Shown: positions 1 to 64,000 of the stretch, piece by piece | Layout: every line of letters starts with the position of its first letter | How positions within the stretch are numbered: the stretch's first letter is position 1 | NCBI GenBank assembly: GCA_965261395.1 | Contig: OZ253462.1 | Span: forward strand, 1,536,001 to 1,600,000 | Direction of reading: 5' to 3' | Source of the DNA: Candidatus Latescibacterota bacterium | Lineage (GTDB): Bacteria > Latescibacterota > UBA2968 > UBA8231 | DNA: 64,000 nt | The notes under the pieces: model-generated | What the model was told of the DNA's origin: nothing | Databases searched by the model: none | What the model saw: only the letters and a program-made list of their open reading frames with translations | Translations under genes and position numbers: made by a program

Positions 1-2
1 CC

Positions 3-158
3 GCGTACGGCAAACGGGTGGACTTACCCCAGCAGGACCGCACCCACCCCCTCCTGCGCTGGCGGCGCGAAAACGGCCTGCCCCCACCCGATCCCATGCC
101 GCGTCCGTACGCCGAGTGGCTGGCGGCAGAGGACGTGCGCTTGGGGCGGAGTGGGTGA
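3..158 (+). CDS. 3' end of a gene entering the window, probably a Gfo/Idh/MocA-type oxidoreductase C-terminus
   Basis: Open frame AYGKRVDLPQQDRTHPLLRW...GRSG* ending at TGA 156-158; resembles the 'RVSLPFADRTL' tail of the Gfo protein at 48318-49409. Confidence 0.45.
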   Translation, partial: AYGKRVDLPQQDRTHPLLRWRRENGLPPPDPMPRPYAEWLAAEDVRLGRSG

Positions 159-188
159 TTCCACAACTGACGGGAGGTCAGAATCGAC

Positions 189-1025
189 ATGAACGACACT
201 GAAAAATTCCTCTTCGACCTGCAGGGCTTCATCGTCGTCCGCGAGTTCCTCTCGCAGGGCGAAGTCAAAGCGCTCAACGACGCTTTCGACGCCAACTGGG
301 ACCAGCGCCGCGAAGACCCAATCGGCGACCCCAGCGGCAACATGGCTGGGACGGACAAGCGCGGCCTTTTCACCGACATGCTCACCTGGGAGCAGCCCCA
401 TTGCCAGCCATTCCGCGACCTGCTCGCGCACCGCAAGCTCCTGCCCTACCTCGACACCCTGCACGGACGCGGCTGGAAGCTCGACCACGAGCCGTTAATG
501 ATTAACGGTCCCAAGGGTATCGAAGGCCTGCGCATCCACGGAACCACCAACGTCCTCTTCAATGGCTCCCGCTTCTACGCGTACTCCAACGGCCAGATGC
601 GCTGTGGCCTTTTGGTCGTCCAGTACACTTTGCACGACCAAAACCCCGGCGACGGCGGCCTCTGCGTCATTCCGGGCAGCCACAAGGCGAACTTTAGCTG
701 CCCGCCAAAAATCACGACTTGGGAGGAGCACCAAGAGGTCGTTTACCAAGTGCCCCTAAAGGCCGGCGACATGGTCATCTTTAGCGAGAACACCTTGCAC
801 GGCACCCTGCCGTGGCAGGCGGACCACGACCGCCGCGCCCTGCTCTACCGGTACACGCCAAAGTACCTGCACTACGACGGCGGCACGTACGAGGTCGCGC
901 AGCCAGAATGGGTGTCGGAGTTGACCGAGGCGCAGCAGGCGGTGCTCGAACCGCCCTACATCTACCATCACCCTCTCATCGAACCGGATGGTGAGACCGT
1001 AGTCCGTCCACGCCGCGAGGATTAG
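189..1025 (+). CDS. Phytanoyl-CoA dioxygenase (PhyH) family Fe(II)/2OG oxygenase
   Basis: EKFLFDLQGFIVVR start, GGLCVIPGSHK, KAGDMVIF..NTLHG motifs; GGAGG RBS. Confidence 0.85.
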   Translation: MNDTEKFLFDLQGFIVVREFLSQGEVKALNDAFDANWDQRREDPIGDPSGNMAGTDKRGLFTDMLTWEQPHCQPFRDLLAHRKLLPYLDTLHGRGWKLDHEPLMINGPKGIEGLRIHGTTNVLFNGSRFYAYSNGQMRCGLLVVQYTLHDQNPGDGGLCVIPGSHKANFSCPPKITTWEEHQEVVYQVPLKAGDMVIFSENTLHGTLPWQADHDRRALLYRYTPKYLHYDGGTYEVAQPEWVSELTEAQQAVLEPPYIYHHPLIEPDGETVVRPRRED

Positions 1026-1035
1026 CCCTAGTCAG

Positions 1036-1905
1036 TCACCCCTGCCACTCCAAATTGATGCTCGTGTACCCGTCCGTATAGCGGCGCAAATGCTCGGGTA
1101 GGTTGGCCAAAAACCACTGGCCTTCCTCTGGGATTTCCCAGGGAATGTCGATGCGGTGGTTGCGGGGGCGGAAGCCGATGCCGCAAGAGAGGCGCGTTTC
1201 TTCAATTCGGTTGGGGAACGCGCCGTGATACGTGCGATGGGCGAAGACGATCATGTCGCCGCCGTTGGTGAAGAAGGGGACGAGGCCGGGAATGTCGAAG
1301 CCGTTGTAGCCGCGTTCCTCCGTGCCCTCCGGGTAGAAGGAGCGCCGGTCGGCCGTCATGCTGAATCCCTCCGGCCCCTCCCAATCTTCGACGTGGGAAT
1401 CCTCAATGACGCACAGGCCGCCGTGCTCGGGCCGCGAACCGGTCAGGTAAAACCACTTGCCCGACGGCCACAGTCCGCGGTTGAGGACGTCGCCCGAATG
1501 CTTGATCTCGGTCGAGTAGCCGCACCAATCGGTGTGCCACCCCACGGGAGCTGAGCCAGTCCGGCGGATGATGGCGGCCGAGCGGTGGAGCGTCAGTTCG
1601 TCGGTGCCGATCAGGTGCCGGTGCATGTCCATGAAGGGCGCGTAGTCGAGCACCTCCCAAGCGCCCGGGCCGGACTCAATCCAAGCGTGCCGCGTGCGGC
1701 TCTCGCCTGGTTGCAACGCGTGCTCCGGGTCCGTGCCGTCCCACACCGCCTGCTTGAGCTTGGCGACGATCTCCGGCGGCAGCGCGTCTTTGATCACCGC
1801 GAAGCCGTGCGCCTCCAAGCATTCATCCATCGCGTCGAGCTCGTCGGTGGCAAACTCATAGCGGTAGCCCAAGTCCGGCTTTTGAATGTGCGAATAGTCT
1901 TCCAT
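1036..1905 (-). CDS. PhyH family dioxygenase
   Basis: HGFAVIKD, WHTD (HxD), GGLCVIEDSH, GDMIVF..RTYHG; start moved to MEDYS (ATG at 1905) behind AGGAGGA. Confidence 0.8.
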   Translation of the reverse strand: MEDYSHIQKPDLGYRYEFATDELDAMDECLEAHGFAVIKDALPPEIVAKLKQAVWDGTDPEHALQPGESRTRHAWIESGPGAWEVLDYAPFMDMHRHLIGTDELTLHRSAAIIRRTGSAPVGWHTDWCGYSTEIKHSGDVLNRGLWPSGKWFYLTGSRPEHGGLCVIEDSHVEDWEGPEGFSMTADRRSFYPEGTEERGYNGFDIPGLVPFFTNGGDMIVFAHRTYHGAFPNRIEETRLSCGIGFRPRNHRIDIPWEIPEEGQWFLANLPEHLRRYTDGYTSINLEWQG

Positions 1906-1976
1906 GACTTTCCTCCTTACAAGTGCCCGGTTATTAGAGTCGCGATCACAGAGTAGCGGGCAGATCCATGACCCTA

Positions 1977-3521
1977 TTAGAAGCGCTGCGCCTGGGCACC
2001 GTCTGTAAGCGCCAGTTCGTAGCAGGCGGCCTCGCTGTCCGTGCGCACTAACAGATAGGGTGTGGCAAAGGCCGGGGGATTCCAAGTTTTGCCGTCGAAG
2101 GCCGTCATTCGCGCTAGTTCTACGTGGCGGTCGGGGCGAGCCTCGACCAGTAACACGTCGCCCGATTCGCTCATTATCAGCAGGATATCGTCTATCAGGA
2201 TGAGTTGGCCGTGGCCGTAGCGCCCGCGCTTCCAGCGCCGCTTGCCGTCTTGCGGGTCGAGGCAGACCAGCACCCCATCGTCGAGGCCATAGACAAAACC
2301 ATCGCGATAGACCATGTTGGCAAATTTGGCCTTGATCCGAGGGCTTTTCCAGAGGATATCGGTCGTCAACTCGCCGTTGGGCGCGGCATTCACTTGATAC
2401 AGCTTGGCTCCAATGCCGTAGCCGGTGGAGACCAGAACCCGGTCCCCGGGCAAGGGCAGGGGGTTGGCAATGCATTCAGCCCGATCCCAAGGCTGGTGCC
2501 AGAGGGGCACTCCGCTCTGCGGATCGTGCGCGACGACGCTGTGGTTGTTGAAGATCAGGATCTGCTCGCGTCCAGCTAAAGTGACCAGACGCGGTGAACT
2601 GAAGCCGGCCTTGTCTGTGCCCCCGCCCCACACAAACGCGCCGTTTTGGCGGTGATAGGCCACTAGCGAGCGCTCATCCGGGCCTCCGGCACTGACCACG
2701 ACCAAGGTGTCGAGAACCAGCGGCGAACAGCTAATGCCCCACATATGGGCCTTAGCTTGGTTGTCGGCGAGAATGTCCCGCGACCAAATCAGCGCCCCGC
2801 TGGCCAGATCTAAGCAATTGAGGATGCCAGTAGCGCCCAGCGTGAAAACCCGGTCTCCAGCGATGGTGGGCGTAGCGCGCGGGCCGATGCCGGCTACGGC
2901 GGTCTCGTAGCGAGTCGAGTCGGCGTGTTGCCAGAGCTTGCGGCCCGTTGCCAAGTCGTAGCAGACGACCTGCTCCTCGGGGCCGTGTTGCTCTTGGGTT
3001 ACGGCCCGGCCGCCGACAATGGCAAAGGAGGACCAAGCTGCGCCGACGGGGCGACGCCAGATTTCGCGCGGCGGGTGCTTGGCCCAGTCGCGCTCGAGGT
3101 GGACGCCGAGGAGGCGGTTGTTGCGCTCGGGGCCGAGAAATTGCGGCCAATCGCGGGCGTCGAGCGCGGTGGCGTCCCCTCCTTCGACAGCGGTGGCTTC
3201 GTCCTCAGTACTCCAACGCCATTCGAGGATCGGTGCGAAATCGCCGCTCATACCCTTAACGCGAAAAGACCCGATCCCAAGCGCAATGACGAGGACGATA
3301 CCGCCGAAATAGCGCAGGCGCTGTCCCCAGGCCAGCCGCGACGCGAAGAGCAACCAGAGCAAAGCAAAGAAAATCGCGAGCATGAAGGTGGCCATGGTGC
3401 GCATGACCTGTTGCTGGCGATGGGGGGCTTCGGGCAACCAGATCAGCAGGAGCGCCAGGACGACGCCTCCTCCGAGCAAATAGAGAGGCCATAAGCGAGG
3501 GCCGGCCGAGGACATGGGCAT
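1977..3521 (-). CDS. Membrane-anchored PQQ-like/BamB-type beta-propeller protein
   Basis: Three N-terminal TM segments, DWPQFLGP, repeated xxxLxxGxxxW propeller blades, TWNPP. Confidence 0.8.
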   Translation of the reverse strand: MPMSSAGPRLWPLYLLGGGVVLALLLIWLPEAPHRQQQVMRTMATFMLAIFFALLWLLFASRLAWGQRLRYFGGIVLVIALGIGSFRVKGMSGDFAPILEWRWSTEDEATAVEGGDATALDARDWPQFLGPERNNRLLGVHLERDWAKHPPREIWRRPVGAAWSSFAIVGGRAVTQEQHGPEEQVVCYDLATGRKLWQHADSTRYETAVAGIGPRATPTIAGDRVFTLGATGILNCLDLASGALIWSRDILADNQAKAHMWGISCSPLVLDTLVVVSAGGPDERSLVAYHRQNGAFVWGGGTDKAGFSSPRLVTLAGREQILIFNNHSVVAHDPQSGVPLWHQPWDRAECIANPLPLPGDRVLVSTGYGIGAKLYQVNAAPNGELTTDILWKSPRIKAKFANMVYRDGFVYGLDDGVLVCLDPQDGKRRWKRGRYGHGQLILIDDILLIMSESGDVLLVEARPDRHVELARMTAFDGKTWNPPAFATPYLLVRTDSEAACYELALTDGAQAQRF

Positions 3522-3533
3522 TGATCCGCTGTG

Positions 3534-4607
3534 TTAGACGCCGCCGGTGGCGGTCTCCAAGCGGACCCAATCGCCGCTTGCGACCGAGCGGGCAGTGGCG
3601 GCCATCGCCCGCATCGCTTGGGTTCCATCCTCCACATCGGCCCCCATTTGGGGCGCGCCGTGCAGGACTGCATCGGCAAAACCTTCGAGTTGGAGTCGGT
3701 AGAAATGCGCGTCGGCTCCTAAAGGCCGGTGGTACTGACCGTCTCGCGTGGAGAAGCACTCGACATCGCTGGATTTCAAAAACCACGGCAGATAGGTTTT
3801 GCCGACGACGCTGCCGTGCTCGCCGTAGATGTGAAAGCCCTCGTGGTAGTCCATGCGCACGGCCACCGTCAGATCGAGATGTCCCTGGCCGCCATTGGCG
3901 AACTCCACTTCGACGAACCAAGAATACGCCCCGAACATCTCCTTGCACCGGCCGCGCACGGCCGTGAGCGGGCCGCCCAAAAAGCGGGCTAGGTCGATGA
4001 GATGCGAGCCGTGGGTCAGCATGAAGTAGCGCCGCTTGTCGCCCTTGGGATCGCCCGCTGGTTTGCGCGCCTGATCGCTGTGCAGAGGCAAGGGCTGGAG
4101 GTTGTCGGTCATGGTGTAGCGATAGGTCGAATCGCAGTACCAAGCCTTCAGGGCCAACAGCGACCCCATCTCCTCGCGGATAAACTGCCGGGCAAAAGCA
4201 ATGCCGGGATCGAAGCGCTTCATGTGGCCGACCTGGAGCGTACAGCCCGAGTCGGCAACGGCCTGACGCAGAGCTTCGCACTCTTCCACGCTTGTTCCCA
4301 ACGGCTTTTCCACGAAGACGTGTTTACCAGCAGCCAGCGCCTGCAAGCTGAGCGGGACGTGGAACGCATCGGCCGTGGCGATGATGACCGCTTCCACCTG
4401 CGGGTCCGCGAGCATGTCGGCAAAGTCGGCGTAGGTTTTCTCCGGCTGGTGAATGGCGGCCATGCGCTCGACTAAGTCCGGTGCTTGGTCGCAGAGCGCA
4501 TAAAGGCGCGTATTGCGGGCCTTGATGCACGACTCAAAGTGGGCGAATTGGGCGATGGGGCCGCAGCCCAAGACGCCGATGGACAAAAGCTGGCGGTCTT
4601 TGTTCAC
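3534..4607 (-). CDS. Gfo/Idh/MocA family oxidoreductase
   Basis: GVLGCGPIA Rossmann motif, KHVFVEKP, GHMKRFDP. Confidence 0.85.
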   Translation of the reverse strand: MNKDRQLLSIGVLGCGPIAQFAHFESCIKARNTRLYALCDQAPDLVERMAAIHQPEKTYADFADMLADPQVEAVIIATADAFHVPLSLQALAAGKHVFVEKPLGTSVEECEALRQAVADSGCTLQVGHMKRFDPGIAFARQFIREEMGSLLALKAWYCDSTYRYTMTDNLQPLPLHSDQARKPAGDPKGDKRRYFMLTHGSHLIDLARFLGGPLTAVRGRCKEMFGAYSWFVEVEFANGGQGHLDLTVAVRMDYHEGFHIYGEHGSVVGKTYLPWFLKSSDVECFSTRDGQYHRPLGADAHFYRLQLEGFADAVLHGAPQMGADVEDGTQAMRAMAATARSVASGDWVRLETATGGV

Positions 4608-4986
4608 GCGCCTTCTGCGGGCAAAATGGCGTAGGCTTCGATCTCGACGACCAGATGCGGTTTTAGCAACGCGGCTATGACGACCAAGGTCGAGGCCGGC
4701 AAAATCTCGCCAAACACCTCCTGGTGAGCGCGGGTGACGCCAGCGGCATGGGGCACATCGGTGATGTACACGACCGTTCGCACCACGTCGTCGAGGCTGG
4801 CACCGGTTTCGGTGAGAGCTTTGGCGATGATCTGCAACGCGCCCTTGGCCTGCTCGTAGGCATCGCCCTGGTCATGCGGCGGCTGGGCGCAGGTGCCAGC
4901 GACGTGGATATGCCGGTCCACGCGCACGGCGCGCGAATAACCGAATTCCGCGCCAAATGCGCTGCTGGTAGCTATGTTTCTGCGTT

Positions 4987-4990
<4 letters not shown>
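4604..4990 (-). CDS. RidA/YjgF (Rid) family protein
   Basis: GYSRAVRV, DDVVRT, PASTLV, VEIEA motifs. Confidence 0.85.
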
Positions 4991-6920
<1,930 letters not shown>

Positions 6921-7016
6921 AACTCACAATAATTACGGCAAATCAGCGATAATGGGCTACTCTGCTGCTCGCTAATTTGCCATCTTCTCAGCCTACCTTT
7001 CTCCAAAGGAGCCCCC

Positions 7017-7805
7017 ATGAACGAAGACGACAAATACCTCTTTGACCTGACGGGCTATTTGGTCCTCAGAGACGTGCTGACCGCCGAGGAGGTGGCCCAA
7101 CTAAACGCCGGCATCGACCGCCACCGCGACCTTATGAGCGAGATAGACCGCTCGCTGTCCGGAGACGCGCAGGCGCTGCAAGGCACTTCGCGGCGCAAGG
7201 ATTTAGGTGGTATGCTCGCTTGGGAACAGCCTTGGTGCGAGCCGTTTCGCAAGTTGCTGGCGCATCCCAAAGTCAAACCCTATCTCGAAGAAATCTTGGG
7301 CCAGGGGTATCGCCTCGACCATGGGCCAGGGCTGATCGCCATGGACGAGGGCTGCGAGGGCGGGCTTTTGCACGGCGGTGGGGTGGAGCGCAAGGATATA
7401 TCGGAAGTGTACTTCTTTAAGAACGGTCGCATTTTCACCGGGCTGACCGTGGTCGAATATCTGCTGGCCGACGAGGGGCCGGGCGACGGGGGCGTGGCGG
7501 TGATCCCGGGTAGCCACAAGGCCAACTTAGCCTGTCCGCAGAGCATGATTAAGTGGGAAAAGCACCAAGAGCACGTGCTCGAAGTAAATGGCAAGGCCGG
7601 CGACGCAGTGATCTTCACCGAGACCTTGACGCACGGCACGCTGCCGTGGACGGCCGCACACGAGCGGCGGGCGCTGCTGTACAAGTTCAGCCCAGGTACT
7701 CTGTCCTATGGCTCGGGACCGCACGAGACGACGTATTCCGAGTACATCGAGGATATGACCGAGGAAGAGCGAGCCGTGATGGAGGCACCGCATATCCGCC
7801 GTTAA
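7017..7805 (+). CDS. PhyH family dioxygenase (paralog of 189..1025)
   Basis: DKYLFDLTGYLVLR, VIPGSHKAN, KAGDAVIFTETLTHG. Confidence 0.85.
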   Translation: MNEDDKYLFDLTGYLVLRDVLTAEEVAQLNAGIDRHRDLMSEIDRSLSGDAQALQGTSRRKDLGGMLAWEQPWCEPFRKLLAHPKVKPYLEEILGQGYRLDHGPGLIAMDEGCEGGLLHGGGVERKDISEVYFFKNGRIFTGLTVVEYLLADEGPGDGGVAVIPGSHKANLACPQSMIKWEKHQEHVLEVNGKAGDAVIFTETLTHGTLPWTAAHERRALLYKFSPGTLSYGSGPHETTYSEYIEDMTEEERAVMEAPHIRR

Positions 7806-7876
7806 AAATAGTCCAAGTAAGTTACGTGAAAAGGTGAATATTCGGTTCCGCCGTAATCCTGAAAGGAGTTTTTGCA

Positions 7877-8779
7877 ATGACTGACAATATCAATAGAGAT
7901 AGTGTTCCAAAACGCGCTGATCTACTAAATCCGACACTTACTGCGCTCCACGCGCTTGGAGGTAGTGCTTCCAATAGAGAAATCAACAACCGAGTAAGTG
8001 AAGATATGGGACTGTCCGCTGCTATTACCCAAGTCCCGCACAGGACAAAAAGTATTACAGAGCTGGAAGACCGATTGCAGTGGGATAGAACCTACCTCAA
8101 AACGTACGGTTTGATTGATAATTCGGAGAGAGGCGTGTGGTCTCTTACTGCTAAAGGGCGGGAAACCCAGCGTGTTGACGACCCCGAAGGAGTTATAAAT
8201 TTTTACCGTCAACGGAAGCGAAAGAAGCAAGCTCGTAAACAAGCCAAAACTGAAGAAGACGCCCCCACTGAGAACCTTGAAAACCCAGCCGAGGATTCCG
8301 CAGGTGAAACCGCTGCCTGGCGTGAGGATTTGCTGGACACCCTCCAGAACATGCCTCCCGACGCATTCGAACGCTTGTGCCAAAGGCTGTTGCGGGAATC
8401 GGGCTGTATCGAGGTTGAGGTCACGGGAAGATCGGGCGATGGCGGAATTGACGGGCATGGAATAATCCGCCTCGTAGGGCTGATTAGCTTTCCCGTGCTG
8501 TTCCAGTGCAAGCGCTACAGCGGCAGTGTTAGTCCGAGCGTGGTCAGGGACTTTCGCGGCGCGATGATGGGACGGGCGGAAAAGGGCGTTATCTTGACGA
8601 CAGGTGGCTTCACAAGAGAGGCGCAACGAGAAGCCACCCGGGACGGCGTGCCGCTGATAGACTTGATTGATGGCGAATTGCTAATCGACAAAATAAAAGA
8701 GCTCGAACTCGGCGTGAGCGTAAGAAAGAAGATGGTCGAGGTCGTGGAAGTGGATAGGGACTGGTTCGCGTCGATTTAG
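7877..8779 (+). CDS. mrr: Mrr-family type IV (modification-dependent) restriction endonuclease
   Basis: N-terminal winged-helix Mrr_N (WDRTYLK..GLI..SERGVW), catalytic DGGIDG...QCKRY, FT.EA..EA, LIDGE. Confidence 0.85.
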   Translation: MTDNINRDSVPKRADLLNPTLTALHALGGSASNREINNRVSEDMGLSAAITQVPHRTKSITELEDRLQWDRTYLKTYGLIDNSERGVWSLTAKGRETQRVDDPEGVINFYRQRKRKKQARKQAKTEEDAPTENLENPAEDSAGETAAWREDLLDTLQNMPPDAFERLCQRLLRESGCIEVEVTGRSGDGGIDGHGIIRLVGLISFPVLFQCKRYSGSVSPSVVRDFRGAMMGRAEKGVILTTGGFTREAQREATRDGVPLIDLIDGELLIDKIKELELGVSVRKKMVEVVEVDRDWFASI

Positions 8780-8791
8780 CAAGCGCAGCGC

Positions 8792-9052
8792 ATGGAATTC
8801 GACATCAGAGTGCAGCCAAAGGCCGGGCGCAACAGCGTCGAGATTGACGGCGACAAAGTGACAGCGCGGGTAACAGCGGCCCCGGAGGGCGGCAAGGCCA
8901 ACGACGCGGTGGTGGCCCTGCTGGCGAAGCGGCTCAAGGTCGCCAAGGGCAGGGTGCATATTGTGCGGGGGCACAAGGCGCGGGACAAACGACTGCGTAT
9001 TGAGGACATGACGGCAGGCGAAGTCTTTGCCCGCCTGTCGGAGTCGAAGTGA
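8792..9052 (+). CDS. DUF167/YggU family protein
   Basis: VQPKA, VTAAPEGGKAN, G.KARDK motifs. Confidence 0.85.
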   Translation: MEFDIRVQPKAGRNSVEIDGDKVTARVTAAPEGGKANDAVVALLAKRLKVAKGRVHIVRGHKARDKRLRIEDMTAGEVFARLSESK

Positions 9053-9082
9053 CAAAGGCAAAAAAACTGAAAGGAGCAGCAG

Positions 9083-10546
9083 ATGCGCGTAGCCATCGGA
9101 GGCATTTCCCACGAGAGCAGTACCTTCACGAACGTAGCTACCACGTTGGACAGTTTCCGGGAGCGCAGCTATCTCCACGGAGCGGAAATTGTCGAGCGCT
9201 TTACTGGGGTCAATACGCCCATCGGCGGGTTTCTCGAAGGGGCCGAGGCGCACGGCTTTGAAGTAGTGCCGACGATGTTAGCCGAGGCCCATCCCAGCGC
9301 CCCGACGCCCCGCTCCATTTTCGATAGGCTAGTGGGCGAACTGGTCGACGGCATCGAGGCGGGGGGGGCTATCGACGGGGTTTTATTGGAATTGCACGGG
9401 GCCATGGTGGCCGAGGGCATTGACGACGCCGAAGGGCATATCCTAGCAGCAGTACGCCGGTTGGTCGGTCCGGATATGCCCATCGTCGGGCAACTGGACA
9501 TCCACTCCAATGTCTCCCAAGGCATGATCGAAGCCGCCGATGTGCTGATTGGGCGGGAGACCTATCCAGAGATCGATATGGCACCAAGGGGCCGCGAGTG
9601 CGCCGATGTGCTGGTGCGCATGGTACGGGAAGGCGTGCGGCCGACCATGGCCTTGCACCAACTGCCGCTAGTCTGGGGCATGAACCAAGTGACGGCCCAT
9701 CCACCCATGCGCCAGGCCATCGAATACCTGCACCAAATTGAAGCGCGGCCCAGCGTGATCTGCGGCTCCATAGCCACCTGTTTCCCCCTAGCCGATATCC
9801 CCGATATGGGGGCCTCGGTGTACATAGCGACCGACAACGATCCCGCCCTAGCCCAATCCTGCGCCGACGAGTTAGCCGCTTGGCTGTGGGAGCGCCGGGC
9901 CGATTGGCAGTTGGCCATGCCCTCTACCGCAGAAGCACTGCAAGCGGCCGCAGGGACGGGGCGTTTCCCCGTGATCTTCGCCGATCGCAACGACAATACC
10001 GGCGGCGGTTCGCCCGGCGACAGCACTGGGCTGTTGCAAGCTTTTTTGGCGGCCGATCTGCAAGACGCCTGCGTGCTGTACATCGTCGATCCCGCAGCCG
10101 TGGCTGCTTGCCACCAAGCAGGCGTTGGTGCAGTGCTCGATTTAGAGGTGGGCGGCAAGGCGTCTCCGTTGCAAGGCGAGCCTTGCTCCATGCGGGCCGA
10201 GGTGGTGGCCTTGACCGATGGCCGCTTTCTCTACGACGGGCCTATGTACGCCGGCCTAGATGGCACCATGGGGCCTTCGGCTCACATCCGCCAAGGCGGG
10301 GTACACGTGCTGTTGGTGAACAAGCGCGAGCAACCCTTTTGCACGGCGTTTTCCCGCACTTTGGGTTTGGACCCAAAGCAGATGCGCTATGTCGGCGTCA
10401 AGTCCGCAGCTCATTTCCGCGCTGGTTTTGAGTCGTGGGCCGGCCAGATCCAAGTGATTTCCGAGCCGTCGGTACACGATCCGGCCGATGCCAAGCTGGC
10501 CTTTAAGCGGTTGGGCCGGAAACTGTATCCTTTTGACGACATTTAG
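9083..10546 (+). CDS. M81 family metallopeptidase (MlrC-like)
   Basis: HESSTF, LHGAM, DIHSN, YPEID, DNTGGG, KSAAHFR motifs. Confidence 0.85.
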   Translation: MRVAIGGISHESSTFTNVATTLDSFRERSYLHGAEIVERFTGVNTPIGGFLEGAEAHGFEVVPTMLAEAHPSAPTPRSIFDRLVGELVDGIEAGGAIDGVLLELHGAMVAEGIDDAEGHILAAVRRLVGPDMPIVGQLDIHSNVSQGMIEAADVLIGRETYPEIDMAPRGRECADVLVRMVREGVRPTMALHQLPLVWGMNQVTAHPPMRQAIEYLHQIEARPSVICGSIATCFPLADIPDMGASVYIATDNDPALAQSCADELAAWLWERRADWQLAMPSTAEALQAAAGTGRFPVIFADRNDNTGGGSPGDSTGLLQAFLAADLQDACVLYIVDPAAVAACHQAGVGAVLDLEVGGKASPLQGEPCSMRAEVVALTDGRFLYDGPMYAGLDGTMGPSAHIRQGGVHVLLVNKREQPFCTAFSRTLGLDPKQMRYVGVKSAAHFRAGFESWAGQIQVISEPSVHDPADAKLAFKRLGRKLYPFDDI

Positions 10547-10549
10547 CGA

Positions 10550-11149
10550 TTGGAAGCGGTCGTGGATATAGGCGCTTGGGCTGCGGTGCAGACGGGTCTC
10601 GCCCAGCACCGGCCCTGCTTGGTAGGCTCTACGGACAAGACGCGGGCCGCCGTGGCCGTGGTCTTGGGGCCGACGTCGGAGGGCTTGCAGTTGCTTTTTA
10701 TCGAACGCGCCCAGCACCTGGACGATCCTTGGTCGGGGCACATCGCCTTTCCCGGTGGCCGCATTGAGGCAGACGACCCATCGCCACGGGCTGCGGCCGA
10801 GCGCGAGACCTTGGAGGAAGTCGGGCTCGATCTGTCCGGTGCCGAGTATTGGGGCCGGGTCGACGATTTGACCGGGCATATGCTGCCGGTGGTGGTATCT
10901 GGTTTCGTCTATCGCTTGGCGACGCCAGCAGCCTTGACCCTCAACCACGAGATCGAGTCGGCCTTTTGGGCGGGGGCCGACCAATTGCGCGATCCCGGTA
11001 AGCGGACTCAGTACCGACTGCGACGCCGCAGCGCAGAACAGGCATTTCCAGCACTCGACCTGTTGGGACCGAACCGCCCGCTGTTGTGGGGGCTAACCTT
11101 TCGCATTGTGCGCCAATTAGTCGCTTGGATGGAGCCAGACAAAATATGA
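10550..11149 (+). CDS. Nudix hydrolase, CoA pyrophosphatase type
   Basis: WSGHIAFPGG and Nudix box AAERETLEEVGL; WGLT. Confidence 0.85.
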   Translation: MEAVVDIGAWAAVQTGLAQHRPCLVGSTDKTRAAVAVVLGPTSEGLQLLFIERAQHLDDPWSGHIAFPGGRIEADDPSPRAAAERETLEEVGLDLSGAEYWGRVDDLTGHMLPVVVSGFVYRLATPAALTLNHEIESAFWAGADQLRDPGKRTQYRLRRRSAEQAFPALDLLGPNRPLLWGLTFRIVRQLVAWMEPDKI

Positions 11150-12504
11150 CGTCCACTCATAAATCTCGCCGCATCTGGTTTTGCCAGACAGAATATGTGG
11201 CCCAGCATCCCGAGTCCCTGCAAAAGCTCAAGGACGCTGTCGGCCTGACGACGATTATGCCCGAAAGTCCGGTGTGCCATACCTCGGGTTTTAGCGCCTC
11301 GGCGGAGTTGGCCAAGCGGGGGCCTTTTGAGGACTGGCGTCAGCGCATTGATGCTTGGCCGAGCGGTTCGGAGGGCATCTACCCACCAGTGGCGGGGATT
11401 ATCAGTGGCTTTGACGATGCGCCCTTGCAGCGCGTCATCGAAGCGTGCAAAAGCACGGGGATCGAGGTGTGGGGGCACATCGGCTTGTGGAGCTACGGCG
11501 GCGAGGTCTATCCCGAATTTGCCCTGCGCGATTTGGAGGGGCGGCCATTGGATCGGCGCTATCAGGAGTGGGGCATTGGCCTGTGTCCGAGCCGCAAGGC
11601 AATCAACGAGTGGACGCGCGACTGCTTGGTCGAAGCGGTGCAGCGCTACGCTATTGACGGCTTTGACGTGGACCACGCCCGCTATCCGGCTCCGGCCAAT
11701 GTACACAGTCTGATGGCCTGCGGCTGTGCTAGCTGCCAAGACGAAGCCGCCCGCTTGGGCTACGATTTCGCGGCCATGCGGCGCAGCGTACTGGCTCTGC
11801 GCCAGCGCCTAGCGCAATTGACTTTGGCCGAAGTGCGGGCTTTGGCTGTGGGGCGTCCGGGTTTGATGGAATTTTTGGGCTTGTTGGCTCAGGATGGGGC
11901 CGTGCTCGATTGGGTGCAGTTTCGCGCCCATATACTGGCCGAGCGCATGGGGGAATTTCGCGCGGCCGTGCAGGAGACCAGGGGGCGCGATAAGGTCTTT
12001 GGCAGCGATGTGTTTCCCGCCTCCACAGGGCTGTTGGGCGGGCATTGGTACGGCAAGTGGGAAGAGGCGACGGATTTTCTCACCGGGGGGAGTTCGCACG
12101 GAGGCGTGGTGGGTTGGGCGACCGGGGTGACCAACTTGGCGCGGGAGTGGACTGCGGCTTTGTGTCGGCACGCTCAAGGGCTGGACGAACGCGAGGTATT
12201 GGCTCTGGTGTGGCGCATGTTCGGGGTGGAGGATCTGGATTTGCCGGAGACTACGGCGGGGGTGGCGGAAGGACCTTTGCCGATCGCCGCCCTATACGAG
12301 CGGGAAGTGGCTCGCTTAAAAGCGCAGACTAGTGGGACGGTGCCGCTGTATCCGCCCCTTTCAGCGGGAGCGGCCCCCGAGTTGGTTCGAGCTTTGGGTG
12401 AGGCGGTGGCCGGGCACGGGTGCGACGGGTGTTTGTTTACGGTCAATGCCGAGGACGAGGAGCAGGTGCGGGTATTGGGGGAGGCTTTGGCGGGCGTGGG
12501 GTGA
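11146..12504 (+). CDS. Uncharacterised TIM-barrel protein, glycoside-hydrolase-like (GHL10-like)
   Basis: LCPS...YAIDGFDVDHARYP and CGCASC motifs; ATG at 11146 overlaps the upstream stop (ATGA). Confidence 0.5.
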   Translation: MTSTHKSRRIWFCQTEYVAQHPESLQKLKDAVGLTTIMPESPVCHTSGFSASAELAKRGPFEDWRQRIDAWPSGSEGIYPPVAGIISGFDDAPLQRVIEACKSTGIEVWGHIGLWSYGGEVYPEFALRDLEGRPLDRRYQEWGIGLCPSRKAINEWTRDCLVEAVQRYAIDGFDVDHARYPAPANVHSLMACGCASCQDEAARLGYDFAAMRRSVLALRQRLAQLTLAEVRALAVGRPGLMEFLGLLAQDGAVLDWVQFRAHILAERMGEFRAAVQETRGRDKVFGSDVFPASTGLLGGHWYGKWEEATDFLTGGSSHGGVVGWATGVTNLAREWTAALCRHAQGLDEREVLALVWRMFGVEDLDLPETTAGVAEGPLPIAALYEREVARLKAQTSGTVPLYPPLSAGAAPELVRALGEAVAGHGCDGCLFTVNAEDEEQVRVLGEALAGVG

Positions 12505-12564
12505 GTTGGAAGTACAGGACCATAGCTTTTATTAGGGAATTATATACTTAAGTAGGCACTGCTA

Positions 12565-12780
12565 TTAGTCTTGGCTTTTCCATTCAGAAACACACGCGAT
12601 CCGCCCGTTCTTATTTTCATATACCCAACGGCCCGGCTCATCAGAAAGTATCCAGTTACATAAGGAGTCGTTGAAGGCTTGATCATTTAATTGATTCCCG
12701 TCCATACCTATGTACATATCTTCTGCTTTGGTCTGTCCCACAACGAGAACGAAGCAACCGTGTTGATAGGTCTGATCCAT
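12565..12780 (-). CDS. Small hypothetical ORF or gene fragment in AT-rich DNA
   Basis: 71-aa ORF just outside the tRNA-Val att-like copy; no recognisable motif. Confidence 0.3.
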   Translation of the reverse strand: MDQTYQHGCFVLVVGQTKAEDMYIGMDGNQLNDQAFNDSLCNWILSDEPGRWVYENKNGRIACVSEWKSQD

Positions 12781-12854
12781 TTTCAGACTTCCAGCATTTC
12801 CTGTAATTTCCGGTTTAGCTGGACAATTTTTGCTTAGTTAGATATATAATTCCC

Positions 12855-12871
12855 CTTGTAAAGTGGTGGGC
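12855..12871. repeat. 17-bp direct repeat CTTGTAAAGTGGTGGGC (att-like copy of the tRNA-Val 3' end)
   Basis: Identical to 19577..19593, which covers the tRNA 3' end GCCCACCA plus 9 downstream bases. Confidence 0.8.
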
Positions 12872-12890
12872 CGAGTGCATCCCTATTTCA

Positions 12891-13799
12891 TTAGCGCAAT
12901 TGACTGTCCAGATGTCTCTTGATCTGGCCCCAAGAGGTGGACCTTACCGCAGTCTCATCCGCTTCCAGCAAAATCCAGTCGGGATGATACTGGCCCTTCT
13001 GGCCTGCCTGGGGTTGAGCACCAATCATGACCATTCCATGTTTCAACCCACCTTCTCCGTCGCCGTCGCCAACTCGCGCCCCAAAGTGAATAATCTTATC
13101 GGGTTGGAGGATATGCCTTACGCTTGTCTCCGGGCTTGTACTATGAATATCCCATAAAGCAGCGCGGAACTCTATGGTCCAGGTAATATTGGTCGATAGA
13201 TGACCGGCCCCTGCCGGCAGCAACGTCCAGGCGACTTCGAACCACTCTGTGGGCTCGCCATTGTACAGGTCCGAACTCCAGCCTATTTCCGGGAGGTCGA
13301 TATACTCAAGCAGGCTATTGTAGGCTACCGGCTGGCCGGGAAGCGGCTTGACGCGGAGATGGTAGCGCTGCCCATTGTAAACCTGGTCGAGATTTTCCCC
13401 TAAGAAGTTCCCGCTTGAGTGGTCGGCGTCAATGTAGATTTGCAGATGGTCATCGCTCCACCAGCGTTTCTGATCCTCCTCGACGATACGCAGGGTATCG
13501 TCCTGAACTCTGATGAAGAAATATACTCGATTGTCCGGCGGCGCACTCCACCCAGCGAACCAAGAGAAATCTAAGTCGTCCCTTTGAACATCCCCTTCAC
13601 GCATGTCCCACGTCTGCTCCAACCCTATCTTGAAATCCTCCTCCATCCAGCCCCAATCGTCCTCGTTTCCATCGATCGTAATCGCGCTGGGGTCGGGCAC
13701 CTGGGGCATGAAGTATTCTACATTTGTATGCCCTGAGACCGACGTGTTTAGTCCGAGGGACAGCGCGCACCCTAAAAGCATCAACGTGAATTTCTTCAT
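12891..13799 (-). CDS. Secreted protein with CBM9/DOMON-like domain and C-terminal SWGQIK motif
   Basis: Signal peptide, ITIDGNEDDW, YFFIRVQDD, D.LQIYIDAD; ends TAVRSTSWGQIKRHL; GGAGG RBS. Confidence 0.65.
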   Translation of the reverse strand: MKKFTLMLLGCALSLGLNTSVSGHTNVEYFMPQVPDPSAITIDGNEDDWGWMEEDFKIGLEQTWDMREGDVQRDDLDFSWFAGWSAPPDNRVYFFIRVQDDTLRIVEEDQKRWWSDDHLQIYIDADHSSGNFLGENLDQVYNGQRYHLRVKPLPGQPVAYNSLLEYIDLPEIGWSSDLYNGEPTEWFEVAWTLLPAGAGHLSTNITWTIEFRAALWDIHSTSPETSVRHILQPDKIIHFGARVGDGDGEGGLKHGMVMIGAQPQAGQKGQYHPDWILLEADETAVRSTSWGQIKRHLDSQLR

Positions 13800-14000
13800 T
13801 AGTAGTATGTCCTCCTAATGTAGAGTGTTAGAGACTATTTATTACTTCCTCCACGTGAATCCACCTCAAGCTCTTGCGCAGGGGCCTCCTTTCAGGCAAT
13901 AAATCAGGAATGTTTACATTTACCTAGCAAGTTAACTCTACATTCCCAATTTGACAAGTGAATATTCCTATGCTTTGGAACGAGTTTGATACCCTACACA

Positions 14001-16001
14001 TCATCCCCAGAAGATCACATTGCCGATCATTCCGGTGAAGTGATCGATGATGAGATAGAAGCCTCCCGGTGAGATGTGTCCCAGGATCATGCCAAAGAAA
14101 AAGGGACGGGTTTTCATGTAGAGTCCCACCCCCCCATACTTGAGTACCAGCACCTTGATTAGCCAGGCCAAAAACATGTTGAACCACAGGGCGGTCATGA
14201 TCCATATCGGACCGATCGGATACCCCAGGGGATGGAGCGGCCACCACACATAGCGCCAGCGGGCGATCATCAAGCCCGACATGATCACGGCCCCGATCCC
14301 AGTGTTGATCCAGCCCCACAGGTGCGGCGCTTTCGGCGAGTGAATCAAATTCCCCATGTAGTCGTAGGCGTCCCTCTGCGACCATATCTTCAGATTGAGA
14401 GCCCCGTACTCGTGGCTGAGGATCATGATCACCCAGACCGACCCGGCCAAGGCCACCACCACACCTAGGACCAAAGCCCAGAACAGCGGCCGTTTGTCGC
14501 TTTCCAACTCCTCCCCCAACCTGAGGCCGTTAGCGCACGAAGTCATCACAAAACTGCGCACTCCGGCCGTCCAGAAATAGGTTGTCGCCAAAATGACCAA
14601 GCCCTGCGACCCCACCGCCGACGAGCCCACCGCCGACACTAAGATGCCGGCTGGCACTACCGGCGGCGCGCCATCCGACAGCCCGCCCTCGGCCACCACC
14701 CGGGTGTAGCCGTAGATAATCACTGCCGCTAAGCAGAGCAAGCTCAGCGCCACCCACAAAGGCATGCCCGCCAGCCACAACCATCCCACCAGTACTAGGT
14801 TGCCGGTAATCAGGACAATCACCGCCGTCCGATAGGAGAGGACCTCTCCGGAATCATCCACCGTCGGATCCCCAGTAAAGGCCTTGCGGAAAACCTCCTT
14901 CAGATGCTTGCGTGCCGTCCACAGGCCGCCTAAAAACAGCACCAGCATCGCCCCCATCGACTGGTGTGCCAGAATCGGATCCTGTACCGCGTGACCGCCT
15001 CCGAGGGTCTCCGAGCTAGTGATACCAAAGACTCCGAAAATTCCCCGCACTATGTTGAACAACAGGTTGAAAAACCACAGGCTGAAGGCGACCTCCGTCT
15101 TGAGGAAGTAGAAAAATCCCAGGATATTGGGCCGCAACTTGATGTGCAACTCCGAAGTGTCGCGAAAGATGGGCACGATCAAACGGACCATGTCTATGTC
15201 CTCGGCGATGAGGAACACATCCGGGAAGTAGTTGTAGAGCCCGTGCAGCGTACCCCAGAGAAACGGTACTGCAAAGCCGGCCCACATCACCGGATTCTTA
15301 AAGAAAGGGGGGATGCGCTCGCTCTCCCCGCCTTGCTCGGTCATGGCCAGGGGCACCTGTACCAAGGGATAGACCAACCGTTCGTTCTCGACCCACTGCT
15401 TGCGCAGCACGACCATGCTGGCAATCATCACCAAAAACAGCGCCCAGACGAAAGGGGTCCAAGCCAAAAACGTCGGCACCCAAGCTTCCCAGGGAATCGG
15501 CTGCCCTTGCTCTACCCCTTCGTAGAACGGGTTCAGGACCTTGGCGTCGTGCGGCATCAACCAGTGGGGTATGTATGACTGGATCAGGTTGCGCCAATCG
15601 TTCTCGGGGGTGGCGTAGTAGAAGGGCGCGGTGATCTGGGAGAGGAAGCGGGCGCAGAAGAGGGTGGGAATCGGGGAGGCCATGACCATCATGATGTAGA
15701 TCACCAGCAGTTCCTGCTGGTTCAGGCCCGCCCGCGGATGGACCAGTCTGAGCAAGGGATTCACCAAGCCGGTGAGGAGAGCCAGAAGGAACACTGCGCC
15801 CACCGTGCTGGTCCCCAAGGCCATGAACGACCCCTGCAGGTAGAGGGTCCCATATGTAGACCCAGCTGAGACGAAGAAGGCGAAGACGCAGCCCAGCAGG
15901 AACGCCCTGAGCGTGAACGCCGAGGTCTCTAAAGGGGGGGGAACTTCAGTGCCACGGCTCCCAGACATCCCTTTCGTGGAACGAAAGCCCAGCGACATCA
16001 C
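14001..16001 (-). CDS. Polytopic membrane protein, putative OPT-related transporter (DUF6785/DUF6784-like)
   Basis: Many TM helices; RKQWVENERLVYPL and WWPLHPLGY motifs. Confidence 0.65.
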   Translation of the reverse strand: MMSLGFRSTKGMSGSRGTEVPPPLETSAFTLRAFLLGCVFAFFVSAGSTYGTLYLQGSFMALGTSTVGAVFLLALLTGLVNPLLRLVHPRAGLNQQELLVIYIMMVMASPIPTLFCARFLSQITAPFYYATPENDWRNLIQSYIPHWLMPHDAKVLNPFYEGVEQGQPIPWEAWVPTFLAWTPFVWALFLVMIASMVVLRKQWVENERLVYPLVQVPLAMTEQGGESERIPPFFKNPVMWAGFAVPFLWGTLHGLYNYFPDVFLIAEDIDMVRLIVPIFRDTSELHIKLRPNILGFFYFLKTEVAFSLWFFNLLFNIVRGIFGVFGITSSETLGGGHAVQDPILAHQSMGAMLVLFLGGLWTARKHLKEVFRKAFTGDPTVDDSGEVLSYRTAVIVLITGNLVLVGWLWLAGMPLWVALSLLCLAAVIIYGYTRVVAEGGLSDGAPPVVPAGILVSAVGSSAVGSQGLVILATTYFWTAGVRSFVMTSCANGLRLGEELESDKRPLFWALVLGVVVALAGSVWVIMILSHEYGALNLKIWSQRDAYDYMGNLIHSPKAPHLWGWINTGIGAVIMSGLMIARWRYVWWPLHPLGYPIGPIWIMTALWFNMFLAWLIKVLVLKYGGVGLYMKTRPFFFGMILGHISPGGFYLIIDHFTGMIGNVIFWG

Positions 16002-16036
16002 CCTCTCACGGTTCCTCTGTTATCCGACCGCCAGAT

Positions 16037-17608
16037 TCATCGACGGCGACGGGAAGCTCTGCGCTGCTGCGGGCAGTCACTGAAGTCCCGGCGCGGGTCC
16101 TGGCTGACCACATCTGGATAATAGAGCGGTTGGTCTGCTTCTACTAGCATCCCGTCTCCACGCATGATCTGGTTAGACGTTCGGGGCTTTATCCGGCTCG
16201 GATACTGCTTGCGATATTGCGCGCTTTCCCGCCTAGTCGACTCGATGGCTTTCTCAAAGTCAAAGCCATCGAAGAGCGCGGACCTGAGTTTCTCCAGTTC
16301 GGCGGCCATCTCCCCTGTGGCGCGGCCTACCAGATTGCGCTGCTCGTCCGGATCGTCCATCAGGTCGAAGGCCAGATCCTCGCAGGCACGGAAGGCGATG
16401 TACTTGTAGCGCTGCGAGCGGATCATGCGGTATCCTTTGCCCAAGTGCCCGACGATGACGCCGGGGCGCGCTGCCAGAGCCGGGCAGGCATCGCCCCGCA
16501 CCGCCGGTGCCAGGTCGATACCGTCTAGATCGTCGAGCAGGGGCGCATCGGTCAGGCCACAGAGCGTGGGGAAGATATCGGCCAGGCTCACCGGCGCGGC
16601 GATTTCAGCCGGCGAGAGCTGACCCCTGCGATGCTCCGGCAGGGAGACGATCAGCGGCACCCGAACAGAAGCTTCGTGCCAAGTCTGTTTCCACCACAGG
16701 CCGTGCTCTCCAGCCAGTTCGCCGTGGTCCGAGGTGTAGACGATGACGGTATTGTCGAGCAGCCCGTCGCGCTCCAGGACCGCTAAAAAGTCCCCTATGA
16801 TCTCGTCCAACTGGTCTACGCAGGCAATGTATGCCGCCCGGGCGCGCAGGGTCTGCTCCGCAGTGATCTCTTCGGCGGGATGACCCTGAGACTCGCCGCC
16901 ATCCGACCTCAGAGCTTCCAAGGTCATGGGGTGGTCCTGGGCGTCCCCGCTGCGGCCCACCCGCGGTGGGGTGACCCCTTCGGGGTAGTAGCGCTCGAAA
17001 AAGCGGCGGGGTGCGTTCATCGGGAAGTGCGGGTGGACGAACGAGGTGTACATCAACCAAGGCTGGTCCGGGTGGGCGTGGCGGTGTTCGCGCAGCCAAG
17101 CCGTGGCCTCGCGCACGACAAACTGCTCCTGGAGCAGGGATTCGGGGATATCGCTGAGACCAGCATCCTCGATGATGGAGGGCATGAAGATGTGATCCTG
17201 GATCCCGGGCAGAAAAAGTGGGTCTTTCTGATGGCCTGGCGAGGGCGCGTCAAAGTCGCCGTAGGGGCGGGCCCCGAAGCCGGCGTACTGCCGGGAGCCC
17301 TGCAGGTGCATCTTGCCGACGGCGGCCGTGGCGTAGCCGTGCTGCCCCAGGTGCGAAGCAAAGGTAGGGGTTTCGGGCCACAGGACCGGGCAGCGGTGCG
17401 GGTGCCGGCCGGACAGCATCGACATTCGGCTGGGCGTACACAGGGGCATCTGGCAATAGGCGGTTTCGAAGTGGACGCCCTGCTGGATGAGGCGATCGAG
17501 CGTCGGAGTGCGGCAGGGTTCGCCGCCGCGCTCCGGAGAGCGAGCCGAGAGGAAGCGAAAACTGTGTTCATCGCTGAGGAGAAAGAGGATATTGGGGCGC
17601 TTGGGCAT
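16037..17608 (-). CDS. Formylglycine-dependent sulfatase (choline-sulfatase-like)
   Basis: RPNILFLLSDEH, CTPSR, GKMH, YTSDHG; start placed at MPKRP. Confidence 0.9.
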   Translation of the reverse strand: MPKRPNILFLLSDEHSFRFLSARSPERGGEPCRTPTLDRLIQQGVHFETAYCQMPLCTPSRMSMLSGRHPHRCPVLWPETPTFASHLGQHGYATAAVGKMHLQGSRQYAGFGARPYGDFDAPSPGHQKDPLFLPGIQDHIFMPSIIEDAGLSDIPESLLQEQFVVREATAWLREHRHAHPDQPWLMYTSFVHPHFPMNAPRRFFERYYPEGVTPPRVGRSGDAQDHPMTLEALRSDGGESQGHPAEEITAEQTLRARAAYIACVDQLDEIIGDFLAVLERDGLLDNTVIVYTSDHGELAGEHGLWWKQTWHEASVRVPLIVSLPEHRRGQLSPAEIAAPVSLADIFPTLCGLTDAPLLDDLDGIDLAPAVRGDACPALAARPGVIVGHLGKGYRMIRSQRYKYIAFRACEDLAFDLMDDPDEQRNLVGRATGEMAAELEKLRSALFDGFDFEKAIESTRRESAQYRKQYPSRIKPRTSNQIMRGDGMLVEADQPLYYPDVVSQDPRRDFSDCPQQRRASRRRR

Positions 17609-17859
17609 GGGTATAGCTCCTGTAGAAGTTAGATCATCGCTTGGGCAAAACTCCATTTTCTCAGGGTGTAATAGCGCAAAAAATATTTCGCACCGCCGAC
17701 ACCCATAAATGGATGCGCCGATTTATTCTTTCCGCTTTCCAGCGGTTGAATAAGAGAGTGTGCAAAGATTTCGGTAGCGGCCACTGGTAGTGCAGAGCCG
17801 CAACAGCTCAAACCTTACAGAGACTCCGAACCACCAATCTACAAGAGTTCACTCGGCGG

Positions 17860-19353
17860 CTATTCCGTCAATAGCTCGGGCGCGACGCCTGCTCCGGCAT
17901 TGGGGTCGGCGCCCTCTTTGGCCCGGTCCAAAAGCTCGGACAGTTCCCCGACCACCCCAGGGTATTCCCCATAGCGGTTGTGCCGCTCCGAAATGTCGTC
18001 TCTCAAGTTGAAAAGCTCTCCCGGAAAATCATGGTCTGCGTAGCCGCGTTCCTCTCTGTACCAATCCGGCTCCCGGGCGTCGCCGCCGCTGGGGGCATCA
18101 ATGAAGACCCAGTCGCCGCAGCGGATGGCGAACTTGCCGTTGAGGCTGTGATGCACGGCAAAGCGGCGGGTCGGTGGCGTGGCGTCCCCGTGTAACAGGA
18201 GAGGCAGCATACTGACGCTGTCTTCACCGGCATCCGACGGCAGCGGGACCCCTAGTATTTCTGCACAGGTCGCCATCAGATCGCTAAGGCTGAATAGCTG
18301 GCTGCACACTTTGCCAGTCGGCACCTTTCCCGGCCAGCGGGCGATGAAGGGGACGCGATGGCCGCCCTCCCAAGCATCGTACTTGATGCCGCGGAGATGG
18401 CCGTTACTAAAGTGGCGGTAATCGGGCATGATAGAGCTGTAGGCGAAGACTTCGGGGCCGTTATCGCTGGCGAAGATGAGTAGGGTGTCTTCGGCGATAC
18501 CTTTGCGATCGAGCGCCTCCACGACTTGGCCGACGCACCAGTCCACTTCGCAGACGAAGTCCCCGTACTCGCCGGCCTGACTCATGCCGCGAAACTGCTC
18601 GGTGGGCACGATGGGGGTGTGGGGGGCGGTCATGGGGAAGTAAAGAAAAAAGGGAGCTTCCCCCGACTCCTCAATGTAGCGCACCACGCGCCGGGTCAAC
18701 TCGGGTATCACCTCCTCTAGACTCCATCCGGGAGCCATGGCACCGGGACGACACGTGGATGGATACGGCAAGCCTTCTATGTCTTCCGGCTTTTCCTCCG
18801 TTGGCTGCACCTGCACGCGGTCCTGTTCGAGCCAAGTATAGGGTGGGAAATTGGGCAGGTCCTGTCCGAAGTAGTAGTCGAAGCCCCGGTCAACAGGCCC
18901 GCCTTTGATGGGCCGGGTGAAGTCGATGTTCTTGCCCAATTCGATCCGTGCTTGGTCGTAGACTCCCAGTTCCACCCCCTTGTTGGCCGGTCCTGCGTCC
19001 ATAGTGGGCCAGTCCCAGCCTAGGTGCCACTTTCCGATGCAGGCGGTTCGGTAGCCCTGTTCGCGGAGGAAGCCGGCCACCGTCGGCCGGTCCGGCTCGA
19101 TCAGCGCCGGGTCCCACTCCCAAAGTACCCCCTGTTTCAAGGGCGAGCGCCAGCAGTAGCGGCCGGTAAGCAGAGCGTAGCGGCTGGGAGTGCAGATACT
19201 GGAGGGGGCGTGGACGTCGGTAAAGCGCATGCCTTGGGTGGCCAGCCGGTCCAAGTTGGGGGTCGGTATTCTAGAATCGGGGTTGTTGCAGGCCATGTCT
19301 CCGTAGCCCATGTCGTCCGCAAAAATGTAGACGATGTTGGGGGGGGATTTCAC
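17860..19353 (-). CDS. Arylsulfatase
   Basis: PNIVYIFADDMGYGD, CTPSR, GKWHLG, SDNG, EGGHRVP; GTG start at 19353. Confidence 0.9.
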   Translation of the reverse strand: MKSPPNIVYIFADDMGYGDMACNNPDSRIPTPNLDRLATQGMRFTDVHAPSSICTPSRYALLTGRYCWRSPLKQGVLWEWDPALIEPDRPTVAGFLREQGYRTACIGKWHLGWDWPTMDAGPANKGVELGVYDQARIELGKNIDFTRPIKGGPVDRGFDYYFGQDLPNFPPYTWLEQDRVQVQPTEEKPEDIEGLPYPSTCRPGAMAPGWSLEEVIPELTRRVVRYIEESGEAPFFLYFPMTAPHTPIVPTEQFRGMSQAGEYGDFVCEVDWCVGQVVEALDRKGIAEDTLLIFASDNGPEVFAYSSIMPDYRHFSNGHLRGIKYDAWEGGHRVPFIARWPGKVPTGKVCSQLFSLSDLMATCAEILGVPLPSDAGEDSVSMLPLLLHGDATPPTRRFAVHHSLNGKFAIRCGDWVFIDAPSGGDAREPDWYREERGYADHDFPGELFNLRDDISERHNRYGEYPGVVGELSELLDRAKEGADPNAGAGVAPELLTE

Positions 19354-19451
19354 GATGCGGCCTCGCCCTCGTCTGGGTCTTCGAGGTTGTGGAGGCAGTG
19401 CAACTCGATGCCATCGCATCCGTACTCGGCGAATGTGACAGTCAGTTTCAT
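19350..19451 (-). CDS. 33-aa mini-ORF MKLTVTFAEYGCDGIELHCLHNLEDPDEGEAAS coupled to the arylsulfatase
   Basis: GAGGAGG RBS; its stop overlaps the sulfatase start (GTGA); not in the ORF track. Confidence 0.45.
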   Translation of the reverse strand: MKLTVTFAEYGCDGIELHCLHNLEDPDEGEAAS

Positions 19452-19550
19452 GAATACCTCCTCTATCTCGCCTCTTGTAGTGTAGGCTCGATGATCGATG
19501 ATAATGTAAGAAAAATGCAGCCCGAGGCCACGTATGATCTTGATGCGAAA

Positions 19551-19579
19551 AAGTAAAGCCCCTGAGCAATCAGGGGCTT
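19551..19579 (-). terminator. Intrinsic terminator after tRNA-Val
   Basis: 10-bp stem AAGCCCCTGA/TCAGGGGCTT followed by a T-rich tract on the minus strand. Confidence 0.7.
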
Positions 19580-19585
19580 GTAAAG

Positions 19586-19662
19586 TGGTGGGCGATCCCA
19601 GACTCGAACTGGGGACATCCTGCTTGTAAGGCAGGCGCTCTGACCAACTGAGCTAACCGCCC
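19586..19662 (-). tRNA. tRNA-Val (anticodon TAC)
   Basis: GGGCGGTTAGCTCAGTTGGTCAGAGCG...CTTACAA...GTTCGAGTC...CGCCCACCA, 77 nt with encoded CCA. Confidence 0.97.
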
Positions 19663-19775
19663 GGCCTCTAAGCATAGTTATTCCGACCCTTACACGCAAA
19701 AACGAGCACCGTCCATTTGGCACTGTTGATCTCCTGCCCTAGAATTAGAATTCGCACAATGGACGATGAGAATTA

Positions 19776-20762
19776 GTGAAAAACACCATGACCAATGCCA
19801 CGCACGCCCTACTACTCCCCAACCAAGTTGACGAAGACCTCGCCGCGCACTTTGCCGCGCTCGGCGTTGGCACGATCTCGGCCTATAAGCTCTGGTGCCA
19901 TCGGCACAGCCTGGGCACAGCACTGGACAAAACGCCGCAAGAGCGGGCCACAGAACGGTCGCTTTTCGCCGCGTTGCAGCCCTCGGTAGATCCAGCAGCC
20001 AGCAAAGAGCACGACCCACGCCGCGCTGCGCTGATCAGTCGGCTGTTCAGCGGCGAGCTAGCGGACGAAAAGCTCAACGACCTGCTCTCGCGACTGCGAG
20101 TCGAACGCAACGCGCTGGCCAGCGACCCAGACGCCCAAAAGGCCCTAGGGCGGCTGGTGCTGCACGTCGAAAAATACGGCCACTTGCTGCGGCCCATGCC
20201 AGTGCTCAAGCGCCTCGGTGCCAACCGCGCCAATACCTATATCGCCGCCCTCGGACAGCTAGCGCGGCACCATCTCGACTGGCTGCGCCCAGTGGAGGCG
20301 TGGCGGCCCGATACGGTCAAGGAGCGACCGCAGTTCCAGTCACTGTCGCGGCATCTGCTCGCCCGCTACGAGGTCCCCGCGCCCATGGACACCGCTCTCG
20401 TCTGGACCATCTACGAACTCTGTACCTCGCAGCAGCTCCAGACCGAAGGCCGCATCATGGGCCACTGCGTCTTTTCTTACACCGAGCGGTGCCTTGCTGG
20501 CGACACCTCGATTTGGTCCCTGCGGGCGCTCAACGCCGACGCCGAAGAGGCTCTCGAAAAGCGCGTCCTCACCATCGCCGTTGACAACCGCCAGCGGGCC
20601 GTCACCCAAGCCCGAGGCAAGTTTAACATGGCGCTCAATCAGCGGGAGCGGCTAGAGAAGAGACGCCGGGCGGGATCCTTATACGTGCATCTGTTGCGCG
20701 AATCGGCGCGAATTTTGCGCTTGTGGAGCGATAAGGTGGGGTTGGTGCAGAAAGGCACGTAG
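19776..20762 (+). CDS. PcfJ-like domain protein, possibly internally deleted
   Basis: WTIYEL...LQTEGRIMGHCVFSY...SIWSL...LTI.V...QARGK.N motif. Confidence 0.65.
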   Translation: MKNTMTNATHALLLPNQVDEDLAAHFAALGVGTISAYKLWCHRHSLGTALDKTPQERATERSLFAALQPSVDPAASKEHDPRRAALISRLFSGELADEKLNDLLSRLRVERNALASDPDAQKALGRLVLHVEKYGHLLRPMPVLKRLGANRANTYIAALGQLARHHLDWLRPVEAWRPDTVKERPQFQSLSRHLLARYEVPAPMDTALVWTIYELCTSQQLQTEGRIMGHCVFSYTERCLAGDTSIWSLRALNADAEEALEKRVLTIAVDNRQRAVTQARGKFNMALNQRERLEKRRRAGSLYVHLLRESARILRLWSDKVGLVQKGT

Positions 20763-20800
20763 GGGCGGCTTGCAAACCGCCCCTACGCACGAGGCGCGAT
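20738..20800. repeat. ~63-bp direct repeat copy 1 containing a REP-like GTAG palindrome
   Basis: GTAGGGGCGG-CTTGCAAA-CCGCCCCTAC; near-identical to 21407..21469. Confidence 0.8.
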
Positions 20801-20810
20801 GTCAGATCGT

Positions 20811-21383
20811 CTATTCGAGCTTGACCATCTTTCGGGTGCGCAACTGATCGCCCACGCGTAGCTGATACAAATAGGCTCCAGAAGCGACGGGTTGGCCCTT
20901 ATCATCTCGGCCATCCCAAGTCAGCCGGTGTTCGCCCGCCGCCAACGGACCCGACCACACTTGGCGCACAAGCTGTCCCAAGAGGTTGTAGATGGCTACG
21001 TCCACAGCCTCGGCACCGGCAGGCACCGATAGGGGGATGGTCGTGGCCGGATTAAACGGATTGGGATAGTTCGCACCCAAGACAAAGTCCGACGGCGTAG
21101 CCTGCTCAATGGCGACGGCTGTGGGCGGACTGCTCTGGTTGATAAAGACGAAAGCCCCACCAGGAACCCCTAAAGCCCCTAAAGGACCGCCTTCCTCATT
21201 CCGCCCCAGCACGACCAGATCGGCGGCCCCATCGCCGTTGAGGTCGCCGGTATCATCAAGGAACCCCAAGCCGATGCCCGGGCCAAGGGTGAAAAAGTCG
21301 GGTTCTACGAACAACGTGCCGGGCGAGGCAAAAGCCCCGTATGGAGCCGCCAGCAGCAAAATAGCTACGATAAAGCGGTGCAT
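20811..21383 (-). CDS. Secreted protein with a single FG-GAP repeat and FlgD-Ig/T9SS-like C-terminal domain
   Basis: Signal peptide MHRFIVAILLL, GDLNGDGAADLVV, NYPNPFNP...IYNLLGQ.V...WDGRD..G..VASG.Y. Confidence 0.75.
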   Translation of the reverse strand: MHRFIVAILLLAAPYGAFASPGTLFVEPDFFTLGPGIGLGFLDDTGDLNGDGAADLVVLGRNEEGGPLGALGVPGGAFVFINQSSPPTAVAIEQATPSDFVLGANYPNPFNPATTIPLSVPAGAEAVDVAIYNLLGQLVRQVWSGPLAAGEHRLTWDGRDDKGQPVASGAYLYQLRVGDQLRTRKMVKLE

Positions 21384-21406
21384 AGTTACCTCCCTAAGTC
21401 GAAGGG

Positions 21407-21469
21407 TGGGTTGGTGCAGAAGGGCACGTAGGGACGGCTTGCGAACCGCCCCTAAGCACGAGGCGCGAT
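21407..21469. repeat. ~63-bp direct repeat copy 2 (REP-like, degenerate)
   Basis: GGGTTGGTGCAGAAGGGCACGTAGGGACGGCTTGCGAACCGCCCCTAAGCACGAGGCGCGAT. Confidence 0.8.
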
Positions 21470-22404
21470 TAATGAGTGCCCGTTGAAAGCAGCGATTTGA
21501 TCTGTCCCCACGACTGGGCTTCGACGCTCGTAGCAGCAGGGAGCGCCGGTCGCCAAGCGGGCGAGTGTCCACCTAAGCCGTTGGTCAGATTGAACAAGTG
21601 GCTCCCGTCTATATCAACGGCCCATACCTCCCTAAAGCCGTCGCTAGTGGTAAAAGAAGTGAAGGCTACCCTCGTGCTGTTGGGTGCCCAAGTGAAGTCT
21701 TCGTATGGGACCATTACGCTGATGTCGGGATGCCAGAAAGGTTGATCGGGGTTAGGCAGATCGGGCAGGGGAATGATCCGAAAGAACGAGGCCCCATGAA
21801 TGAACGAAGACTCATCTTCCCTGACATCGCGGATATAGAGGCGGGCGATATTCTCTTCGTCCCCTTTTTCCCGCAGCACGATGCCTGCTTCTTTGTTCCC
21901 ATCCGGGGAAAGACTGGTGCGTGGCACCTCTCTCCAGTCCACGGGCGAGGAGTCACTTCCGTCCAGCGCCATAACGAAATATACACCTGTATCAGGACCG
22001 TCCCACTCGTCTGGAATCGGCCCGGTCGGGACGGCGGTATAGTAAAGGCTACGCCCGTCTTCAGACCACCAAAGCCTCAATTTTTCGACTGAATCGTCTG
22101 TCACCTGTTGCGGATTACTGCCGTCGGCGTCCATCAACCAAATCTCCCCGCCATACGGCCAAGTCTCATCGTCGTCAACGTCAATATAGGCGATCTTCGT
22201 TCCATCCGGGGACCAAACCGGGCTAGCGCAATACCGTCCTTGGGTCAGGTTTACGGGGTCGCTCCCGTCCGCATTCATAATCCACACGTCATCGTACCCG
22301 TCGCGGTGGGAGATAAATGCTATTTTACCGTCGGCTTGTCCCCAGCCAGCGACGGCCAATCCCAGCGTTGCCAAGCAGGCGATCAGTAGAGACCGATAGT
22401 TCAT
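21469..22404 (-). CDS. Secreted TolB-like (PD40 repeat) beta-propeller with SWGQIK tail
   Basis: Signal peptide, KIAFIS.R.G, P.WSPDG.KIA repeats, TSVEAQSWGQIK. Confidence 0.85.
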   Translation of the reverse strand: MNYRSLLIACLATLGLAVAGWGQADGKIAFISHRDGYDDVWIMNADGSDPVNLTQGRYCASPVWSPDGTKIAYIDVDDDETWPYGGEIWLMDADGSNPQQVTDDSVEKLRLWWSEDGRSLYYTAVPTGPIPDEWDGPDTGVYFVMALDGSDSSPVDWREVPRTSLSPDGNKEAGIVLREKGDEENIARLYIRDVREDESSFIHGASFFRIIPLPDLPNPDQPFWHPDISVMVPYEDFTWAPNSTRVAFTSFTTSDGFREVWAVDIDGSHLFNLTNGLGGHSPAWRPALPAATSVEAQSWGQIKSLLSTGTH

Positions 22405-22449
22405 AACGTGGCTCTTTTCAGAAGGATGAATGGGACGGTTAGATGTATG

Positions 22450-23316
22450 TCATGGGGCTGAAAGTAGCGATTTGATCCGTCCCCACGACTGGGCTTCGAC
22501 GCTCGTAGCAGCAGGAAGCGCCGGTCGCCAAGCGGGAGAGTGTCCACCTAAGCCGTTGGTCAATTCGACCCAGTTGTCCCCGTCTGTATCAGCCGCCCAA
22601 ATCTCAGACTGACCCATGAAATCGAGAAAACCAGAAAAGGCTATTCTCAGCCCGTCGGGCGACCAAGTAGGAAACGTTCGCCAATTTTCGTAGGGTTCGG
22701 TGTATATCAGTTTATTCTGGAGTGATTCAGGTAGGAGATAACCTGGGTGCATGTGATCACTGGCACTGGTGCGGATGTAGAAATTGACATGCTTATGGCC
22801 CCCTCCATCCCACAACGAGACGGTTGCTAGTAGGGTTCCGTCTGGAGAAACACCAGGGAGGAAGCGGCTATATACCTCTCTCCAGTCCACAGGCGACGCG
22901 CCACTGCCGTCCAGCGCCGTAACAAACGCATCAGGGCCGTCCCACTCGTCCGGAAGCGGCAAAGTCACGACGGCTACATAGTAAATGCCCCTCCCGTCTT
23001 CAGACCAAAAAAGCCGCGCTTTATCGACCGAACCGTCTGTCACCTGTTGCGGATTACTGCCATCGGCGTCCATCAACCAGATTTCGCCACTGGCAATATA
23101 GGCGATCTGCGTGCCATCTGGAGACCAAGCCGGGCTAGCGCAATCCCGTCCTTGGGTTAGGTTTATGGGATTGCTCCCATCCGCATTCATAATCCACACA
23201 TCACCGTACCCTGCGCGGTCGGAGATAAATGCGATTTTATCGCCGGCTTGCCCCCAGCCAGCGACAGCCAGTCCTAGCGTTGCCAAGCAGACGATCAGTA
23301 TGGATCGATAGTTCAT
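22450..23316 (-). CDS. Secreted TolB-like (PD40 repeat) beta-propeller with SWGRIK tail
   Basis: Paralog of 21469..22404; start MNYRSI behind AAGGAG. Confidence 0.85.
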   Translation of the reverse strand: MNYRSILIVCLATLGLAVAGWGQAGDKIAFISDRAGYGDVWIMNADGSNPINLTQGRDCASPAWSPDGTQIAYIASGEIWLMDADGSNPQQVTDGSVDKARLFWSEDGRGIYYVAVVTLPLPDEWDGPDAFVTALDGSGASPVDWREVYSRFLPGVSPDGTLLATVSLWDGGGHKHVNFYIRTSASDHMHPGYLLPESLQNKLIYTEPYENWRTFPTWSPDGLRIAFSGFLDFMGQSEIWAADTDGDNWVELTNGLGGHSPAWRPALPAATSVEAQSWGRIKSLLSAP

Positions 23317-23400
23317 AACGCGGCTCCTTTCGCATGGCGGGATTGAGTAAGAAGAGTTCATAACACATCTCCTTTCAGATGGAGGGATTGGGTAAGAGTC
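23311..23400. repeat. Imperfect 45-bp tandem duplication of the RBS/start region
   Basis: Minus strand ..CAATCCC.CCAT..GAAAGGAG.....TTATGAAC occurs twice, 45 bp apart. Confidence 0.7.
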
Positions 23401-23472
23401 TCTAACAAACCCTTTTTATGACGTTTAGGCTGATCTATATTCGATTCTTCGATGACGAATCAATTAGATATA

Positions 23473-23488
23473 AGCATACTTCGTGCCA
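23473..23488 (-). promoter_or_regulatory. Sigma-54 (-24/-12) promoter
   Basis: TGGCACGAAGTATGCT versus consensus TGGCACG-N4-TTGCW; points into the TolB-like genes. Confidence 0.75.
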
Positions 23489-23504
23489 CACAGCAGACCC
23501 CGCA

Positions 23505-23538
23505 CAAAAAAATCCTTTGGGATATACCCTAAAGGATT
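23505..23538 (-). terminator. Intrinsic terminator downstream of the sigma-54 activator gene
   Basis: Hairpin AATCCTTT(A)GGG...CCC-AAAGGATT followed by a T-run on the minus strand. Confidence 0.6.
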
Positions 23539-23622
23539 GGAAAACATAGCGGTTATATAGCGTGAAACTTCTTTTTATTAGGCGTGACGTCCGTCGTCGT
23601 TACAAGTTGATCTAAAAGATTC

Positions 23623-23677
23623 CGTATTTAATACGACTTTTTCCGTATTTAATACGATTCTCTTCGTATTTAATACG
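23623..23677. promoter_or_regulatory. Three palindromes CGTATT-T-AATACG with 21-bp period (putative enhancer/UAS)
   Basis: Exact 13-mers at 23623, 23644 and 23665, 135-190 bp upstream of the sigma-54 promoter. Confidence 0.75.
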
Positions 23678-23725
23678 ACTTTTCACCAACAGCGCAATGG
23701 TCCTAGTAGGTCGCGGCTTTCCCCT

Positions 23726-26700
23726 TTAAAGCCCTTTCTTCGGTCGTTGCAACCCGAACACGCGCATGCGGGAACGCAGTCGCTCCGGGTTCATGCCCAA
23801 CAAGTGCGCCGCGCCCCGCTCTCCATAGATCTTCCCCTCGGTAGCTTGGAGCGCCTCCACGATTTGCTGTTTCTCGTCTTTGAATTTGGCTGCAACCGGC
23901 GGCTCAAACGGCCTTTCTTTGGCCTCGTCTTCAGCAGCCAGCGGCACATCCTCCACCTGAATAACCTCCTCTTGGCATAGCACCACCGCCCGCCGGATCA
24001 AATGCTCCAACTCGCGCACATTCCCCGGCCACGCGTATGCCTGCAAATGCTTCACTACTCCGTCGCCCAAAGCGGGCACCGGTCGCTGCAGACTTTGGGC
24101 ATACCGACGCGCAAAATGCGCCGCCAAGACCGGGATGTCCTCCCGACGCTCCCGTAGCGGCGGCAGCTTCACTGGCCACACGCTCAAGCGGTAGAACAGA
24201 TCTTCCCGGAACGTTCCCGCCCGGATCTCCTGTTTCAGATCCTTGTTGGTCGCCGCAATCACCCGCACATCCACCGGGATGGACTGCTCGCCGCCGACGC
24301 GCGTCAGGTAGCGATTCTCCAGAATGCGGAGCAGTGCCTGTTGGACTTCTAACGACAGATCGCCGATTTCATCGAGGAACAAGGTGCCGTAGTTAGCTCG
24401 TTCAAAACAGCCGATATGCCGCTTCACGGCACCAGTAAAGGCCCCTCGCTCGTGGCCGAACAGCTCGCTCTCGATCAGCCCAGCGGGCAGGGAGCCGCAA
24501 TTGAGCGCGACAAAGGGCTGCCCTCGGCGCCGGCTCAGGTTGTGGATCCTCTGAGCCAGCACCCCCTTGCCCACCCCGGTCTCACCTAGCACCAGCATCG
24601 TCATATCGGTCTCGGCCATCTGTGCGACCTCCTCTAAGAGCTGGGTCATGACTTGGCTCTGGCTGAGAAAATCCTGATCCGAAGCCCGCAGCATGTGCAT
24701 GTGTTCTAGGCGCTGGAGGCGTGCGCTCTTCTCGTCGGGGAACACCTGCACATCGAGGCTGGCGACATCCGACATGAGGCCATCCCGATCTAAGGCCCGC
24801 ACCTCAAAGCAGAATTGGCCAACCGGTACGCGGTGGTACGACACTCTGTTGGAAGGGGTGAACGCACTCCACTCTTCCGCCGGGTCGTAGCCGACGAGCC
24901 GGTGACTATAGCGCATCTGCTCGGCCCCGCTCCTGAAGCTGAGGCCCTGGAAGTGGAACTGAATCTCGGGAGTGCTATCCGAGCAGGACACGGCTTGGGG
25001 CATCTCCAAGAGTCTTCCTGCCATGACTTGGCGGATCACGACACCTGGGGGTGTATCCCCAGGCTGGTATGCAATCAGCCCCGCCCTCGTCCCGAACCAC
25101 AACCGGCCCCGGCTATCGCGCAGGATGGCCTCGACAATATTCTCGAGGGTGGACTTGCCCAAACGGATGCTCTGAAACACTCGACCATCGTACTTCAGCA
25201 CGCCCCCACCGCTCGTCCCAATCCACAGACACTCCTGCTGGGGGTCAGCTACCAGAGCCAAGATGCTATTGACGGACAGATCGCCTTGGTCTGCCGTAAA
25301 CCGACGCACCTGCTGAGCGCGGTAGTCAAAGGCGAAAAGGCCGTTGGCCGTCCCGATCCAAAGCGTGCCCTCGTAGTCGCACAACGCGCTCACATAAGCG
25401 ACAGTTTCTATCCCGGCCATGTCAGACGCGTGGAAATGGCCGTCTTTGTAATAGTACAGAGCCGGCGTTGTCCCATAGCTACCGATCCACAAGGTGCCTT
25501 CGCGATCCTGCAACGCGACTCGGCAACAATCAGGTCCCTGCTTCTCGGCTATAAAGCGGTCGTCTTCTATCCTGCCCAAGCATCCCCCGGAAGTGCCGAC
25601 CCTTATGCACCCTTCCCGGTCTGGGTATAGATTGATTTCTTCGTAGCCGTTGTCTTTTGCCACCTCGATCACTTGGGCCTCTTTCCCCACCCCTTTAATT
25701 ACTTTGCCCTCGGGACTCCCGCGCCAGACTTGCCCCTCGCGATCTATCGCCAACGCCGTGACCTTGTGCCCGGTATCCACCGGGCGAATCCGGTCGTCTT
25801 CAAGACAGGCTAGCCCTCCCATCGTGCCGATCCAGACCCGGCCTTGGTGGTCTTCCCTTAGCTGTTGGACCTCGCGGTCAGGTAGGCCGTCGGCTTCGGT
25901 GTATAGCTGGACGCTGACCGGATCGCAAAAAACCAGCCCGCCGCCCCACAGTCCCACCCAGATATTTCCTTCGCGGTCCGCGTAGGTCAGCCGCGCATCC
26001 GAAAAGTGAATATCCGGCAAGCCGGCTGAAAAAGGATGCCATTCCTTCCCGTCGTACACTAGCACTCCCCGGCGAGTCATCCACAGCCAACCTCTATCGT
26101 CCAAGCGCACATGGCGCGTGCCGTGATTTACAGCCTCCGTCCCTTCGATAGCTGCGTCCGCATTGATCAGGTCGAGTTGTTGGCTGTCTGGATCATAGCG
26201 GCCGATAACGGCTTCGGTACCAACGTAGCGAAAAGCGATCCACAGAGGGCCGGAGGCGTCTTGGGCGAATTTCCACGGCCACTGCATTGCGCCGTTCTCC
26301 GCGCTCATGCGTCGACCGTCTAGGCTAATGACTCCCCACTTCAGCGTCGCCAGCCACGTCGTACCCGTCGCGTCGGTCGCCATATCGAACACCCGCCCTA
26401 GCGGCTGATCCACAATTTCTGTCACGCGCTCTACGCATCGCCCCTCGACAAACCAGCCTATCCCTGCGTCGGTCAGAACCCGTATCGAACCATCGGCTTG
26501 GGATTGCATGCCCAATATGTCGTTGGAGGGCAGCCCGTGCTCGGTGGTGTACACCTGAAAACCACGCCCGTCGTATGCAGCTAGCCCGCCTCCCAGCGTA
26601 CCGAAGAGCAGCCGCCCGTCCGCGTCCTCGGCAATGGTCATTACCGTGAGACTGGGTAGCCCGTCCGACAGGCCAAAGGTATCGAAATGTGCTCCGTCGA

Positions 26701-26875
26701 ACCGACTTACGCCGCCGTCGGCCGTGGCGATCCAGAGCAGGCCGAGCTGATCTTGATAGATGTCTTCCACCTGCATCCCAGCCAGCCCGTCGAAAACCGT
26801 GTACTGGTGCCCTATGATGCGATCAAAGGGGCTTCTCTGTCTTGGGGTTCTTGCGGGTCCGCTCGCGTCGTTCAC
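23726..26875 (-). CDS. Sigma-54 enhancer-binding protein with N-terminal Reg_prop beta-propellers and Y_Y_Y domain
   Basis: DGL...D..G.LWI.T repeats, GETGVGK, GAFTGA, LFLDEIG, WPGNVREL, C-terminal HTH; GTG start at 26875. Confidence 0.9.
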   Translation of the reverse strand: MNDASGPARTPRQRSPFDRIIGHQYTVFDGLAGMQVEDIYQDQLGLLWIATADGGVSRFDGAHFDTFGLSDGLPSLTVMTIAEDADGRLLFGTLGGGLAAYDGRGFQVYTTEHGLPSNDILGMQSQADGSIRVLTDAGIGWFVEGRCVERVTEIVDQPLGRVFDMATDATGTTWLATLKWGVISLDGRRMSAENGAMQWPWKFAQDASGPLWIAFRYVGTEAVIGRYDPDSQQLDLINADAAIEGTEAVNHGTRHVRLDDRGWLWMTRRGVLVYDGKEWHPFSAGLPDIHFSDARLTYADREGNIWVGLWGGGLVFCDPVSVQLYTEADGLPDREVQQLREDHQGRVWIGTMGGLACLEDDRIRPVDTGHKVTALAIDREGQVWRGSPEGKVIKGVGKEAQVIEVAKDNGYEEINLYPDREGCIRVGTSGGCLGRIEDDRFIAEKQGPDCCRVALQDREGTLWIGSYGTTPALYYYKDGHFHASDMAGIETVAYVSALCDYEGTLWIGTANGLFAFDYRAQQVRRFTADQGDLSVNSILALVADPQQECLWIGTSGGGVLKYDGRVFQSIRLGKSTLENIVEAILRDSRGRLWFGTRAGLIAYQPGDTPPGVVIRQVMAGRLLEMPQAVSCSDSTPEIQFHFQGLSFRSGAEQMRYSHRLVGYDPAEEWSAFTPSNRVSYHRVPVGQFCFEVRALDRDGLMSDVASLDVQVFPDEKSARLQRLEHMHMLRASDQDFLSQSQVMTQLLEEVAQMAETDMTMLVLGETGVGKGVLAQRIHNLSRRRGQPFVALNCGSLPAGLIESELFGHERGAFTGAVKRHIGCFERANYGTLFLDEIGDLSLEVQQALLRILENRYLTRVGGEQSIPVDVRVIAATNKDLKQEIRAGTFREDLFYRLSVWPVKLPPLRERREDIPVLAAHFARRYAQSLQRPVPALGDGVVKHLQAYAWPGNVRELEHLIRRAVVLCQEEVIQVEDVPLAAEDEAKERPFEPPVAAKFKDEKQQIVEALQATEGKIYGERGAAHLLGMNPERLRSRMRVFGLQRPKKGL

Positions 26876-27151
26876 CTCCGCCCTTTCTTTTCTAAAATTA
26901 TGATCGATTTGATCCATCCCCACGACTGGGCCTCGACGCTCGTAGCGGAAGGGGAGGCTGGTCGCCAAGCGGGCCATCTTCCGCCCGAGCCGTTGGTCAA
27001 ATTGACCAAGTTGCTCCCGTCTATATCAACTACCCAAATATCAAACGGGCCGACCCTACTGGGACCAGAAGCGAAGGCTATTCTCATGCCGTCCGGTGCC
27101 GGCCTGCCCCAGTGTTGCCAAGCAGACGATCAGTATGGACCGATAGTTCAT
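26872..27151 (-). pseudogene. Internally deleted third TolB-like paralog
   Basis: MNYRSILIVCLATLG signal joined out of frame to the last PD40 repeat and TSVEAQSWGWIK. Confidence 0.8.
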
Positions 27152-27373
27152 GATGTGGCTCCTTGCAAATGAGCGGATTGGGCAGGGCGTTAATAGTTGC
27201 TAGATTATACAAGAAACCACGATTGCGCTGCAATAAGGTAGGTTATGATCCCCATGCGAAAGCGACCCGTGGGCAAGAGGCCCTCGATTCCACGTTATTT
27301 TTTGCATACAAGGGGCGGCTCTCCGAATTTTCAGACAGTTTCTCAAGGCATTCACTGCCACGAAAGGCATTCC

Positions 27374-28486
27374 ATGCACATCACCAAAGTCGAAATACGC
27401 ACCGTAGCCCCGCCGGTTGACCGCTTCACCTGGTCGGACGATCTACCGGATCAGTACTCGACCAACACGGTCGTCAGGATCTATACAGACGAGGGCGTCG
27501 AGGGCGTAGCTGGCGTCTGGAACGCGACCTCGTATGACTTCGAGCGCTATACCGCCGAATCCATACGCCATCTAGCCCCCATCCTGCTGGGCAAGGACCC
27601 GCTCCTGCGGGAGCATATCTGGCACGAGATCAGGCCGCGCGTCTTTCCGCTGCCGCCCCAGTCGTTGGCCGCCATCGACATCGCCCTGTGGGATTTGGCC
27701 GGCAAGGTAGCGGGACTGCCGCTCTACCGGCTGTTGGGCGGAGCGCGCGACAAAATCCCTGCCTATGCCAGCACCCCGCTCTTTGAGGATGTTGAATCCT
27801 ATCTGAAGAATGCCGAGGAGTTCATCGCCCAAGGCTTCAAGGCCATCAAGTTCCACACTTGGTGCATTCCCGAGCTGGATCTCGAACTCGCCCGCGCCGT
27901 CAGAAAGCAGTACCCCGGCAACGACGTCGCCTTCATGCTCGACGCCGAGAACAACTACGACCGCGACGGCGCCCTGCGAGTCGCTCAAGAACTCGAAGCA
28001 ATGGGCTTTACGTGGTTTGAGGCCCCGCTGCACGACTCGGACCTCGACGGCTACCGAGAGCTGACGAGCCGGGTAACCATACCCATCCTCCCGTCCGGCA
28101 ACTGGTTTCAGGACCTCCACACCTTTGCCGAAGCCCTTCATTCAAAAGCGTGGGGACGCGCCCGCACCGACGCGGCCATGATGGGCGGGATAACGCAGAC
28201 CAACAAAGCAATCGCCCTCACCGAAGCGGCTGGCATGAAATGCGAGATCATGTCGTGGGGATACAGCCTAGTGTCGGCAGCCAACCTGCACCTGATGCTG
28301 GCTCACGACAACTGCTCCTATTTCGAGCAGTCGGTTCCCTGCGAACCCTACGAATACGGAATGCAGGACGTCATCCGCGCCCAACCCGACGGCTATGCCT
28401 ATGCGCCCGCCGGGCCGGGCCTCGGCCTCGCCGTGGACTGGGAGGCCATGGAAGCGGCCACCATCCACTCGATTGTCGTCGAGTGA
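27374..28486 (+). CDS. Mandelate racemase/muconate lactonizing enzyme (enolase superfamily)
   Basis: AIDIALWDL.GK..GLPLYRLLGG, GFKAIKFH, MLDAE, WFEAP, PGLG. Confidence 0.9.
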   Translation: MHITKVEIRTVAPPVDRFTWSDDLPDQYSTNTVVRIYTDEGVEGVAGVWNATSYDFERYTAESIRHLAPILLGKDPLLREHIWHEIRPRVFPLPPQSLAAIDIALWDLAGKVAGLPLYRLLGGARDKIPAYASTPLFEDVESYLKNAEEFIAQGFKAIKFHTWCIPELDLELARAVRKQYPGNDVAFMLDAENNYDRDGALRVAQELEAMGFTWFEAPLHDSDLDGYRELTSRVTIPILPSGNWFQDLHTFAEALHSKAWGRARTDAAMMGGITQTNKAIALTEAAGMKCEIMSWGYSLVSAANLHLMLAHDNCSYFEQSVPCEPYEYGMQDVIRAQPDGYAYAPAGPGLGLAVDWEAMEAATIHSIVVE

Positions 28487-28490
28487 ACGG

Positions 28491-29483
28491 CTACTCGCCG
28501 ATCATGGCAGCAGTAAGACGATCCAGAAGCGCATCGTCTGCTGGCAGCAGGCCGGAAGCCGGCAAACGCCGCAGTAAGTCGGCCCAGCGGTCGTGCTGCC
28601 CCTGCGCCCGTCGCAGGTAGGGCACGGCCTCCTCCTCACGGCCCTCGGAGGCCAAAGTCACCCCCACCCAGAAGGGAGCCTCGCCGCCCGTTGCCTCATC
28701 GGGCACCAGTTCCGTCGCTTCGCGGTAGGCGTCCATAGCTGCCGCCATGTCCCCCGCCGTCACCCATTCGTCGCCTTCGTTCAGCTTGTGGTAGGCCCGT
28801 GCCAGCCGCACCAAGCGGCGCAGTTCCTCCACCGGCTCGGGATGATCTTCCACGCGCAGGTCGAACACGCGATCAACCCACGGCCTGCCCGTATCCTCGG
28901 CGGAGACCACGAGGATGGCCGCGGACTGCCGACCGCGCAGATCTCCCCCCTCGGCCTCGGCTACCTCCAAAGCCACGAGCAGCCGCTCCGCCAAATCGCC
29001 TTCGGCGTTCTCGTAGGCGTGCGCCATGGCCGGCCACACGCTATCTCGGTCCATCAGATTCGCCTGAACGCTGTACTGGGCACCGGTCTGGTGGCCGGCA
29101 GCGGCGATGGCCCGCTCGCCCGTGTGGACGGCCACGTTCCCCTCGGCATCGACCATGGCCACTTGCCGCACCGCAGCATCGGCATCCCCTGCGAGCAGGG
29201 CGGTAAGCGCTGCCGACGCCGTCTTGCCCATGGCCATCAATTCGAGACCGAGCGGACCGTAGGCTGGGTCAACGAGGGATTGAGTGGCCACCGCGCCGAC
29301 GCCGGACCGGGCCCACGGAACGATAGGACCCACGGAAAACCAGTGGGACTGAACGGCGACGCCAAGCTGGCCGCTGAGAGAGTCGCGTGCGACGATGGAA
29401 TAGGTAGCCACGGGTCGCCGCCAGTCGGGTGCATCGGCCGCGGCTAGCTGGGCCGTGACGAGGATTAGGATGAGTAGGCGCAT
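28491..29483 (-). CDS. Secreted DUF1028 (Ntn-hydrolase-like) protein with C-terminal TPR
   Basis: Signal peptide, TYSIVARD, GVGAVATQS, GGDLRGRQSAA, DLRVEDH. Confidence 0.85.
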   Translation of the reverse strand: MRLLILILVTAQLAAADAPDWRRPVATYSIVARDSLSGQLGVAVQSHWFSVGPIVPWARSGVGAVATQSLVDPAYGPLGLELMAMGKTASAALTALLAGDADAAVRQVAMVDAEGNVAVHTGERAIAAAGHQTGAQYSVQANLMDRDSVWPAMAHAYENAEGDLAERLLVALEVAEAEGGDLRGRQSAAILVVSAEDTGRPWVDRVFDLRVEDHPEPVEELRRLVRLARAYHKLNEGDEWVTAGDMAAAMDAYREATELVPDEATGGEAPFWVGVTLASEGREEEAVPYLRRAQGQHDRWADLLRRLPASGLLPADDALLDRLTAAMIGE

Positions 29484-29512
29484 GATTCCTCCCAAGTGTC
29501 GATAGATGGGGA

Positions 29513-31261
29513 TTAACTTTTCTTGTCGTTTGCCAACGGCCCGGTCGGTGCTTCCTTGCTGTAGAGCGACGATCCCCGCTCGTACGACACGTTTACCTCG
29601 CCATTGGCCACGTCCAATCGCGGCACATTGCTGTGGAACACATCGCGGTCCGGGCCGCGCATCACCGCCAACTGGGTGTCGCTCATCCCCTCGACCAATT
29701 CGCCCCAGCGGTTTTCCGGGTGGGCCATCTCGCCGCCACTGCGGTTGAAGTTGCGCGATGAATACTTGATCAGGATGCCCCGTCGCGCAATCTCGCTCTT
29801 CCAAGCCAACGCTCCGTGAGTCGTGCCGCCGTCGCCGAAAAACAGCACATCGCCGGCCTGCATCTCGACGTGTTTGACCAGCCCCATATCGCGGTCGCAG
29901 GTGCGCACGCCGGGAGGCAATTTGTAGTAGGCCTTGTGGCTGCCCGGCACGCAGGCAAAACCTCCGTCGCCCGCCCGCACGTCCCTGAGCTGCCAAGTCA
30001 CGGTGACCGCCTCGCAATAGCTGCGGCCGTTGTGGTACACATAGCCGCGGCCGGGATTGAGCGGCTCGTTGGCGTCGTGTAGCGAGTGGCCGCTGGTTCC
30101 CTGGACCGAGACAAAACCCGTCGCTCCACCCATCCGCCCACCGCTGCCACCCATCCAATTCAGCCGGTGCTCGACCGCCGGATGCGCGACCATCTGCCGG
30201 AACGGTTCGCAATAGGGCTGGGGCAGTTCCAGCAGTCCATTCAACAAGGGCCGCCCGGTTCCCGCCAGACTTTTGGACCCCCGCGCCAGCTCTTCGCCGA
30301 CTTTGATCTGGTCCTCAAAGCGGTCCACCGCCTCGTTGGCCGCGGCCAACCACTCCCCGTCCATCACCCCGCGCAAGACCAAATAGCCGTTTAGATCCCA
30401 GAAGTAAAATTCCCGGTAGTCGATGTCGCTGTCGGGATCCACCTGTAAAAGCGACGGGTGAAATACCCCGGACTCCATCCGCGTCGTCTTGCCATCGGTC
30501 ACAATCGTCGGCGGCGGTGACGTGGCTTGGTAGCTCGGCTTGTAGAGCGAGGCCCGCTGTACCTCACTCAAGTCGGCGTGCCATTCCGGGCGCGGCTCCA
30601 CTGCGGTCTTCGGCCCAGTCCCCGCGCTGCGGATCACGCCGCGCCCCACAAATTCGTAACTCAACAGCCGCTGACGCCCTGCTCCCTTCCACGGCCGCAT
30701 CCCCTGCACCGTCGCCAGCCCCACGATCAGCAAGTCCCCCGCTTTGAGCACCGGCTGGAAAACAAGCCCCATATCGTCGGCCCCGGTCGCCAGCTCCTCC
30801 GGCGTCGCCACATTGCCCTTGTGGCTGCACGGCACCAGCACAAAGCCGCCGTCCCCTTCCTCGACATCCTCCAGCGCCCACAGCACCCGCACCCCCTCGC
30901 TGAAGCGCCGCCCGTTCTGGAAGTAGTACGCAATGGCAGGGTCCCGAGGCTCATTGCCGCCGACCAGCGGCGCGGTCGTGTCGCTGGTTTCCTCACACCA
31001 GACTTCTGGTGCGCGGTCGAGGATAAACCCCTGGCCGACAAGCTGGTTGAGATACCACACCAACGCCGGCTGCACCAACAGGTCGCGGAACGGCTCCCGC
31101 GCCTTCCCCGGCCAACCCAGCATTCCCTCCGTCGCCCCCACGGCGTCGATCTTCCCATTGAGCCGCTCGACCTGCTGACGAGTCAACGTCCCCGGCACGT
31201 GCAAATACCCGGCTACGTCGAAACAGTAATTCTCTTCGTTGGTCATTGTTTCGCGGTCCAT
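29513..31261 (-). CDS. Tandem two-domain PhyH-family dioxygenase
   Basis: Two units: YCFDVAGYL...VPCSHK and YFWDLNGYL...VPGSHK..HG. Confidence 0.8.
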   Translation of the reverse strand: MDRETMTNEENYCFDVAGYLHVPGTLTRQQVERLNGKIDAVGATEGMLGWPGKAREPFRDLLVQPALVWYLNQLVGQGFILDRAPEVWCEETSDTTAPLVGGNEPRDPAIAYYFQNGRRFSEGVRVLWALEDVEEGDGGFVLVPCSHKGNVATPEELATGADDMGLVFQPVLKAGDLLIVGLATVQGMRPWKGAGRQRLLSYEFVGRGVIRSAGTGPKTAVEPRPEWHADLSEVQRASLYKPSYQATSPPPTIVTDGKTTRMESGVFHPSLLQVDPDSDIDYREFYFWDLNGYLVLRGVMDGEWLAAANEAVDRFEDQIKVGEELARGSKSLAGTGRPLLNGLLELPQPYCEPFRQMVAHPAVEHRLNWMGGSGGRMGGATGFVSVQGTSGHSLHDANEPLNPGRGYVYHNGRSYCEAVTVTWQLRDVRAGDGGFACVPGSHKAYYKLPPGVRTCDRDMGLVKHVEMQAGDVLFFGDGGTTHGALAWKSEIARRGILIKYSSRNFNRSGGEMAHPENRWGELVEGMSDTQLAVMRGPDRDVFHSNVPRLDVANGEVNVSYERGSSLYSKEAPTGPLANDKKS

Positions 31262-31288
31262 TTGGCACCTCCTTTGTCTAGTTTGGTG

Positions 31289-31594
31289 TTAGGCAGCCAC
31301 GGGATCGCTGACCTCAACTGCAAGGCGTAAGCCCAACTCGCGCAGAACTGCGGTCAAACTTAAGAGTTGGGGATTACCTTGGTCGGACAGCATTCGATAC
31401 ATCGACTCGCGATTGAGCTGAGCGCCCTCTGCGAGTCGCTTCATGCCGTGAGCTTCGGCTACATCGCGCAGCGCAAGGAGGAACACGTCAGGGGAGCCAT
31501 CCTCAAGAGCAGCAGTCAGATACGCAGCCGCTTCGCTAGGATCTCTGAGATCTTCTAGTAGCCCTTCTTTATACGGTCGAGATGCTTTGCTCAT
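31289..31594 (-). CDS. Addiction module antidote (HTH antitoxin, HI1420-like)
   Basis: AAAYL..AL, LLALRDVAEA.GM..LA....LNRESMYR.LS..GNP. Confidence 0.85.
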   Translation of the reverse strand: MSKASRPYKEGLLEDLRDPSEAAAYLTAALEDGSPDVFLLALRDVAEAHGMKRLAEGAQLNRESMYRMLSDQGNPQLLSLTAVLRELGLRLAVEVSDPVAA

Positions 31595-31929
31595 AATGAC
31601 CTTCTTCTGTAGTCGCGCCAGAAAATCCGAGCCTGTTCAATGTCCCGTGATTGGGTTCTTTTACTGCCGCCGCAAAGCAACAACACAAGGCGGTCACCTG
31701 CCCGCCCGAAATAGACCCGATAACCGGGACCGTGGTCAATGCGTAGCTCGTGGAGGCCACCACCGAGCGAGTTGGTGTCGCCGAAGTTACCCAATCGCAA
31801 CCGCGCCAGTCGAGTGCGAATACGGGCCCTAGCAGTACGATCCCTCAAGTTGCGAATCCATTCCGAGAAGGGTGGCCGGCCTTCCTCTGTCTGATATACC
31901 TCGACCTCGTGTGATACCGCCTCTGACAT
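31591..31929 (-). CDS. RelE/HigB-type addiction module killer toxin (HI1419-like)
   Basis: PF.EW...LRD, GNFGD...GGG..ELRI..GPGYRVYF, LLCGG.K..Q..DI..A. Confidence 0.9.
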   Translation of the reverse strand: MSEAVSHEVEVYQTEEGRPPFSEWIRNLRDRTARARIRTRLARLRLGNFGDTNSLGGGLHELRIDHGPGYRVYFGRAGDRLVLLLCGGSKRTQSRDIEQARIFWRDYRRRSL

Positions 31930-32102
31930 GGGAAAAGTGTAGCCGAAAAGCTACAACGCCGCAAGGATAGCTGATAGCAAGAATAAGCCCAACGTGAGAA
32001 GCGGAAGCAGCGAGTAGTGCGAGCACATACACGATCAAATCAAACGGCCACCGCTATCACACTTACCTACTACTGCTTCGGGTTGGTGCAGTAGCATCAC
32101 TG

Positions 32103-33035
32103 TTAACTATTCAGCGAATCCCGCAGGAGATCAACAACTCGTCTGAAGGCCCAGACTTCACCTCGTGAGAGCGCAACTCCTGAATGCAGTGCCAAGGAAA
32201 GAAGACCATAAAGCTTTTTGACCCACTGGTTCAAAGAGGGGGTCACATGGCCGGCGTCACGATGAAGTTTCAATGCCGCGTACCAGTCATCCGCGCTCAG
32301 CGGCTCTTGGCCTTCGAGTAATGCGTTCAAGTCTTTGCGGAACAGCACCGCCTCAAGGTGTGATCTCACGAGGCCAGCAGCGACGATTGGGCTGCCTGAA
32401 TAGTTTGAGTTCAACAGACTAGGAGAAGGAGCACGCATGAAACCAAGCAGTACCTGCTCGCCCATGAAATCTGAATCATGCGACCAGCTTTCCGATCGGC
32501 ACGAATAGCGTGAGCCGCCTGTTCCGACCAAGAGATCCTCAGCCCCAAAGGCGAAATCTTCGACGTTGTACTGAACACTTCTGATCACGTTGACGAGCGC
32601 ACGCATGTTCGTGAACCGGTACACGCGGGTGAACTCCTCGGGCTCGGTAGACCTGCATGCGTTCATGACACCCGCCTTTGGCAGCGCACGCAAGTGACGT
32701 ATCAGCGTCTGCTGAAGGGCGTCGTTCATGTGGAAGACGACCGCAGCACGACAGCCGTCCAAGCGGTGGGGGGGATGCGACGGGATCTCGAAGCTGTAAG
32801 CCTTGTTTGCGAAGTAGCAGTTGAATAGGCGTTCGTCGGATGCCAAGAACTCGTTACGCAGTCCATCTGCCCACTTGTTGAAGCCCTTGTCCCGAAGGGC
32901 ACTCTCGAGACGGCACCGTAGACCACGGTTGAGTTCATTAAGCTTGTCACATGCTGCAACTACGGCCCCCGCGTCTAACTCCTCGCTCGGTCTCACCGTC
33001 TCTAACGGCTCAAGGTACTCCCACCCCTTCGTCAT
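32103..33035 (-). CDS. Hypothetical protein
   Basis: Long ORF; GAGGAG RBS before MTKGW; no recognised motif. Confidence 0.55.
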   Translation of the reverse strand: MTKGWEYLEPLETVRPSEELDAGAVVAACDKLNELNRGLRCRLESALRDKGFNKWADGLRNEFLASDERLFNCYFANKAYSFEIPSHPPHRLDGCRAAVVFHMNDALQQTLIRHLRALPKAGVMNACRSTEPEEFTRVYRFTNMRALVNVIRSVQYNVEDFAFGAEDLLVGTGGSRYSCRSESWSHDSDFMGEQVLLGFMRAPSPSLLNSNYSGSPIVAAGLVRSHLEAVLFRKDLNALLEGQEPLSADDWYAALKLHRDAGHVTPSLNQWVKKLYGLLSLALHSGVALSRGEVWAFRRVVDLLRDSLNS

Positions 33036-33093
33036 TCTCGACTCCTCTGTTTCAGCTTTTATGCGTACGCGTTTTCTTTTTTGGCGAAGGTTG

Positions 33094-33633
33094 TTAATCT
33101 TTGCGTTTCGAATCCAAGAGCCTGCCAAGGACTGCACCTACTGCCGTTCCGACCCCGGGCAAAAGGATGCTGCCAATTGCCGCGCCGGCTAGAGCACTGG
33201 CTGCAACGCCCCCCTTAGCTGACGCTGCGGCGATACCCATTTTGATTGCCTTGTTTCTGTTGCGCGAGATACCCGAGTGCAGAAGACGTCGCATCGTCTC
33301 GATGTCCTCTTCTGAAAGCTCATCCGACTCTACAGGCAAGTCTTCGGCATTTTGCAGGTTGGAGAGTGCTTCAATGTCTTCACGCCCAAGAAGCAAGAAC
33401 ATCGGGGAAACGCTAAGTACATCAGCCAAGCTCACTAACGTGGAAAGCCTAGGGTCGCCTTCGCTTCCTTCGATCTGAATCACCGTCGCCCGGGAGACCG
33501 AAGCCCTAGTAGCCAAGGTGTCCTGGGATATCTCCAGCGCAGTTCGGGCAGCCACCAGATTTCGGGCGAGGTTCATCCGCACCTGATCTATGTCGAGAAT
33601 ATTGCTGGATGGTGTGCTTCGTCGCTTACTCAT
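33094..33633 (-). CDS. XRE-family HTH protein with C-terminal glycine-zipper helix
   Basis: ISQDTLA...VSRATV..IE...GDPRLSTL; AGAAIGSILLPGVGTAVGA. Confidence 0.75.
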   Translation of the reverse strand: MSKRRSTPSSNILDIDQVRMNLARNLVAARTALEISQDTLATRASVSRATVIQIEGSEGDPRLSTLVSLADVLSVSPMFLLLGREDIEALSNLQNAEDLPVESDELSEEDIETMRRLLHSGISRNRNKAIKMGIAAASAKGGVAASALAGAAIGSILLPGVGTAVGAVLGRLLDSKRKD

Positions 33634-34006
33634 GGTCATCTCCATTGGGGAACATGTGGATTTTCGTGACACCGGCCTCATCCTTCCAGAACACGTAGCT
33701 GCCCTCGGTCAAGCTCCTGCCATACCGAACCGGCAATTGGGCGTCACGAAGTTCGAGAGAGGCGAGTTTGGCGGTTTCCTTTCCTACACCGCGAGCGGAG
33801 ACATTCCGTTTCCACCAACTCATTTCCTCCACACATTTTTGTGCATGGGACTCAAGACCTTCGACGGATGGAAAATTCTCCAGAAGCTCGCAGTGTTCAC
33901 CGGTCTTCGCCTTATCGAGGCGTCACTGGATATCCGCCGGATTGTGCTCCGTCGCGTGGTACACCCATGCCCCTTCAATCCGGTGGTCTTGATATTGGTG
34001 GAAACT

Positions 34007-34768
34007 TCACTCTTCTGAGCCATCGCGCAAAGCAACGATGCCTAGGTACAGACATATCGGAATGGTCTTCCGATATGCCGGACCTTGAAGATCCAGAGCT
34101 ATCCAAGTGCCGGAGATCACCCACAATACAGGGCCGAGCACATTCAGCCACGGGTTACGTTTCACAAGTTCCTTGACTAGATGCTTAGCTGCCTCTCTTC
34201 CGACAATTTGAGCCAGTATCGTGACAATGATAGTCTCAATTATCCCAAGGGTAACTTTGGGTCCAAGAACCTTGAAGAGAATAGGTAAGACCGCTGCCTT
34301 CCCGTTTTTCTTTAGGTGATCCATGATGAGGTCTCGGTCTGCGTCGCCAACCCCAATATCCTCGAATGCCTTTGAGAGTTCTTCCGGGGATTTGCTCAGA
34401 AGTTCTTTCTCAACCACAGCTTTCACCAAACGCTCAAGCCTAACCTCGCTACTGCCACCGCGTTTGATGGGTACCTTGAGTTTTTTGCAAACGTCATCGA
34501 TCAATTCAGAGGCAGCCACCCCAGCCTCATTTTTATCTTTCCCACAAAGGAAGCGTGTCAAATAGGCGAAGTCGGACGACCCGTAGTACCGGATCTGTTT
34601 GTCAATCAACAAGATGAGTTCAGTTCTCGCGGCGTTATTGCTCTTACTCTTGTCGAGCAACTGTTTCCGCTTATTGTCATCTGTAAATGAAAGGTAGCTG
34701 TCGAGCACCTTTGACAAATACTCGAAGTCAGCGTACTCACATTTCTCTAGAAGCGCTTTCATGCTCAT
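34007..34768 (-). CDS. YaaW/DUF3944-like protein
   Basis: YYGSS, DVCKKLKV, LGPVLW...D..GPAYRKTIP motif. Confidence 0.65.
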   Translation of the reverse strand: MSMKALLEKCEYADFEYLSKVLDSYLSFTDDNKRKQLLDKSKSNNAARTELILLIDKQIRYYGSSDFAYLTRFLCGKDKNEAGVAASELIDDVCKKLKVPIKRGGSSEVRLERLVKAVVEKELLSKSPEELSKAFEDIGVGDADRDLIMDHLKKNGKAAVLPILFKVLGPKVTLGIIETIIVTILAQIVGREAAKHLVKELVKRNPWLNVLGPVLWVISGTWIALDLQGPAYRKTIPICLYLGIVALRDGSEE

Positions 34769-35029
34769 CCTCCCCAGACGTATAAGTAACTGACGTTACG
34801 CAGTTTTCCAGAAAATCCTCGATTCCGCCTCAATATCTTGAGTCAACAGGCTTTGATAAACCATAAGATAGAGAGCTACTGCGTAAAGTTAGTTAAGATA
34901 TACACCCAAGCGATGAATGTCAAATATAATATACATACACTAATTTATAAAACAATGTTCGTGCCCAGCTAGTCGCAGTCGAACTGCCGGCCCGATCACC
35001 AATGAGATCTCCGCGAACGCGCTATGTCT

Positions 35030-35394
35030 CAGAAAGGAAGGCGTGCCTACATATTGCTTGAGAGAACGAACCGAGCGCCCCGGTATGCCCAACTCCGTTG
35101 CGGCTGTGGGCAGCCGCCTCACACCACTAACGGTAGTCGGGCTGCGGACTGGATGGAATTTCGACACTAGGCGGGAGCTTTTTTGCCTATTGACTTAGCC
35201 GTGCCTCAGAAGGCGGGGAAATCGTATCAGATCGTTAGCGGTGGAGGTAGAGCTGCTGTCTTCTGCGCCGCCCTCCATCGTCAGATCGCACACGTTATTC
35301 TTCCATCTGAGAGGCTACTGGGAGGATCGTCGGACTAGGTGAACTATTCGACCGGAGAACCCACGGAGCGAACCTCGATACGTTCGATCTTCAC
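35030..35394 (-). pseudogene. Degraded enolase-superfamily gene remnant (left boundary approximate)
   Basis: VKIERIEVRSVGSPVE*FT*SDD aligns with MHITKVEIRTVAPPVDRFTWSDD of 27374..28486. Confidence 0.65.
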
Positions 35395-35536
35395 GGGGCT
35401 CTCCTCGCCACTCCCGTCTCCTTCGCACCACTGCCCCTGTCGTAGACGTATCTCAAAAAATCGAGCCACTCCGGGTCGCAGCCCTGCTCGGTAAAGCCTA
35501 TGCTCAAGCGACATGCCTAGGCCAAGCTGGCGGCCC

Positions 35537-35854
35537 TTATTGAGGATCTGACGATACAAAATCTACTGATAGCCGCAGACCCATACTGTGCAGGATGGTG
35601 GCTAAGGTATGGAGACGGGGATTGCCGCCCGCCGATAGCGTTCGATAAATATTGGACCGATTCAAGCCGGTTTTCTCGGCCAGTTGGCCCAGCCCCCCTT
35701 GCGCCTCCACCACATCCCGTAAGGCCAGCAAGAGCGCTTCGTCGTCGTTATCGCTCTGATATTCCTCTAATGCCACATCAATATACGCTTTAGCCTTGAC
35801 AGGATCGTTGAGTTCCTGCGAATGGAATTCTTTAAAGGCTCCTAATTTTCTCAC
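35537..35854 (-). CDS. Orphan addiction module antidote protein
   Basis: AYI..AL, LLLALRDVVEAQGG..LAEKTGLNR..IYR.LS..GNP; no intact toxin upstream. Confidence 0.8.
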   Translation of the reverse strand: MRKLGAFKEFHSQELNDPVKAKAYIDVALEEYQSDNDDEALLLALRDVVEAQGGLGQLAEKTGLNRSNIYRTLSAGGNPRLHTLATILHSMGLRLSVDFVSSDPQ

Positions 35855-36006
35855 GGCTCTGACTCCTTGTATTCAGCCCATTGTCCGCAAGCATCATTCA
35901 TAATATACAATCTTTATCGCCGACTGAACTACTACCTGATAGCAATAATGGACGCCGCCCCGCCAGCGCGATATATTGCGCCTACCCATCAACAGGAGAA
36001 CACGCC

Positions 36007-37350
36007 ATGGCTCTGACCCCCTGGATTCGCATCGGCCAGCCCTTAGAGGCGGTCATGTCCGATTACGAGCGCATCTTCGACGCCTGGGAACAAGGCGGCA
36101 TCCGCGGCCTAGTCTTTGGCCGCTTGGTCTTTGCCGATGAGCAAGGCCAGTGTACCATCCCCGCGTTCAAGGGCGATCTCGCGCCCTACCAAAAGCGCGG
36201 CCTCACAGCCCAACTGCGCGACGTGCCCCTGCAACCCGACAAGGAAAAGCTCCTGCACGCCATGCTGGCCGACGCCAAAAGGCGCGGCTGGACCGTGATG
36301 ATCTTCGCGCCCGCCTCCGGCACCATTGCCGCCGAGGGCCTGCCGCTGGCGGAGGATCCCTACGGCACCCAGCTACACGCTGCGTCTTGGGAGGACATCT
36401 TCGCGGCTTTCCCAGAAGCCGACGGCGGTATTGTCGATGGCTGGACCGAGTCGCCCTACGAGCTGTCGTATCACCACGGCAACGCAGTCTTCCGCCCGCT
36501 CAGCGACGGCCAGCGCCAAGAGGCAACCGCTAGGGGCTACGACGCCGCGCGCCTAGATCGGGGCCGCCAGCACTTGCACCAGCGCTTCCAGAGCTTCACG
36601 CCCGCCGAAGTGGACTACTATGGTGCCCACGGCGTGCTCTCGGAGATGAACCTCTTCGACATCAACGAGGACGCGCTCTACTGGTTGCGCTGGCGACGCG
36701 AAGACGGCATCCGTCAGGGTCGCGAATTCCGCCAAGCTCTCGACGAGTTGCCGCGCCAATTGCTCCTCGGCAACGGCCCGCGCTCGGCTGTGTTTTCCGG
36801 CATGACCGCGCTCGACTTCCACGCCTGGGGTCAGATCGTGGATTTGCTCTTGGTTAAGCACTACTTCTGGCATCGCGGCTTTGACGGGATGTACGGCACA
36901 GTCGCCCGCTGGGTGCAGCAGATTCAGGAGTGGAACCCGGCGTTGAGCGAAGCGCAGTGCTGGACGGTCCTCCGCTCTTGGCTCGGCATCCGCCTGCCCG
37001 AGGTGGAGTGCCTAGCCGACATGGAATTGGGGTTTCCGCAGGCGTTTTTCGACGAGGTGGTGCAAGAAGAGACGCGCCGCGCCATCGCCGCAGTCGGCGA
37101 CCCGCAAAAGATCCTGCCCTGGGTCGATACCGGGCGCATGCCCCACGGCGGCGACCCCATGACCGCCGGCGATCTCTACCGCATCCTCCAAGCTTCGGAA
37201 GCGGCCGGGCTGCAACGGTTCCTCTTCCACAACCATGCCCACCTGACCGCGGCTGAATGGGCAGTCATCTCGCGGATGTGCGGCACGGCGTGGGACGAAA
37301 ATCCCGACGGCTACTGGCCCCCGGCAACGCCCAAACCCGGGACGTACTAA
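36007..37350 (+). CDS. Uncharacterised protein (possible TIM-barrel), target of repeated insertions
   Basis: Host-like codon usage; GGAG RBS before MALTPW. Confidence 0.7.
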   Translation: MALTPWIRIGQPLEAVMSDYERIFDAWEQGGIRGLVFGRLVFADEQGQCTIPAFKGDLAPYQKRGLTAQLRDVPLQPDKEKLLHAMLADAKRRGWTVMIFAPASGTIAAEGLPLAEDPYGTQLHAASWEDIFAAFPEADGGIVDGWTESPYELSYHHGNAVFRPLSDGQRQEATARGYDAARLDRGRQHLHQRFQSFTPAEVDYYGAHGVLSEMNLFDINEDALYWLRWRREDGIRQGREFRQALDELPRQLLLGNGPRSAVFSGMTALDFHAWGQIVDLLLVKHYFWHRGFDGMYGTVARWVQQIQEWNPALSEAQCWTVLRSWLGIRLPEVECLADMELGFPQAFFDEVVQEETRRAIAAVGDPQKILPWVDTGRMPHGGDPMTAGDLYRILQASEAAGLQRFLFHNHAHLTAAEWAVISRMCGTAWDENPDGYWPPATPKPGTY

Positions 37351-37356
37351 GCGCCC
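36673..37356. repeat. Direct repeat copy 1 (3' half of gene 36007..37350)
   Basis: Near-identical to 39729..40413; last ~117 coding bases recur at 44141..44257. Confidence 0.95.
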
Positions 37357-37409
37357 TATAGCCGCCGGCCCCAAGACCGTCCCACGAGCGACGTCGAGAT
37401 CTGCAAGGA

Positions 37410-37787
37410 ATGCATCAACTTGATCACGGTGATCCTGAACGAGACATGCGCCAGTTTGTTTTGAAATTGCTTGAGAGCTGGGGCTTGAGCAGAGACGATG
37501 CGGTCCTCCTGCTGGGATTCGATCAGACGGACAACGATTTCGTGCGAGCCGTTTTGGAAGGTGCCGCCGATCTGCATGGCCGAGACGTTCGTGATCGAAT
37601 TGCCCATCTTTTTCAGATCAGGAAGACGCTGTCATCGCTCTTTCGCGATCTAGGTGTCGAAAACGAATGGCTGCGCGAACAGCACACCTTGCTGGATGGG
37701 CAAGAGCCGTTGAAGTTGCTGTTGGGCGGCTCCATGGAAGACCTTCTTTTAGTGAAGGAGTACGTGGATGCCGCCGCAGGACGATGA
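37410..37787 (+). CDS. Xre/MbcA/ParS-type antitoxin, no RES toxin adjacent
   Basis: W.L....A.LLG, RI..L..I...L..LF, WLR.....L.G..P..LL. Confidence 0.7.
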   Translation: MHQLDHGDPERDMRQFVLKLLESWGLSRDDAVLLLGFDQTDNDFVRAVLEGAADLHGRDVRDRIAHLFQIRKTLSSLFRDLGVENEWLREQHTLLDGQEPLKLLLGGSMEDLLLVKEYVDAAAGR

Positions 37788-38029
37788 CGCGCCGGAGTCC
37801 CGACAATCGGTTGACAATACACGTTCTGTAATCGGATTGGCGCAGAAGCAGTCCGGTTGGGATTGGACGGTTTGGCCGCTCCTTCCGCGCGCCGGGAGAA
37901 TGGTTCCAATGCAGGCACTGGCGGCTGACGCCGAGTTTCACCCGGCGGCGGCTCTCGTCACCGCACGCTTGGGAGACCTTGCGTCGGGGGCTGGAAGCGA
38001 GAAAGATTGGAGCCGTGGGCAGTTGAAGC

Positions 38030-38386
38030 TCAGCGGTTGATCCACTCCTCCCGAATGGTAAACGGCTCCCCGCAGTCGATATCGCTGTGGTGGATGATCA
38101 GGCGTAAGGTCCCTTCCGCGTCGATGACGTGAAGGTCGAGGGCGGTGTCCGATACCCGGTACGCGACCTGGCGGCAGATCAGTTGCCCGTTCGCCGTCTC
38201 GGTGCGGGTGTTGACCAGCGGCTCTGCGCCGCAGAACTCACCGGTGAATTCGTAGCGTTCGATCTCGACGAGATTGCCGTCCGCGTCGTACACATGCGCG
38301 ATGGCACCGTCCTTAAGCTCTCCCTGCATCTCCTTGTGCCAGCCGGGTTGCCAGCGGCCCCGGCCTATCGGCATGCGCTCGCTCAC
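38030..38386 (-). CDS. Hypothetical protein
   Basis: 118-aa ORF with GAGGAG RBS. Confidence 0.55.
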   Translation of the reverse strand: MSERMPIGRGRWQPGWHKEMQGELKDGAIAHVYDADGNLVEIERYEFTGEFCGAEPLVNTRTETANGQLICRQVAYRVSDTALDLHVIDAEGTLRLIIHHSDIDCGEPFTIREEWINR

Positions 38387-38475
38387 GTTTTTGCTCCTCT
38401 CATCTGCGCCAAAAAGCGTTTGGCGGTCCCGGCAAAGTGGTCCTCGATCTCATCCGCGTCATCACTAAGAACCCC

Positions 38476-38516
38476 GACGGTCGTAGGTTCCCCTTAGGGT
38501 GCCCTACGACCGTCGA
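38476..38516. repeat. Palindrome with GTAG...CTAC (REP-like or terminator)
   Basis: CGACGGTCGTAGG...CCTACGACCGTCG, 13-bp arms. Confidence 0.6.
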
Positions 38517-38524
38517 TTTTATTT

Positions 38525-39148
38525 TCAAGGAATATCGGCGATGAGACCGGTTTTGTGGAGCCGCTTGTCGATGACCTGCGGCGATACCTCAAATGTCCTA
38601 GCTATCCTCTGAGCGGCCCAATCGGCCAGCCGATCTATGTATTGATGGCGTCTAAACCCGACCTGCCTCGCCTGATCGGCGAGGGCGTCCATCTCGGAGA
38701 GCAGGGCGTCAAAGATGTTCTGCAAGTGGCGCTGAGGCACGAGCAGACAGCCGGCGAATTCATACGCCTGATACTCCATCCAGTTTAGCTGTTGCTCAGG
38801 GAGGCTGGCGTAAAGCGTTTTCCATGCCTGTATATCTGGGGTGGCAGGCAAATTCTCGATAAACTCTTTATGCAGAACGAAGTGTCCCAGCTCGTGTGCG
38901 ACGGTAAAGCGTTGCCTGACCGCGTGCTGGTCAAAGTCCAAGTGAATCTCTTTGAAGTCGCGGGTAATGAACCCATCGCCTTCGATGTTGGCCTTCAGTC
39001 CAGGTAGGGGCAGGACACTGATCTTGAGGCAGTATTCGGCGATGTACTCGACATCAACAGGCAGGGTGTCGTCCCAGTATTGGGATAGAAACTCTTCGGC
39101 ATGTTGCTGGATCTCTTCATTCGGAATCCAACGAATCCCGTTCGGCAT
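38525..39148 (-). CDS. ImmA/IrrE-family zinc metallopeptidase
   Basis: LPVDV..I, RQRFTVAHELGH, EYQA..FAG.LLVP, FEVS...I..RL. Confidence 0.9.
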   Translation of the reverse strand: MPNGIRWIPNEEIQQHAEEFLSQYWDDTLPVDVEYIAEYCLKISVLPLPGLKANIEGDGFITRDFKEIHLDFDQHAVRQRFTVAHELGHFVLHKEFIENLPATPDIQAWKTLYASLPEQQLNWMEYQAYEFAGCLLVPQRHLQNIFDALLSEMDALADQARQVGFRRHQYIDRLADWAAQRIARTFEVSPQVIDKRLHKTGLIADIP

Positions 39149-39521
39149 GATGGGTACTCCTCATCAACTCCGCCACCATATCTAGCTGTTCCTCTGTCAG
39201 CTTCTCGCCCCGGATCGTGCGGAAGAGAACGGGCAGTTTGGCTGCCAGCGCCTCGTCGTCGAGGATGTCTCGGGGCACTTGGCCGGCCGAAACCGCCGCC
39301 GCGTCCATAAACGCCCTCCGCGCTTCTGAACCTTCTTCCAAGCCGAGTTGCTGGGCCAGCTTGTCTTGCGCTTGGCGCGATTTAGGGGGCGGCCGGAGAC
39401 CTCGTTCCATCTTGGAATACGTCCCTGGGTCGAGGCCAAACTGCTCGCAGAAGCGCCTGAGAGGTACTTGCTGGTGGTGGCGCAACGATTGTAAAAACAA
39501 AGCAAAAGGGCCTACGCTCAT
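39117..39521 (-). CDS. XRE-family (ImmR-like) transcriptional regulator
   Basis: LRRFC...GLDPG.YSKMERG..PP; overlaps the ImmA gene. Confidence 0.8.
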   Translation of the reverse strand: MSVGPFALFLQSLRHHQQVPLRRFCEQFGLDPGTYSKMERGLRPPPKSRQAQDKLAQQLGLEEGSEARRAFMDAAAVSAGQVPRDILDDEALAAKLPVLFRTIRGEKLTEEQLDMVAELMRSTHHAERDSLDSE

Positions 39522-39728
39522 TACTAAGCTCCTACGTCTAAACTAATCTCTTACGTTTTACTACGAAGGATCAGGGGACGGCCGGTGCGTCGCGCTCCTT
39601 TCTAAGCGGCAGGTGCTGGTGTCTTGGGAGTCAACATACAACTGTTGGACGATTTTGCCAACAGCTTAATCAAAAAATTAATCTTCCCCTTGCTCCGCCT
39701 TCTGCGGGACCTTACATGCCCCTTACGT

Positions 39729-40413
39729 GCGCTCTATTGGCTGCGCTGGCGACGCGAAGACGGCATCCGTCAGGGTTCGCGAATTCCGCCAAGCCCTCGA
39801 CGAGTTGCCGCGCCAACTACTCCTCGGCAACGGACCGCGCTCGGCTGTGTTTTCCGGCATGACCGCGCTCGACTTCCACGCCTGGGGACAGATCGTGGAT
39901 TTGCTCTTGGTCAAGCACTACTTCTGGCATCGCGGCTTTGACGGGATGTACGGCACGGTCGCCCGCTGGGTGCAGCAGATTCAGGAGTGGAACCCGGCGT
40001 TGAGCGAAGCGCAGTGCTGGACGGTCCTCCACGCTTGGCTCGGCATTCGCCTGCCCGAGGTGGAGTGCCTAGCCGATATGGAATTGGGATTCCCGCAGGC
40101 GTTTTTCGACGAGGTGGTGCAGGAAGAGACGCGCCGCGCCATCGCCGCAGTCGGCGACCCGCAAAAAATCCTGCCCTGGGTCGATACCGGGCGCATGCCC
40201 CACGGCGGCGACCCCATGACCGCCGGCGATCTCTACCGCATCCTCCAAGCCTCGGAAGCGGCCGGGCTGCAACGGTTCCTCTTCCACAACCATGCCCACC
40301 TGACCGCGGCTGAATGGGCGGTCATCTCGCGGATGTGCGGCACGGCGTGGGACGAGGATCCCGATGGCTACTGGCCCCCGGCAACGCCCAAACCCGGGAC
40401 GTACTAAGCGCCC
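39729..40413 (+). pseudogene. Direct repeat copy 2: 5'-truncated duplicate of gene 36007..37350
   Basis: No native start; extra T near 39777 (CAGGGTTCGC versus CAGGGTCGC); scattered mostly synonymous SNPs. Confidence 0.9.
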
Positions 40414-40602
40414 CGTACGCCGGCTTGACAGATTATGGATAACGATACATCGTTAGTCTGCCCGTGGTCCTTGGAAGCACCCTTGACCACCAAATCAAAG
40501 CTGCCTAATTAGTACCTATAGCGCGAGTGCAGTGAATTTTGGCAATGCTCAGGACGGTTCTAGCTGTTCGACATCGCCCAAACGAAACATAGGAGAAGCG
40601 CG

Positions 40603-41967
40603 ATGGAGGGTATAACAGAGCGGAAAGCCGCTGCAAATCCGACCAAAGAGTTCTTCGTAAACATGATAACGCGAGACATAACTCTCGAAGATAGCATTTT
40701 TGACCTTATTGATAACAGTGTTGACGCCGCATGGAAGGCCATCGGCAGCCCTGCTATGAGCTTGATGGACGATACCGATCTTTCGGAATACTCGATCTCG
40801 ATTGAGCTTTCGCCCAAACAATTTTTGATTAGAGACAACTGTGGTGGTATGTCTCTCAATGATGCCGTAGATCATGCCTTTAGCTTCGGTAGAAGAGAAT
40901 CCGAAGAAAACGACGATTACAGCATAGGTGTTTATGGTATCGGGATGAAACGAGCGGTATTCAAGATTGGCAGAGAGATACGAATCAGAAGCACCGTCAC
41001 GGAGGATAATGGATCAACGTTGGCTTTTGCAGTTCCGATCAGCGTAAACAACTGGTTGAAAAGCAACAATCCTCCTTGGGATTTCGATATTGTCGATGAC
41101 GAAAAATTGGATAAACATGGTGTCGAGATCGTTGTTGAAGATCTTACGCTGGCCGCTAGAATCTCACTTAACAATCCCGCGTTTATTGAGAACCTTCGAC
41201 GCATGATCACTCGAGATTACATGATCTATTTGAATCGAGGACTCAATATAACGGTCTGTGGTCAAGAAATAACCAGTATGCCGATCAAGCTTGCTCGAAG
41301 CGATGATTTTGCTCCGTTGCGTGATAACTACAGGGAGCAACAGAATGGTGAATTTGTCTCCGTGGAGATCATTGGAGGAATGGCTGCCGCGCCGCCTGAC
41401 AGTACGGAGCCAGATGAGAAACACGATGGCGATAAAAGATTCGGGTGGTATGTCGCATGCAATGGGCGGATCGTTCTCGCTGCTGACAAATCTACTATCT
41501 CGGGTTGGGGAACTTCAGACTGGCCACAGTGGCACCGTCAATATTCTGGATTTATTGGCTTCGTGCTTTTCTCCGCTCCAAATACTGCTACACTTCCACT
41601 GACGACCACAAAGCGCAGTGTCGACTTAACCTCTGAAATTTTTAAGCAGGCACAAATTAAGATGCGTGCTCTTTCGAAAGAGTGGATCGCCTACACAAAT
41701 ACTAGAAAACAGACACTGAAGGAGGCGAAAGAGAAAGAAGATAAAACGGAAGCTGTTACAATACAGTCCGTTAAGAAGAGCAGTGCAATAAGGCTTCCTA
41801 AACTTAAGCCGAAAGATGTGGAACGACCTGCCAACGTCCATTACTCGGTTCCGGTGACCAAGATTAAGGAACTCGCAAAAGGATTTGGCAGTATAAGCAT
41901 GTCATATCGCGATGTGGGCCTCAAGTCTTTCGAATATGCATACGACGATCTTGTCGAGGATGAATGA
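40603..41967 (+). CDS. GHKL/MORC-type ATPase
   Basis: DLIDNSVDA, IRDNCGG, SIGVYGIGMKRA, HGVEI, GWYV.CNGR, LPLTTTK; AT-richer DNA. Confidence 0.85.
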   Translation: MEGITERKAAANPTKEFFVNMITRDITLEDSIFDLIDNSVDAAWKAIGSPAMSLMDDTDLSEYSISIELSPKQFLIRDNCGGMSLNDAVDHAFSFGRRESEENDDYSIGVYGIGMKRAVFKIGREIRIRSTVTEDNGSTLAFAVPISVNNWLKSNNPPWDFDIVDDEKLDKHGVEIVVEDLTLAARISLNNPAFIENLRRMITRDYMIYLNRGLNITVCGQEITSMPIKLARSDDFAPLRDNYREQQNGEFVSVEIIGGMAAAPPDSTEPDEKHDGDKRFGWYVACNGRIVLAADKSTISGWGTSDWPQWHRQYSGFIGFVLFSAPNTATLPLTTTKRSVDLTSEIFKQAQIKMRALSKEWIAYTNTRKQTLKEAKEKEDKTEAVTIQSVKKSSAIRLPKLKPKDVERPANVHYSVPVTKIKELAKGFGSISMSYRDVGLKSFEYAYDDLVEDE

Positions 41968-42920
41968 TGTCTTCATTCGATGTAGTGAACTACAGTCTTA
42001 GGCCTAGCAAAAGTATTCAAAGGCAGATTATTTTTGACGGTATCAACACCTTAACGCCTCGCCTCGATCTTAATTTGAGCCAATTTATTTACATTGGTCT
42101 CGGATCGATCTGGTTCACAGATTTTGTTATGGCCCACAAGCTGCTCGGCATAAAAAATATGATCTCTATGGAGGAAGACTGTATCGGCTACAAACGAGCT
42201 TGTTTCAATACTCCCTATGCGACTGTAAGTGTTCAAAAAGGGTCTTCCTATACAATTCTTCCAACGCTTTTCGACGATGAAGACATCAGTCGGTATCCAT
42301 GGCTGATTTGGTTAGACTATGACAGTGAATTTGGTGAAGAACTACGGGACGACACTCGTGCTGTGATTGAAAGAGCTCCAGACAACACGCTTTTTTTGAT
42401 TACTTTTAACGGTAATGATTATAAATATGGAAAACCTAAAGAGAGACCTGAGAGGCTCCAGCAATTGTTTGAAGATGTGGTTCCAGATAACCTCTCCAAG
42501 CAGTGTTGCAAGAATACCCGTATGCAAAAAACCTTAGCCGATTTTGCTATCGACTTCATGCAATCTGTGGCAGCGAATTCAAGACGTCGGGGAGGACTCG
42601 TGCCAGCATTCCGGGTGATATACAAAGATAGTGCCGCTATGGTGACGGTCGGTGGCTTCCTAGCATCGTCTCTGCAGTTAGCTGATAAAGCACAGGAGAT
42701 CGTAAAAGAGGCAGACTGGAAATGTCGGCCGAAGGAAACTATCGTCGCACCCCATCTTACAATTCGAGAGGCGGTGACCCTTCAATCGAATCTTCCCAAC
42801 ACGGAAGGTTTATCTAGAAAAATTGTACAGTCTTTAGGATTTGATCTTGAAGATAATCAGATCAAGATCTACGAAAAATACTATCGTGAGTATCCGTCAT
42901 TTGCACAGATCATTACCTAG
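41964..42920 (+). CDS. Putative SAM-dependent methyltransferase-like protein of unknown substrate
   Basis: NYSLRPSKSIQR, YIGLGS.WF.DF, MISME, IWLDYD, YKD...M.TVG; ATGA-coupled to the ATPase. Confidence 0.6.
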   Translation: MMSSFDVVNYSLRPSKSIQRQIIFDGINTLTPRLDLNLSQFIYIGLGSIWFTDFVMAHKLLGIKNMISMEEDCIGYKRACFNTPYATVSVQKGSSYTILPTLFDDEDISRYPWLIWLDYDSEFGEELRDDTRAVIERAPDNTLFLITFNGNDYKYGKPKERPERLQQLFEDVVPDNLSKQCCKNTRMQKTLADFAIDFMQSVAANSRRRGGLVPAFRVIYKDSAAMVTVGGFLASSLQLADKAQEIVKEADWKCRPKETIVAPHLTIREAVTLQSNLPNTEGLSRKIVQSLGFDLEDNQIKIYEKYYREYPSFAQIIT

Positions 42921-42976
42921 GGATATTCTTCGATCCCAAAAGCGTGGACGTATCCTCTCTAGAGAGGAGAGAGACC

Positions 42977-44050
42977 ATGGGGAGTGATGCTGAGGGTAGA
43001 ATGAAACTAATCGATCTGTTCTCCGGATGTGGTGGGTTTTCACTCGGAGCGCATCAGGCTGGTCTCAACGTCGTTGCTGCGTTCGACAATGACCCTACTT
43101 TAGCTTCTTCCTATCCGCTCAACTTTCCCAACACACGAATGATGTTGATGGACGTGACGCAGCTTGATGGTGAATCTATCCGCTCAGCCATCGGACGTAT
43201 AGATGGAATCTTAGGCGGCCCACCCTGCCAAGGTTTTAGTGTTATCGGTAAGCGTCATCCTGATGATCCCCGTAGATTGTTGTTAAATCACTTTTTCAGA
43301 ATCGTTCGGGAAATACGACCTTCCTTTTTCGTGATGGAGAATGTGCTTGGGCTTGCCTATTCGGGTGCCCGTGCCGTATTGAAGAAGGCGCTACGCCTTG
43401 TTGACGATGAATATTCGGTTTTGGGACCTATGACTTGGAGTGCTGCGGAATTTGGTGCTGCAACAAATCGTCCGCGACTTTTCGTTATCGGCGTTCATAA
43501 AGACAGTGGTGAAGCGTTGACCTTGGAGGACTTCGATACCATGAAGCGGACTCCAGCGACGGTCAGAGCCGCCATTGCTGATTTGGAGAATGCGACCCCT
43601 TTAGAAGAGCAAGATGGGTTTGACGTTTGGCAGATTGCACGAAGGGGTCGCCCCTTCGAGTACGCTCGTGCCTTGCGGTCACCGGATCGATGCTTTACCA
43701 GCCACCGAACAACCAATCACTGTTTGCGGGTAGTTACTCGCTTCAAAGAGGTTGCCGAGGGAGGCGTCGACCCAGTCGGACGCCACCCGCGTTTAGCTTG
43801 GTCCGGTCAATGCCCAACGCTTCGAGCAGGTACGGGTACTGATCGAGGATCCTATCAATCGGTTCGGCCTCTTCACCCGGAACAACCGCGCGTCATAACC
43901 GTAAGAGAAGCTGCTAGACTTCAGGGCTTCCCTGATGCCCATCGTTTCCATTCAACAGTCTGGCACTCGTTTAGGATGATTGGAAACAGCGTATCTCCCA
44001 TTATGGCGCAGGCGATTTTCAAGGTAATTGGAGCAAAACTCGATAACTGA
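42977..44050 (+). CDS. dcm: DNA (cytosine-5) methyltransferase
   Basis: DLFSGCGG (I), GGPPCQGFS (IV), MENV (VI), R.R (VIII), TVREAARLQGFP (IX), IGNSV (X). Confidence 0.92.
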   Translation: MGSDAEGRMKLIDLFSGCGGFSLGAHQAGLNVVAAFDNDPTLASSYPLNFPNTRMMLMDVTQLDGESIRSAIGRIDGILGGPPCQGFSVIGKRHPDDPRRLLLNHFFRIVREIRPSFFVMENVLGLAYSGARAVLKKALRLVDDEYSVLGPMTWSAAEFGAATNRPRLFVIGVHKDSGEALTLEDFDTMKRTPATVRAAIADLENATPLEEQDGFDVWQIARRGRPFEYARALRSPDRCFTSHRTTNHCLRVVTRFKEVAEGGVDPVGRHPRLAWSGQCPTLRAGTGTDRGSYQSVRPLHPEQPRVITVREAARLQGFPDAHRFHSTVWHSFRMIGNSVSPIMAQAIFKVIGAKLDN

Positions 44051-44140
44051 TCCAAAAATTGGCTCAGGCTTTTACCGAATGCACTTCCTGTCACGGTCAC
44101 ATGAGAATCATCGTAGCTCTCCCCTGACCAAGTACTCAAT

Positions 44141-44257
44141 CATACCCACCTGACCGCGGCCGAATGGGCGGTTATCTCGCGGATGTGCGGCACGGCGTGG
44201 GACGAAGATCCCGACGGCTACTGGCCCCCGGCAACGCCCAAACCCGGGACGTACTAA
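44141..44257 (+). repeat. Direct repeat copy 3 (last ~117 bp of gene 36007..37350)
   Basis: Encodes HLTAAEWAVISRMCGTAWDEDPDGYWPPATPKPGTY*; ends 18 bp before the next gene. Confidence 0.95.
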
Positions 44258-44275
44258 ATACACAAGGATTGAATC

Positions 44276-45535
44276 ATGGCCAAAAAACGCGACAAACAAC
44301 CTCCCATCCGCGTCGGCGTAGTCGGCGTCGGTCGCGGCCGCTCCTTCATGCAGGCGGCTGCGGCAACCGGCATGAAACTGGTCGCCATTTGCGACATTTG
44401 GGAAGAGCGCCTCATTGCAGAAGGCAAGGCGCTCAACGTGCCAACATTCGTCGATTACGACGAATTCCTCGGCTGCGACATGGACGCGGTCGTGCTAGCC
44501 AACTACTTCCACCAGCACGCGCCGTTTGCCATCAAAGCACTCAACGCCGGCAAACACGTAATGAGTGAAACCGCGGCCTGCCACACCTTGGGCGAAGGCG
44601 TGGCGCTGGCGCGATCAGTCGAGAAAAGCGGCAAGATTTACATGTTCGCCGAGAACTACCCCTACATGGTCTTCAACCAAGAGATGAAGCGGCTCTACCA
44701 AAAGGGCCGCGTCGGCGAGTTCAAATACGGCGAGGGCGAGTACGTCCACCCCGACCCACCCGAAGTGAAACTGGCGCGTAGCTGCGGGCGCGACCACTGG
44801 CGCAACTGGATCCCCGCCACCTACTACTGCACCCATTCCATCGCCCCGGTCATGTACATCACCGACACCCGACCCGTAAAAGTGAACGGCTTTGTCATCC
44901 CCTTTGATTTCGCCGACTCCACCCAAACGCTACACATGAACCGCAGTGACACCGCCGCAGTGATCATCTGCCGGATGGACAACGACGCGGTAATGAAGTC
45001 GCTGCACGGTGCGCTGCGCGGCCACGGCATCTACGTCCGCATCCACGGCAACAAGGGGGTGATGGAAAACTGCCGCCACGGCGACAAACAGCGGCTACGC
45101 GTGTGGTACGAACCGTGGGAAAAGCGCCAGAGCGATCCGGTCGAAACGGTGTACAGTCCCGACTTCCCCGTGCATCATGGCCTAGCGGCGCGCGCTGGAC
45201 ACGGCGGCGGCGACTTTTTCACCAGCTACCACTTTGCCGAGGCCATCCGCACCGGCGAGCCGCCCTATCTCGACGTGTATCGCGGCATCGACATGAGTAT
45301 CGCCGGAATCCAAGCGTGGCGTTCGGCACTGAACGACTCGGCACCACTGGAAGTCCCCGACTTCCGCCGCGAGTCGGTGCGCCGAAAATACGCCAAAGAC
45401 GACTGGTCGCCCGACCCCGAACGCAAAAAGAAAGGGCAGCCGCCGAGCAGTGTTTTGGGTGCAATCGAACCGGACGCCGAGGCGAAAAAGCTGGCGAGGA
45501 AAGTCTGGGCAGACCAGGGCTATCTGGGCGATTGA
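44276..45535 (+). CDS. Gfo/Idh/MocA family oxidoreductase
   Basis: GVVGVGRG, GKHVMSE, AENY, YYCTHS, GHGGGD. Confidence 0.85.
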   Translation: MAKKRDKQPPIRVGVVGVGRGRSFMQAAAATGMKLVAICDIWEERLIAEGKALNVPTFVDYDEFLGCDMDAVVLANYFHQHAPFAIKALNAGKHVMSETAACHTLGEGVALARSVEKSGKIYMFAENYPYMVFNQEMKRLYQKGRVGEFKYGEGEYVHPDPPEVKLARSCGRDHWRNWIPATYYCTHSIAPVMYITDTRPVKVNGFVIPFDFADSTQTLHMNRSDTAAVIICRMDNDAVMKSLHGALRGHGIYVRIHGNKGVMENCRHGDKQRLRVWYEPWEKRQSDPVETVYSPDFPVHHGLAARAGHGGGDFFTSYHFAEAIRTGEPPYLDVYRGIDMSIAGIQAWRSALNDSAPLEVPDFRRESVRRKYAKDDWSPDPERKKKGQPPSSVLGAIEPDAEAKKLARKVWADQGYLGD

Positions 45536-45539
45536 TTCT

Positions 45540-45690
45540 TCACAAAGCGCTCTTGGGACGCTCCTTGGTTGGATCTAAAAATGGCACCCGCACCACCTCG
45601 GCATCCACAATACCGTCCAACTGGACCTTCACTTGTGTGCCCCTGCTCCAGTGAGACCGAGGCATGACGGCCAGCGCTATGTTCGACTTG
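45540..45690 (-). pseudogene. C-terminal fragment of a GcvT-family aminomethyltransferase
   Basis: NIALA...GTQVKV....AEVV..PFLDP.K.R resembles a GcvT_C terminus. Confidence 0.45.
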
Positions 45691-45780
45691 AGACCGTCTA
45701 TTACCAGAGTTTGTGCCATCTGAGAACCTCTAGTTGTTTGGTTTTTTAGACACGACGCAACACGCAAGAGTTAACAAAAC

Positions 45781-48273
<2,493 letters not shown>

Positions 48274-48317
48274 TCATAGGTGCGGACGATGCTACCATAT
48301 AAATATGGTGTTTACCC

Positions 48318-49409
48318 TCAAAAATCCATCGCCGGCGGTCCCGCGTAGCCAATGCTCTGCCACCCAGCGACATCGCCGCCCGTGAGGCGATAGGGGTGCG
48401 GATACAGCTTCAGCGTGCGGTCCGCAAAAGGCAGGGACACCCGCTCGTGCTCCCGATGGGCCGAGCGCACCAAGGCGATAGCCACTTCGAGCGAGTGGCG
48501 ATAGTCGTCGCCGCTGCTATACGGCTCGGTGCCGACCTGATGGGCGCGTATCAGGCGCTCGACCGTATAGGCAAAAGCGTCCGCCGCTGACCGATCTAAA
48601 AAGTCGGGATACACCGGAGAAGCCGCCGCGCCGGTCCCCTCGATTAATACGGGCCGTGGACGCGCCAAAAAAACCTGCCCACGCTCGCCAACGACCGAGA
48701 TAAAGGTCGGCACGCGGCCATCCGGCTCAGGGGCGACGATCTCGCAGACAATGCCGCCGCTCAGACCCAAGCGGCCGTACGCAGGTACATCCCCCTCCTC
48801 TATAGGAGTGCCTTCAGCCACGTACCCCGGCTCCGCCGGCAAGGTGTACCCTTCCACCCATTCCACATCCATCCCAGTGAGGATGCGCAGCGCAGCAATC
48901 TGCACGCAACCGCCACCCGACACCTCGGTCGGCAGCCCACCCGGAATCGCCGCCGAGGTCAACCGTCCAATGTGCCCCTGCCGCACCCACTCGACCACCT
49001 CGGGCATATACGGCGTCGCCCATCCGGCCTGAGCGCAACCGAACAACGTGCCGTGCTCCCCGCAGATGCGGATCATTTCGTCCGCCTCGTGTAGCTGGTG
49101 AGAAATCGGCTTCTCGCAGGAAACCACTCGCACGCCAGCGCGAGCGCAGGCGGTGACGCAGGGATAGTTCTGGCTCACCGGGACCACTGCGGAGACAATG
49201 TCGGGCACTTCGGCCGCCAAAAGGCCGTCGAGATCGTCGTACACCTTCTCCACGCCGTAGCGCCGGGCAATGGCATCCCGCCGCTCTCTGGCGCGATCGA
49301 CGAGGCCGACAATCGTGCAATTGGGATGGGTGGCGTAGGCGCGCGTGTAGTAGCGGCCCCACGTGCCGGCCGCGCCGACGACGGCCACCCGGTATTGTTT
49401 ATTGGTCAT
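48318..49409 (-). CDS. Gfo/Idh/MocA family oxidoreductase
   Basis: VAVVGAAGTWG, PDIVS, CEKP. Confidence 0.85.
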   Translation of the reverse strand: MTNKQYRVAVVGAAGTWGRYYTRAYATHPNCTIVGLVDRARERRDAIARRYGVEKVYDDLDGLLAAEVPDIVSAVVPVSQNYPCVTACARAGVRVVSCEKPISHQLHEADEMIRICGEHGTLFGCAQAGWATPYMPEVVEWVRQGHIGRLTSAAIPGGLPTEVSGGGCVQIAALRILTGMDVEWVEGYTLPAEPGYVAEGTPIEEGDVPAYGRLGLSGGIVCEIVAPEPDGRVPTFISVVGERGQVFLARPRPVLIEGTGAAASPVYPDFLDRSAADAFAYTVERLIRAHQVGTEPYSSGDDYRHSLEVAIALVRSAHREHERVSLPFADRTLKLYPHPYRLTGGDVAGWQSIGYAGPPAMDF

Positions 49410-49422
49410 GTTAGCCTCCTGA

Positions 49423-49451
49423 TTGACGGGGATAGAGGTCGCGGTTATATT
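49423..49451 (+). promoter_or_regulatory. Sigma-70 promoter of the tyrS leader
   Basis: TTGACG-N17-TATATT. Confidence 0.75.
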
Positions 49452-49470
49452 TTTGCGCGGAGAATGAATA

Positions 49471-49530
49471 ATGCAGACCCTACGCGCAGATCGCCACTAC
49501 TATTATACCTCGCTTGATAGAGAGGGGTAG
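49471..49530 (+). CDS. tyrS attenuator leader peptide MQTLRADRHYYYTSLDREG
   Basis: GGAG RBS at 49459; three consecutive Tyr codons TAC TAT TAT at 49498-49506. Confidence 0.85.
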   Translation: MQTLRADRHYYYTSLDREG

Positions 49531-49562
49531 TGCGTTTGCTTTATTGTCTCAACCGCGTGTAC

Positions 49563-49589
49563 AAGCCCCTGATTACAGGGGCTTTTTTT
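49563..49589 (+). terminator. Attenuator terminator upstream of tyrS
   Basis: AAGCCCCTG-ATTA-CAGGGGCTT with T7 tract, ending 23 bp before the tyrS ATG. Confidence 0.85.
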
Positions 49590-49612
49590 ATGCCTATAAA
49601 TAAGGAAATGTA

Positions 49613-50860
49613 ATGAACATCATACCCGATCTTCAGTTCCGCGGCCTGATCTACCAAGCCACCGACCTCGACGGCCTCGCTGAGCGCCTTGCCGCCGGTC
49701 CGATCGTGCTCTACAACGGCTTTGACCCGACCGCCGACAGCCTGACGGTGGGCAACCTCGTGCCGATCCTGCTCCTGCGCCGCTTCCAGCTCGCCGGCCA
49801 CAAAGTCATCGCCTTGGCTGGCGGCGGCACCGGCCTGATCGGCGATCCAGGCGGCAAGACCGAGGAGCGCCAGCTCAATGCCACCGACGTCGTGGCCGAG
49901 TGGACGCAGCAGGTCAAAGCCCAGCTAGAGCGCTTCCTCGAATTCGACGGCCCCAACCCCGCAGTGATGGTCGATAACCACGACTGGCTTGGCCAACTCG
50001 CGGCCATCGACTTTATGCGCGACGTCGGCAAGCACTTTCCAGTCCCCTACATGCTGGCCAAGGACTCGGTCGCCTCGCGCCTGGAAACAGGCATTTCCTA
50101 CACCGAGTTCAGCTACATGGTGCTACAGGCGTATGACTTCTTGGTCCTCAATAAAGAATACGGCTGCGAGTTGCAGACCGGTGGCTCTGACCAGTGGGGC
50201 AATATCACCGCCGGCACCGATCTGATCCGTCGCTCCGCCGGCAACCGGGCCTTTGGCCTGACCTGCCCGCTAGTGACCAAAGCAGACGGCACCAAGTTCG
50301 GCAAGACCGAGGCGGGCACGGTCTGGCTCGACGCCGCGAAGACCTCGGCTTACCAGTTTTACCAGTTCTGGATCAACGTCGAGGACCAGAAGGTCATCGA
50401 TTACCTGAAAACCTACACCTTCTTGGAGCAAGACGCGATCCTCCAACTCACCGAAGCCGTCCGCGACCAGCCCGAACGGCGCGAGGCCCAGCGCACCCTC
50501 GCTGCCGAGGCAACAACCCTAGTCCACGGGGCCGATGCGACGCGACGGGCCGAAAACATCTCGCATGCACTTTTTTATGGGGCGTTTCAGGATCTATCCG
50601 AGGAGGAAATCCTCGAAGGCTTTGACGACGTGCCAACGCACGCGATGGGGCAGGAGGAACTGGGGCTGGTCGATCTGCTCGTCGCGGCCGGCGTCTCGCC
50701 CTCCAAGCGCCAAGCCCGCCAAGACGTGCAAAACGGCTCAATCTACATCAACGGCGAGCGCTGCACGGACATGGCGCGAAGCATGCGGTGCCAAGAGGGC
50801 CTACACGGCAAATACCTGATCGTGCGCCGAGGCAAGAAGCAGTACACCCTCGTCCGCTAG
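49613..50860 (+). CDS. tyrS: Tyrosine--tRNA ligase
   Basis: GFDPTADSL, YTEFSY..LQAYD, GGSDQWGN, KFGKT, C-terminal S4 domain RRGKK. Confidence 0.97.
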   Translation: MNIIPDLQFRGLIYQATDLDGLAERLAAGPIVLYNGFDPTADSLTVGNLVPILLLRRFQLAGHKVIALAGGGTGLIGDPGGKTEERQLNATDVVAEWTQQVKAQLERFLEFDGPNPAVMVDNHDWLGQLAAIDFMRDVGKHFPVPYMLAKDSVASRLETGISYTEFSYMVLQAYDFLVLNKEYGCELQTGGSDQWGNITAGTDLIRRSAGNRAFGLTCPLVTKADGTKFGKTEAGTVWLDAAKTSAYQFYQFWINVEDQKVIDYLKTYTFLEQDAILQLTEAVRDQPERREAQRTLAAEATTLVHGADATRRAENISHALFYGAFQDLSEEEILEGFDDVPTHAMGQEELGLVDLLVAAGVSPSKRQARQDVQNGSIYINGERCTDMARSMRCQEGLHGKYLIVRRGKKQYTLVR

Positions 50861-50871
50861 GAATCTGGGCT

Positions 50872-52665
50872 TTATTCCCACTCCACCGTGCCCGGCGGCT
50901 TGTGGGTAATGTCGTAGAAGACTGCCTCAATTCCCGCTAGCGCCAACAGCCGCTCGCACACGTCGTCCAAAAACGCCTGCGGCAATGTGCAAAAGCGTGC
51001 GGTCATAAAGTCGGAAGTCGCAATCGGCCGCAGCACCACACTCTCTTGGACTCCATCCGACGACAGCGGCAGCAGCACCGTTGGCATCTGGGTTACTTCC
51101 TCCATCAGCCCGTGGCGCTCCAACGCCTCCATGCTAATGGCATCGGCCCGGCGCAGGAGATCGAGCCGGTCGCGGGTTAAATACCCCACCTTGAGGCTTT
51201 GCTGCGGCCGCGGTATCGGCCCCAGCAGGTATATCACCCGATTGATCGACGGGAAGTTATTAGTCAGCTCGGTGGACAGCGCCTCCAGCGTCTTCCACTC
51301 GCTCTGGCCAGAGACCACCGCTGGATGCGCGTAGGTCCGCGCATCCCCCTGCACGCCGACGCTGCGCAACGGCAGCACATCGAGCGCTAGGCCGAATGTT
51401 GACGCCACCTTTTGCGCCTCAGCGACCGTCTCGGGTGCTACGTTCTCCGCGCTGGGCCCCTCGCTGCACAAGACCCGGACCGCCAGCCCCGGCCCTGGGA
51501 ACGGATGCCGCCAGACCAAGTGGTGCGGCAAGCCGAGCGTCTCGCCCAAGGTGCGCGCCTCGTCCTTGTAGAGCTGATCTAGCGGCTCGACGACCTTGCC
51601 CTCGGCCAACAGCTGATCGATGACGCCGACTCGATTGTGGTGGGTCTTGATGACCGCTGCGTTTTCCGTGCCGCCGGACTCGATAGTATCCGTGTAGAGC
51701 GTCCCTTGGCCCAACAGCCACTCGTCCGGGTCCAATGCCAGCGCCGCTAGCGCCCGGTCGCGGACGCGGATGAACTCCTCGCCGATCCGCAGCCGCTTCT
51801 CCTCTGGGTCGGCAATCCCCTCCGTGGCGGCGAGGAATTCCGTGCTGGCATCGACAACTTCTAGATTGTGCAGACCCGCCCCCTTCATCAGCCGCTCGAC
51901 CAGCGCGGTCTCGCCCTCGCGCATAAAGCCGTTGTCAATGTGCAAGCCCAGCACCCGCTCTGCGCCCAAGGCGCGGTTGAGCAGGAGGAACGCCACCGAC
52001 GAATCGACCCCACCGCTGACGAACAGAAAGACGTTGCGCCCCTTAGCCTGCTGCTGGATCCGCTCTATCACCTGCTCGATGTAGCGCTCCATCGTCCAAC
52101 TCCGCTCCGCGCCGCAGAGCATGGCGAAGTTATCGAGGATGTCCATGCCCCGGACGGTGTGCGTTACTTCTGGATGGAACTGCAAGCCGTATATCTTGCG
52201 CTCGGCGTCGCCCATTGCCGCGACCGGGCAGTCCTCGGTCGCGCCCAAGACAGTAAACCCGGGCGGCAACGCCGCAACGTGATCGCGATGGCTCATCCAC
52301 ACCCGCTCGCGTGCGTCCAACCCGCCTAGTACCCCCTCTGCCTTGTGGACTTGCAAATAGGCCGCACCAAACTCGTGGGTCGTCCCCCGCTCGACTTGGC
52401 CACCCAAGCGGTGGCAGAGCAGTTGGTGGCCGTAGCACAAGCCCAGCATCGGCTTGCCCATCGCCAAAATTTCGGGATTGTACGCCGGGGCTTGCGGGTC
52501 ATAAACGCTGGCCGGTCCGCCCGACAGAATCAGCCCGTCGGCGTCCTGCAAATCGGCTACCGCAGTCTCCGGCGAGCGGATCTCAGCATGGACGCGGAGG
52601 CGGCGAATGCGGTTGGCGATCAGGTGGGCGTACTGCCCGCCGAAGTCGAGGACGACGATGCTCAC
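50872..52665 (-). CDS. guaA: GMP synthase (glutamine-hydrolysing), long form
   Basis: LDFGGQY, GLCYG, QFHPE, SGGVDS, IKTHHN, HPFPGPGL, KPPGTVEWE. Confidence 0.97.
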   Translation of the reverse strand: MSIVVLDFGGQYAHLIANRIRRLRVHAEIRSPETAVADLQDADGLILSGGPASVYDPQAPAYNPEILAMGKPMLGLCYGHQLLCHRLGGQVERGTTHEFGAAYLQVHKAEGVLGGLDARERVWMSHRDHVAALPPGFTVLGATEDCPVAAMGDAERKIYGLQFHPEVTHTVRGMDILDNFAMLCGAERSWTMERYIEQVIERIQQQAKGRNVFLFVSGGVDSSVAFLLLNRALGAERVLGLHIDNGFMREGETALVERLMKGAGLHNLEVVDASTEFLAATEGIADPEEKRLRIGEEFIRVRDRALAALALDPDEWLLGQGTLYTDTIESGGTENAAVIKTHHNRVGVIDQLLAEGKVVEPLDQLYKDEARTLGETLGLPHHLVWRHPFPGPGLAVRVLCSEGPSAENVAPETVAEAQKVASTFGLALDVLPLRSVGVQGDARTYAHPAVVSGQSEWKTLEALSTELTNNFPSINRVIYLLGPIPRPQQSLKVGYLTRDRLDLLRRADAISMEALERHGLMEEVTQMPTVLLPLSSDGVQESVVLRPIATSDFMTARFCTLPQAFLDDVCERLLALAGIEAVFYDITHKPPGTVEWE

Positions 52666-52668
52666 GAT

Positions 52669-53214
52669 TTATACCTGTCCTTTCAGGCTACCCCACGAAA
52701 TGGGTGCTACATTTGTCTGCTCAGCAGTAAGATACAAGCCAGCGCCAATGTAATAGGATACACCCTCAATCTCGATGGGGGCCACGTAGCTTACCTTGGG
52801 GGATTCGTCGGCTCCTTCTATCGCTGGATTATCCCAGAGGTACTCCACAAAGCCGCCTCCGGCTTGTGCGGCCGCGATATTCTGCTGCGTGATCTTAACG
52901 CCATTGCTATCCTCTTGGTCAATATTATTGGTGCCTTCGCGCGAGGGGATAGTTGCGTGAAAGAAACTCGTACCCTCAAAATCGGTGATGAAAATATAAA
53001 TCGGCCCATGTCTCCATTCTTCGTCGGTCCTGAAGGACTCCAAAATGGCCGTCCGTGCCGCCTCATCCTGTGCGGACTCCAATAGGCTCTTCGCTTCTAT
53101 AACAAAATTTTTCAGCGTCTCCCGATCAACCACATCGCTTGCCGCGGCCGCGGCTTTTTCTACTCCGCCGAACAGCCCTATCGCCACTAGGACAAGTGAC
53201 AACATGCGGATCAT
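52669..53214 (-). CDS. Secreted stand-alone single Cache domain protein with SWGSLK tail
   Basis: Signal peptide, YIFI.D..G...H, D.NG, GGGFVEYLW.NP, PKVSYV, IGAGLY. Confidence 0.75.
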   Translation of the reverse strand: MIRMLSLVLVAIGLFGGVEKAAAAASDVVDRETLKNFVIEAKSLLESAQDEAARTAILESFRTDEEWRHGPIYIFITDFEGTSFFHATIPSREGTNNIDQEDSNGVKITQQNIAAAQAGGGFVEYLWDNPAIEGADESPKVSYVAPIEIEGVSYYIGAGLYLTAEQTNVAPISWGSLKGQV

Positions 53215-53345
53215 GGTCTTCTCCTCGTAGTTAATTAATGAGTTCTGTGTTCAGTTACAATCAGTACGTAAAGGGGCTTTCGGCATATAGTCAAGGCGCG
53301 GCGGGAGCCTTTTCTCACGCCTCCACCGGACTATATTTGGTCGCT

Positions 53346-54641
53346 ATGCCCTCCTCTCATCCACCCACCCCATCTGAACGCCTGCGTCCCGAGCTGGGGC
53401 TAATCGGCGCTATCGCCCTCGGCTTGGGATCGATCGTCGGCACCGGCGTCTTTGTCAGCATTGGTATCGGCGCTGGCATCGCTGGACCAGCGGTCCTAGT
53501 CGCCATCGCCATCGCGGCGCTGGTCGCTCTTTGCAACGGCCTGTCCAGCGCCCAGCTCGCCGCCAGTCATCCGCTCAGCGGTGGCACGTATCAATACGGC
53601 TATGAGTACGCTTCGCCAGCCATCGGCTTTATTGCCGGGTGGATGTTCCTTTGCGCCAAGAGCGCGACCGCGGCGACCGCGGCGATGGGCCTGGCCGGCT
53701 ACCTGCTCAACGCGCTAGATCAAACCGGATTGATTACCCCGGTCGCCCTAGCAGCCGTGTTAGCGCTCACCCTCGTCTCCCTCATGGGCATCAACCGCAC
53801 CAACAAGGTCAACATCGCCATCGTCGCCGCGACACTTTGCTCGCTACTCATCTTCATCTTCGCTGGCACGCCCAGCGCTCTGCACAACCTGCGTCTGACC
53901 CCCTTCTTGGGCGACGACGGCTGGTCGGCCCTGTTGCAAGCCAGCGCCTTAATGTTCGTCGCCTATACGGGCTACGGTCGCATCGCCACGCTTGGCGAAG
54001 AAGTGCACCAACCCCGCAAGACGATCCCCCGCGCCATCGTCGCCGCGCTGCTCATCGCCATGATGCTCTACATCGGCGTCGGTGCCGTCGCCATAGCCGC
54101 CGTAGGGTCGGAGGCGTTCTACTCGGCCACTATGGACAAGGCCGCTCCCCTAAAGGTCATCGCCCGGACCTTTGACGTACCCGGCATCTCTTGGATCCTA
54201 GCCTTGGGGGCTATCACCGCCATGGCTGGAGTGCTGCTCAACCTGATCCTCGGTCTGTCGCGAGTCCTGCTGGCTATGGGCCGTCGCGGGGACATGCCCC
54301 GGGCACTTGCCCGCCTCAATCGGGACCAGACTACACCCTCTATTGCCGTGGTAGTCGTTGGGCTGGCGATTGCTGGGCTAGTTCTCGTAGGCGACATCAA
54401 GACCACTTGGTCCTTTAGCGCTTTCTCCATTCTGGTCTATTACGCCATCACCAACTTCTGCGCCCTGCGCTTGCCAGCCGACCAACGGCTCTATCCCCGG
54501 TGGATAGCCATAGTGGGCCTAGTCGCCTGCTTGGGACTGGCGTTTTTCGTCGAGAGCACAATCTGGCTCAGCGGCTTGGGACTGCTCTTGCTCGGCTGGT
54601 GTTGGCACCGCGTGGCGCAGCGCCGCATGGCGAAAGCCTAG
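53346..54641 (+). CDS. APC family amino acid permease
   Basis: GSIVGTGVF, SGGTY.Y, AYTGY...LGEEV..P..TIPRA; about 12 TM segments. Confidence 0.9.
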   Translation: MPSSHPPTPSERLRPELGLIGAIALGLGSIVGTGVFVSIGIGAGIAGPAVLVAIAIAALVALCNGLSSAQLAASHPLSGGTYQYGYEYASPAIGFIAGWMFLCAKSATAATAAMGLAGYLLNALDQTGLITPVALAAVLALTLVSLMGINRTNKVNIAIVAATLCSLLIFIFAGTPSALHNLRLTPFLGDDGWSALLQASALMFVAYTGYGRIATLGEEVHQPRKTIPRAIVAALLIAMMLYIGVGAVAIAAVGSEAFYSATMDKAAPLKVIARTFDVPGISWILALGAITAMAGVLLNLILGLSRVLLAMGRRGDMPRALARLNRDQTTPSIAVVVVGLAIAGLVLVGDIKTTWSFSAFSILVYYAITNFCALRLPADQRLYPRWIAIVGLVACLGLAFFVESTIWLSGLGLLLLGWCWHRVAQRRMAKA

Positions 54642-54778
54642 GAAATCGAACGGACGCGCTTGCTCGTCTATATTACTCTACAGGTATTGCAAAACAGCAG
54701 AAGAATGTGATGAGCGCATGCCCTTCTGCTGTCCCTAATCACTGATGTTATATGGGTCCGTTAGATGAGGTAGCGGCG

Positions 54779-56353
54779 CTAGTGTATTTTTGACGCCGCC
54801 TTGTCCGCGCTGCTAACCCGATCCCTCACCAGCAGCGTCGGCCGCTGCCAGCAAGCATCGTCGCGCGTTGGGTGGTCACAATTGTAGTGAACGCCGCGGC
54901 TTTCCAAGCGCTGTCGCGCCGAGCGGGCAATGAGCGTAGCCACGGTCGCCAAGTTGCGTAGCTGCACTAACTCGGCGTCGAGCCGATGCCCGCTGTACAA
55001 AGCTTCAATTTCTCGCGCCATCCGCTCCGTCTCCGCACAAGCTCGCTGCAAGCCTCGGTCGCTGCGCACGATCCCCACTTCGTCCCACATCAAGCGCCGC
55101 AGCAACTCCCGCCGCTCCTCCAGCGCATCAGACGCAATAGCATCGCCCGTATGCTCCATCTCGAACTGGCCCGCAGCCACGGGCGCGGCTGTACTGGCGT
55201 GCTCGACAGCGCGGCGCGCAAAAACCAACCCTTCCAACAGCGAGTTGCTCGCCAGCCGGTTGGCCCCCTGGAACCCGCTCATCGCCACCTCACCGGCCGC
55301 GTATAGACCCGCAATATCCGTCTGACCGTGCGCACCGGTCCACACCCCACCACAGCTATAGTGAGCCGCCGGCACCACCGGGATCGGCGTCTTAGTCATG
55401 TCCACGCCCATCCCCAGACAATGCTGATAGATGTTGGGGAAGCGGTGACGGGTCTGGTCGGCGTCTTGGCCGGTGACGTCCAAATAGACGCACTCAGCAC
55501 CGCTTTGCTGCATCTGCGCGACAATGGCCCGCGACACCACATCGCGCGTCTGCAACGGGTCGGTAAACGCCGCGCCGCACTCGTCGATCAGCACCGCGCC
55601 AAAGCCGCGCAAAGCCTCGGTAATCAGGAATGAGGCCCGCCCCGGATCGTAGAGCATGGTCGGGTGGAACTGCATAAACTCCATGTTGCTCACCCTCGCT
55701 CCGGCCCGCCAAGCCATGGCAACCCCATCGCCGGAAGCCACGCGCGGGTTGGTGGTGTGCAAAAAGACCTGCCCGCAACCACCCGTAGCCAGCAGCGTAA
55801 CCGGCGCTAAGGCGGTGATGGGCGCTACTTGCTCTGAGTCCAATACCCAAGCCCCGCGACAACGCCGCTGATCGTCCACGATCAGGTCCACGGCCAAATG
55901 GTGATCGTACAAGGTCACCTGCGGCAGCGCTTGCACGGCCGCGACCAAGGCGCGCGTCACCTCGCGGCCAGTCATATCGTCCGCATGCACCACCCGCGCA
56001 TGCGCGTGGCCACCTTCGCGCCCCAACGCCAACACCCCGGGCCGCGCTTGGTTAAACTGCGCGCCAATCGCCAGCAATTCGGCCACCACCTCCGGCCCTT
56101 CGGCCACCACCCCTTCGGCGACCGCGCGGTCGCACAGGCCAGCGCCCGCCGCGAGCGTGTCTTGCGCGTGGCTGGCAACCGAATCGGCTGCATCCATGGC
56201 CGCGGCAATGCCGCCTTGCGCGTATTGAGTGTTGGACTCGCGCCGCTCGCGCTTGGTCACCACAGCCACAGACCCGTGCTGCGCGGCTTTGAGGGCAAAG
56301 AACAAACCGGCAATACCGCTGCCGAGAACGAGATAATCCGCCTCAATTTTCAT
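54779..56353 (-). CDS. nadB: L-aspartate oxidase
   Basis: GSGIAGL, AQGGIAA, EGGH, QFHPT, PAAHY.CGG, GANRLASNSLLE, ESRG.H. Confidence 0.93.
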   Translation of the reverse strand: MKIEADYLVLGSGIAGLFFALKAAQHGSVAVVTKRERRESNTQYAQGGIAAAMDAADSVASHAQDTLAAGAGLCDRAVAEGVVAEGPEVVAELLAIGAQFNQARPGVLALGREGGHAHARVVHADDMTGREVTRALVAAVQALPQVTLYDHHLAVDLIVDDQRRCRGAWVLDSEQVAPITALAPVTLLATGGCGQVFLHTTNPRVASGDGVAMAWRAGARVSNMEFMQFHPTMLYDPGRASFLITEALRGFGAVLIDECGAAFTDPLQTRDVVSRAIVAQMQQSGAECVYLDVTGQDADQTRHRFPNIYQHCLGMGVDMTKTPIPVVPAAHYSCGGVWTGAHGQTDIAGLYAAGEVAMSGFQGANRLASNSLLEGLVFARRAVEHASTAAPVAAGQFEMEHTGDAIASDALEERRELLRRLMWDEVGIVRSDRGLQRACAETERMAREIEALYSGHRLDAELVQLRNLATVATLIARSARQRLESRGVHYNCDHPTRDDACWQRPTLLVRDRVSSADKAASKIH

Positions 56354-59001
56354 TTGATAAAGACCATTTTTTTGGCGTGGGCAATCGGCCCGACGCGCAA
56401 CACATAGTAATACATACCACTGGCCACGCGCTCGCCCCGCTTGTCGCGACCATCCCAAGAAACGCTGTACAACCCCGGGGATGCCAACCCCTCAACCAAG
56501 TGCCGCACCAAGCCGCCGGTCAAGGTGCGGACTTCGAACTCGACCGTAGTCTCGCCGGCGACAATGGGGTCGTTGATCCCGATCTGATAGTCGATCTGCG
56601 TAGCCTCGTTGAACGGGTTGGGGTAATTCTGCCCCAAGGCAAAGTCCAAGGGTATGCGCGGGTCGAAGTTGAGGAAGGGCCGCCAGCGAACATCGCCGCT
56701 AATCCGGGCCTCGATCCAGCTCTCGTCCTCGTTCCCCCACCAATTGTTGATCGCCTGCAGCGGTTGATTGGATTGATTGTCGAGCAATTGCTCACTGTCT
56801 TGGACGCCGTTCAAGACCAGCCGCGCCGGCACCGCGCTCCCCTCCACCCGCAGGGCCAACGCATTGCGGAAGAATTGATTGCGCACAATGCGCGGGCGCG
56901 CGTTTCTAGACCAAAGGCCGACCTCGTGATTGTACAGCGCGTTGTTCTCGATCTCGACTTCTCGCGTCTCCACGCAGAGAATCCCAATCCCACCGGTAAA
57001 TGAATTGCCCGCCACCTTGCCGCTGGTCCCTCGCCCCAAGACCAAGTTGGCCTCCTCGGGCGCAGCCGAGCCGTTGGTGTTGAAACGGCTGTCGAGCAAT
57101 GACAAAAACCCGCCTTCGCGCCAGAGGCCAGCGCGGCCATTGTCGTGCAGCTCGGCTTGGTGTATCCGCGTCAAGGCCGGACCGGCGATCCAAATGCCCA
57201 CTCCACCCGCTTCCTCGACGCGCACGCGATCTAAGAGAATCTCCTCTTCGACCTTTTCTAAGCGAATGCCGTCCGCGCTGACGTGGCGGATTGTCACATC
57301 TTCTAAGGTAATGGCGTGGTCGATCTTTTCGGCCCATAGCCCATAGTGGGCGTGGTCGATGAGGACGCTGCGCAAATAGGCCGAGGCCGTTAGGCGCAGC
57401 ACGAGTCCTTGCCAATCCCCGGGCTTGGGGTCGGCGGCGGCCGAGCGGAAGGCGGTTTGCCCCTGCCCCGAAGCGCCGACGAAGAGATCGCCGTACACCA
57501 TCAGCTCCACGCGCGCCGTATCCTCACCCGCAGCCAGCGCGTCTGACCCCACCAACACCTGCGTGCCAGCGCGGACATCGAGCTGCCCTCCGGGCAGGAC
57601 GGTCACGTCGCCTGCGACCTCAATGCGGTCTTTCCACACCTCGACGCCAGCAATCGGGCCAGCGCGGCGGCGATCTTGCAGCTTGAGGTCGGCCACCATC
57701 TGGTCGCCCTCGCGGCGGATGCGGGTCACACTAACCCCAGGCGTGGACGCTGGGTTGGACGCAGCCCAGAAGTCGGTAAATTGCTCGCCGTCAAACACGT
57801 CGGTGGCGTCTCCGAGGTTGCCGCCAAAATCCGTGCGATAGCGCTCGTCGTGCGCCCAAAAGTCGAGGTTGTCGCGGCCTCTAAACGGAGACGGCTTGCC
57901 GCCCAAAGGGAAACCCGCATCGCCAAAAAGCCCATCGGCGCATACTAAATCCACCCATTTGTTGACTTCCGCATTGTTGCCGCTGCGAGCGGGGTTTATG
58001 CGCCAGATTAGCAAGCCCTCGCCGGGCAGATTGCGCTCGTAGTAGCTGTGCTGGCCGCTGCGGAACTCCACGAGGAAAAAGTGCTCGGCGGGCGCGAGCG
58101 CGGGCAATAGGTACACCGCACCGCCGGCGTTGACATCGGCAAAGACCACGTCGTCTTGGTCCGTGCTCAGCACTTCGAGCTGTTGGTTATTTACCCCCAG
58201 CCAGCCGAGTTGTCCCAAACTCCAAGCGCAAAAGGGGTTTGGACCATCTACCTCGTCCCAACCTCGATTGCCGTGCCCCATCAACCCCCAATAGCCAATG
58301 CCGCCCGAGTCGTCGTCCGGCTCGGTCCCAGAGTCGCGGTCATACAGGTCCGGTAAGCCCAGAAAGTGCCCAAACTCGTGGGCCATGCTGCCCGCGGCCT
58401 CGGCAAAAGACCGCCCGAGCTGAACGGTGCCGTTGTCCGAGCGGACCTGGATGAAGCCGCCGCGTTGGGCGCGGTCTTTGCTCACAAAGTCGTTGACCAA
58501 CCCGAGTCGGGCGACGCCTGTGGCCTCTTCGGTGATAAAGCCCGTCGGGGCCGAGGCCGAGACAAGAAAAATAAAATCCACGTATCCATCGTCGTCGCCG
58601 GAATTAGGCACCCCGTCGGGGCCGTCGTTGTCGTAGCGGCCAAAATCCACGTCGGCATCAACGGCGGTTATGACCTCGCGGGCAAAGCGGCCATAACCGC
58701 TCTCCTCGCCTGCGTACGCATCGGCATTGTTGAGGGCCACATACCAGCGGGGCAGCACCTCGCCGGTAAGCGTGAACTGCCCGCGCGACATCTCTCGGTA
58801 GAAGTGGGTCAGGCTGCCCGGCTGCTCGGCGAAAATCCTCGTCGCAAAAGACGGGATCTCGCTGCCCAAGCTGCGCTCGTCGGCAAAGTGCGCGAAGATG
58901 GTCAGGGCGTGGATGTGTCCGGTTTGGGAGGCGACGCCTTGTAGAGGGGTCGCGCCGATCTCTGCGGCGATGAGTGCGACGAGCAGTAGAAGGCTTTTCA
59001 T
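56350..59001 (-). CDS. Secreted M6 (immune inhibitor A-like) metalloprotease with beta-helix and FlgD/T9SS-like C-terminal domain
   Basis: AHEFGHFLGLPDLYD, W.LM..G, parallel beta-helix repeats, QNYPNPFN...WDGRD. Confidence 0.85.
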   Translation of the reverse strand: MKSLLLLVALIAAEIGATPLQGVASQTGHIHALTIFAHFADERSLGSEIPSFATRIFAEQPGSLTHFYREMSRGQFTLTGEVLPRWYVALNNADAYAGEESGYGRFAREVITAVDADVDFGRYDNDGPDGVPNSGDDDGYVDFIFLVSASAPTGFITEEATGVARLGLVNDFVSKDRAQRGGFIQVRSDNGTVQLGRSFAEAAGSMAHEFGHFLGLPDLYDRDSGTEPDDDSGGIGYWGLMGHGNRGWDEVDGPNPFCAWSLGQLGWLGVNNQQLEVLSTDQDDVVFADVNAGGAVYLLPALAPAEHFFLVEFRSGQHSYYERNLPGEGLLIWRINPARSGNNAEVNKWVDLVCADGLFGDAGFPLGGKPSPFRGRDNLDFWAHDERYRTDFGGNLGDATDVFDGEQFTDFWAASNPASTPGVSVTRIRREGDQMVADLKLQDRRRAGPIAGVEVWKDRIEVAGDVTVLPGGQLDVRAGTQVLVGSDALAAGEDTARVELMVYGDLFVGASGQGQTAFRSAAADPKPGDWQGLVLRLTASAYLRSVLIDHAHYGLWAEKIDHAITLEDVTIRHVSADGIRLEKVEEEILLDRVRVEEAGGVGIWIAGPALTRIHQAELHDNGRAGLWREGGFLSLLDSRFNTNGSAAPEEANLVLGRGTSGKVAGNSFTGGIGILCVETREVEIENNALYNHEVGLWSRNARPRIVRNQFFRNALALRVEGSAVPARLVLNGVQDSEQLLDNQSNQPLQAINNWWGNEDESWIEARISGDVRWRPFLNFDPRIPLDFALGQNYPNPFNEATQIDYQIGINDPIVAGETTVEFEVRTLTGGLVRHLVEGLASPGLYSVSWDGRDKRGERVASGMYYYVLRVGPIAHAKKMVFIK

Positions 59002-59026
59002 ACAAAAAGTCTGCAAGATCGCAATC

Positions 59027-59054
59027 GTAGGGGCAACCCTCGTGGTTGCCTTAT
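59027..59054. repeat. REP-like palindrome
   Basis: GTAGGGGCAACC-CTCGT-GGTTGCC. Confidence 0.55.
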
Positions 59055-59075
59055 GGGGGACGGAGCAGACCTTAC

Positions 59076-59324
59076 TTACGGTTGGCGACGACCGAATTGC
59101 AGATGAAAGCGATACAACAGTAGTAAGTACAAAAACAATAGACGCAATTCTAATTCGGTCGGTTTGCGGTTGACGGCGGCGTGAGCTTGTTGGGAGGCGA
59201 TTGCAGTGTTGACTCCGGCGTCGGCAGAAGACAACAGCCACATTACGATCCCAAATATCAGGGATATGCCGACTCCCCCGATGAGAAAGAGGCCCCAAGC
59301 TATCCAGTTAAAAAATGTACACAA
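59076..59324 (-). CDS. Small hydrophobic ORF, possibly a degraded membrane protein gene
   Basis: Hydrophobic 82-aa ORF in AT-richer DNA; in-frame stop shortly upstream. Confidence 0.3.
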   Translation of the reverse strand: MCTFFNWIAWGLFLIGGVGISLIFGIVMWLLSSADAGVNTAIASQQAHAAVNRKPTELELRLLFLYLLLLYRFHLQFGRRQP

Positions 59325-59468
59325 GAGACCTGTAACGAAACGTTTTTGACCTTTTCAGAGGCATCGAATGCTCCCAGGGCCACGTCTATCAGCCAATTGA
59401 GACATGTACCGATGCCTAGTAGAGCACCTTCATATGCAAGGCCCTCGTAAGTGCCCTATGCCCGGCAC

Positions 59469-61022
59469 CTATCGCCTGTCAGCATCACCTCCCATCCAGT
59501 CGATCTGTACCCCGCCGTAGCGCCTAATCCGCTGGTCCTGCTGCATCCGGTAGCGCCCGCTCAGCACCCATCCCCGCCAAGAGACCGAGACCAGCGCGTA
59601 GCCGCGCCAGCCCGTGCCGTAAAGCGAGCGGATGCTCACGGCCCCGGGCAGATCCACCTCGTATTCGTAGATCCGCGTCCAATACGAATCCGTGTGGAAG
59701 CGACTCACGTGCAAGGTGAGCCAGCGCGTCTTATACCGCACGCTGCCCAGCAGACCCCACTCGGCGCGAGCGGCGCGGTGCCAGCGCACCAGCTCGCCGT
59801 GCCAGCGCCAAGCTCCCCGATCCAAGTCCAAACGCCATTTGTGGCTGCGCTCCTGGACCAACTGCTCGTCCGCCCAGCGCGGCCGCAGTCGTCTCTGCCA
59901 CTGCCCACGCATCGCCCAGCGGCTACCCAATCGCCGCCGCAACTCGCCTCCCCAAGTGGCATACGTGGCCGGCACGGGTATGAAGTAGGAACGCGCAGGC
60001 CGGCGGTACACATCCGCGTAGGCGCGCCAGCCCCGCCCGCCGACTTCGACAACGCCACCCCGTTCGTTTTGCATGGCCGCAGTCCCCGGAGCCGCGCCAA
60101 AGAAGCTGTGGAACCCCGGCGCGTAGTAGCGGCCCAGCGTCCGCAGTCGCAGACCCCCATACCGCACCCGCAGTTCCCCGACCATCCCCCAGTGCCCCAC
60201 CCCATCGCCGGCCACTTCCAACGCCGCTCGGCCCCGACTCCAATCCACCCGCACATCCACGGCCCCAAGGCGCTGCTTGTCGCCGACAAAGCCCCAAGGC
60301 GTCCTCCCATTCCGGCGCAAGTCGAGACGATGGGAAAAATCCAAGGCCAGCAGGGTCGTGCCCCACTGCCAATGCTCGCCCCGCCAATGCAGTCGGCCAC
60401 CGCCAGCGCGGATGCCCAGCAGGTCTCTGCCTGCCACCTCGGTCGCGGTCACGTGATAGCCGCTCTCGGGCAGGGACCGCACTTGGCCCTGATCGTCCAA
60501 ACGCCCGTCCCGGCGCGTCCAGCCCCCGATCAGCATACCGCTCCACGCGCGGCCCTCGTAGCGCCACGCCGCGCCGCGCAAGGCGTTGTTCTCCCCGCTA
60601 GAGCGATACCCCAAGCGCCGACTGTCCCCAGCCGGCATTCTCGGCGCGATACTCCCGCGCCGGCTGCGTCCAAACACCAAGCCCGCGCCCGTGCCGGGCC
60701 GCAGGTCGCCGACGACCCATTCGGATCGTGGCCTCTGCACTGCGTAGTAAAACGTCCTAAAATCGCTCCATCCCGACTCGCCTGGATCGCGCTCGGCCAA
60801 ACCAAAAAACGCCTGTCCGCTGACTGGCGCGACCTCCACCCGCTGATACAATTGCCATCGCTCCCGATCCGCTTCAGCCCCGCGCACCCGCCACCGCACA
60901 GCCGCCGCGTCTAACCCTGCCAAATCGTCCAACCGCTGCTCCAAATAGCCCGCGTCCTCCTCCCCGAAATCCCCATCTGCCCACACCGGGCCGACCAACA
61001 TCAACACCCACAGTCGCCACAT
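59469..61022 (-). CDS. Putative outer-membrane beta-barrel protein resembling the barrel part of FCB ComEA/HhH-type proteins
   Basis: Signal peptide, ERDPGE, VVGD...G.G.GL, RIYEYE.D, amphipathic strands. Confidence 0.55.
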   Translation of the reverse strand: MWRLWVLMLVGPVWADGDFGEEDAGYLEQRLDDLAGLDAAAVRWRVRGAEADRERWQLYQRVEVAPVSGQAFFGLAERDPGESGWSDFRTFYYAVQRPRSEWVVGDLRPGTGAGLVFGRSRRGSIAPRMPAGDSRRLGYRSSGENNALRGAAWRYEGRAWSGMLIGGWTRRDGRLDDQGQVRSLPESGYHVTATEVAGRDLLGIRAGGGRLHWRGEHWQWGTTLLALDFSHRLDLRRNGRTPWGFVGDKQRLGAVDVRVDWSRGRAALEVAGDGVGHWGMVGELRVRYGGLRLRTLGRYYAPGFHSFFGAAPGTAAMQNERGGVVEVGGRGWRAYADVYRRPARSYFIPVPATYATWGGELRRRLGSRWAMRGQWQRRLRPRWADEQLVQERSHKWRLDLDRGAWRWHGELVRWHRAARAEWGLLGSVRYKTRWLTLHVSRFHTDSYWTRIYEYEVDLPGAVSIRSLYGTGWRGYALVSVSWRGWVLSGRYRMQQDQRIRRYGGVQIDWMGGDADRR

Positions 61023-61048
61023 AGTCCTTCCTCCTTTGTCGGGACTCT

Positions 61049-61064
61049 TGCAATGACTGTGCCA
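61049..61064 (-). promoter_or_regulatory. Sigma-54 (-24/-12) promoter
   Basis: TGGCACAGTCATTGCA, consensus match 26 bp upstream of the ATG; AGGAGG RBS between. Confidence 0.8.
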
Positions 61065-61185
61065 TGAGGCTCGGTCAGTGGAGTGGGCAGTGGCTAGTGT
61101 ATCCTTTATTCCCTATTCTGTTCCCTTTAGGTTACAGTCCCAAGCAGGCAGTCGCCGAGGCGGATTGGGGCCAAAGAGATCATCC

Positions 61186-62031
61186 ATGAGAACCCTCAAA
61201 TACAGTATTTTGCTCGCCACTGCCCTATTAATCACCTGCAGCGACGACGACAATCCCGTCGAAGGGAGTAGGGACAATGCGATTGGCAATACAGAGAGCC
61301 GTGGGCAGGGGCAACTCGCCGCCGCTCAAGAGCACGATGGCGGGGATAATACCATTGGCAATGCAGCGAGCCATTGGCGGGGGCTAGAGATCAGTCCCGA
61401 GAGTAGATGTTCCCCTTATGAGCGCAGCAACTATCGCTACTCGCAGTCTGTCGAGCTTGCCATTATCGAAGGACTCGGCGGCATATACAGCCCGTACACT
61501 GGGCGCTGTTTTGCTAGTCAGTGGGAGACGGATATCGAGCACATAGTCGCGCTTTCCGAGGCGCATGACAGTGGGCTATGCGAGCCTGCCCCCAACATCA
61601 TGCAGCTACGTCAAGCCTTTGCTTCCGATCCGCTCAATCTGACGCTTGCCAGCCCTGAATTAAACCGCGACCGCAAGCAGCACTACGACGGTGCCGAATG
61701 GATGCCGCCCCTGAATAGGTGCTGGTTTGCCCAGCGCGTCGTTGAAGTGCGCAGAAAGTATGGCCTCACTATTGACCGCAGGGAGGCGGAAGCACTAGAG
61801 CGCATACTTTCTGCCTGTTCCTCTGTCGAGATGGAGTTTATTGATTGTGGATTGGCGACTTCGGAAGTTAGGCTGGCAAGCTCAGATGCGCTTAGCGAGT
61901 ATGACGACGACGGCAATGGGCGCATCTCTTGCGCGGAGGCACGACGGCACGGCATAGCTCCCGTCAGCAGTAGCCATCCGGCGTATCCATTTATGCACGA
62001 CGGGGATGGCGATGGCGTCGTATGCGAATGA
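61186..62031 (+). CDS. Lipoprotein with HNH-like (DUF1524-type) nuclease and Excalibur Ca-binding domain
   Basis: Lipobox LITC, DIEHIVALSEAHDSG, NL......N..K, C-terminal DGDGDGVVCE. Confidence 0.75.
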   Translation: MRTLKYSILLATALLITCSDDDNPVEGSRDNAIGNTESRGQGQLAAAQEHDGGDNTIGNAASHWRGLEISPESRCSPYERSNYRYSQSVELAIIEGLGGIYSPYTGRCFASQWETDIEHIVALSEAHDSGLCEPAPNIMQLRQAFASDPLNLTLASPELNRDRKQHYDGAEWMPPLNRCWFAQRVVEVRRKYGLTIDRREAEALERILSACSSVEMEFIDCGLATSEVRLASSDALSEYDDDGNGRISCAEARRHGIAPVSSSHPAYPFMHDGDGDGVVCE

Positions 62032-64000
62032 ACCAAAACTTCTCGATCCACTCAGCCCTGCAAGACTTTGCTGCCTCGGTGACCGCGAAGATGACTCAAA
62101 TTACCCTTGGCGAACCCGAAGACCAACTGCGCGGTCCCTTCGAGACCTTTATGAACGAGGTGGGCCATGCTTTCGACTGGAATGTCGTCTGCACCGGCGA
62201 AACTCCCCTGCCCGACCGTCTCGGTCGCCCGGATTACGCTGTTCATCTCAATCAACTGCTCATCGGCTACGTCGAGCTCAAGGCTCCCGGCGTTGGCGCG
62301 GCAGCCACCCGTTTCAGAGGCCATAATCGCAATCAGTTCAAGCGGTTCTCGGCTATTCCCAACATTCTTTATACCGACGGCAACGAGTGGGTGCTCTACC
62401 GAGACGGCAAACAGGTGCGAGGTTGCCATCTGTCTGGCGATGTCGCCGCCGACGGCAGGGAGGCCACCGCGCCCCAGGACGCCCACGCCGTTGAAGATCT
62501 CTTGCGCGATTTCCTCTTGTGGGAGCCTAGCATCCCCGTCAACCGCAACCGCAAAATTGACCTCAATCGCTTTGCCGAGTTGCTGGCACCACTGTGCCGC
62601 ATGTTACGCGACGACGTGATGGACGCGCTCAAAGACCCGGCTTCGCCCCTCGTACACCTTGCGCAAGACTGGCGACAACTCCTCTTCCCGAACGCCTCGG
62701 ACGAGCAGTTCGCGGACGCGTACGCCCAGACCGTTACCTTCGCTCTACTGCTAGGCCGCAGCGAGGGGGCCGACCCGCTCTCCCTTGAAAGCGCGAGAAA
62801 TGCCCTTGCCGTACAGCACAACCTGCTGTCGCGGGCGCTGCAAGTACTGACGGACCCCAACGCACATGCCGACATCGCCGCTTCCCTGGACTTGCTGCTG
62901 CGCGTCATCGCTGTCGTGCCGCCTGCCACGCTCACCGGCCCCGAGGATCCCTGGCTCTACTTCTACGAAGACTTCCTCGCTAAGTACGATCCCGAGTTGC
63001 GCAGGAACGCTGGGGCCTACTATACCCCGGTGGAGGTCGTCCGCACCCAAGTGCGCCTAATTGATAACTTGCTCGTCAATCGTCTCGGCAAGCCGCTGGG
63101 CTTCGCTGATCCCGGCGTCGTCACGCTCGATCCTGCGGTCGGAACCGGAACCTATTTGCTCGGCGTCATTGAACACGCTCTCGGCCGGATCGAAAAGGAA
63201 CAGGGCGCGGGTGCTGTCACAGGCCAAGCCACCACGCTGGCTAAAAACCTGTATGGCTTTGAGTTGTTAGTTGGTCCTTACGCTGTAAGCGAACTGCGCG
63301 TCAGCCGTGCCCTCCATGACCGAGGTGCCGATCTGCCCCAAGACGGCACACACCTTTATCTGACCGACACCCTCGAAAGCCCCCACGCTTCACCGCCGCA
63401 ATCGCCGTTGTTCCTGCAGCCCATCGCCGAGCAGCACGCCAAGGCACTCAAAGTCAAGAACAAGGTCCCCGTCATCGTCTGCCTAGGCAATCCGCCCTAC
63501 GACCGACATGAGGCTGACGACTCCAATAAGGCCCGCACCGGCGGCTGGGTCCGCTGGGGTGATGGCCGTGCTCGCACGATTCTTCGCGATTTCCTCGACC
63601 CGGCCATCGATGCTGGGCACAGTGTCCACGTCAAGAACCTCTATAATCTCTATGTCTATTTCTGGCGCTGGGCGCTGTGGAAGGTCTTTGAGCAAGACAC
63701 CGCCGAAGGCCCCGGCATCGTCAGCTTCATCAGCGCTTCGAGCTACCTCGACGGCGATGCTTTCTCTGGAATGCGTGAACACATGCGCCGCGTCTGCGAC
63801 GAAATCTGGATCCTCGACCTCGGCGGCGAGGGACGCGGCACGCGCCAAGATAGCAATGTCTTTGCGATTCAGACGCCAGTAGCCATTGTCGTGGCGTTCC
63901 GTGCGGGGGAGGTGGAAACCGATAAGTCCGCGAAAGTCCGCTATGCCCGGATTGAGGGGATGCGTGCGGAGAAGCTCGCCGCGCTCGCCGCTATCGACGG
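62028..64000 (+). CDS. Fused restriction-modification enzyme (Type IIG/ISP-like, N6-adenine MTase), runs off the window
   Basis: RPDY...GYVELKAP nuclease motif, YFYEDFL..YD, GAYYTP, LDPAVGTGTYL, GNPPY; absent from the ORF track because no stop is reached. Confidence 0.9.
   Translation, partial: MNQNFSIHSALQDFAASVTAKMTQITLGEPEDQLRGPFETFMNEVGHAFDWNVVCTGETPLPDRLGRPDYAVHLNQLLIGYVELKAPGVGAAATRFRGHNRNQFKRFSAIPNILYTDGNEWVLYRDGKQVRGCHLSGDVAADGREATAPQDAHAVEDLLRDFLLWEPSIPVNRNRKIDLNRFAELLAPLCRMLRDDVMDALKDPASPLVHLAQDWRQLLFPNASDEQFADAYAQTVTFALLLGRSEGADPLSLESARNALAVQHNLLSRALQVLTDPNAHADIAASLDLLLRVIAVVPPATLTGPEDPWLYFYEDFLAKYDPELRRNAGAYYTPVEVVRTQVRLIDNLLVNRLGKPLGFADPGVVTLDPAVGTGTYLLGVIEHALGRIEKEQGAGAVTGQATTLAKNLYGFELLVGPYAVSELRVSRALHDRGADLPQDGTHLYLTDTLESPHASPPQSPLFLQPIAEQHAKALKVKNKVPVIVCLGNPPYDRHEADDSNKARTGGWVRWGDGRARTILRDFLDPAIDAGHSVHVKNLYNLYVYFWRWALWKVFEQDTAEGPGIVSFISASSYLDGDAFSGMREHMRRVCDEIWILDLGGEGRGTRQDSNVFAIQTPVAIVVAFRAGEVETDKSAKVRYARIEGMRAEKLAALAAID

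Follow-up and report, generated by a model that had tools for sequence, protein, structure and literature searches.

Three co-oriented genes are clustered at 40603-44050 of the window, by which we mean the whole 64,000-nucleotide stretch of DNA analysed. All three are transcribed rightwards and together occupy approximately 3.4 kb, and in order they code for a MORC-type GHKL+S5 ATPase, a protein of Pfam family PF20553 (Methyltransf_35) and a C5 cytosine DNA methyltransferase of the Dcm type (Table 1). The ATPase and PF20553 genes overlap by an ATGA, read directly from the sequence at 41964-41967, and an alternative PF20553 start at ATG 41967 is a better fit to the N-termini of the homologues, giving a product of 317 aa and a single base common to both genes. 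The Dcm gene more likely begins at ATG 42978, which is positioned behind a GGAG.

Table 1. Features of the island and its borders, with positions in the window
Feature	Position	Strand	Basis or remark
Repeat copy 1	37230..37350	+	Native 3' end of the 489-aa gene 35881-37350, up to its TAA stop
Repeat copy 2, left island border	40287..40407	+	97% identical to copy 1
Leader, 195 nt, from repeat copy 2 to ATPase start	40408..40602	+	Sequence read
MORC-type GHKL+S5 ATPase, 454 aa	40603..41967	+	Pfam PF13589, phrog_20521, AlphaFold/Foldseek, motifs
PF20553 (Methyltransf_35) protein, 318 aa, translationally coupled to the ATPase	41964..42920	+	Pfam, AlphaFold/Foldseek, conservation
C5 cytosine DNA methyltransferase (Dcm-type), 368 aa	42944..44050	+	Pfam, NCBIfam, PADLOC, motifs
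Repeat copy 3, right island border	44137..44257	+	Displaced 3' end of the 35881-37350 gene; 95% identical to copy 1

The borders of the island are marked by a 121-nt sequence that a repeat search and alignment place three times in the window, the copies being 95-97% identical. All three copies end on the TAA termination codon of the 35881-37350 gene when aligned, and copy 2 closes a partial duplicate of the 3' end of that gene, 680 nt long (39727-40407). The positions of copies 2 and 3 place the trio within the 3729 bases between them, and this 3.7 kb insert is AT-richer than its surroundings, with a GC content of 0.41-0.51 over 40500-43750 compared with 0.60-0.65 in the flanking genes. A reading made earlier from the DNA alone (the sequence-only reading) had described three co-oriented, AT-richer genes, the first two coupled by an ATGA overlap and the whole bounded by two repeat copies, and each of these elements is confirmed. 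Just 86 nt separate the Dcm termination codon from the right repeat, and they contain no gene fragment. A sigma-70 consensus scan of the leader finds no promoter site, and a promoter and terminator consensus scan of 40300-44300 finds fewer sites than in shuffled sequences.

The three gene products

The ATPase matches PF13589 (HATPase_c_3) at E 8.7e-13 (48.9 bits against a Pfam cut-off of 25), and its residues 8-412 are matched by phrog_20521. Its motifs and AlphaFold model (pLDDT 86) indicate a GHKL (Bergerat-fold) protein with a recognisable N box, G1, G2 and motif IV; the residues D34/N38, D78-x-G81-G82 and G109-x-x-G112-x-G114 are invariant among 32 sequences of the family. By comparison with MutL, D34 presumably occupies the place of the catalytic glutamate of motif I, and hydrolysis could be slow. 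Foldseek matches the model to the ATPase modules of Hsp90/TRAP1, MORC2/3 and SMCHD1, including MORC2 with DNA (9cdj), and the alignments to the GHKL+S5 modules of MORC2 and MORC3 run full-length. Pfam reports neither HEF_HK nor a second HATPase_c domain in the ATPase up to E 10. The predicted S5 domain is alpha+beta and spans approximately residues 215-340 of the model, and T335-T336-K337 within it is invariant in the same 32 sequences; the protein thus appears to be a MORC in the sense of Iyer et al. 2008, with an S5 domain carrying a conserved basic residue (K337) after the GHKL domain. The MORC S5 motif GhXhhpXXRhl fits residues 281-291, as a pattern match made without alignment to the sequences of that paper (PMC2292703), and G281, W282, C286, N287 and R289 within it are invariant among the 32. 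A conserved extension follows S5 in this ATPase family; in the model it is helical and has no nuclease domain. Such an extension is a paraMORC1 trait in PMC2292703, and the ATPase may be either MORC proper or paraMORC1.

The middle protein matches PF20553 at E 1.5e-85 (287.7 bits against a Pfam cut-off of 27) over residues 4-316 of 318. The family name, "putative O-methyltransferase", is that of the Pfam and NCBI annotation, and O-methylation is predicted from the name. The sequence-only reading saw here a Rossmann-like protein with the motifs YSLRPSK, YIGLGS and WLDYD, and these are present and include residues invariant family-wide. The AlphaFold model (pLDDT 87) and the conserved residues point to a class I SAM-methyltransferase fold, which is seven-stranded and Rossmann-like with a glycine loop and an acid after strand 2. 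In 65 sequences down to 26% identity the glycine loop residues G45, G47 and S48, E70 after strand 2 and W116-L-D-Y-D120 after strand 4 are invariant, and 33 positions are the same in 95% or more of these family members. Foldseek returns 182 PDB chains at E <=0.001, methyltransferases throughout among the matches listed; the neighbours are tRNA, small-molecule and cap methyltransferases with TM no higher than 0.5, with Trm1, TrmM, TrmK and COMT-type enzymes at 0.3-0.5. Motifs and model together suggest that PF20553 probably binds SAM; the substrate cannot be read from the fold. A Toprim-like reading of the D-x-D motif was dropped because the glycine loop, the strand order and all of the listed fold matches are methyltransferase-like.

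At the sequence level, a PF20553 profile finds no match to PDB chains below E 0.33. The family comprises 1793 representative clusters at E <=0.001, and fused forms are absent from the best 150 representatives (lengths 107-359 aa); none was found among proteins of 558-2000 aa either, which is weak evidence. The nearest clusters with a name in the ESM Atlas are labelled PF28273 ('PP_RS20740-like', score 0.93), a family absent from the Pfam scan. A predicted complex of the ATPase and PF20553 scored 0.00 in a run made without controls, which counts neither for nor against a contact between them.

The intact set of SAM-type motifs and the methyltransferase fold would suit a cassette of double modification, in which PF20553 is a DNA methyltransferase loaded by the MORC clamp and places a second mark beside 5mC, so as to protect the carrier DNA against the restriction systems of new hosts or act epigenetically, without restricting anything itself. 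However, neither sequence matches nor the best fold matches connect PF20553 with a DNA-methyltransferase family, and its strand-4 motif D-Y-D is atypical, differing from the (D/N/S)PP(Y/F/W) of amino-methyltransferases. Simple methyltransferases also have no need of a GHKL ATPase.

The third protein matches PF00145 (DNA_methylase) at E 4.9e-59 (200.8 bits against a Pfam cut-off of 22), TIGR00675 at E 1.3e-43 (NCBIfam) and MTase_II at E 1.6e-91 (PADLOC), and by sequence its nearest solved structure is 3g7u (E 3e-80). The catalytic PCQ and ENV motifs are present in the translation as GGPPCQGFS and MENV, and identify a C5 cytosine DNA methyltransferase, as in the sequence-only reading.

That reading also saw no nuclease or Vsr gene in the island, and the searches agree: none of the three proteins has a nuclease or Vsr domain according to Pfam, NCBIfam and PADLOC, and tblastn with 29 Vsr proteins from related loci finds no vsr or remnant of one in the whole 64-kb window (best E 0.03). 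The methylase thus has no adjoining cognate endonuclease in the island, as a type II restriction-modification system would. PADLOC v2 gives 0 matches for the ATPase and PF20553 genes, neither protein having a model. Literature searches for 'Methyltransf_35' and 'PF20553' found no paper and no description of a GHKL+PF20553 pairing, the YprA preprint included, and no match to a described system emerged from PADLOC v2, from NCBIfam above cut-off or from the literature.

Related loci and their contexts

Using two PF20553 peptide patterns and one genome per species we collected 69 loci, a biased sample seeded from the PF20553 side only. Hosts bearing the trio span different phyla. Under a strict adjacency rule the ATPase is directly upstream of PF20553 in 63 of the 69 loci, usually with an overlap of 1 or 4 bases. 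Of the six exceptions, two lie at contig ends (L006, L068), two have an ATPase ORF that is shortened or carries a frameshift (L010, L019), one contains an inserted transposase (L011), and the sixth (L022) is an ORF-calling artefact. Wherever it can be judged among the 69 loci, the ATPase is located directly upstream of PF20553, and the pairing is obligate.

A Dcm of at least 250 aa is present in the flanks of 56 of the 69 loci, and in 32 it is of the window's Dcm type. Of the 13 loci without one, seven are short-flanked or have only a Dcm fragment where the contig stops, and three loci (L044, L060, L067) lack Dcm with full flanks. Mantel correlations of pairwise identities for 23 loci and the window are 0.94 for the ATPase and PF20553, and 0.83-0.84 for each of these with Dcm (p <=0.0005). 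The ATPase, PF20553 and Dcm diverge in step and are co-inherited, and the co-occurrence of the trio, whose absence would have spoken against the sequence-only reading, is conserved.

Vsr (PF03852, E 6e-29 for a representative) is found after or beside Dcm in 29 of the 69 loci, and PMC2292703 stresses a link between MutL and Vsr. The island could accordingly be viewed as controlling the damage caused by 5mC, with the MORC ATPase substituting for MutL in stimulating Vsr, encoded in cis or by the host, during very-short-patch repair of T:G mismatches. We consider this very unlikely, since there is no vsr in the island or the window and 40 of the 69 loci are also without one; moreover PF20553 is left without a role, and the Dcm-less, DISARM and Pbe contexts described below are unexplained.

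A restriction-type nuclease is situated beside the pair in at least 25 of the 69 loci, about a third, so 'nuclease-free' is a fitting description of the island and many of its relatives and not of the whole family. Among the 32 loci with the window's Dcm type, clustering assigns no Vsr, HNH_2, REase_II-type or PbeA-type neighbour to 16, and in three of these (L007, L015, L023) Pfam identifies nuclease-type neighbours of other kinds. The form without the listed neighbours is the commonest for that Dcm type, and some of its loci have housekeeping genes on both sides (L004, L019); a nuclease is therefore not always present in the homologues. An HNH_2 protein does lie beside Dcm/Vsr in four of the 32 (L005, L008, L022, L041), and 12 loci with another Dcm type have an ORF of PADLOC REase_II family PDLC03404 (E 1e-112 to 1e-125 in the three that were scanned). 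From such loci one could derive the island as the remnant of a type II restriction-modification system that lost an HNH_2-type endonuclease and vsr during trimming of the island, so that Dcm is now an orphan accompanied by two passengers. The clean repeat borders, the short interval behind Dcm and the prevalence of the form lacking these neighbours all argue against this, and loss of a nuclease leaves the conserved pair unexplained; we regard it as the least probable of the readings.

The pair is also embedded in defence operons. On plasmid pR24_2 it is in the middle of a co-directional array, HTH-Dcm-Vsr-DrmD-MmeI-like-ATPase-PF20553-DrmA-DUF1998-DrmC, which is a class 1 DISARM operon, and in L013 it is between hsdM and hsdS, inside a type I R-M operon. 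Elsewhere the pair adjoins DruE3 (L014), Thoeris (L007) and PbeA/PbeC/DndB (L053, L054), and L053, L054, L057 and L063 have a PbeA-type nuclease-helicase and a DndD/PbeC-type ATPase, while their flanks yielded no Dcm. At least six partner systems are represented, among them three Dcm contexts, type I R-M, DISARM, Pbe/Dnd, and MutH-like plus N-methylases. PADLOC matches at E <=1e-10 are found for 13 of the 98 closest neighbours outside the core and for 14 of 95 ORFs at a distance of 6-8 kb, and therefore show no proximity gradient, a comparison that has no genome-wide baseline. A DNA search of complete E. coli genomes gave no match, and the phage and plasmid collections yielded only one phage and two plasmids. 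The phage is the Pseudomonas Pf phage PfAC20, in which the trio occupies an accessory region; in sister Pf phages the same region contains IetAS, Avs, AbiE or toxin-antitoxin genes (PMC11878078).

Carriage by a phage and a plasmid, the four Pbe-associated loci in which Dcm was not found and the 16 loci without the listed nuclease and Vsr neighbours would all be compatible with a second DNA mark made by PF20553. Other DNA methyltransferases are already encoded on pR24_2 and in L013, so that a further protective mark is not obviously needed there, and taken with the atypical strand-4 motif of PF20553 we think double modification rather unlikely.

The variety of partner systems, the three full-flank loci without Dcm and the tRNA methyltransferases Trm1, TrmM and TrmK as best fold neighbours raise another possibility, that the pair is an autonomous guard or abortive-infection module that accompanies methylation-based immunity genes and fires when that immunity is attacked, with PF20553 methylating RNA or protein in place of DNA. 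PrrC, which rides in a type I R-M locus, offers a comparison. The fold similarity is generic, however, and the divergence of the pair is tightly correlated with that of one Dcm lineage in 32 loci, with operon-like spacing. MORC-type ATPases are moreover DNA-directed wherever they have been studied (PMC2292703), and MORC2 with DNA is among the matches of this one. We therefore view a guard function as improbable.

Proposed function and comparison with known systems

The reading that we tentatively favour, with a little less than even confidence, is that the trio is a self-contained mobile cassette for methylation-based DNA discrimination. Dcm would place 5-methylcytosine on the carrier DNA as a self mark. 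By analogy with MutL and MORC, the MORC-type ATPase would be a dimeric DNA clamp gated by ATP, and it would function together with its obligate partner, the PF20553 protein, presumably in physical contact. PF20553 would occupy the place of the effector or partner domain in related GHKL modules, probably using the SAM that it is predicted to bind. The pair would act on DNA according to its methylation state and thereby limit phages or other invading DNA, whether by itself or in addition to R-M, DISARM or Pbe machinery, and a nuclease in cis would be unnecessary. The interpretation given in the sequence-only reading, a methylation-linked anti-phage or DNA-modification module, is supported, and it is the genomic context that suggests an anti-phage role for the trio.

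A bolder proposal, which we consider unlikely, is that bacterial MORC clamps restrict without a nuclease: MORC/PF20553 would entrap unmethylated DNA and mark or silence it with SAM, 5mC being the self mark. In plants and animals, MORC ATPases play a central part in gene silencing linked to methylation. If the proposal were true, the bacterial mechanism would be a prokaryotic precursor of the tie between eukaryotic MORC proteins and silencing based on DNA methylation, and PF20553 a new kind of SAM-dependent effector. A role of bacterial MORC proteins in restriction-modification was predicted in 2008 and is still termed proposed in a 2026 preprint. The trio is compact (3.4 kb), widespread and clean-bordered with many nuclease-less copies, and thus provides a tractable test of a bacterial MORC on methylated DNA. 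It recurs in restriction and defence loci from many bacterial phyla, and gives PF20553, otherwise a mere name, a context and an obligate partner.

A GHKL ATPase beside a C5 methylase is a feature shared with MZA, which consists of a MutL-like ATPase, Z1 and AIPR, with Dcm, and with the BbrUII/HgiDII restriction enzymes. The NCBIfam matches over the GHKL core of the ATPase are weak for both (MzaB, 17.8 bits against a cut-off of 850; restrict_BbrUII, 26.4 bits against 550). Identity with MZA was rejected on the MzaB score, far below cut-off, and on the absence of Z1 and AIPR genes from the island; unlike BbrUII/HgiDII, the ATPase lacks a further catalytic domain at its C-terminus, and it falls approximately 200 aa short of the 659-position model. 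Hma (helicase, methylase, ATPase) is similarly a three-gene candidate defence system that includes a methylase and an ATPase, its parts being described as a DUF3883 Snf2 helicase-nuclease, a DUF1156 methylase and a DUF499 ATPase (PMC8565338, PMC11232893). These components differ from those of the trio and no PADLOC Hma model matches the window proteins, and Hma was rejected as an identity.

Like class 1 DISARM, which recognises unmethylated DNA, the cassette would be methylation-based, and on pR24_2 the pair lies between drmMI and drmA with Dcm-Vsr upstream. In contrast to DISARM, the window has no DrmA, DrmB, DrmC or DrmD, and the pair is no listed DISARM component; the DrmA helicase and DrmB (DUF1998), absent from the island, surround the pair on pR24_2 only. 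The layout is shared with the Dcm-HEF_HK(GHKL)-Response_reg_2-Vsr loci described by Bellieny-Rabelo et al. 2021 (PMC8011034), which have in common with these loci a C5 methylase, a HATPase_c_3 protein and a small alpha/beta partner directly after it, often with Vsr and HNH_2. The partner here is PF20553 whereas theirs is PF19192, and Pfam reports neither PF19191 nor PF19192 in the island up to E 10.

The sequence-only reading had taken the association of prokaryotic MORC/MutL-like ATPases with restriction-modification loci as established. Iyer, Abhiman & Aravind 2008 (PMC2292703) predicted that MORC and paraMORC ATPases function in R-M operons alongside cytosine methylases and Vsr, nuclease or TIR domains being attached behind the S5 domain. 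The loci described here resemble those operons in having a GHKL+S5 ATPase near cytosine methylases, Vsr and HNH nucleases, and a minority of the operons in that paper are also without a helicase. They differ in the methyltransferase-fold partner gene, of which section 4 and further passages of that paper make no mention. We read the trio as a methylation-linked defence or R-M accessory cassette, and as a variant of the MORC/paraMORC restriction-modification theme predicted in 2008.

Organization of the island and its borders

A sequence-only reading of this DNA had described three co-oriented genes, the first two joined by an ATGA overlap, as a candidate nuclease-free, methylation-linked defence system. 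All three are recovered by ORF calling, and the overlap is seen on direct reading of the sequence. The trio consists of a MORC-type GHKL ATPase (gene 1), a PF20553 protein (gene 2) and the cytosine methylase Dcm (gene 3), and we refer to genes 1 and 2 as the pair. A second ATG of gene 2 at 41967 better fits the N-termini of its homologues and leaves an overlap of just one base with the ATPase gene; gene 3 more probably starts at ATG 42978, which has GGAG ahead of it.

The borders and the AT-richer composition also hold, with a GC content of 0.41-0.51 across 40500-43750 and 0.60-0.65 in the flanking genes. From the positions of the 121 nt repeat copies, which are 95-97% identical, the trio therefore occupies a 3729-base insert between copies 2 and 3. 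Each copy ends with the TAA stop codon of a 489-aa gene that has no match in Pfam or NCBIfam, and whose 3' end is duplicated twice downstream. Two AT-richer inserts separate the copies of this gene end, and the arrangement at 35881-44257 looks like serial insertion at the stop codon. No integrase is seen among the ORFs scanned in 29-48 kb of the window, and vsr is not detectable across the whole 64 kb.

The second insert carries four ORFs, of which the IrrE/M78 peptidase and HTH_31 genes resemble a CapP/CapH-like regulator pair; they are directed away from the trio, with the 680 nt duplicate intervening. We also note a lower-GC tract (0.44-0.49 around 34000-35250) upstream of the 489-aa gene, and the region 33000-35800 may be a further island.

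Features of the trio insert and its surroundings in the window
Feature	Position	Strand	Length	Remark
ORF without family match	32103-33137			lower-GC tract region
HTH_3 protein	33094-33681	minus		lower-GC tract region
ORF without family match	34007-34768			lower-GC tract region
Repeated gene	35881-37350		489 aa	
Repeat copy 1	37230-37350		121 nt	
Second insert	37351-39726			between repeat copy 1 and the 680 nt partial duplicate
Xre/MbcA/ParS-type antitoxin C-terminal domain protein	37410-37787			no toxin partner visible
ORF, no assigned family	38030-38386	minus	118 aa	
IrrE/M78 peptidase	38525-39148			PADLOC CapP, E 9e-21
HTH_31 protein	39117-39521			overlaps the IrrE/M78 peptidase ORF
Partial duplicate of gene end	39727-40407		680 nt	
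Repeat copy 2	40287-40407		121 nt	
MORC-type GHKL ATPase	40603-41967	+	454 aa	gene 1
PF20553 protein	41964-42920	+	318 aa	gene 2
C5 cytosine methylase	42944-44050	+	368 aa	gene 3
Repeat copy 3	44137-44257		121 nt	second duplicate of gene end

The three proteins

Gene 1 encodes a GHKL ATPase (PF13589, E 8.7e-13 in Pfam), and a match to phrog_20521 spans it almost end to end. In the AlphaFold model (32 input sequences, pLDDT 86) a helical tail comes after the GHKL and S5 domains. The PDB structures that match the model best are ATPase modules, those of Hsp90/TRAP1, MORC2, MORC3 and SMCHD1 (TM about 0.5), and structure comparison finds no nuclease domain in it. Across the 32 sequences there is no variation in the GHKL motifs, in the S5 lysine (T335-T336-K337) or in the motif I acid, an aspartate at the position where MutL presumably has glutamate. 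Residues 281-291 fit the pattern GhXhhpXXRhl, the MORC signature of Iyer et al. (PMC2292703, section 4).

Gene 2 is a full-length PF20553 protein ('Methyltransf_35, putative O-methyltransferase', E 1.5e-85 in Pfam). In its model (pLDDT 87) the strands are ordered as in class I SAM methyltransferases; the fold matches are only generic (TM 0.3-0.5 to Trm1, TrmM, TrmK, COMT-type and other methyltransferases), and a profile search of the PDB finds no chain related to it in sequence. Among 65 members, with identity down to 26%, conservation is 95% or higher at 33 positions; the conserved elements are a glycine loop behind strand 1 (Y43, G45, G47, S48), E70 behind strand 2, W116-L-D-Y-D120 behind strand 4, and a basic N-terminal motif (Y10, R13, P14, K16, R20). 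This is the conservation pattern of an enzyme with a putative SAM-type pocket, in which we take the strand 4 motif to differ from those of known DNA amino-methyltransferases. The family comprises 1793 representative clusters at E <=0.001; the best 150 representatives are 107-359 aa throughout, and neither these nor a weak search of proteins of 558-2000 aa yielded longer fused forms.

Gene 3 encodes a standard C5 cytosine methylase (PF00145, E 4.9e-59) with PCQ and ENV motifs, the nearest structure being 3g7u (E 3e-80). None of the trio proteins matches a nuclease family in Pfam, NCBIfam or PADLOC. A nuclease-free double-modification cassette, ranked second among the explanations of the trio, is one we regard as unlikely.

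Relatives of the pair and their neighbourhoods

A pattern-seeded scan, with one genome per species, gave 69 loci with a PF20553 relative, a sample seeded solely from the PF20553 side and biased to sequences retaining two N-terminal peptide motifs. The hosts are Alpha-, Beta- and Gammaproteobacteria, Acidobacteriota, Gemmatimonadota, Chloroflexota, Bacteroidota and Binatia. An ATPase homologue is detected in 67 loci (phmmer, window's ATPase as query) and, when adjacency is judged strictly, 63 of the 69 have it immediately upstream of PF20553 and co-oriented with it, typically with an overlap of 1 or 4 bases. The six exceptions are two contig ends, two frameshifted or shortened ATPase ORFs, a transposase insertion and an ORF-calling artefact.

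The pair is split by a DDE transposase in L011 (7088-8020) and by an IS66 element on Sinorhizobium meliloti pSymA (L072, 9531-12225), and in each of three MAG loci (L010, L027, L028) two overlapping ORFs together make up the ATPase; these reflect either decay or assembly error. Immediately upstream of the ATPase there is a conserved ORF of ~170 aa (cluster c5) in L029, L030, L034, L038, L040 and L041, with no Pfam or PADLOC match, and a different ORF of 170-208 aa (c10) in L047, L049 and L052. An uncharacterised ~300-aa ORF (c4) lies alongside Dcm in six loci.

Dcm (at least 250 aa) is present inside the fetched flanks of 56/69 loci, immediately downstream and co-oriented in 28, and the window's Dcm type is found in 32 (phmmer, E <=1e-100). 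Across 23 trio loci and the window, the pairwise identities of ATPase, PF20553 and Dcm are strongly correlated (Mantel r 0.94, 0.83 and 0.84; p <=0.0005), which shows the trio to be inherited together as a unit; such a correlation alone does not amount to functional dependence because related sequences have a common history. That the pair is an autonomous guard module is more doubtful than double modification.

Vsr (PF03852) is found in 29/69 loci overall, and among the 32 with the window's Dcm type, 12 have Vsr only, four have an HNH_2 protein, and 16 lack, by clustering, any neighbour of the Vsr, HNH_2, REase_II or PbeA type. Very-short-patch repair, to which the Vsr neighbours might point, is an improbable role for the window's vsr-free trio. 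Clustering also identifies a recognisable restriction-type nuclease in 21/69 loci (HNH_2, PADLOC REase_II family PDLC03404, or PbeA), with three of the 12 REase_II-type ORFs scanned with PADLOC and the remainder assigned by BLAST clustering. Pfam adds four nuclease-bearing loci (L007, L015, L023, L044), the first three of which belong to the 16 counted as nuclease- and Vsr-free. Housekeeping genes lie on both sides of some nuclease-free trios (L004, L019), as of the window's trio, and a trimmed type II R-M system, which the nuclease-bearing loci might suggest, is the least probable explanation.

On the Microvirga terrae plasmid pR24_2 (L073, NZ_CP102847.1 89.5-106.7 kb) ten co-directional genes surround and include the pair, whose identity there is verified with a profile search and with Pfam (in order HTH, Dcm, Vsr, DrmD, MmeI-like methylase, MORC ATPase, PF20553, DrmA, DUF1998, DrmC). 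This array, with the pair in a central position, is a class 1 DISARM operon, Dcm and Vsr included. In L013 the trio is placed between hsdM and hsdS, and other neighbours of the pair are DruE3 (L014), Thoeris ThsA/ThsB (L007) and PbeA/PbeC/DndB (L053, L054). In the phage collections searched, the Pseudomonas Pf inovirus PfAC20 is the sole record with the pair, the trio occupying its accessory end. The available part of the describing paper lists for it, by PADLOC, only 'a cytosine methyltransferase, incomplete RM', and for sister Pf phages IetAS, Avs, AbiE and toxin-antitoxin genes (PMC11878078). A proximity control gives no near/far difference and does not strengthen the case, with PADLOC matches (E <=1e-10) in 13/98 of the nearest non-core ORFs versus 14/95 at 6-8 kb.

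Two loci have a second, longer HATPase_c_3 protein near the pair. In L062 (4617-6356, minus; 579 aa) it adjoins Dcm and has weak PADLOC PD-Lambda-5_A matches at its C-terminus; in L015 (719-3052, minus; 777 aa) it adjoins a calcineurin-like phosphoesterase.

Interpretation and relation to known systems

We read the pair as one machine, in which an ATP-gated MORC clamp would act with a putative SAM-dependent partner. The reading comes from the position of PF20553, a translationally coupled gene in the post-S5 slot that holds the effector or partner in related GHKL modules: nuclease or TIR domains right behind S5 in those described in the text of PMC2292703, and a Response_reg_2 gene in that of PMC8011034, as far as the available part describes it. 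Clamp and partner would be recruited by methylation-based self/non-self systems and would here be packaged with their own Dcm. A defence or R-M-accessory role thus worded ranks first among the explanations, tentatively and at somewhat under even chance, judging from the sequence comparisons.

PADLOC v2 has no model for the ATPase or the PF20553 protein of the window and distant relatives. Identity with MzaB or BbrUII/HgiDII was rejected, since the NCBIfam scores are tens of bits where the cut-offs are 850 and 550, as was identity with Hma, whose components differ. In the literature searched (for PMC2292703 the text, without figures and supplements), we did not find the obligate pairing with PF20553, the co-inherited trio, or its presence within DISARM, type I R-M and Pbe operons. 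The HEF_HK/Response_reg_2 module shares the layout of the trio and differs in its domains (PMC8011034, available part). MORC/paraMORC ATPases beside cytosine methylases are the kind of system predicted in 2008 (PMC2292703, text), and the accessible portion of a 2026 preprint still treats the R-M role of bacterial MORC as a proposal.

Follow-up and report, generated by a model that had tools for sequence, protein, structure and literature searches.

The gene for tyrosyl-tRNA synthetase, tyrS, of a Candidatus Latescibacterota bacterium is very probably controlled by a classical leader-peptide attenuator, with neither a T-box nor a member of an Rfam leader family detected ahead of it. We assign a probability of roughly 0.88 to the reading that this element is a ribosome-mediated transcription attenuator that senses the supply of Tyr-tRNA(Tyr), sets tyrS transcription and feeds back on the level of the synthetase. 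The basis of this reading is computational and consists of the anatomy of the locus, its conservation, the coding signature of a short ORF and the predicted geometry of the RNA. From these we infer the transcription start site, translation of the leader, ribosome stalling, termination and the relief of termination. The features lie in the window, the 64,000-nucleotide stretch of DNA that was analyzed, and their positions are collected in Table 1.

Table 1. The tyrS leader region: features, positions in the window and basis of assignment.
Feature	Position	Strand	Basis or remark
Sigma-70-type promoter TTGACG-N17-TATATT	49423..49451	+	Sole promoter-like site within 48500-51500
Putative transcription start	~49457-49459	+	From the position of the promoter
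Shine-Dalgarno-like GGAG	49459..49462	+	8 nt 5' of the leader ATG at 49471
Leader ORF, 19 codons, MQTLRADRHYYYTSLDREG*	49471..49530	+	Translation; Tyr-containing counterparts at 61/68 family loci
Arg codon adjoining the control codons	49492..49494	+	Invariant in 20/20 same-length leaders
Control codons TAC TAT TAT (Tyr x3)	49498..49506	+	TAT and TAC alternate at these positions in kin
Segment 1, C-rich, predicted anti-antiterminator	49507..49511	+	Pairs with the G-run when ribosome-free; fold and 3 consensus pairs in the alignment fold
Segment 2, predicted antiterminator G-run AGGGGT	49523..49528	+	Overlaps the leader's final codons and its stop
Intrinsic terminator, 9-bp stem, 4-nt loop, 7 T	49563..49589 (hairpin 49563-49584)	+	Found in 63/68 family loci
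Terminator 5' arm GCCCCT, common to the antiterminator pairing	49565..49570	+	Sequence and fold
tyrS, tyrosyl-tRNA synthetase, 415 aa	49613..50860	+	TIGR00234, 399 bits vs cut-off 114

The initial annotation of this DNA had described a sigma-70 promoter, a GGAG ribosome-binding site, a 19-codon ORF with three consecutive Tyr codons and an intrinsic terminator just upstream of tyrS. Each of these is present at the position given in Table 1, and no terminator-like site other than the hairpin occurs in 3 kb. The proposed partners AGGGGT and GCCCCT are likewise in place and pair with each other in a fold of 49517-49574. Read along the RNA, the order is Tyr codons, C-rich segment, G-run, stop codon, C-run (the terminator 5' arm), G-run and T tract. 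One helix had been overlooked: the C-rich codons directly after the Tyr run pair with the first G-run when no ribosome covers them. The gene downstream is the sole TyrRS match above the cut-off in the host genome. An alternative leader frame beginning at ATG 49464, with three Leu codons, was rejected; its start lies 1 nt from the GGAG, and many members of the genus lack this ATG.

Taken singly, the regulatory motifs carry little information. Shuffles of the region 48500-51500 are expected to contain 0.6 promoter-like sites (1 found) and 2.2 terminator-like sites (1 found), so neither the promoter nor the terminator alone is beyond chance. These chance-level matches would sit well with a simpler arrangement, in which a constitutive leaky terminator caps tyrS output and the ORF is a by-product of a conserved RNA sequence. 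What raises the attenuator above chance is conservation and the reading frame, not the single promoter and terminator matches.

We searched 168 genomes of the phylum for tyrS. The window's own family (f1) comprises 76 genomes, the host genome G000 included, of which 70 gave a tyrS match; 68 loci were examined, two partial matches being left out. A terminator precedes tyrS at 63 of the 68 loci, and a terminator together with a Tyr-containing ORF at 61, spread over 15 of 18 genera; because kin loci are not independent, these counts overstate. The 61 leaders are the union of two automatic parsers, each with missed loci, and six of them come from one parser alone. Their ORFs span 13-27 codons and end 23-42 nt 5' of the terminator, and the leader is kept down to about 62-65% TyrRS identity. 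Promoter boxes and spacing are the same in 32 of 33 loci checked, and the Shine-Dalgarno sequence is present in close genus members and weak or absent in distant genera. The initial annotation had proposed looking in relatives for a conserved run of Tyr codons. The Tyr-containing ORF is indeed conserved, but the run itself is not the constant: YY occurs in 43 of the 61 leaders and YYY in 26, and 7 contain a single Tyr.

Seven f1 loci lack the full element. One is cut by a contig end, four (genera g3, g17 and g18) are without the element, and L161 lacks a T tract, although a Tyr ORF can be read there by eye. The seventh, L146 (genome G136), keeps the leader frame, G-run and terminator; it has ACG where a sister genome has ATG and offers no ATG or GTG start, which could mean either a non-canonical start or decay. 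At L144 (genome G134) there is no terminator, a short ORF containing HYY ends 4 nt 5' of tyrS, and the tyrS match contains three stops; a translational variant, decay or an assembly error are all possible. In a quick tree of 69 TyrRS proteins, built without bootstrap, the enzymes of f1 group in a single clade (SH-aLRT 100). The four element-less loci are nested inside it, a pattern that reads as loss. Outside f1, in other families of the phylum, a Tyr ORF with a terminator directly before tyrS was found at none of 23 and none of 27 loci (0/50; one of the 27 is without upstream DNA). Within the genus, 11 of 29 members keep the leader next to a different upstream neighbor, so the divergent oxidoreductase gene beside it in the window does not explain its conservation. 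Among named TyrRS records, those closest to the window's enzyme bear Latescibacterota labels, some of them older ones; beyond the phylum, Paenibacillus enzymes are among the nearest TyrRS proteins.

We examined the predicted RNA switch by folding. The fold with no ribosome in place (-46.7 kcal/mol, z -3.85) contains both the terminator and a pairing of the C-rich segment with the first G-run. To represent translation, a ribosome was modelled as covering the A site plus 13 nt, an assumed footprint, and the probability that the antiterminator captures the terminator arm was computed on a nascent transcript ending just past that arm. For the window, capture is 0.99-1.0 with the ribosome on Tyr, 0.61 without a ribosome and 0.23 with the ribosome at the stop codon. 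Across the 61 leaders, 50 exceed 0.9 on Tyr, the other 11 being at or below that value, and 58 fall below 0.5 at the stop. Folding of the alternative structures, suggested in the initial annotation, thus predicts, for 49 of 61 leaders, capture on Tyr and release at the stop, as opposed to 1 of 23 GC-rich terminators of the host genome used as controls. Averaged per codon, capture declines from 0.92 on the final Tyr to 0.82 at +2, 0.46 at +3 and 0.21 at +6; in the model, the Tyr codons are the last positions that leave the antiterminator free. Mean capture is also about 0.8 with the ribosome 5 to 7 codons before Tyr, and folding by itself therefore does not mark Tyr out.

The energetics restrict how such a switch could work. 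The antiterminator fold (49517-49574) has an energy of -14.8 kcal/mol and a z of only -0.86, hardly stabler than shuffles, with genus means from -6.0 to +1.2. In full-length transcripts at equilibrium, the terminator forms in every ribosome state for the window, and for the relatives in nearly all among the rows listed. The switch would therefore have to be kinetic. The initial annotation had proposed looking for covarying stems in aligned relatives; for the alternative helices of the family leaders, tests for covariation were negative or weak, and the C and G runs hardly vary. Swap tests gave 19485 of 50000 for antiterminator versus terminator arm and 900 of 20000 for Tyr region versus stop region. 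The alignment fold does contain three consensus pairs between segment 1 and the G-run, with invariant core pairs. The negative or weak covariation results and the equilibrium preference for the terminator are again what a constitutive leaky terminator would lead one to expect.

With one leader taken per genus (n = 15), we counted 47 Tyr codons; 1000 dinucleotide shuffles with identical ORF choice averaged 5.1 and never exceeded 14. In the same set, TAY triplets are distributed 47:1:5 over the three frames. TAT and TAC alternate at the Tyr positions of the 20 same-length genus leaders, and changes occur as whole codons. Genus leader ORFs range from 18 to 21 codons, yet the gap from stop to terminator is fixed at 34-35 nt in 27 of 29 members. 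Among all 1171 residues of the 61 leaders there are 182 Tyr, 11 Phe and 1 Trp. The number of Tyr per leader is 1 in 7, 2 in 13, 3 in 24, 4 in 10, 5 in 5 and 6 in 2, and Tyr runs in f1 leaders reach six.

At 12 loci in genera g2, g6 and g26, the start codon lies exactly 7 nt 3' of the -10 box, at the predicted +1, which suggests that these leaders start leaderless. The host genome has one tRNA-Tyr gene, so TAT and TAC would report a single tRNA pool; the make-up of isoacceptors matters for attenuator sensitivity, as explained in the available text of PMC1183508. Metatranscriptome contigs of relatives from four runs cover the leader and tyrS piecewise, and show neither level, strand nor ends.

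If these ORFs sense amino acids, their codons might be expected to follow the gene they precede, and other leaders in the lineage show this pattern. A Thr-rich ORF (PTPTTATTTTT) and a terminator stand before thrS (G000:C1, minus strand, leader start 2275403). Thr-rich thrS leaders recur at 11 of 30 family loci under a strict filter, with 74 Thr, 2 Tyr and 12 Arg among 284 residues. The thrS leader was found in a genome-wide scan for upstream ORFs with terminators (of 1133 hairpins, 398 had a long ORF downstream and 170 an upstream ORF), which is not a clean null because one ORF was kept per terminator and another frame was picked at the tyrS locus. A 22-codon ORF with NNNN and a terminator-like hairpin precede a second AspRS-like gene, named by eye (G000:C1:2562910, plus strand). 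A Trp leader (RRWWRAWY) with a terminator precedes the fused TrpE-G gene (G000:C1:3052222, L238:423, plus strand). This host-genome leader has 3 Trp and 2 Tyr, and trpE clusters with trpS and tyrA. At 11 of 16 further family loci, trpE leaders carry 2-3 Trp and 0-2 Tyr. In other genera of the family, TrpE is of the unfused type. The terminators before pheS and asnS in the host genome were set aside, as they follow the upstream genes and come without a matching leader.

The arrangement in the sister families f2 and f4 extends this comparison. There, 7 of 8 loci have tyrS at the end of a trpE-G-D-C-F operon, the gene names having been tested in one locus. Leaders with 3-6 Tyr plus Trp and Phe, followed by a terminator, precede trpE-G-D-C-F-tyrS at 6 of the 8 (L230, L231, L233, L234, L235 and L237); for L230 and L231, the fold test gave no switch at the stop codon. 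Tyr codons thus appear to be many where tyrS lies downstream and few where it does not, although the genes behind tyrS in the f2 and f4 operons could also explain them. A leaky terminator with an incidental ORF accounts poorly for leaders of matching amino acid before other genes. Nor does it anticipate the in-frame Tyr excess with synonymous interchange of TAT and TAC, the coincidence of start codon and predicted +1 in three genera, or a G-run positioned under the end of the ORF. We consider it highly improbable.

Tyr is not the only residue enriched in the leaders. The 279 residues of the one-per-genus set include 49 Arg, about as many as the 47 Tyr, and Arg adjoins Tyr 33 times where 15.4 are expected (0 of 20000 permutations), spelled with five different codons (CGC, CGA, CGT, CGG or AGA). 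These observations raise the possibility that the same ribosome-coupled switch takes its main signal from the speed of Arg-Tyr decoding, through the state of tRNA modification, the supply of Arg or a slow-down that depends on the peptide. Two further features point the same way: 7 leaders have a single Tyr among several Arg, and TAT:TAC is 29:18 in the leaders compared with 1.1:2.0 in long ORFs of the genome. However, the regulated gene is tyrS, Tyr content follows the location of tyrS, and the runs expand with Tyr, not with Arg. Arg is rare in the thrS leaders. It also flanks Trp in the trpE leaders of the family, which makes it resemble a habit of this lineage in aromatic leaders, possibly one that serves base pairing. 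Overall, a signal based mainly on Arg-Tyr context seems improbable to us, and Tyr-tRNA(Tyr) supply remains the preferred signal.

In E. coli trpL, Arg follows the Trp pair. The trpE leader DRRYWWR of genus g20 resembles the tyrS leader DRRYRR of genus g26; their terminators are not alike, so common descent is a guess. Speculatively, and with the odds in our view clearly against it, the tyrS leader might be an offshoot of an Arg-flanked trp-operon leader, carried along or copied when tyrS left that operon, in which Arg slows the ribosome so that a single Tyr on a leaderless mRNA can act as a sensor. If true, such an Arg-assisted single-Tyr sensor would be a minimal attenuator design outside the multi-codon model.

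A different class of explanation does without a translated leader. tyrS is the founding T-box gene, and the synthetase encoded by E. coli thrS binds a tRNA-like element in its own mRNA. By analogy, the tyrS leader could bind a ligand directly, either tRNA in a T-box-like manner or TyrRS at a tRNA-like element. The T-box is the published mechanism for tyrS in the available text of PMC3315439, and 18 of 20 Paenibacillus-type TyrRS homologues carry a T-box motif upstream; in that comparison, the motif was flagged at no Latescibacterota locus. In the 64-kb window, no Rfam family other than a tRNA matched at its gathering score, and no T-box family was among 15 weak matches. The leader is about 130 nt long, versus 322 for the Enterococcus T-box leader (available text of PMC3315439), and elements of this kind need neither an ORF nor multiple in-frame codons. 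Direct ligand binding therefore receives very little weight. Of the weak matches, Phe_leader (RF01859; 24.1 bits, E 0.076) and Trp_leader (RF00513; 17.5 bits, E 0.56) lie over the switch region, with scores far below the gathering thresholds of 55 and 41 for membership.

Ribosome-mediated attenuation of tyrS, the reading offered in the initial annotation, agrees with how the locus is conserved, with its coding signature, with the geometry predicted for the switch and with the correspondence of leader codons to regulated genes. According to this model, RNA polymerase would start near 49458 and a ribosome would follow on the leader ORF. With ample charged tRNA, the ribosome would pass the Tyr codons and cover the G-run where the ORF ends; the terminator would then form, and transcription would end about 25 nt 5' of tyrS. 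With scarce charged tRNA, the ribosome would wait on a Tyr codon and cover the C-rich segment, leaving the G-run free to capture the terminator 5' arm and letting polymerase read into tyrS. More synthetase would restore charging, closing a negative feedback loop like that of pheST.

The model places the leader among several known systems. pheM is the leader of the E. coli pheST attenuator. Like pheST, the predicted trpS and leuS leaders of Streptomyces (available text of PMC1262725) and the predicted His leaders of a Bacillus hisS paralogue (available text of PMC2965389), the element would combine a short cognate-codon ORF, an antiterminator and an intrinsic terminator before a synthetase gene. 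It differs from all of these in pairing Tyr with tyrS, in sharing no sequence family with them, in its occurrence in Latescibacterota, in having as few as one control codon and in its probable leaderless starts in three genera. With the trp, pheA and his operon attenuators it has the four-segment logic and spacing in common, but it would control a synthetase and not a biosynthetic operon. The tyrS T-boxes of Bacillus subtilis and Enterococcus durans (available text of PMC3315439) share the gene, the tRNA-Tyr charging signal and terminator readthrough. Here, in contrast, the signal would be read through a translating ribosome and not by tRNA binding, and no T-box sequence or Stem I was found. 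The leaderless sensor ORF predicted for g2, g6 and g26 recalls the leaderless poly-Cys short-ORF attenuators of mycobacteria (available text of bioRxiv 10.1101/834739), which differ in amino acid, target gene and phylum; in the window, the leader starts from a Shine-Dalgarno sequence.

Such a mechanism is in itself textbook material. For the pairing of Tyr with tyrS we found no published case of a leader-peptide attenuator in full-text literature; supplements and subscription surveys could list one. The available main text of PMC2965389 contains neither 'tyrS' nor 'tyrosine', that of PMC11109978 has no match for tyrosine, and four supplements of PMC4833913 gave no match. The available texts of PMC9413887 and PMC12612679 likewise contain no such attenuator for tyrS or tyrosine. 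Those of PMC3082878 and PMC1173090 include, respectively, pheL and predicted attenuators before tyrA whose type is not given. In the available text of PMC1262725, tyrosine is given as T-box regulated, with no conserved structure for it in Actinobacteria.

If the model is correct, the gene and signal served elsewhere by the T-box would be handled by the ribosome across a family of an uncultured phylum that appears to have Thr, Trp and Asn leaders as well. The 61 natural variants, with 1-6 Tyr codons and both Shine-Dalgarno and leaderless starts, could help establish how many control codons are needed, a question testable in E. coli. The 190-nt element is also a candidate for a compact tyrosine biosensor.

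The three neighboring genes described here are on the minus strand. A Gfo/Idh/MocA-type oxidoreductase (window 48318-49409), the upstream neighbor in 18 of 29 genus members, begins only 13 nt away from the tyrS -35 box, which means that the promoter of this gene must overlap the leader or promoter of tyrS on the opposite strand. On the far side, a GMP synthase gene (window 50872-52665) runs toward tyrS; 11 nt separate the two stop codons, and no terminator-like site was found there. Its product has 597 aa, about 85 more than the family model. Beyond the oxidoreductase, a GcvT-like/FAD oxidoreductase (window 45781-48249) appears to be divided into a front piece of 87 aa (47986-48249) and a remainder of 731 aa, possibly by a frameshift or an early stop.
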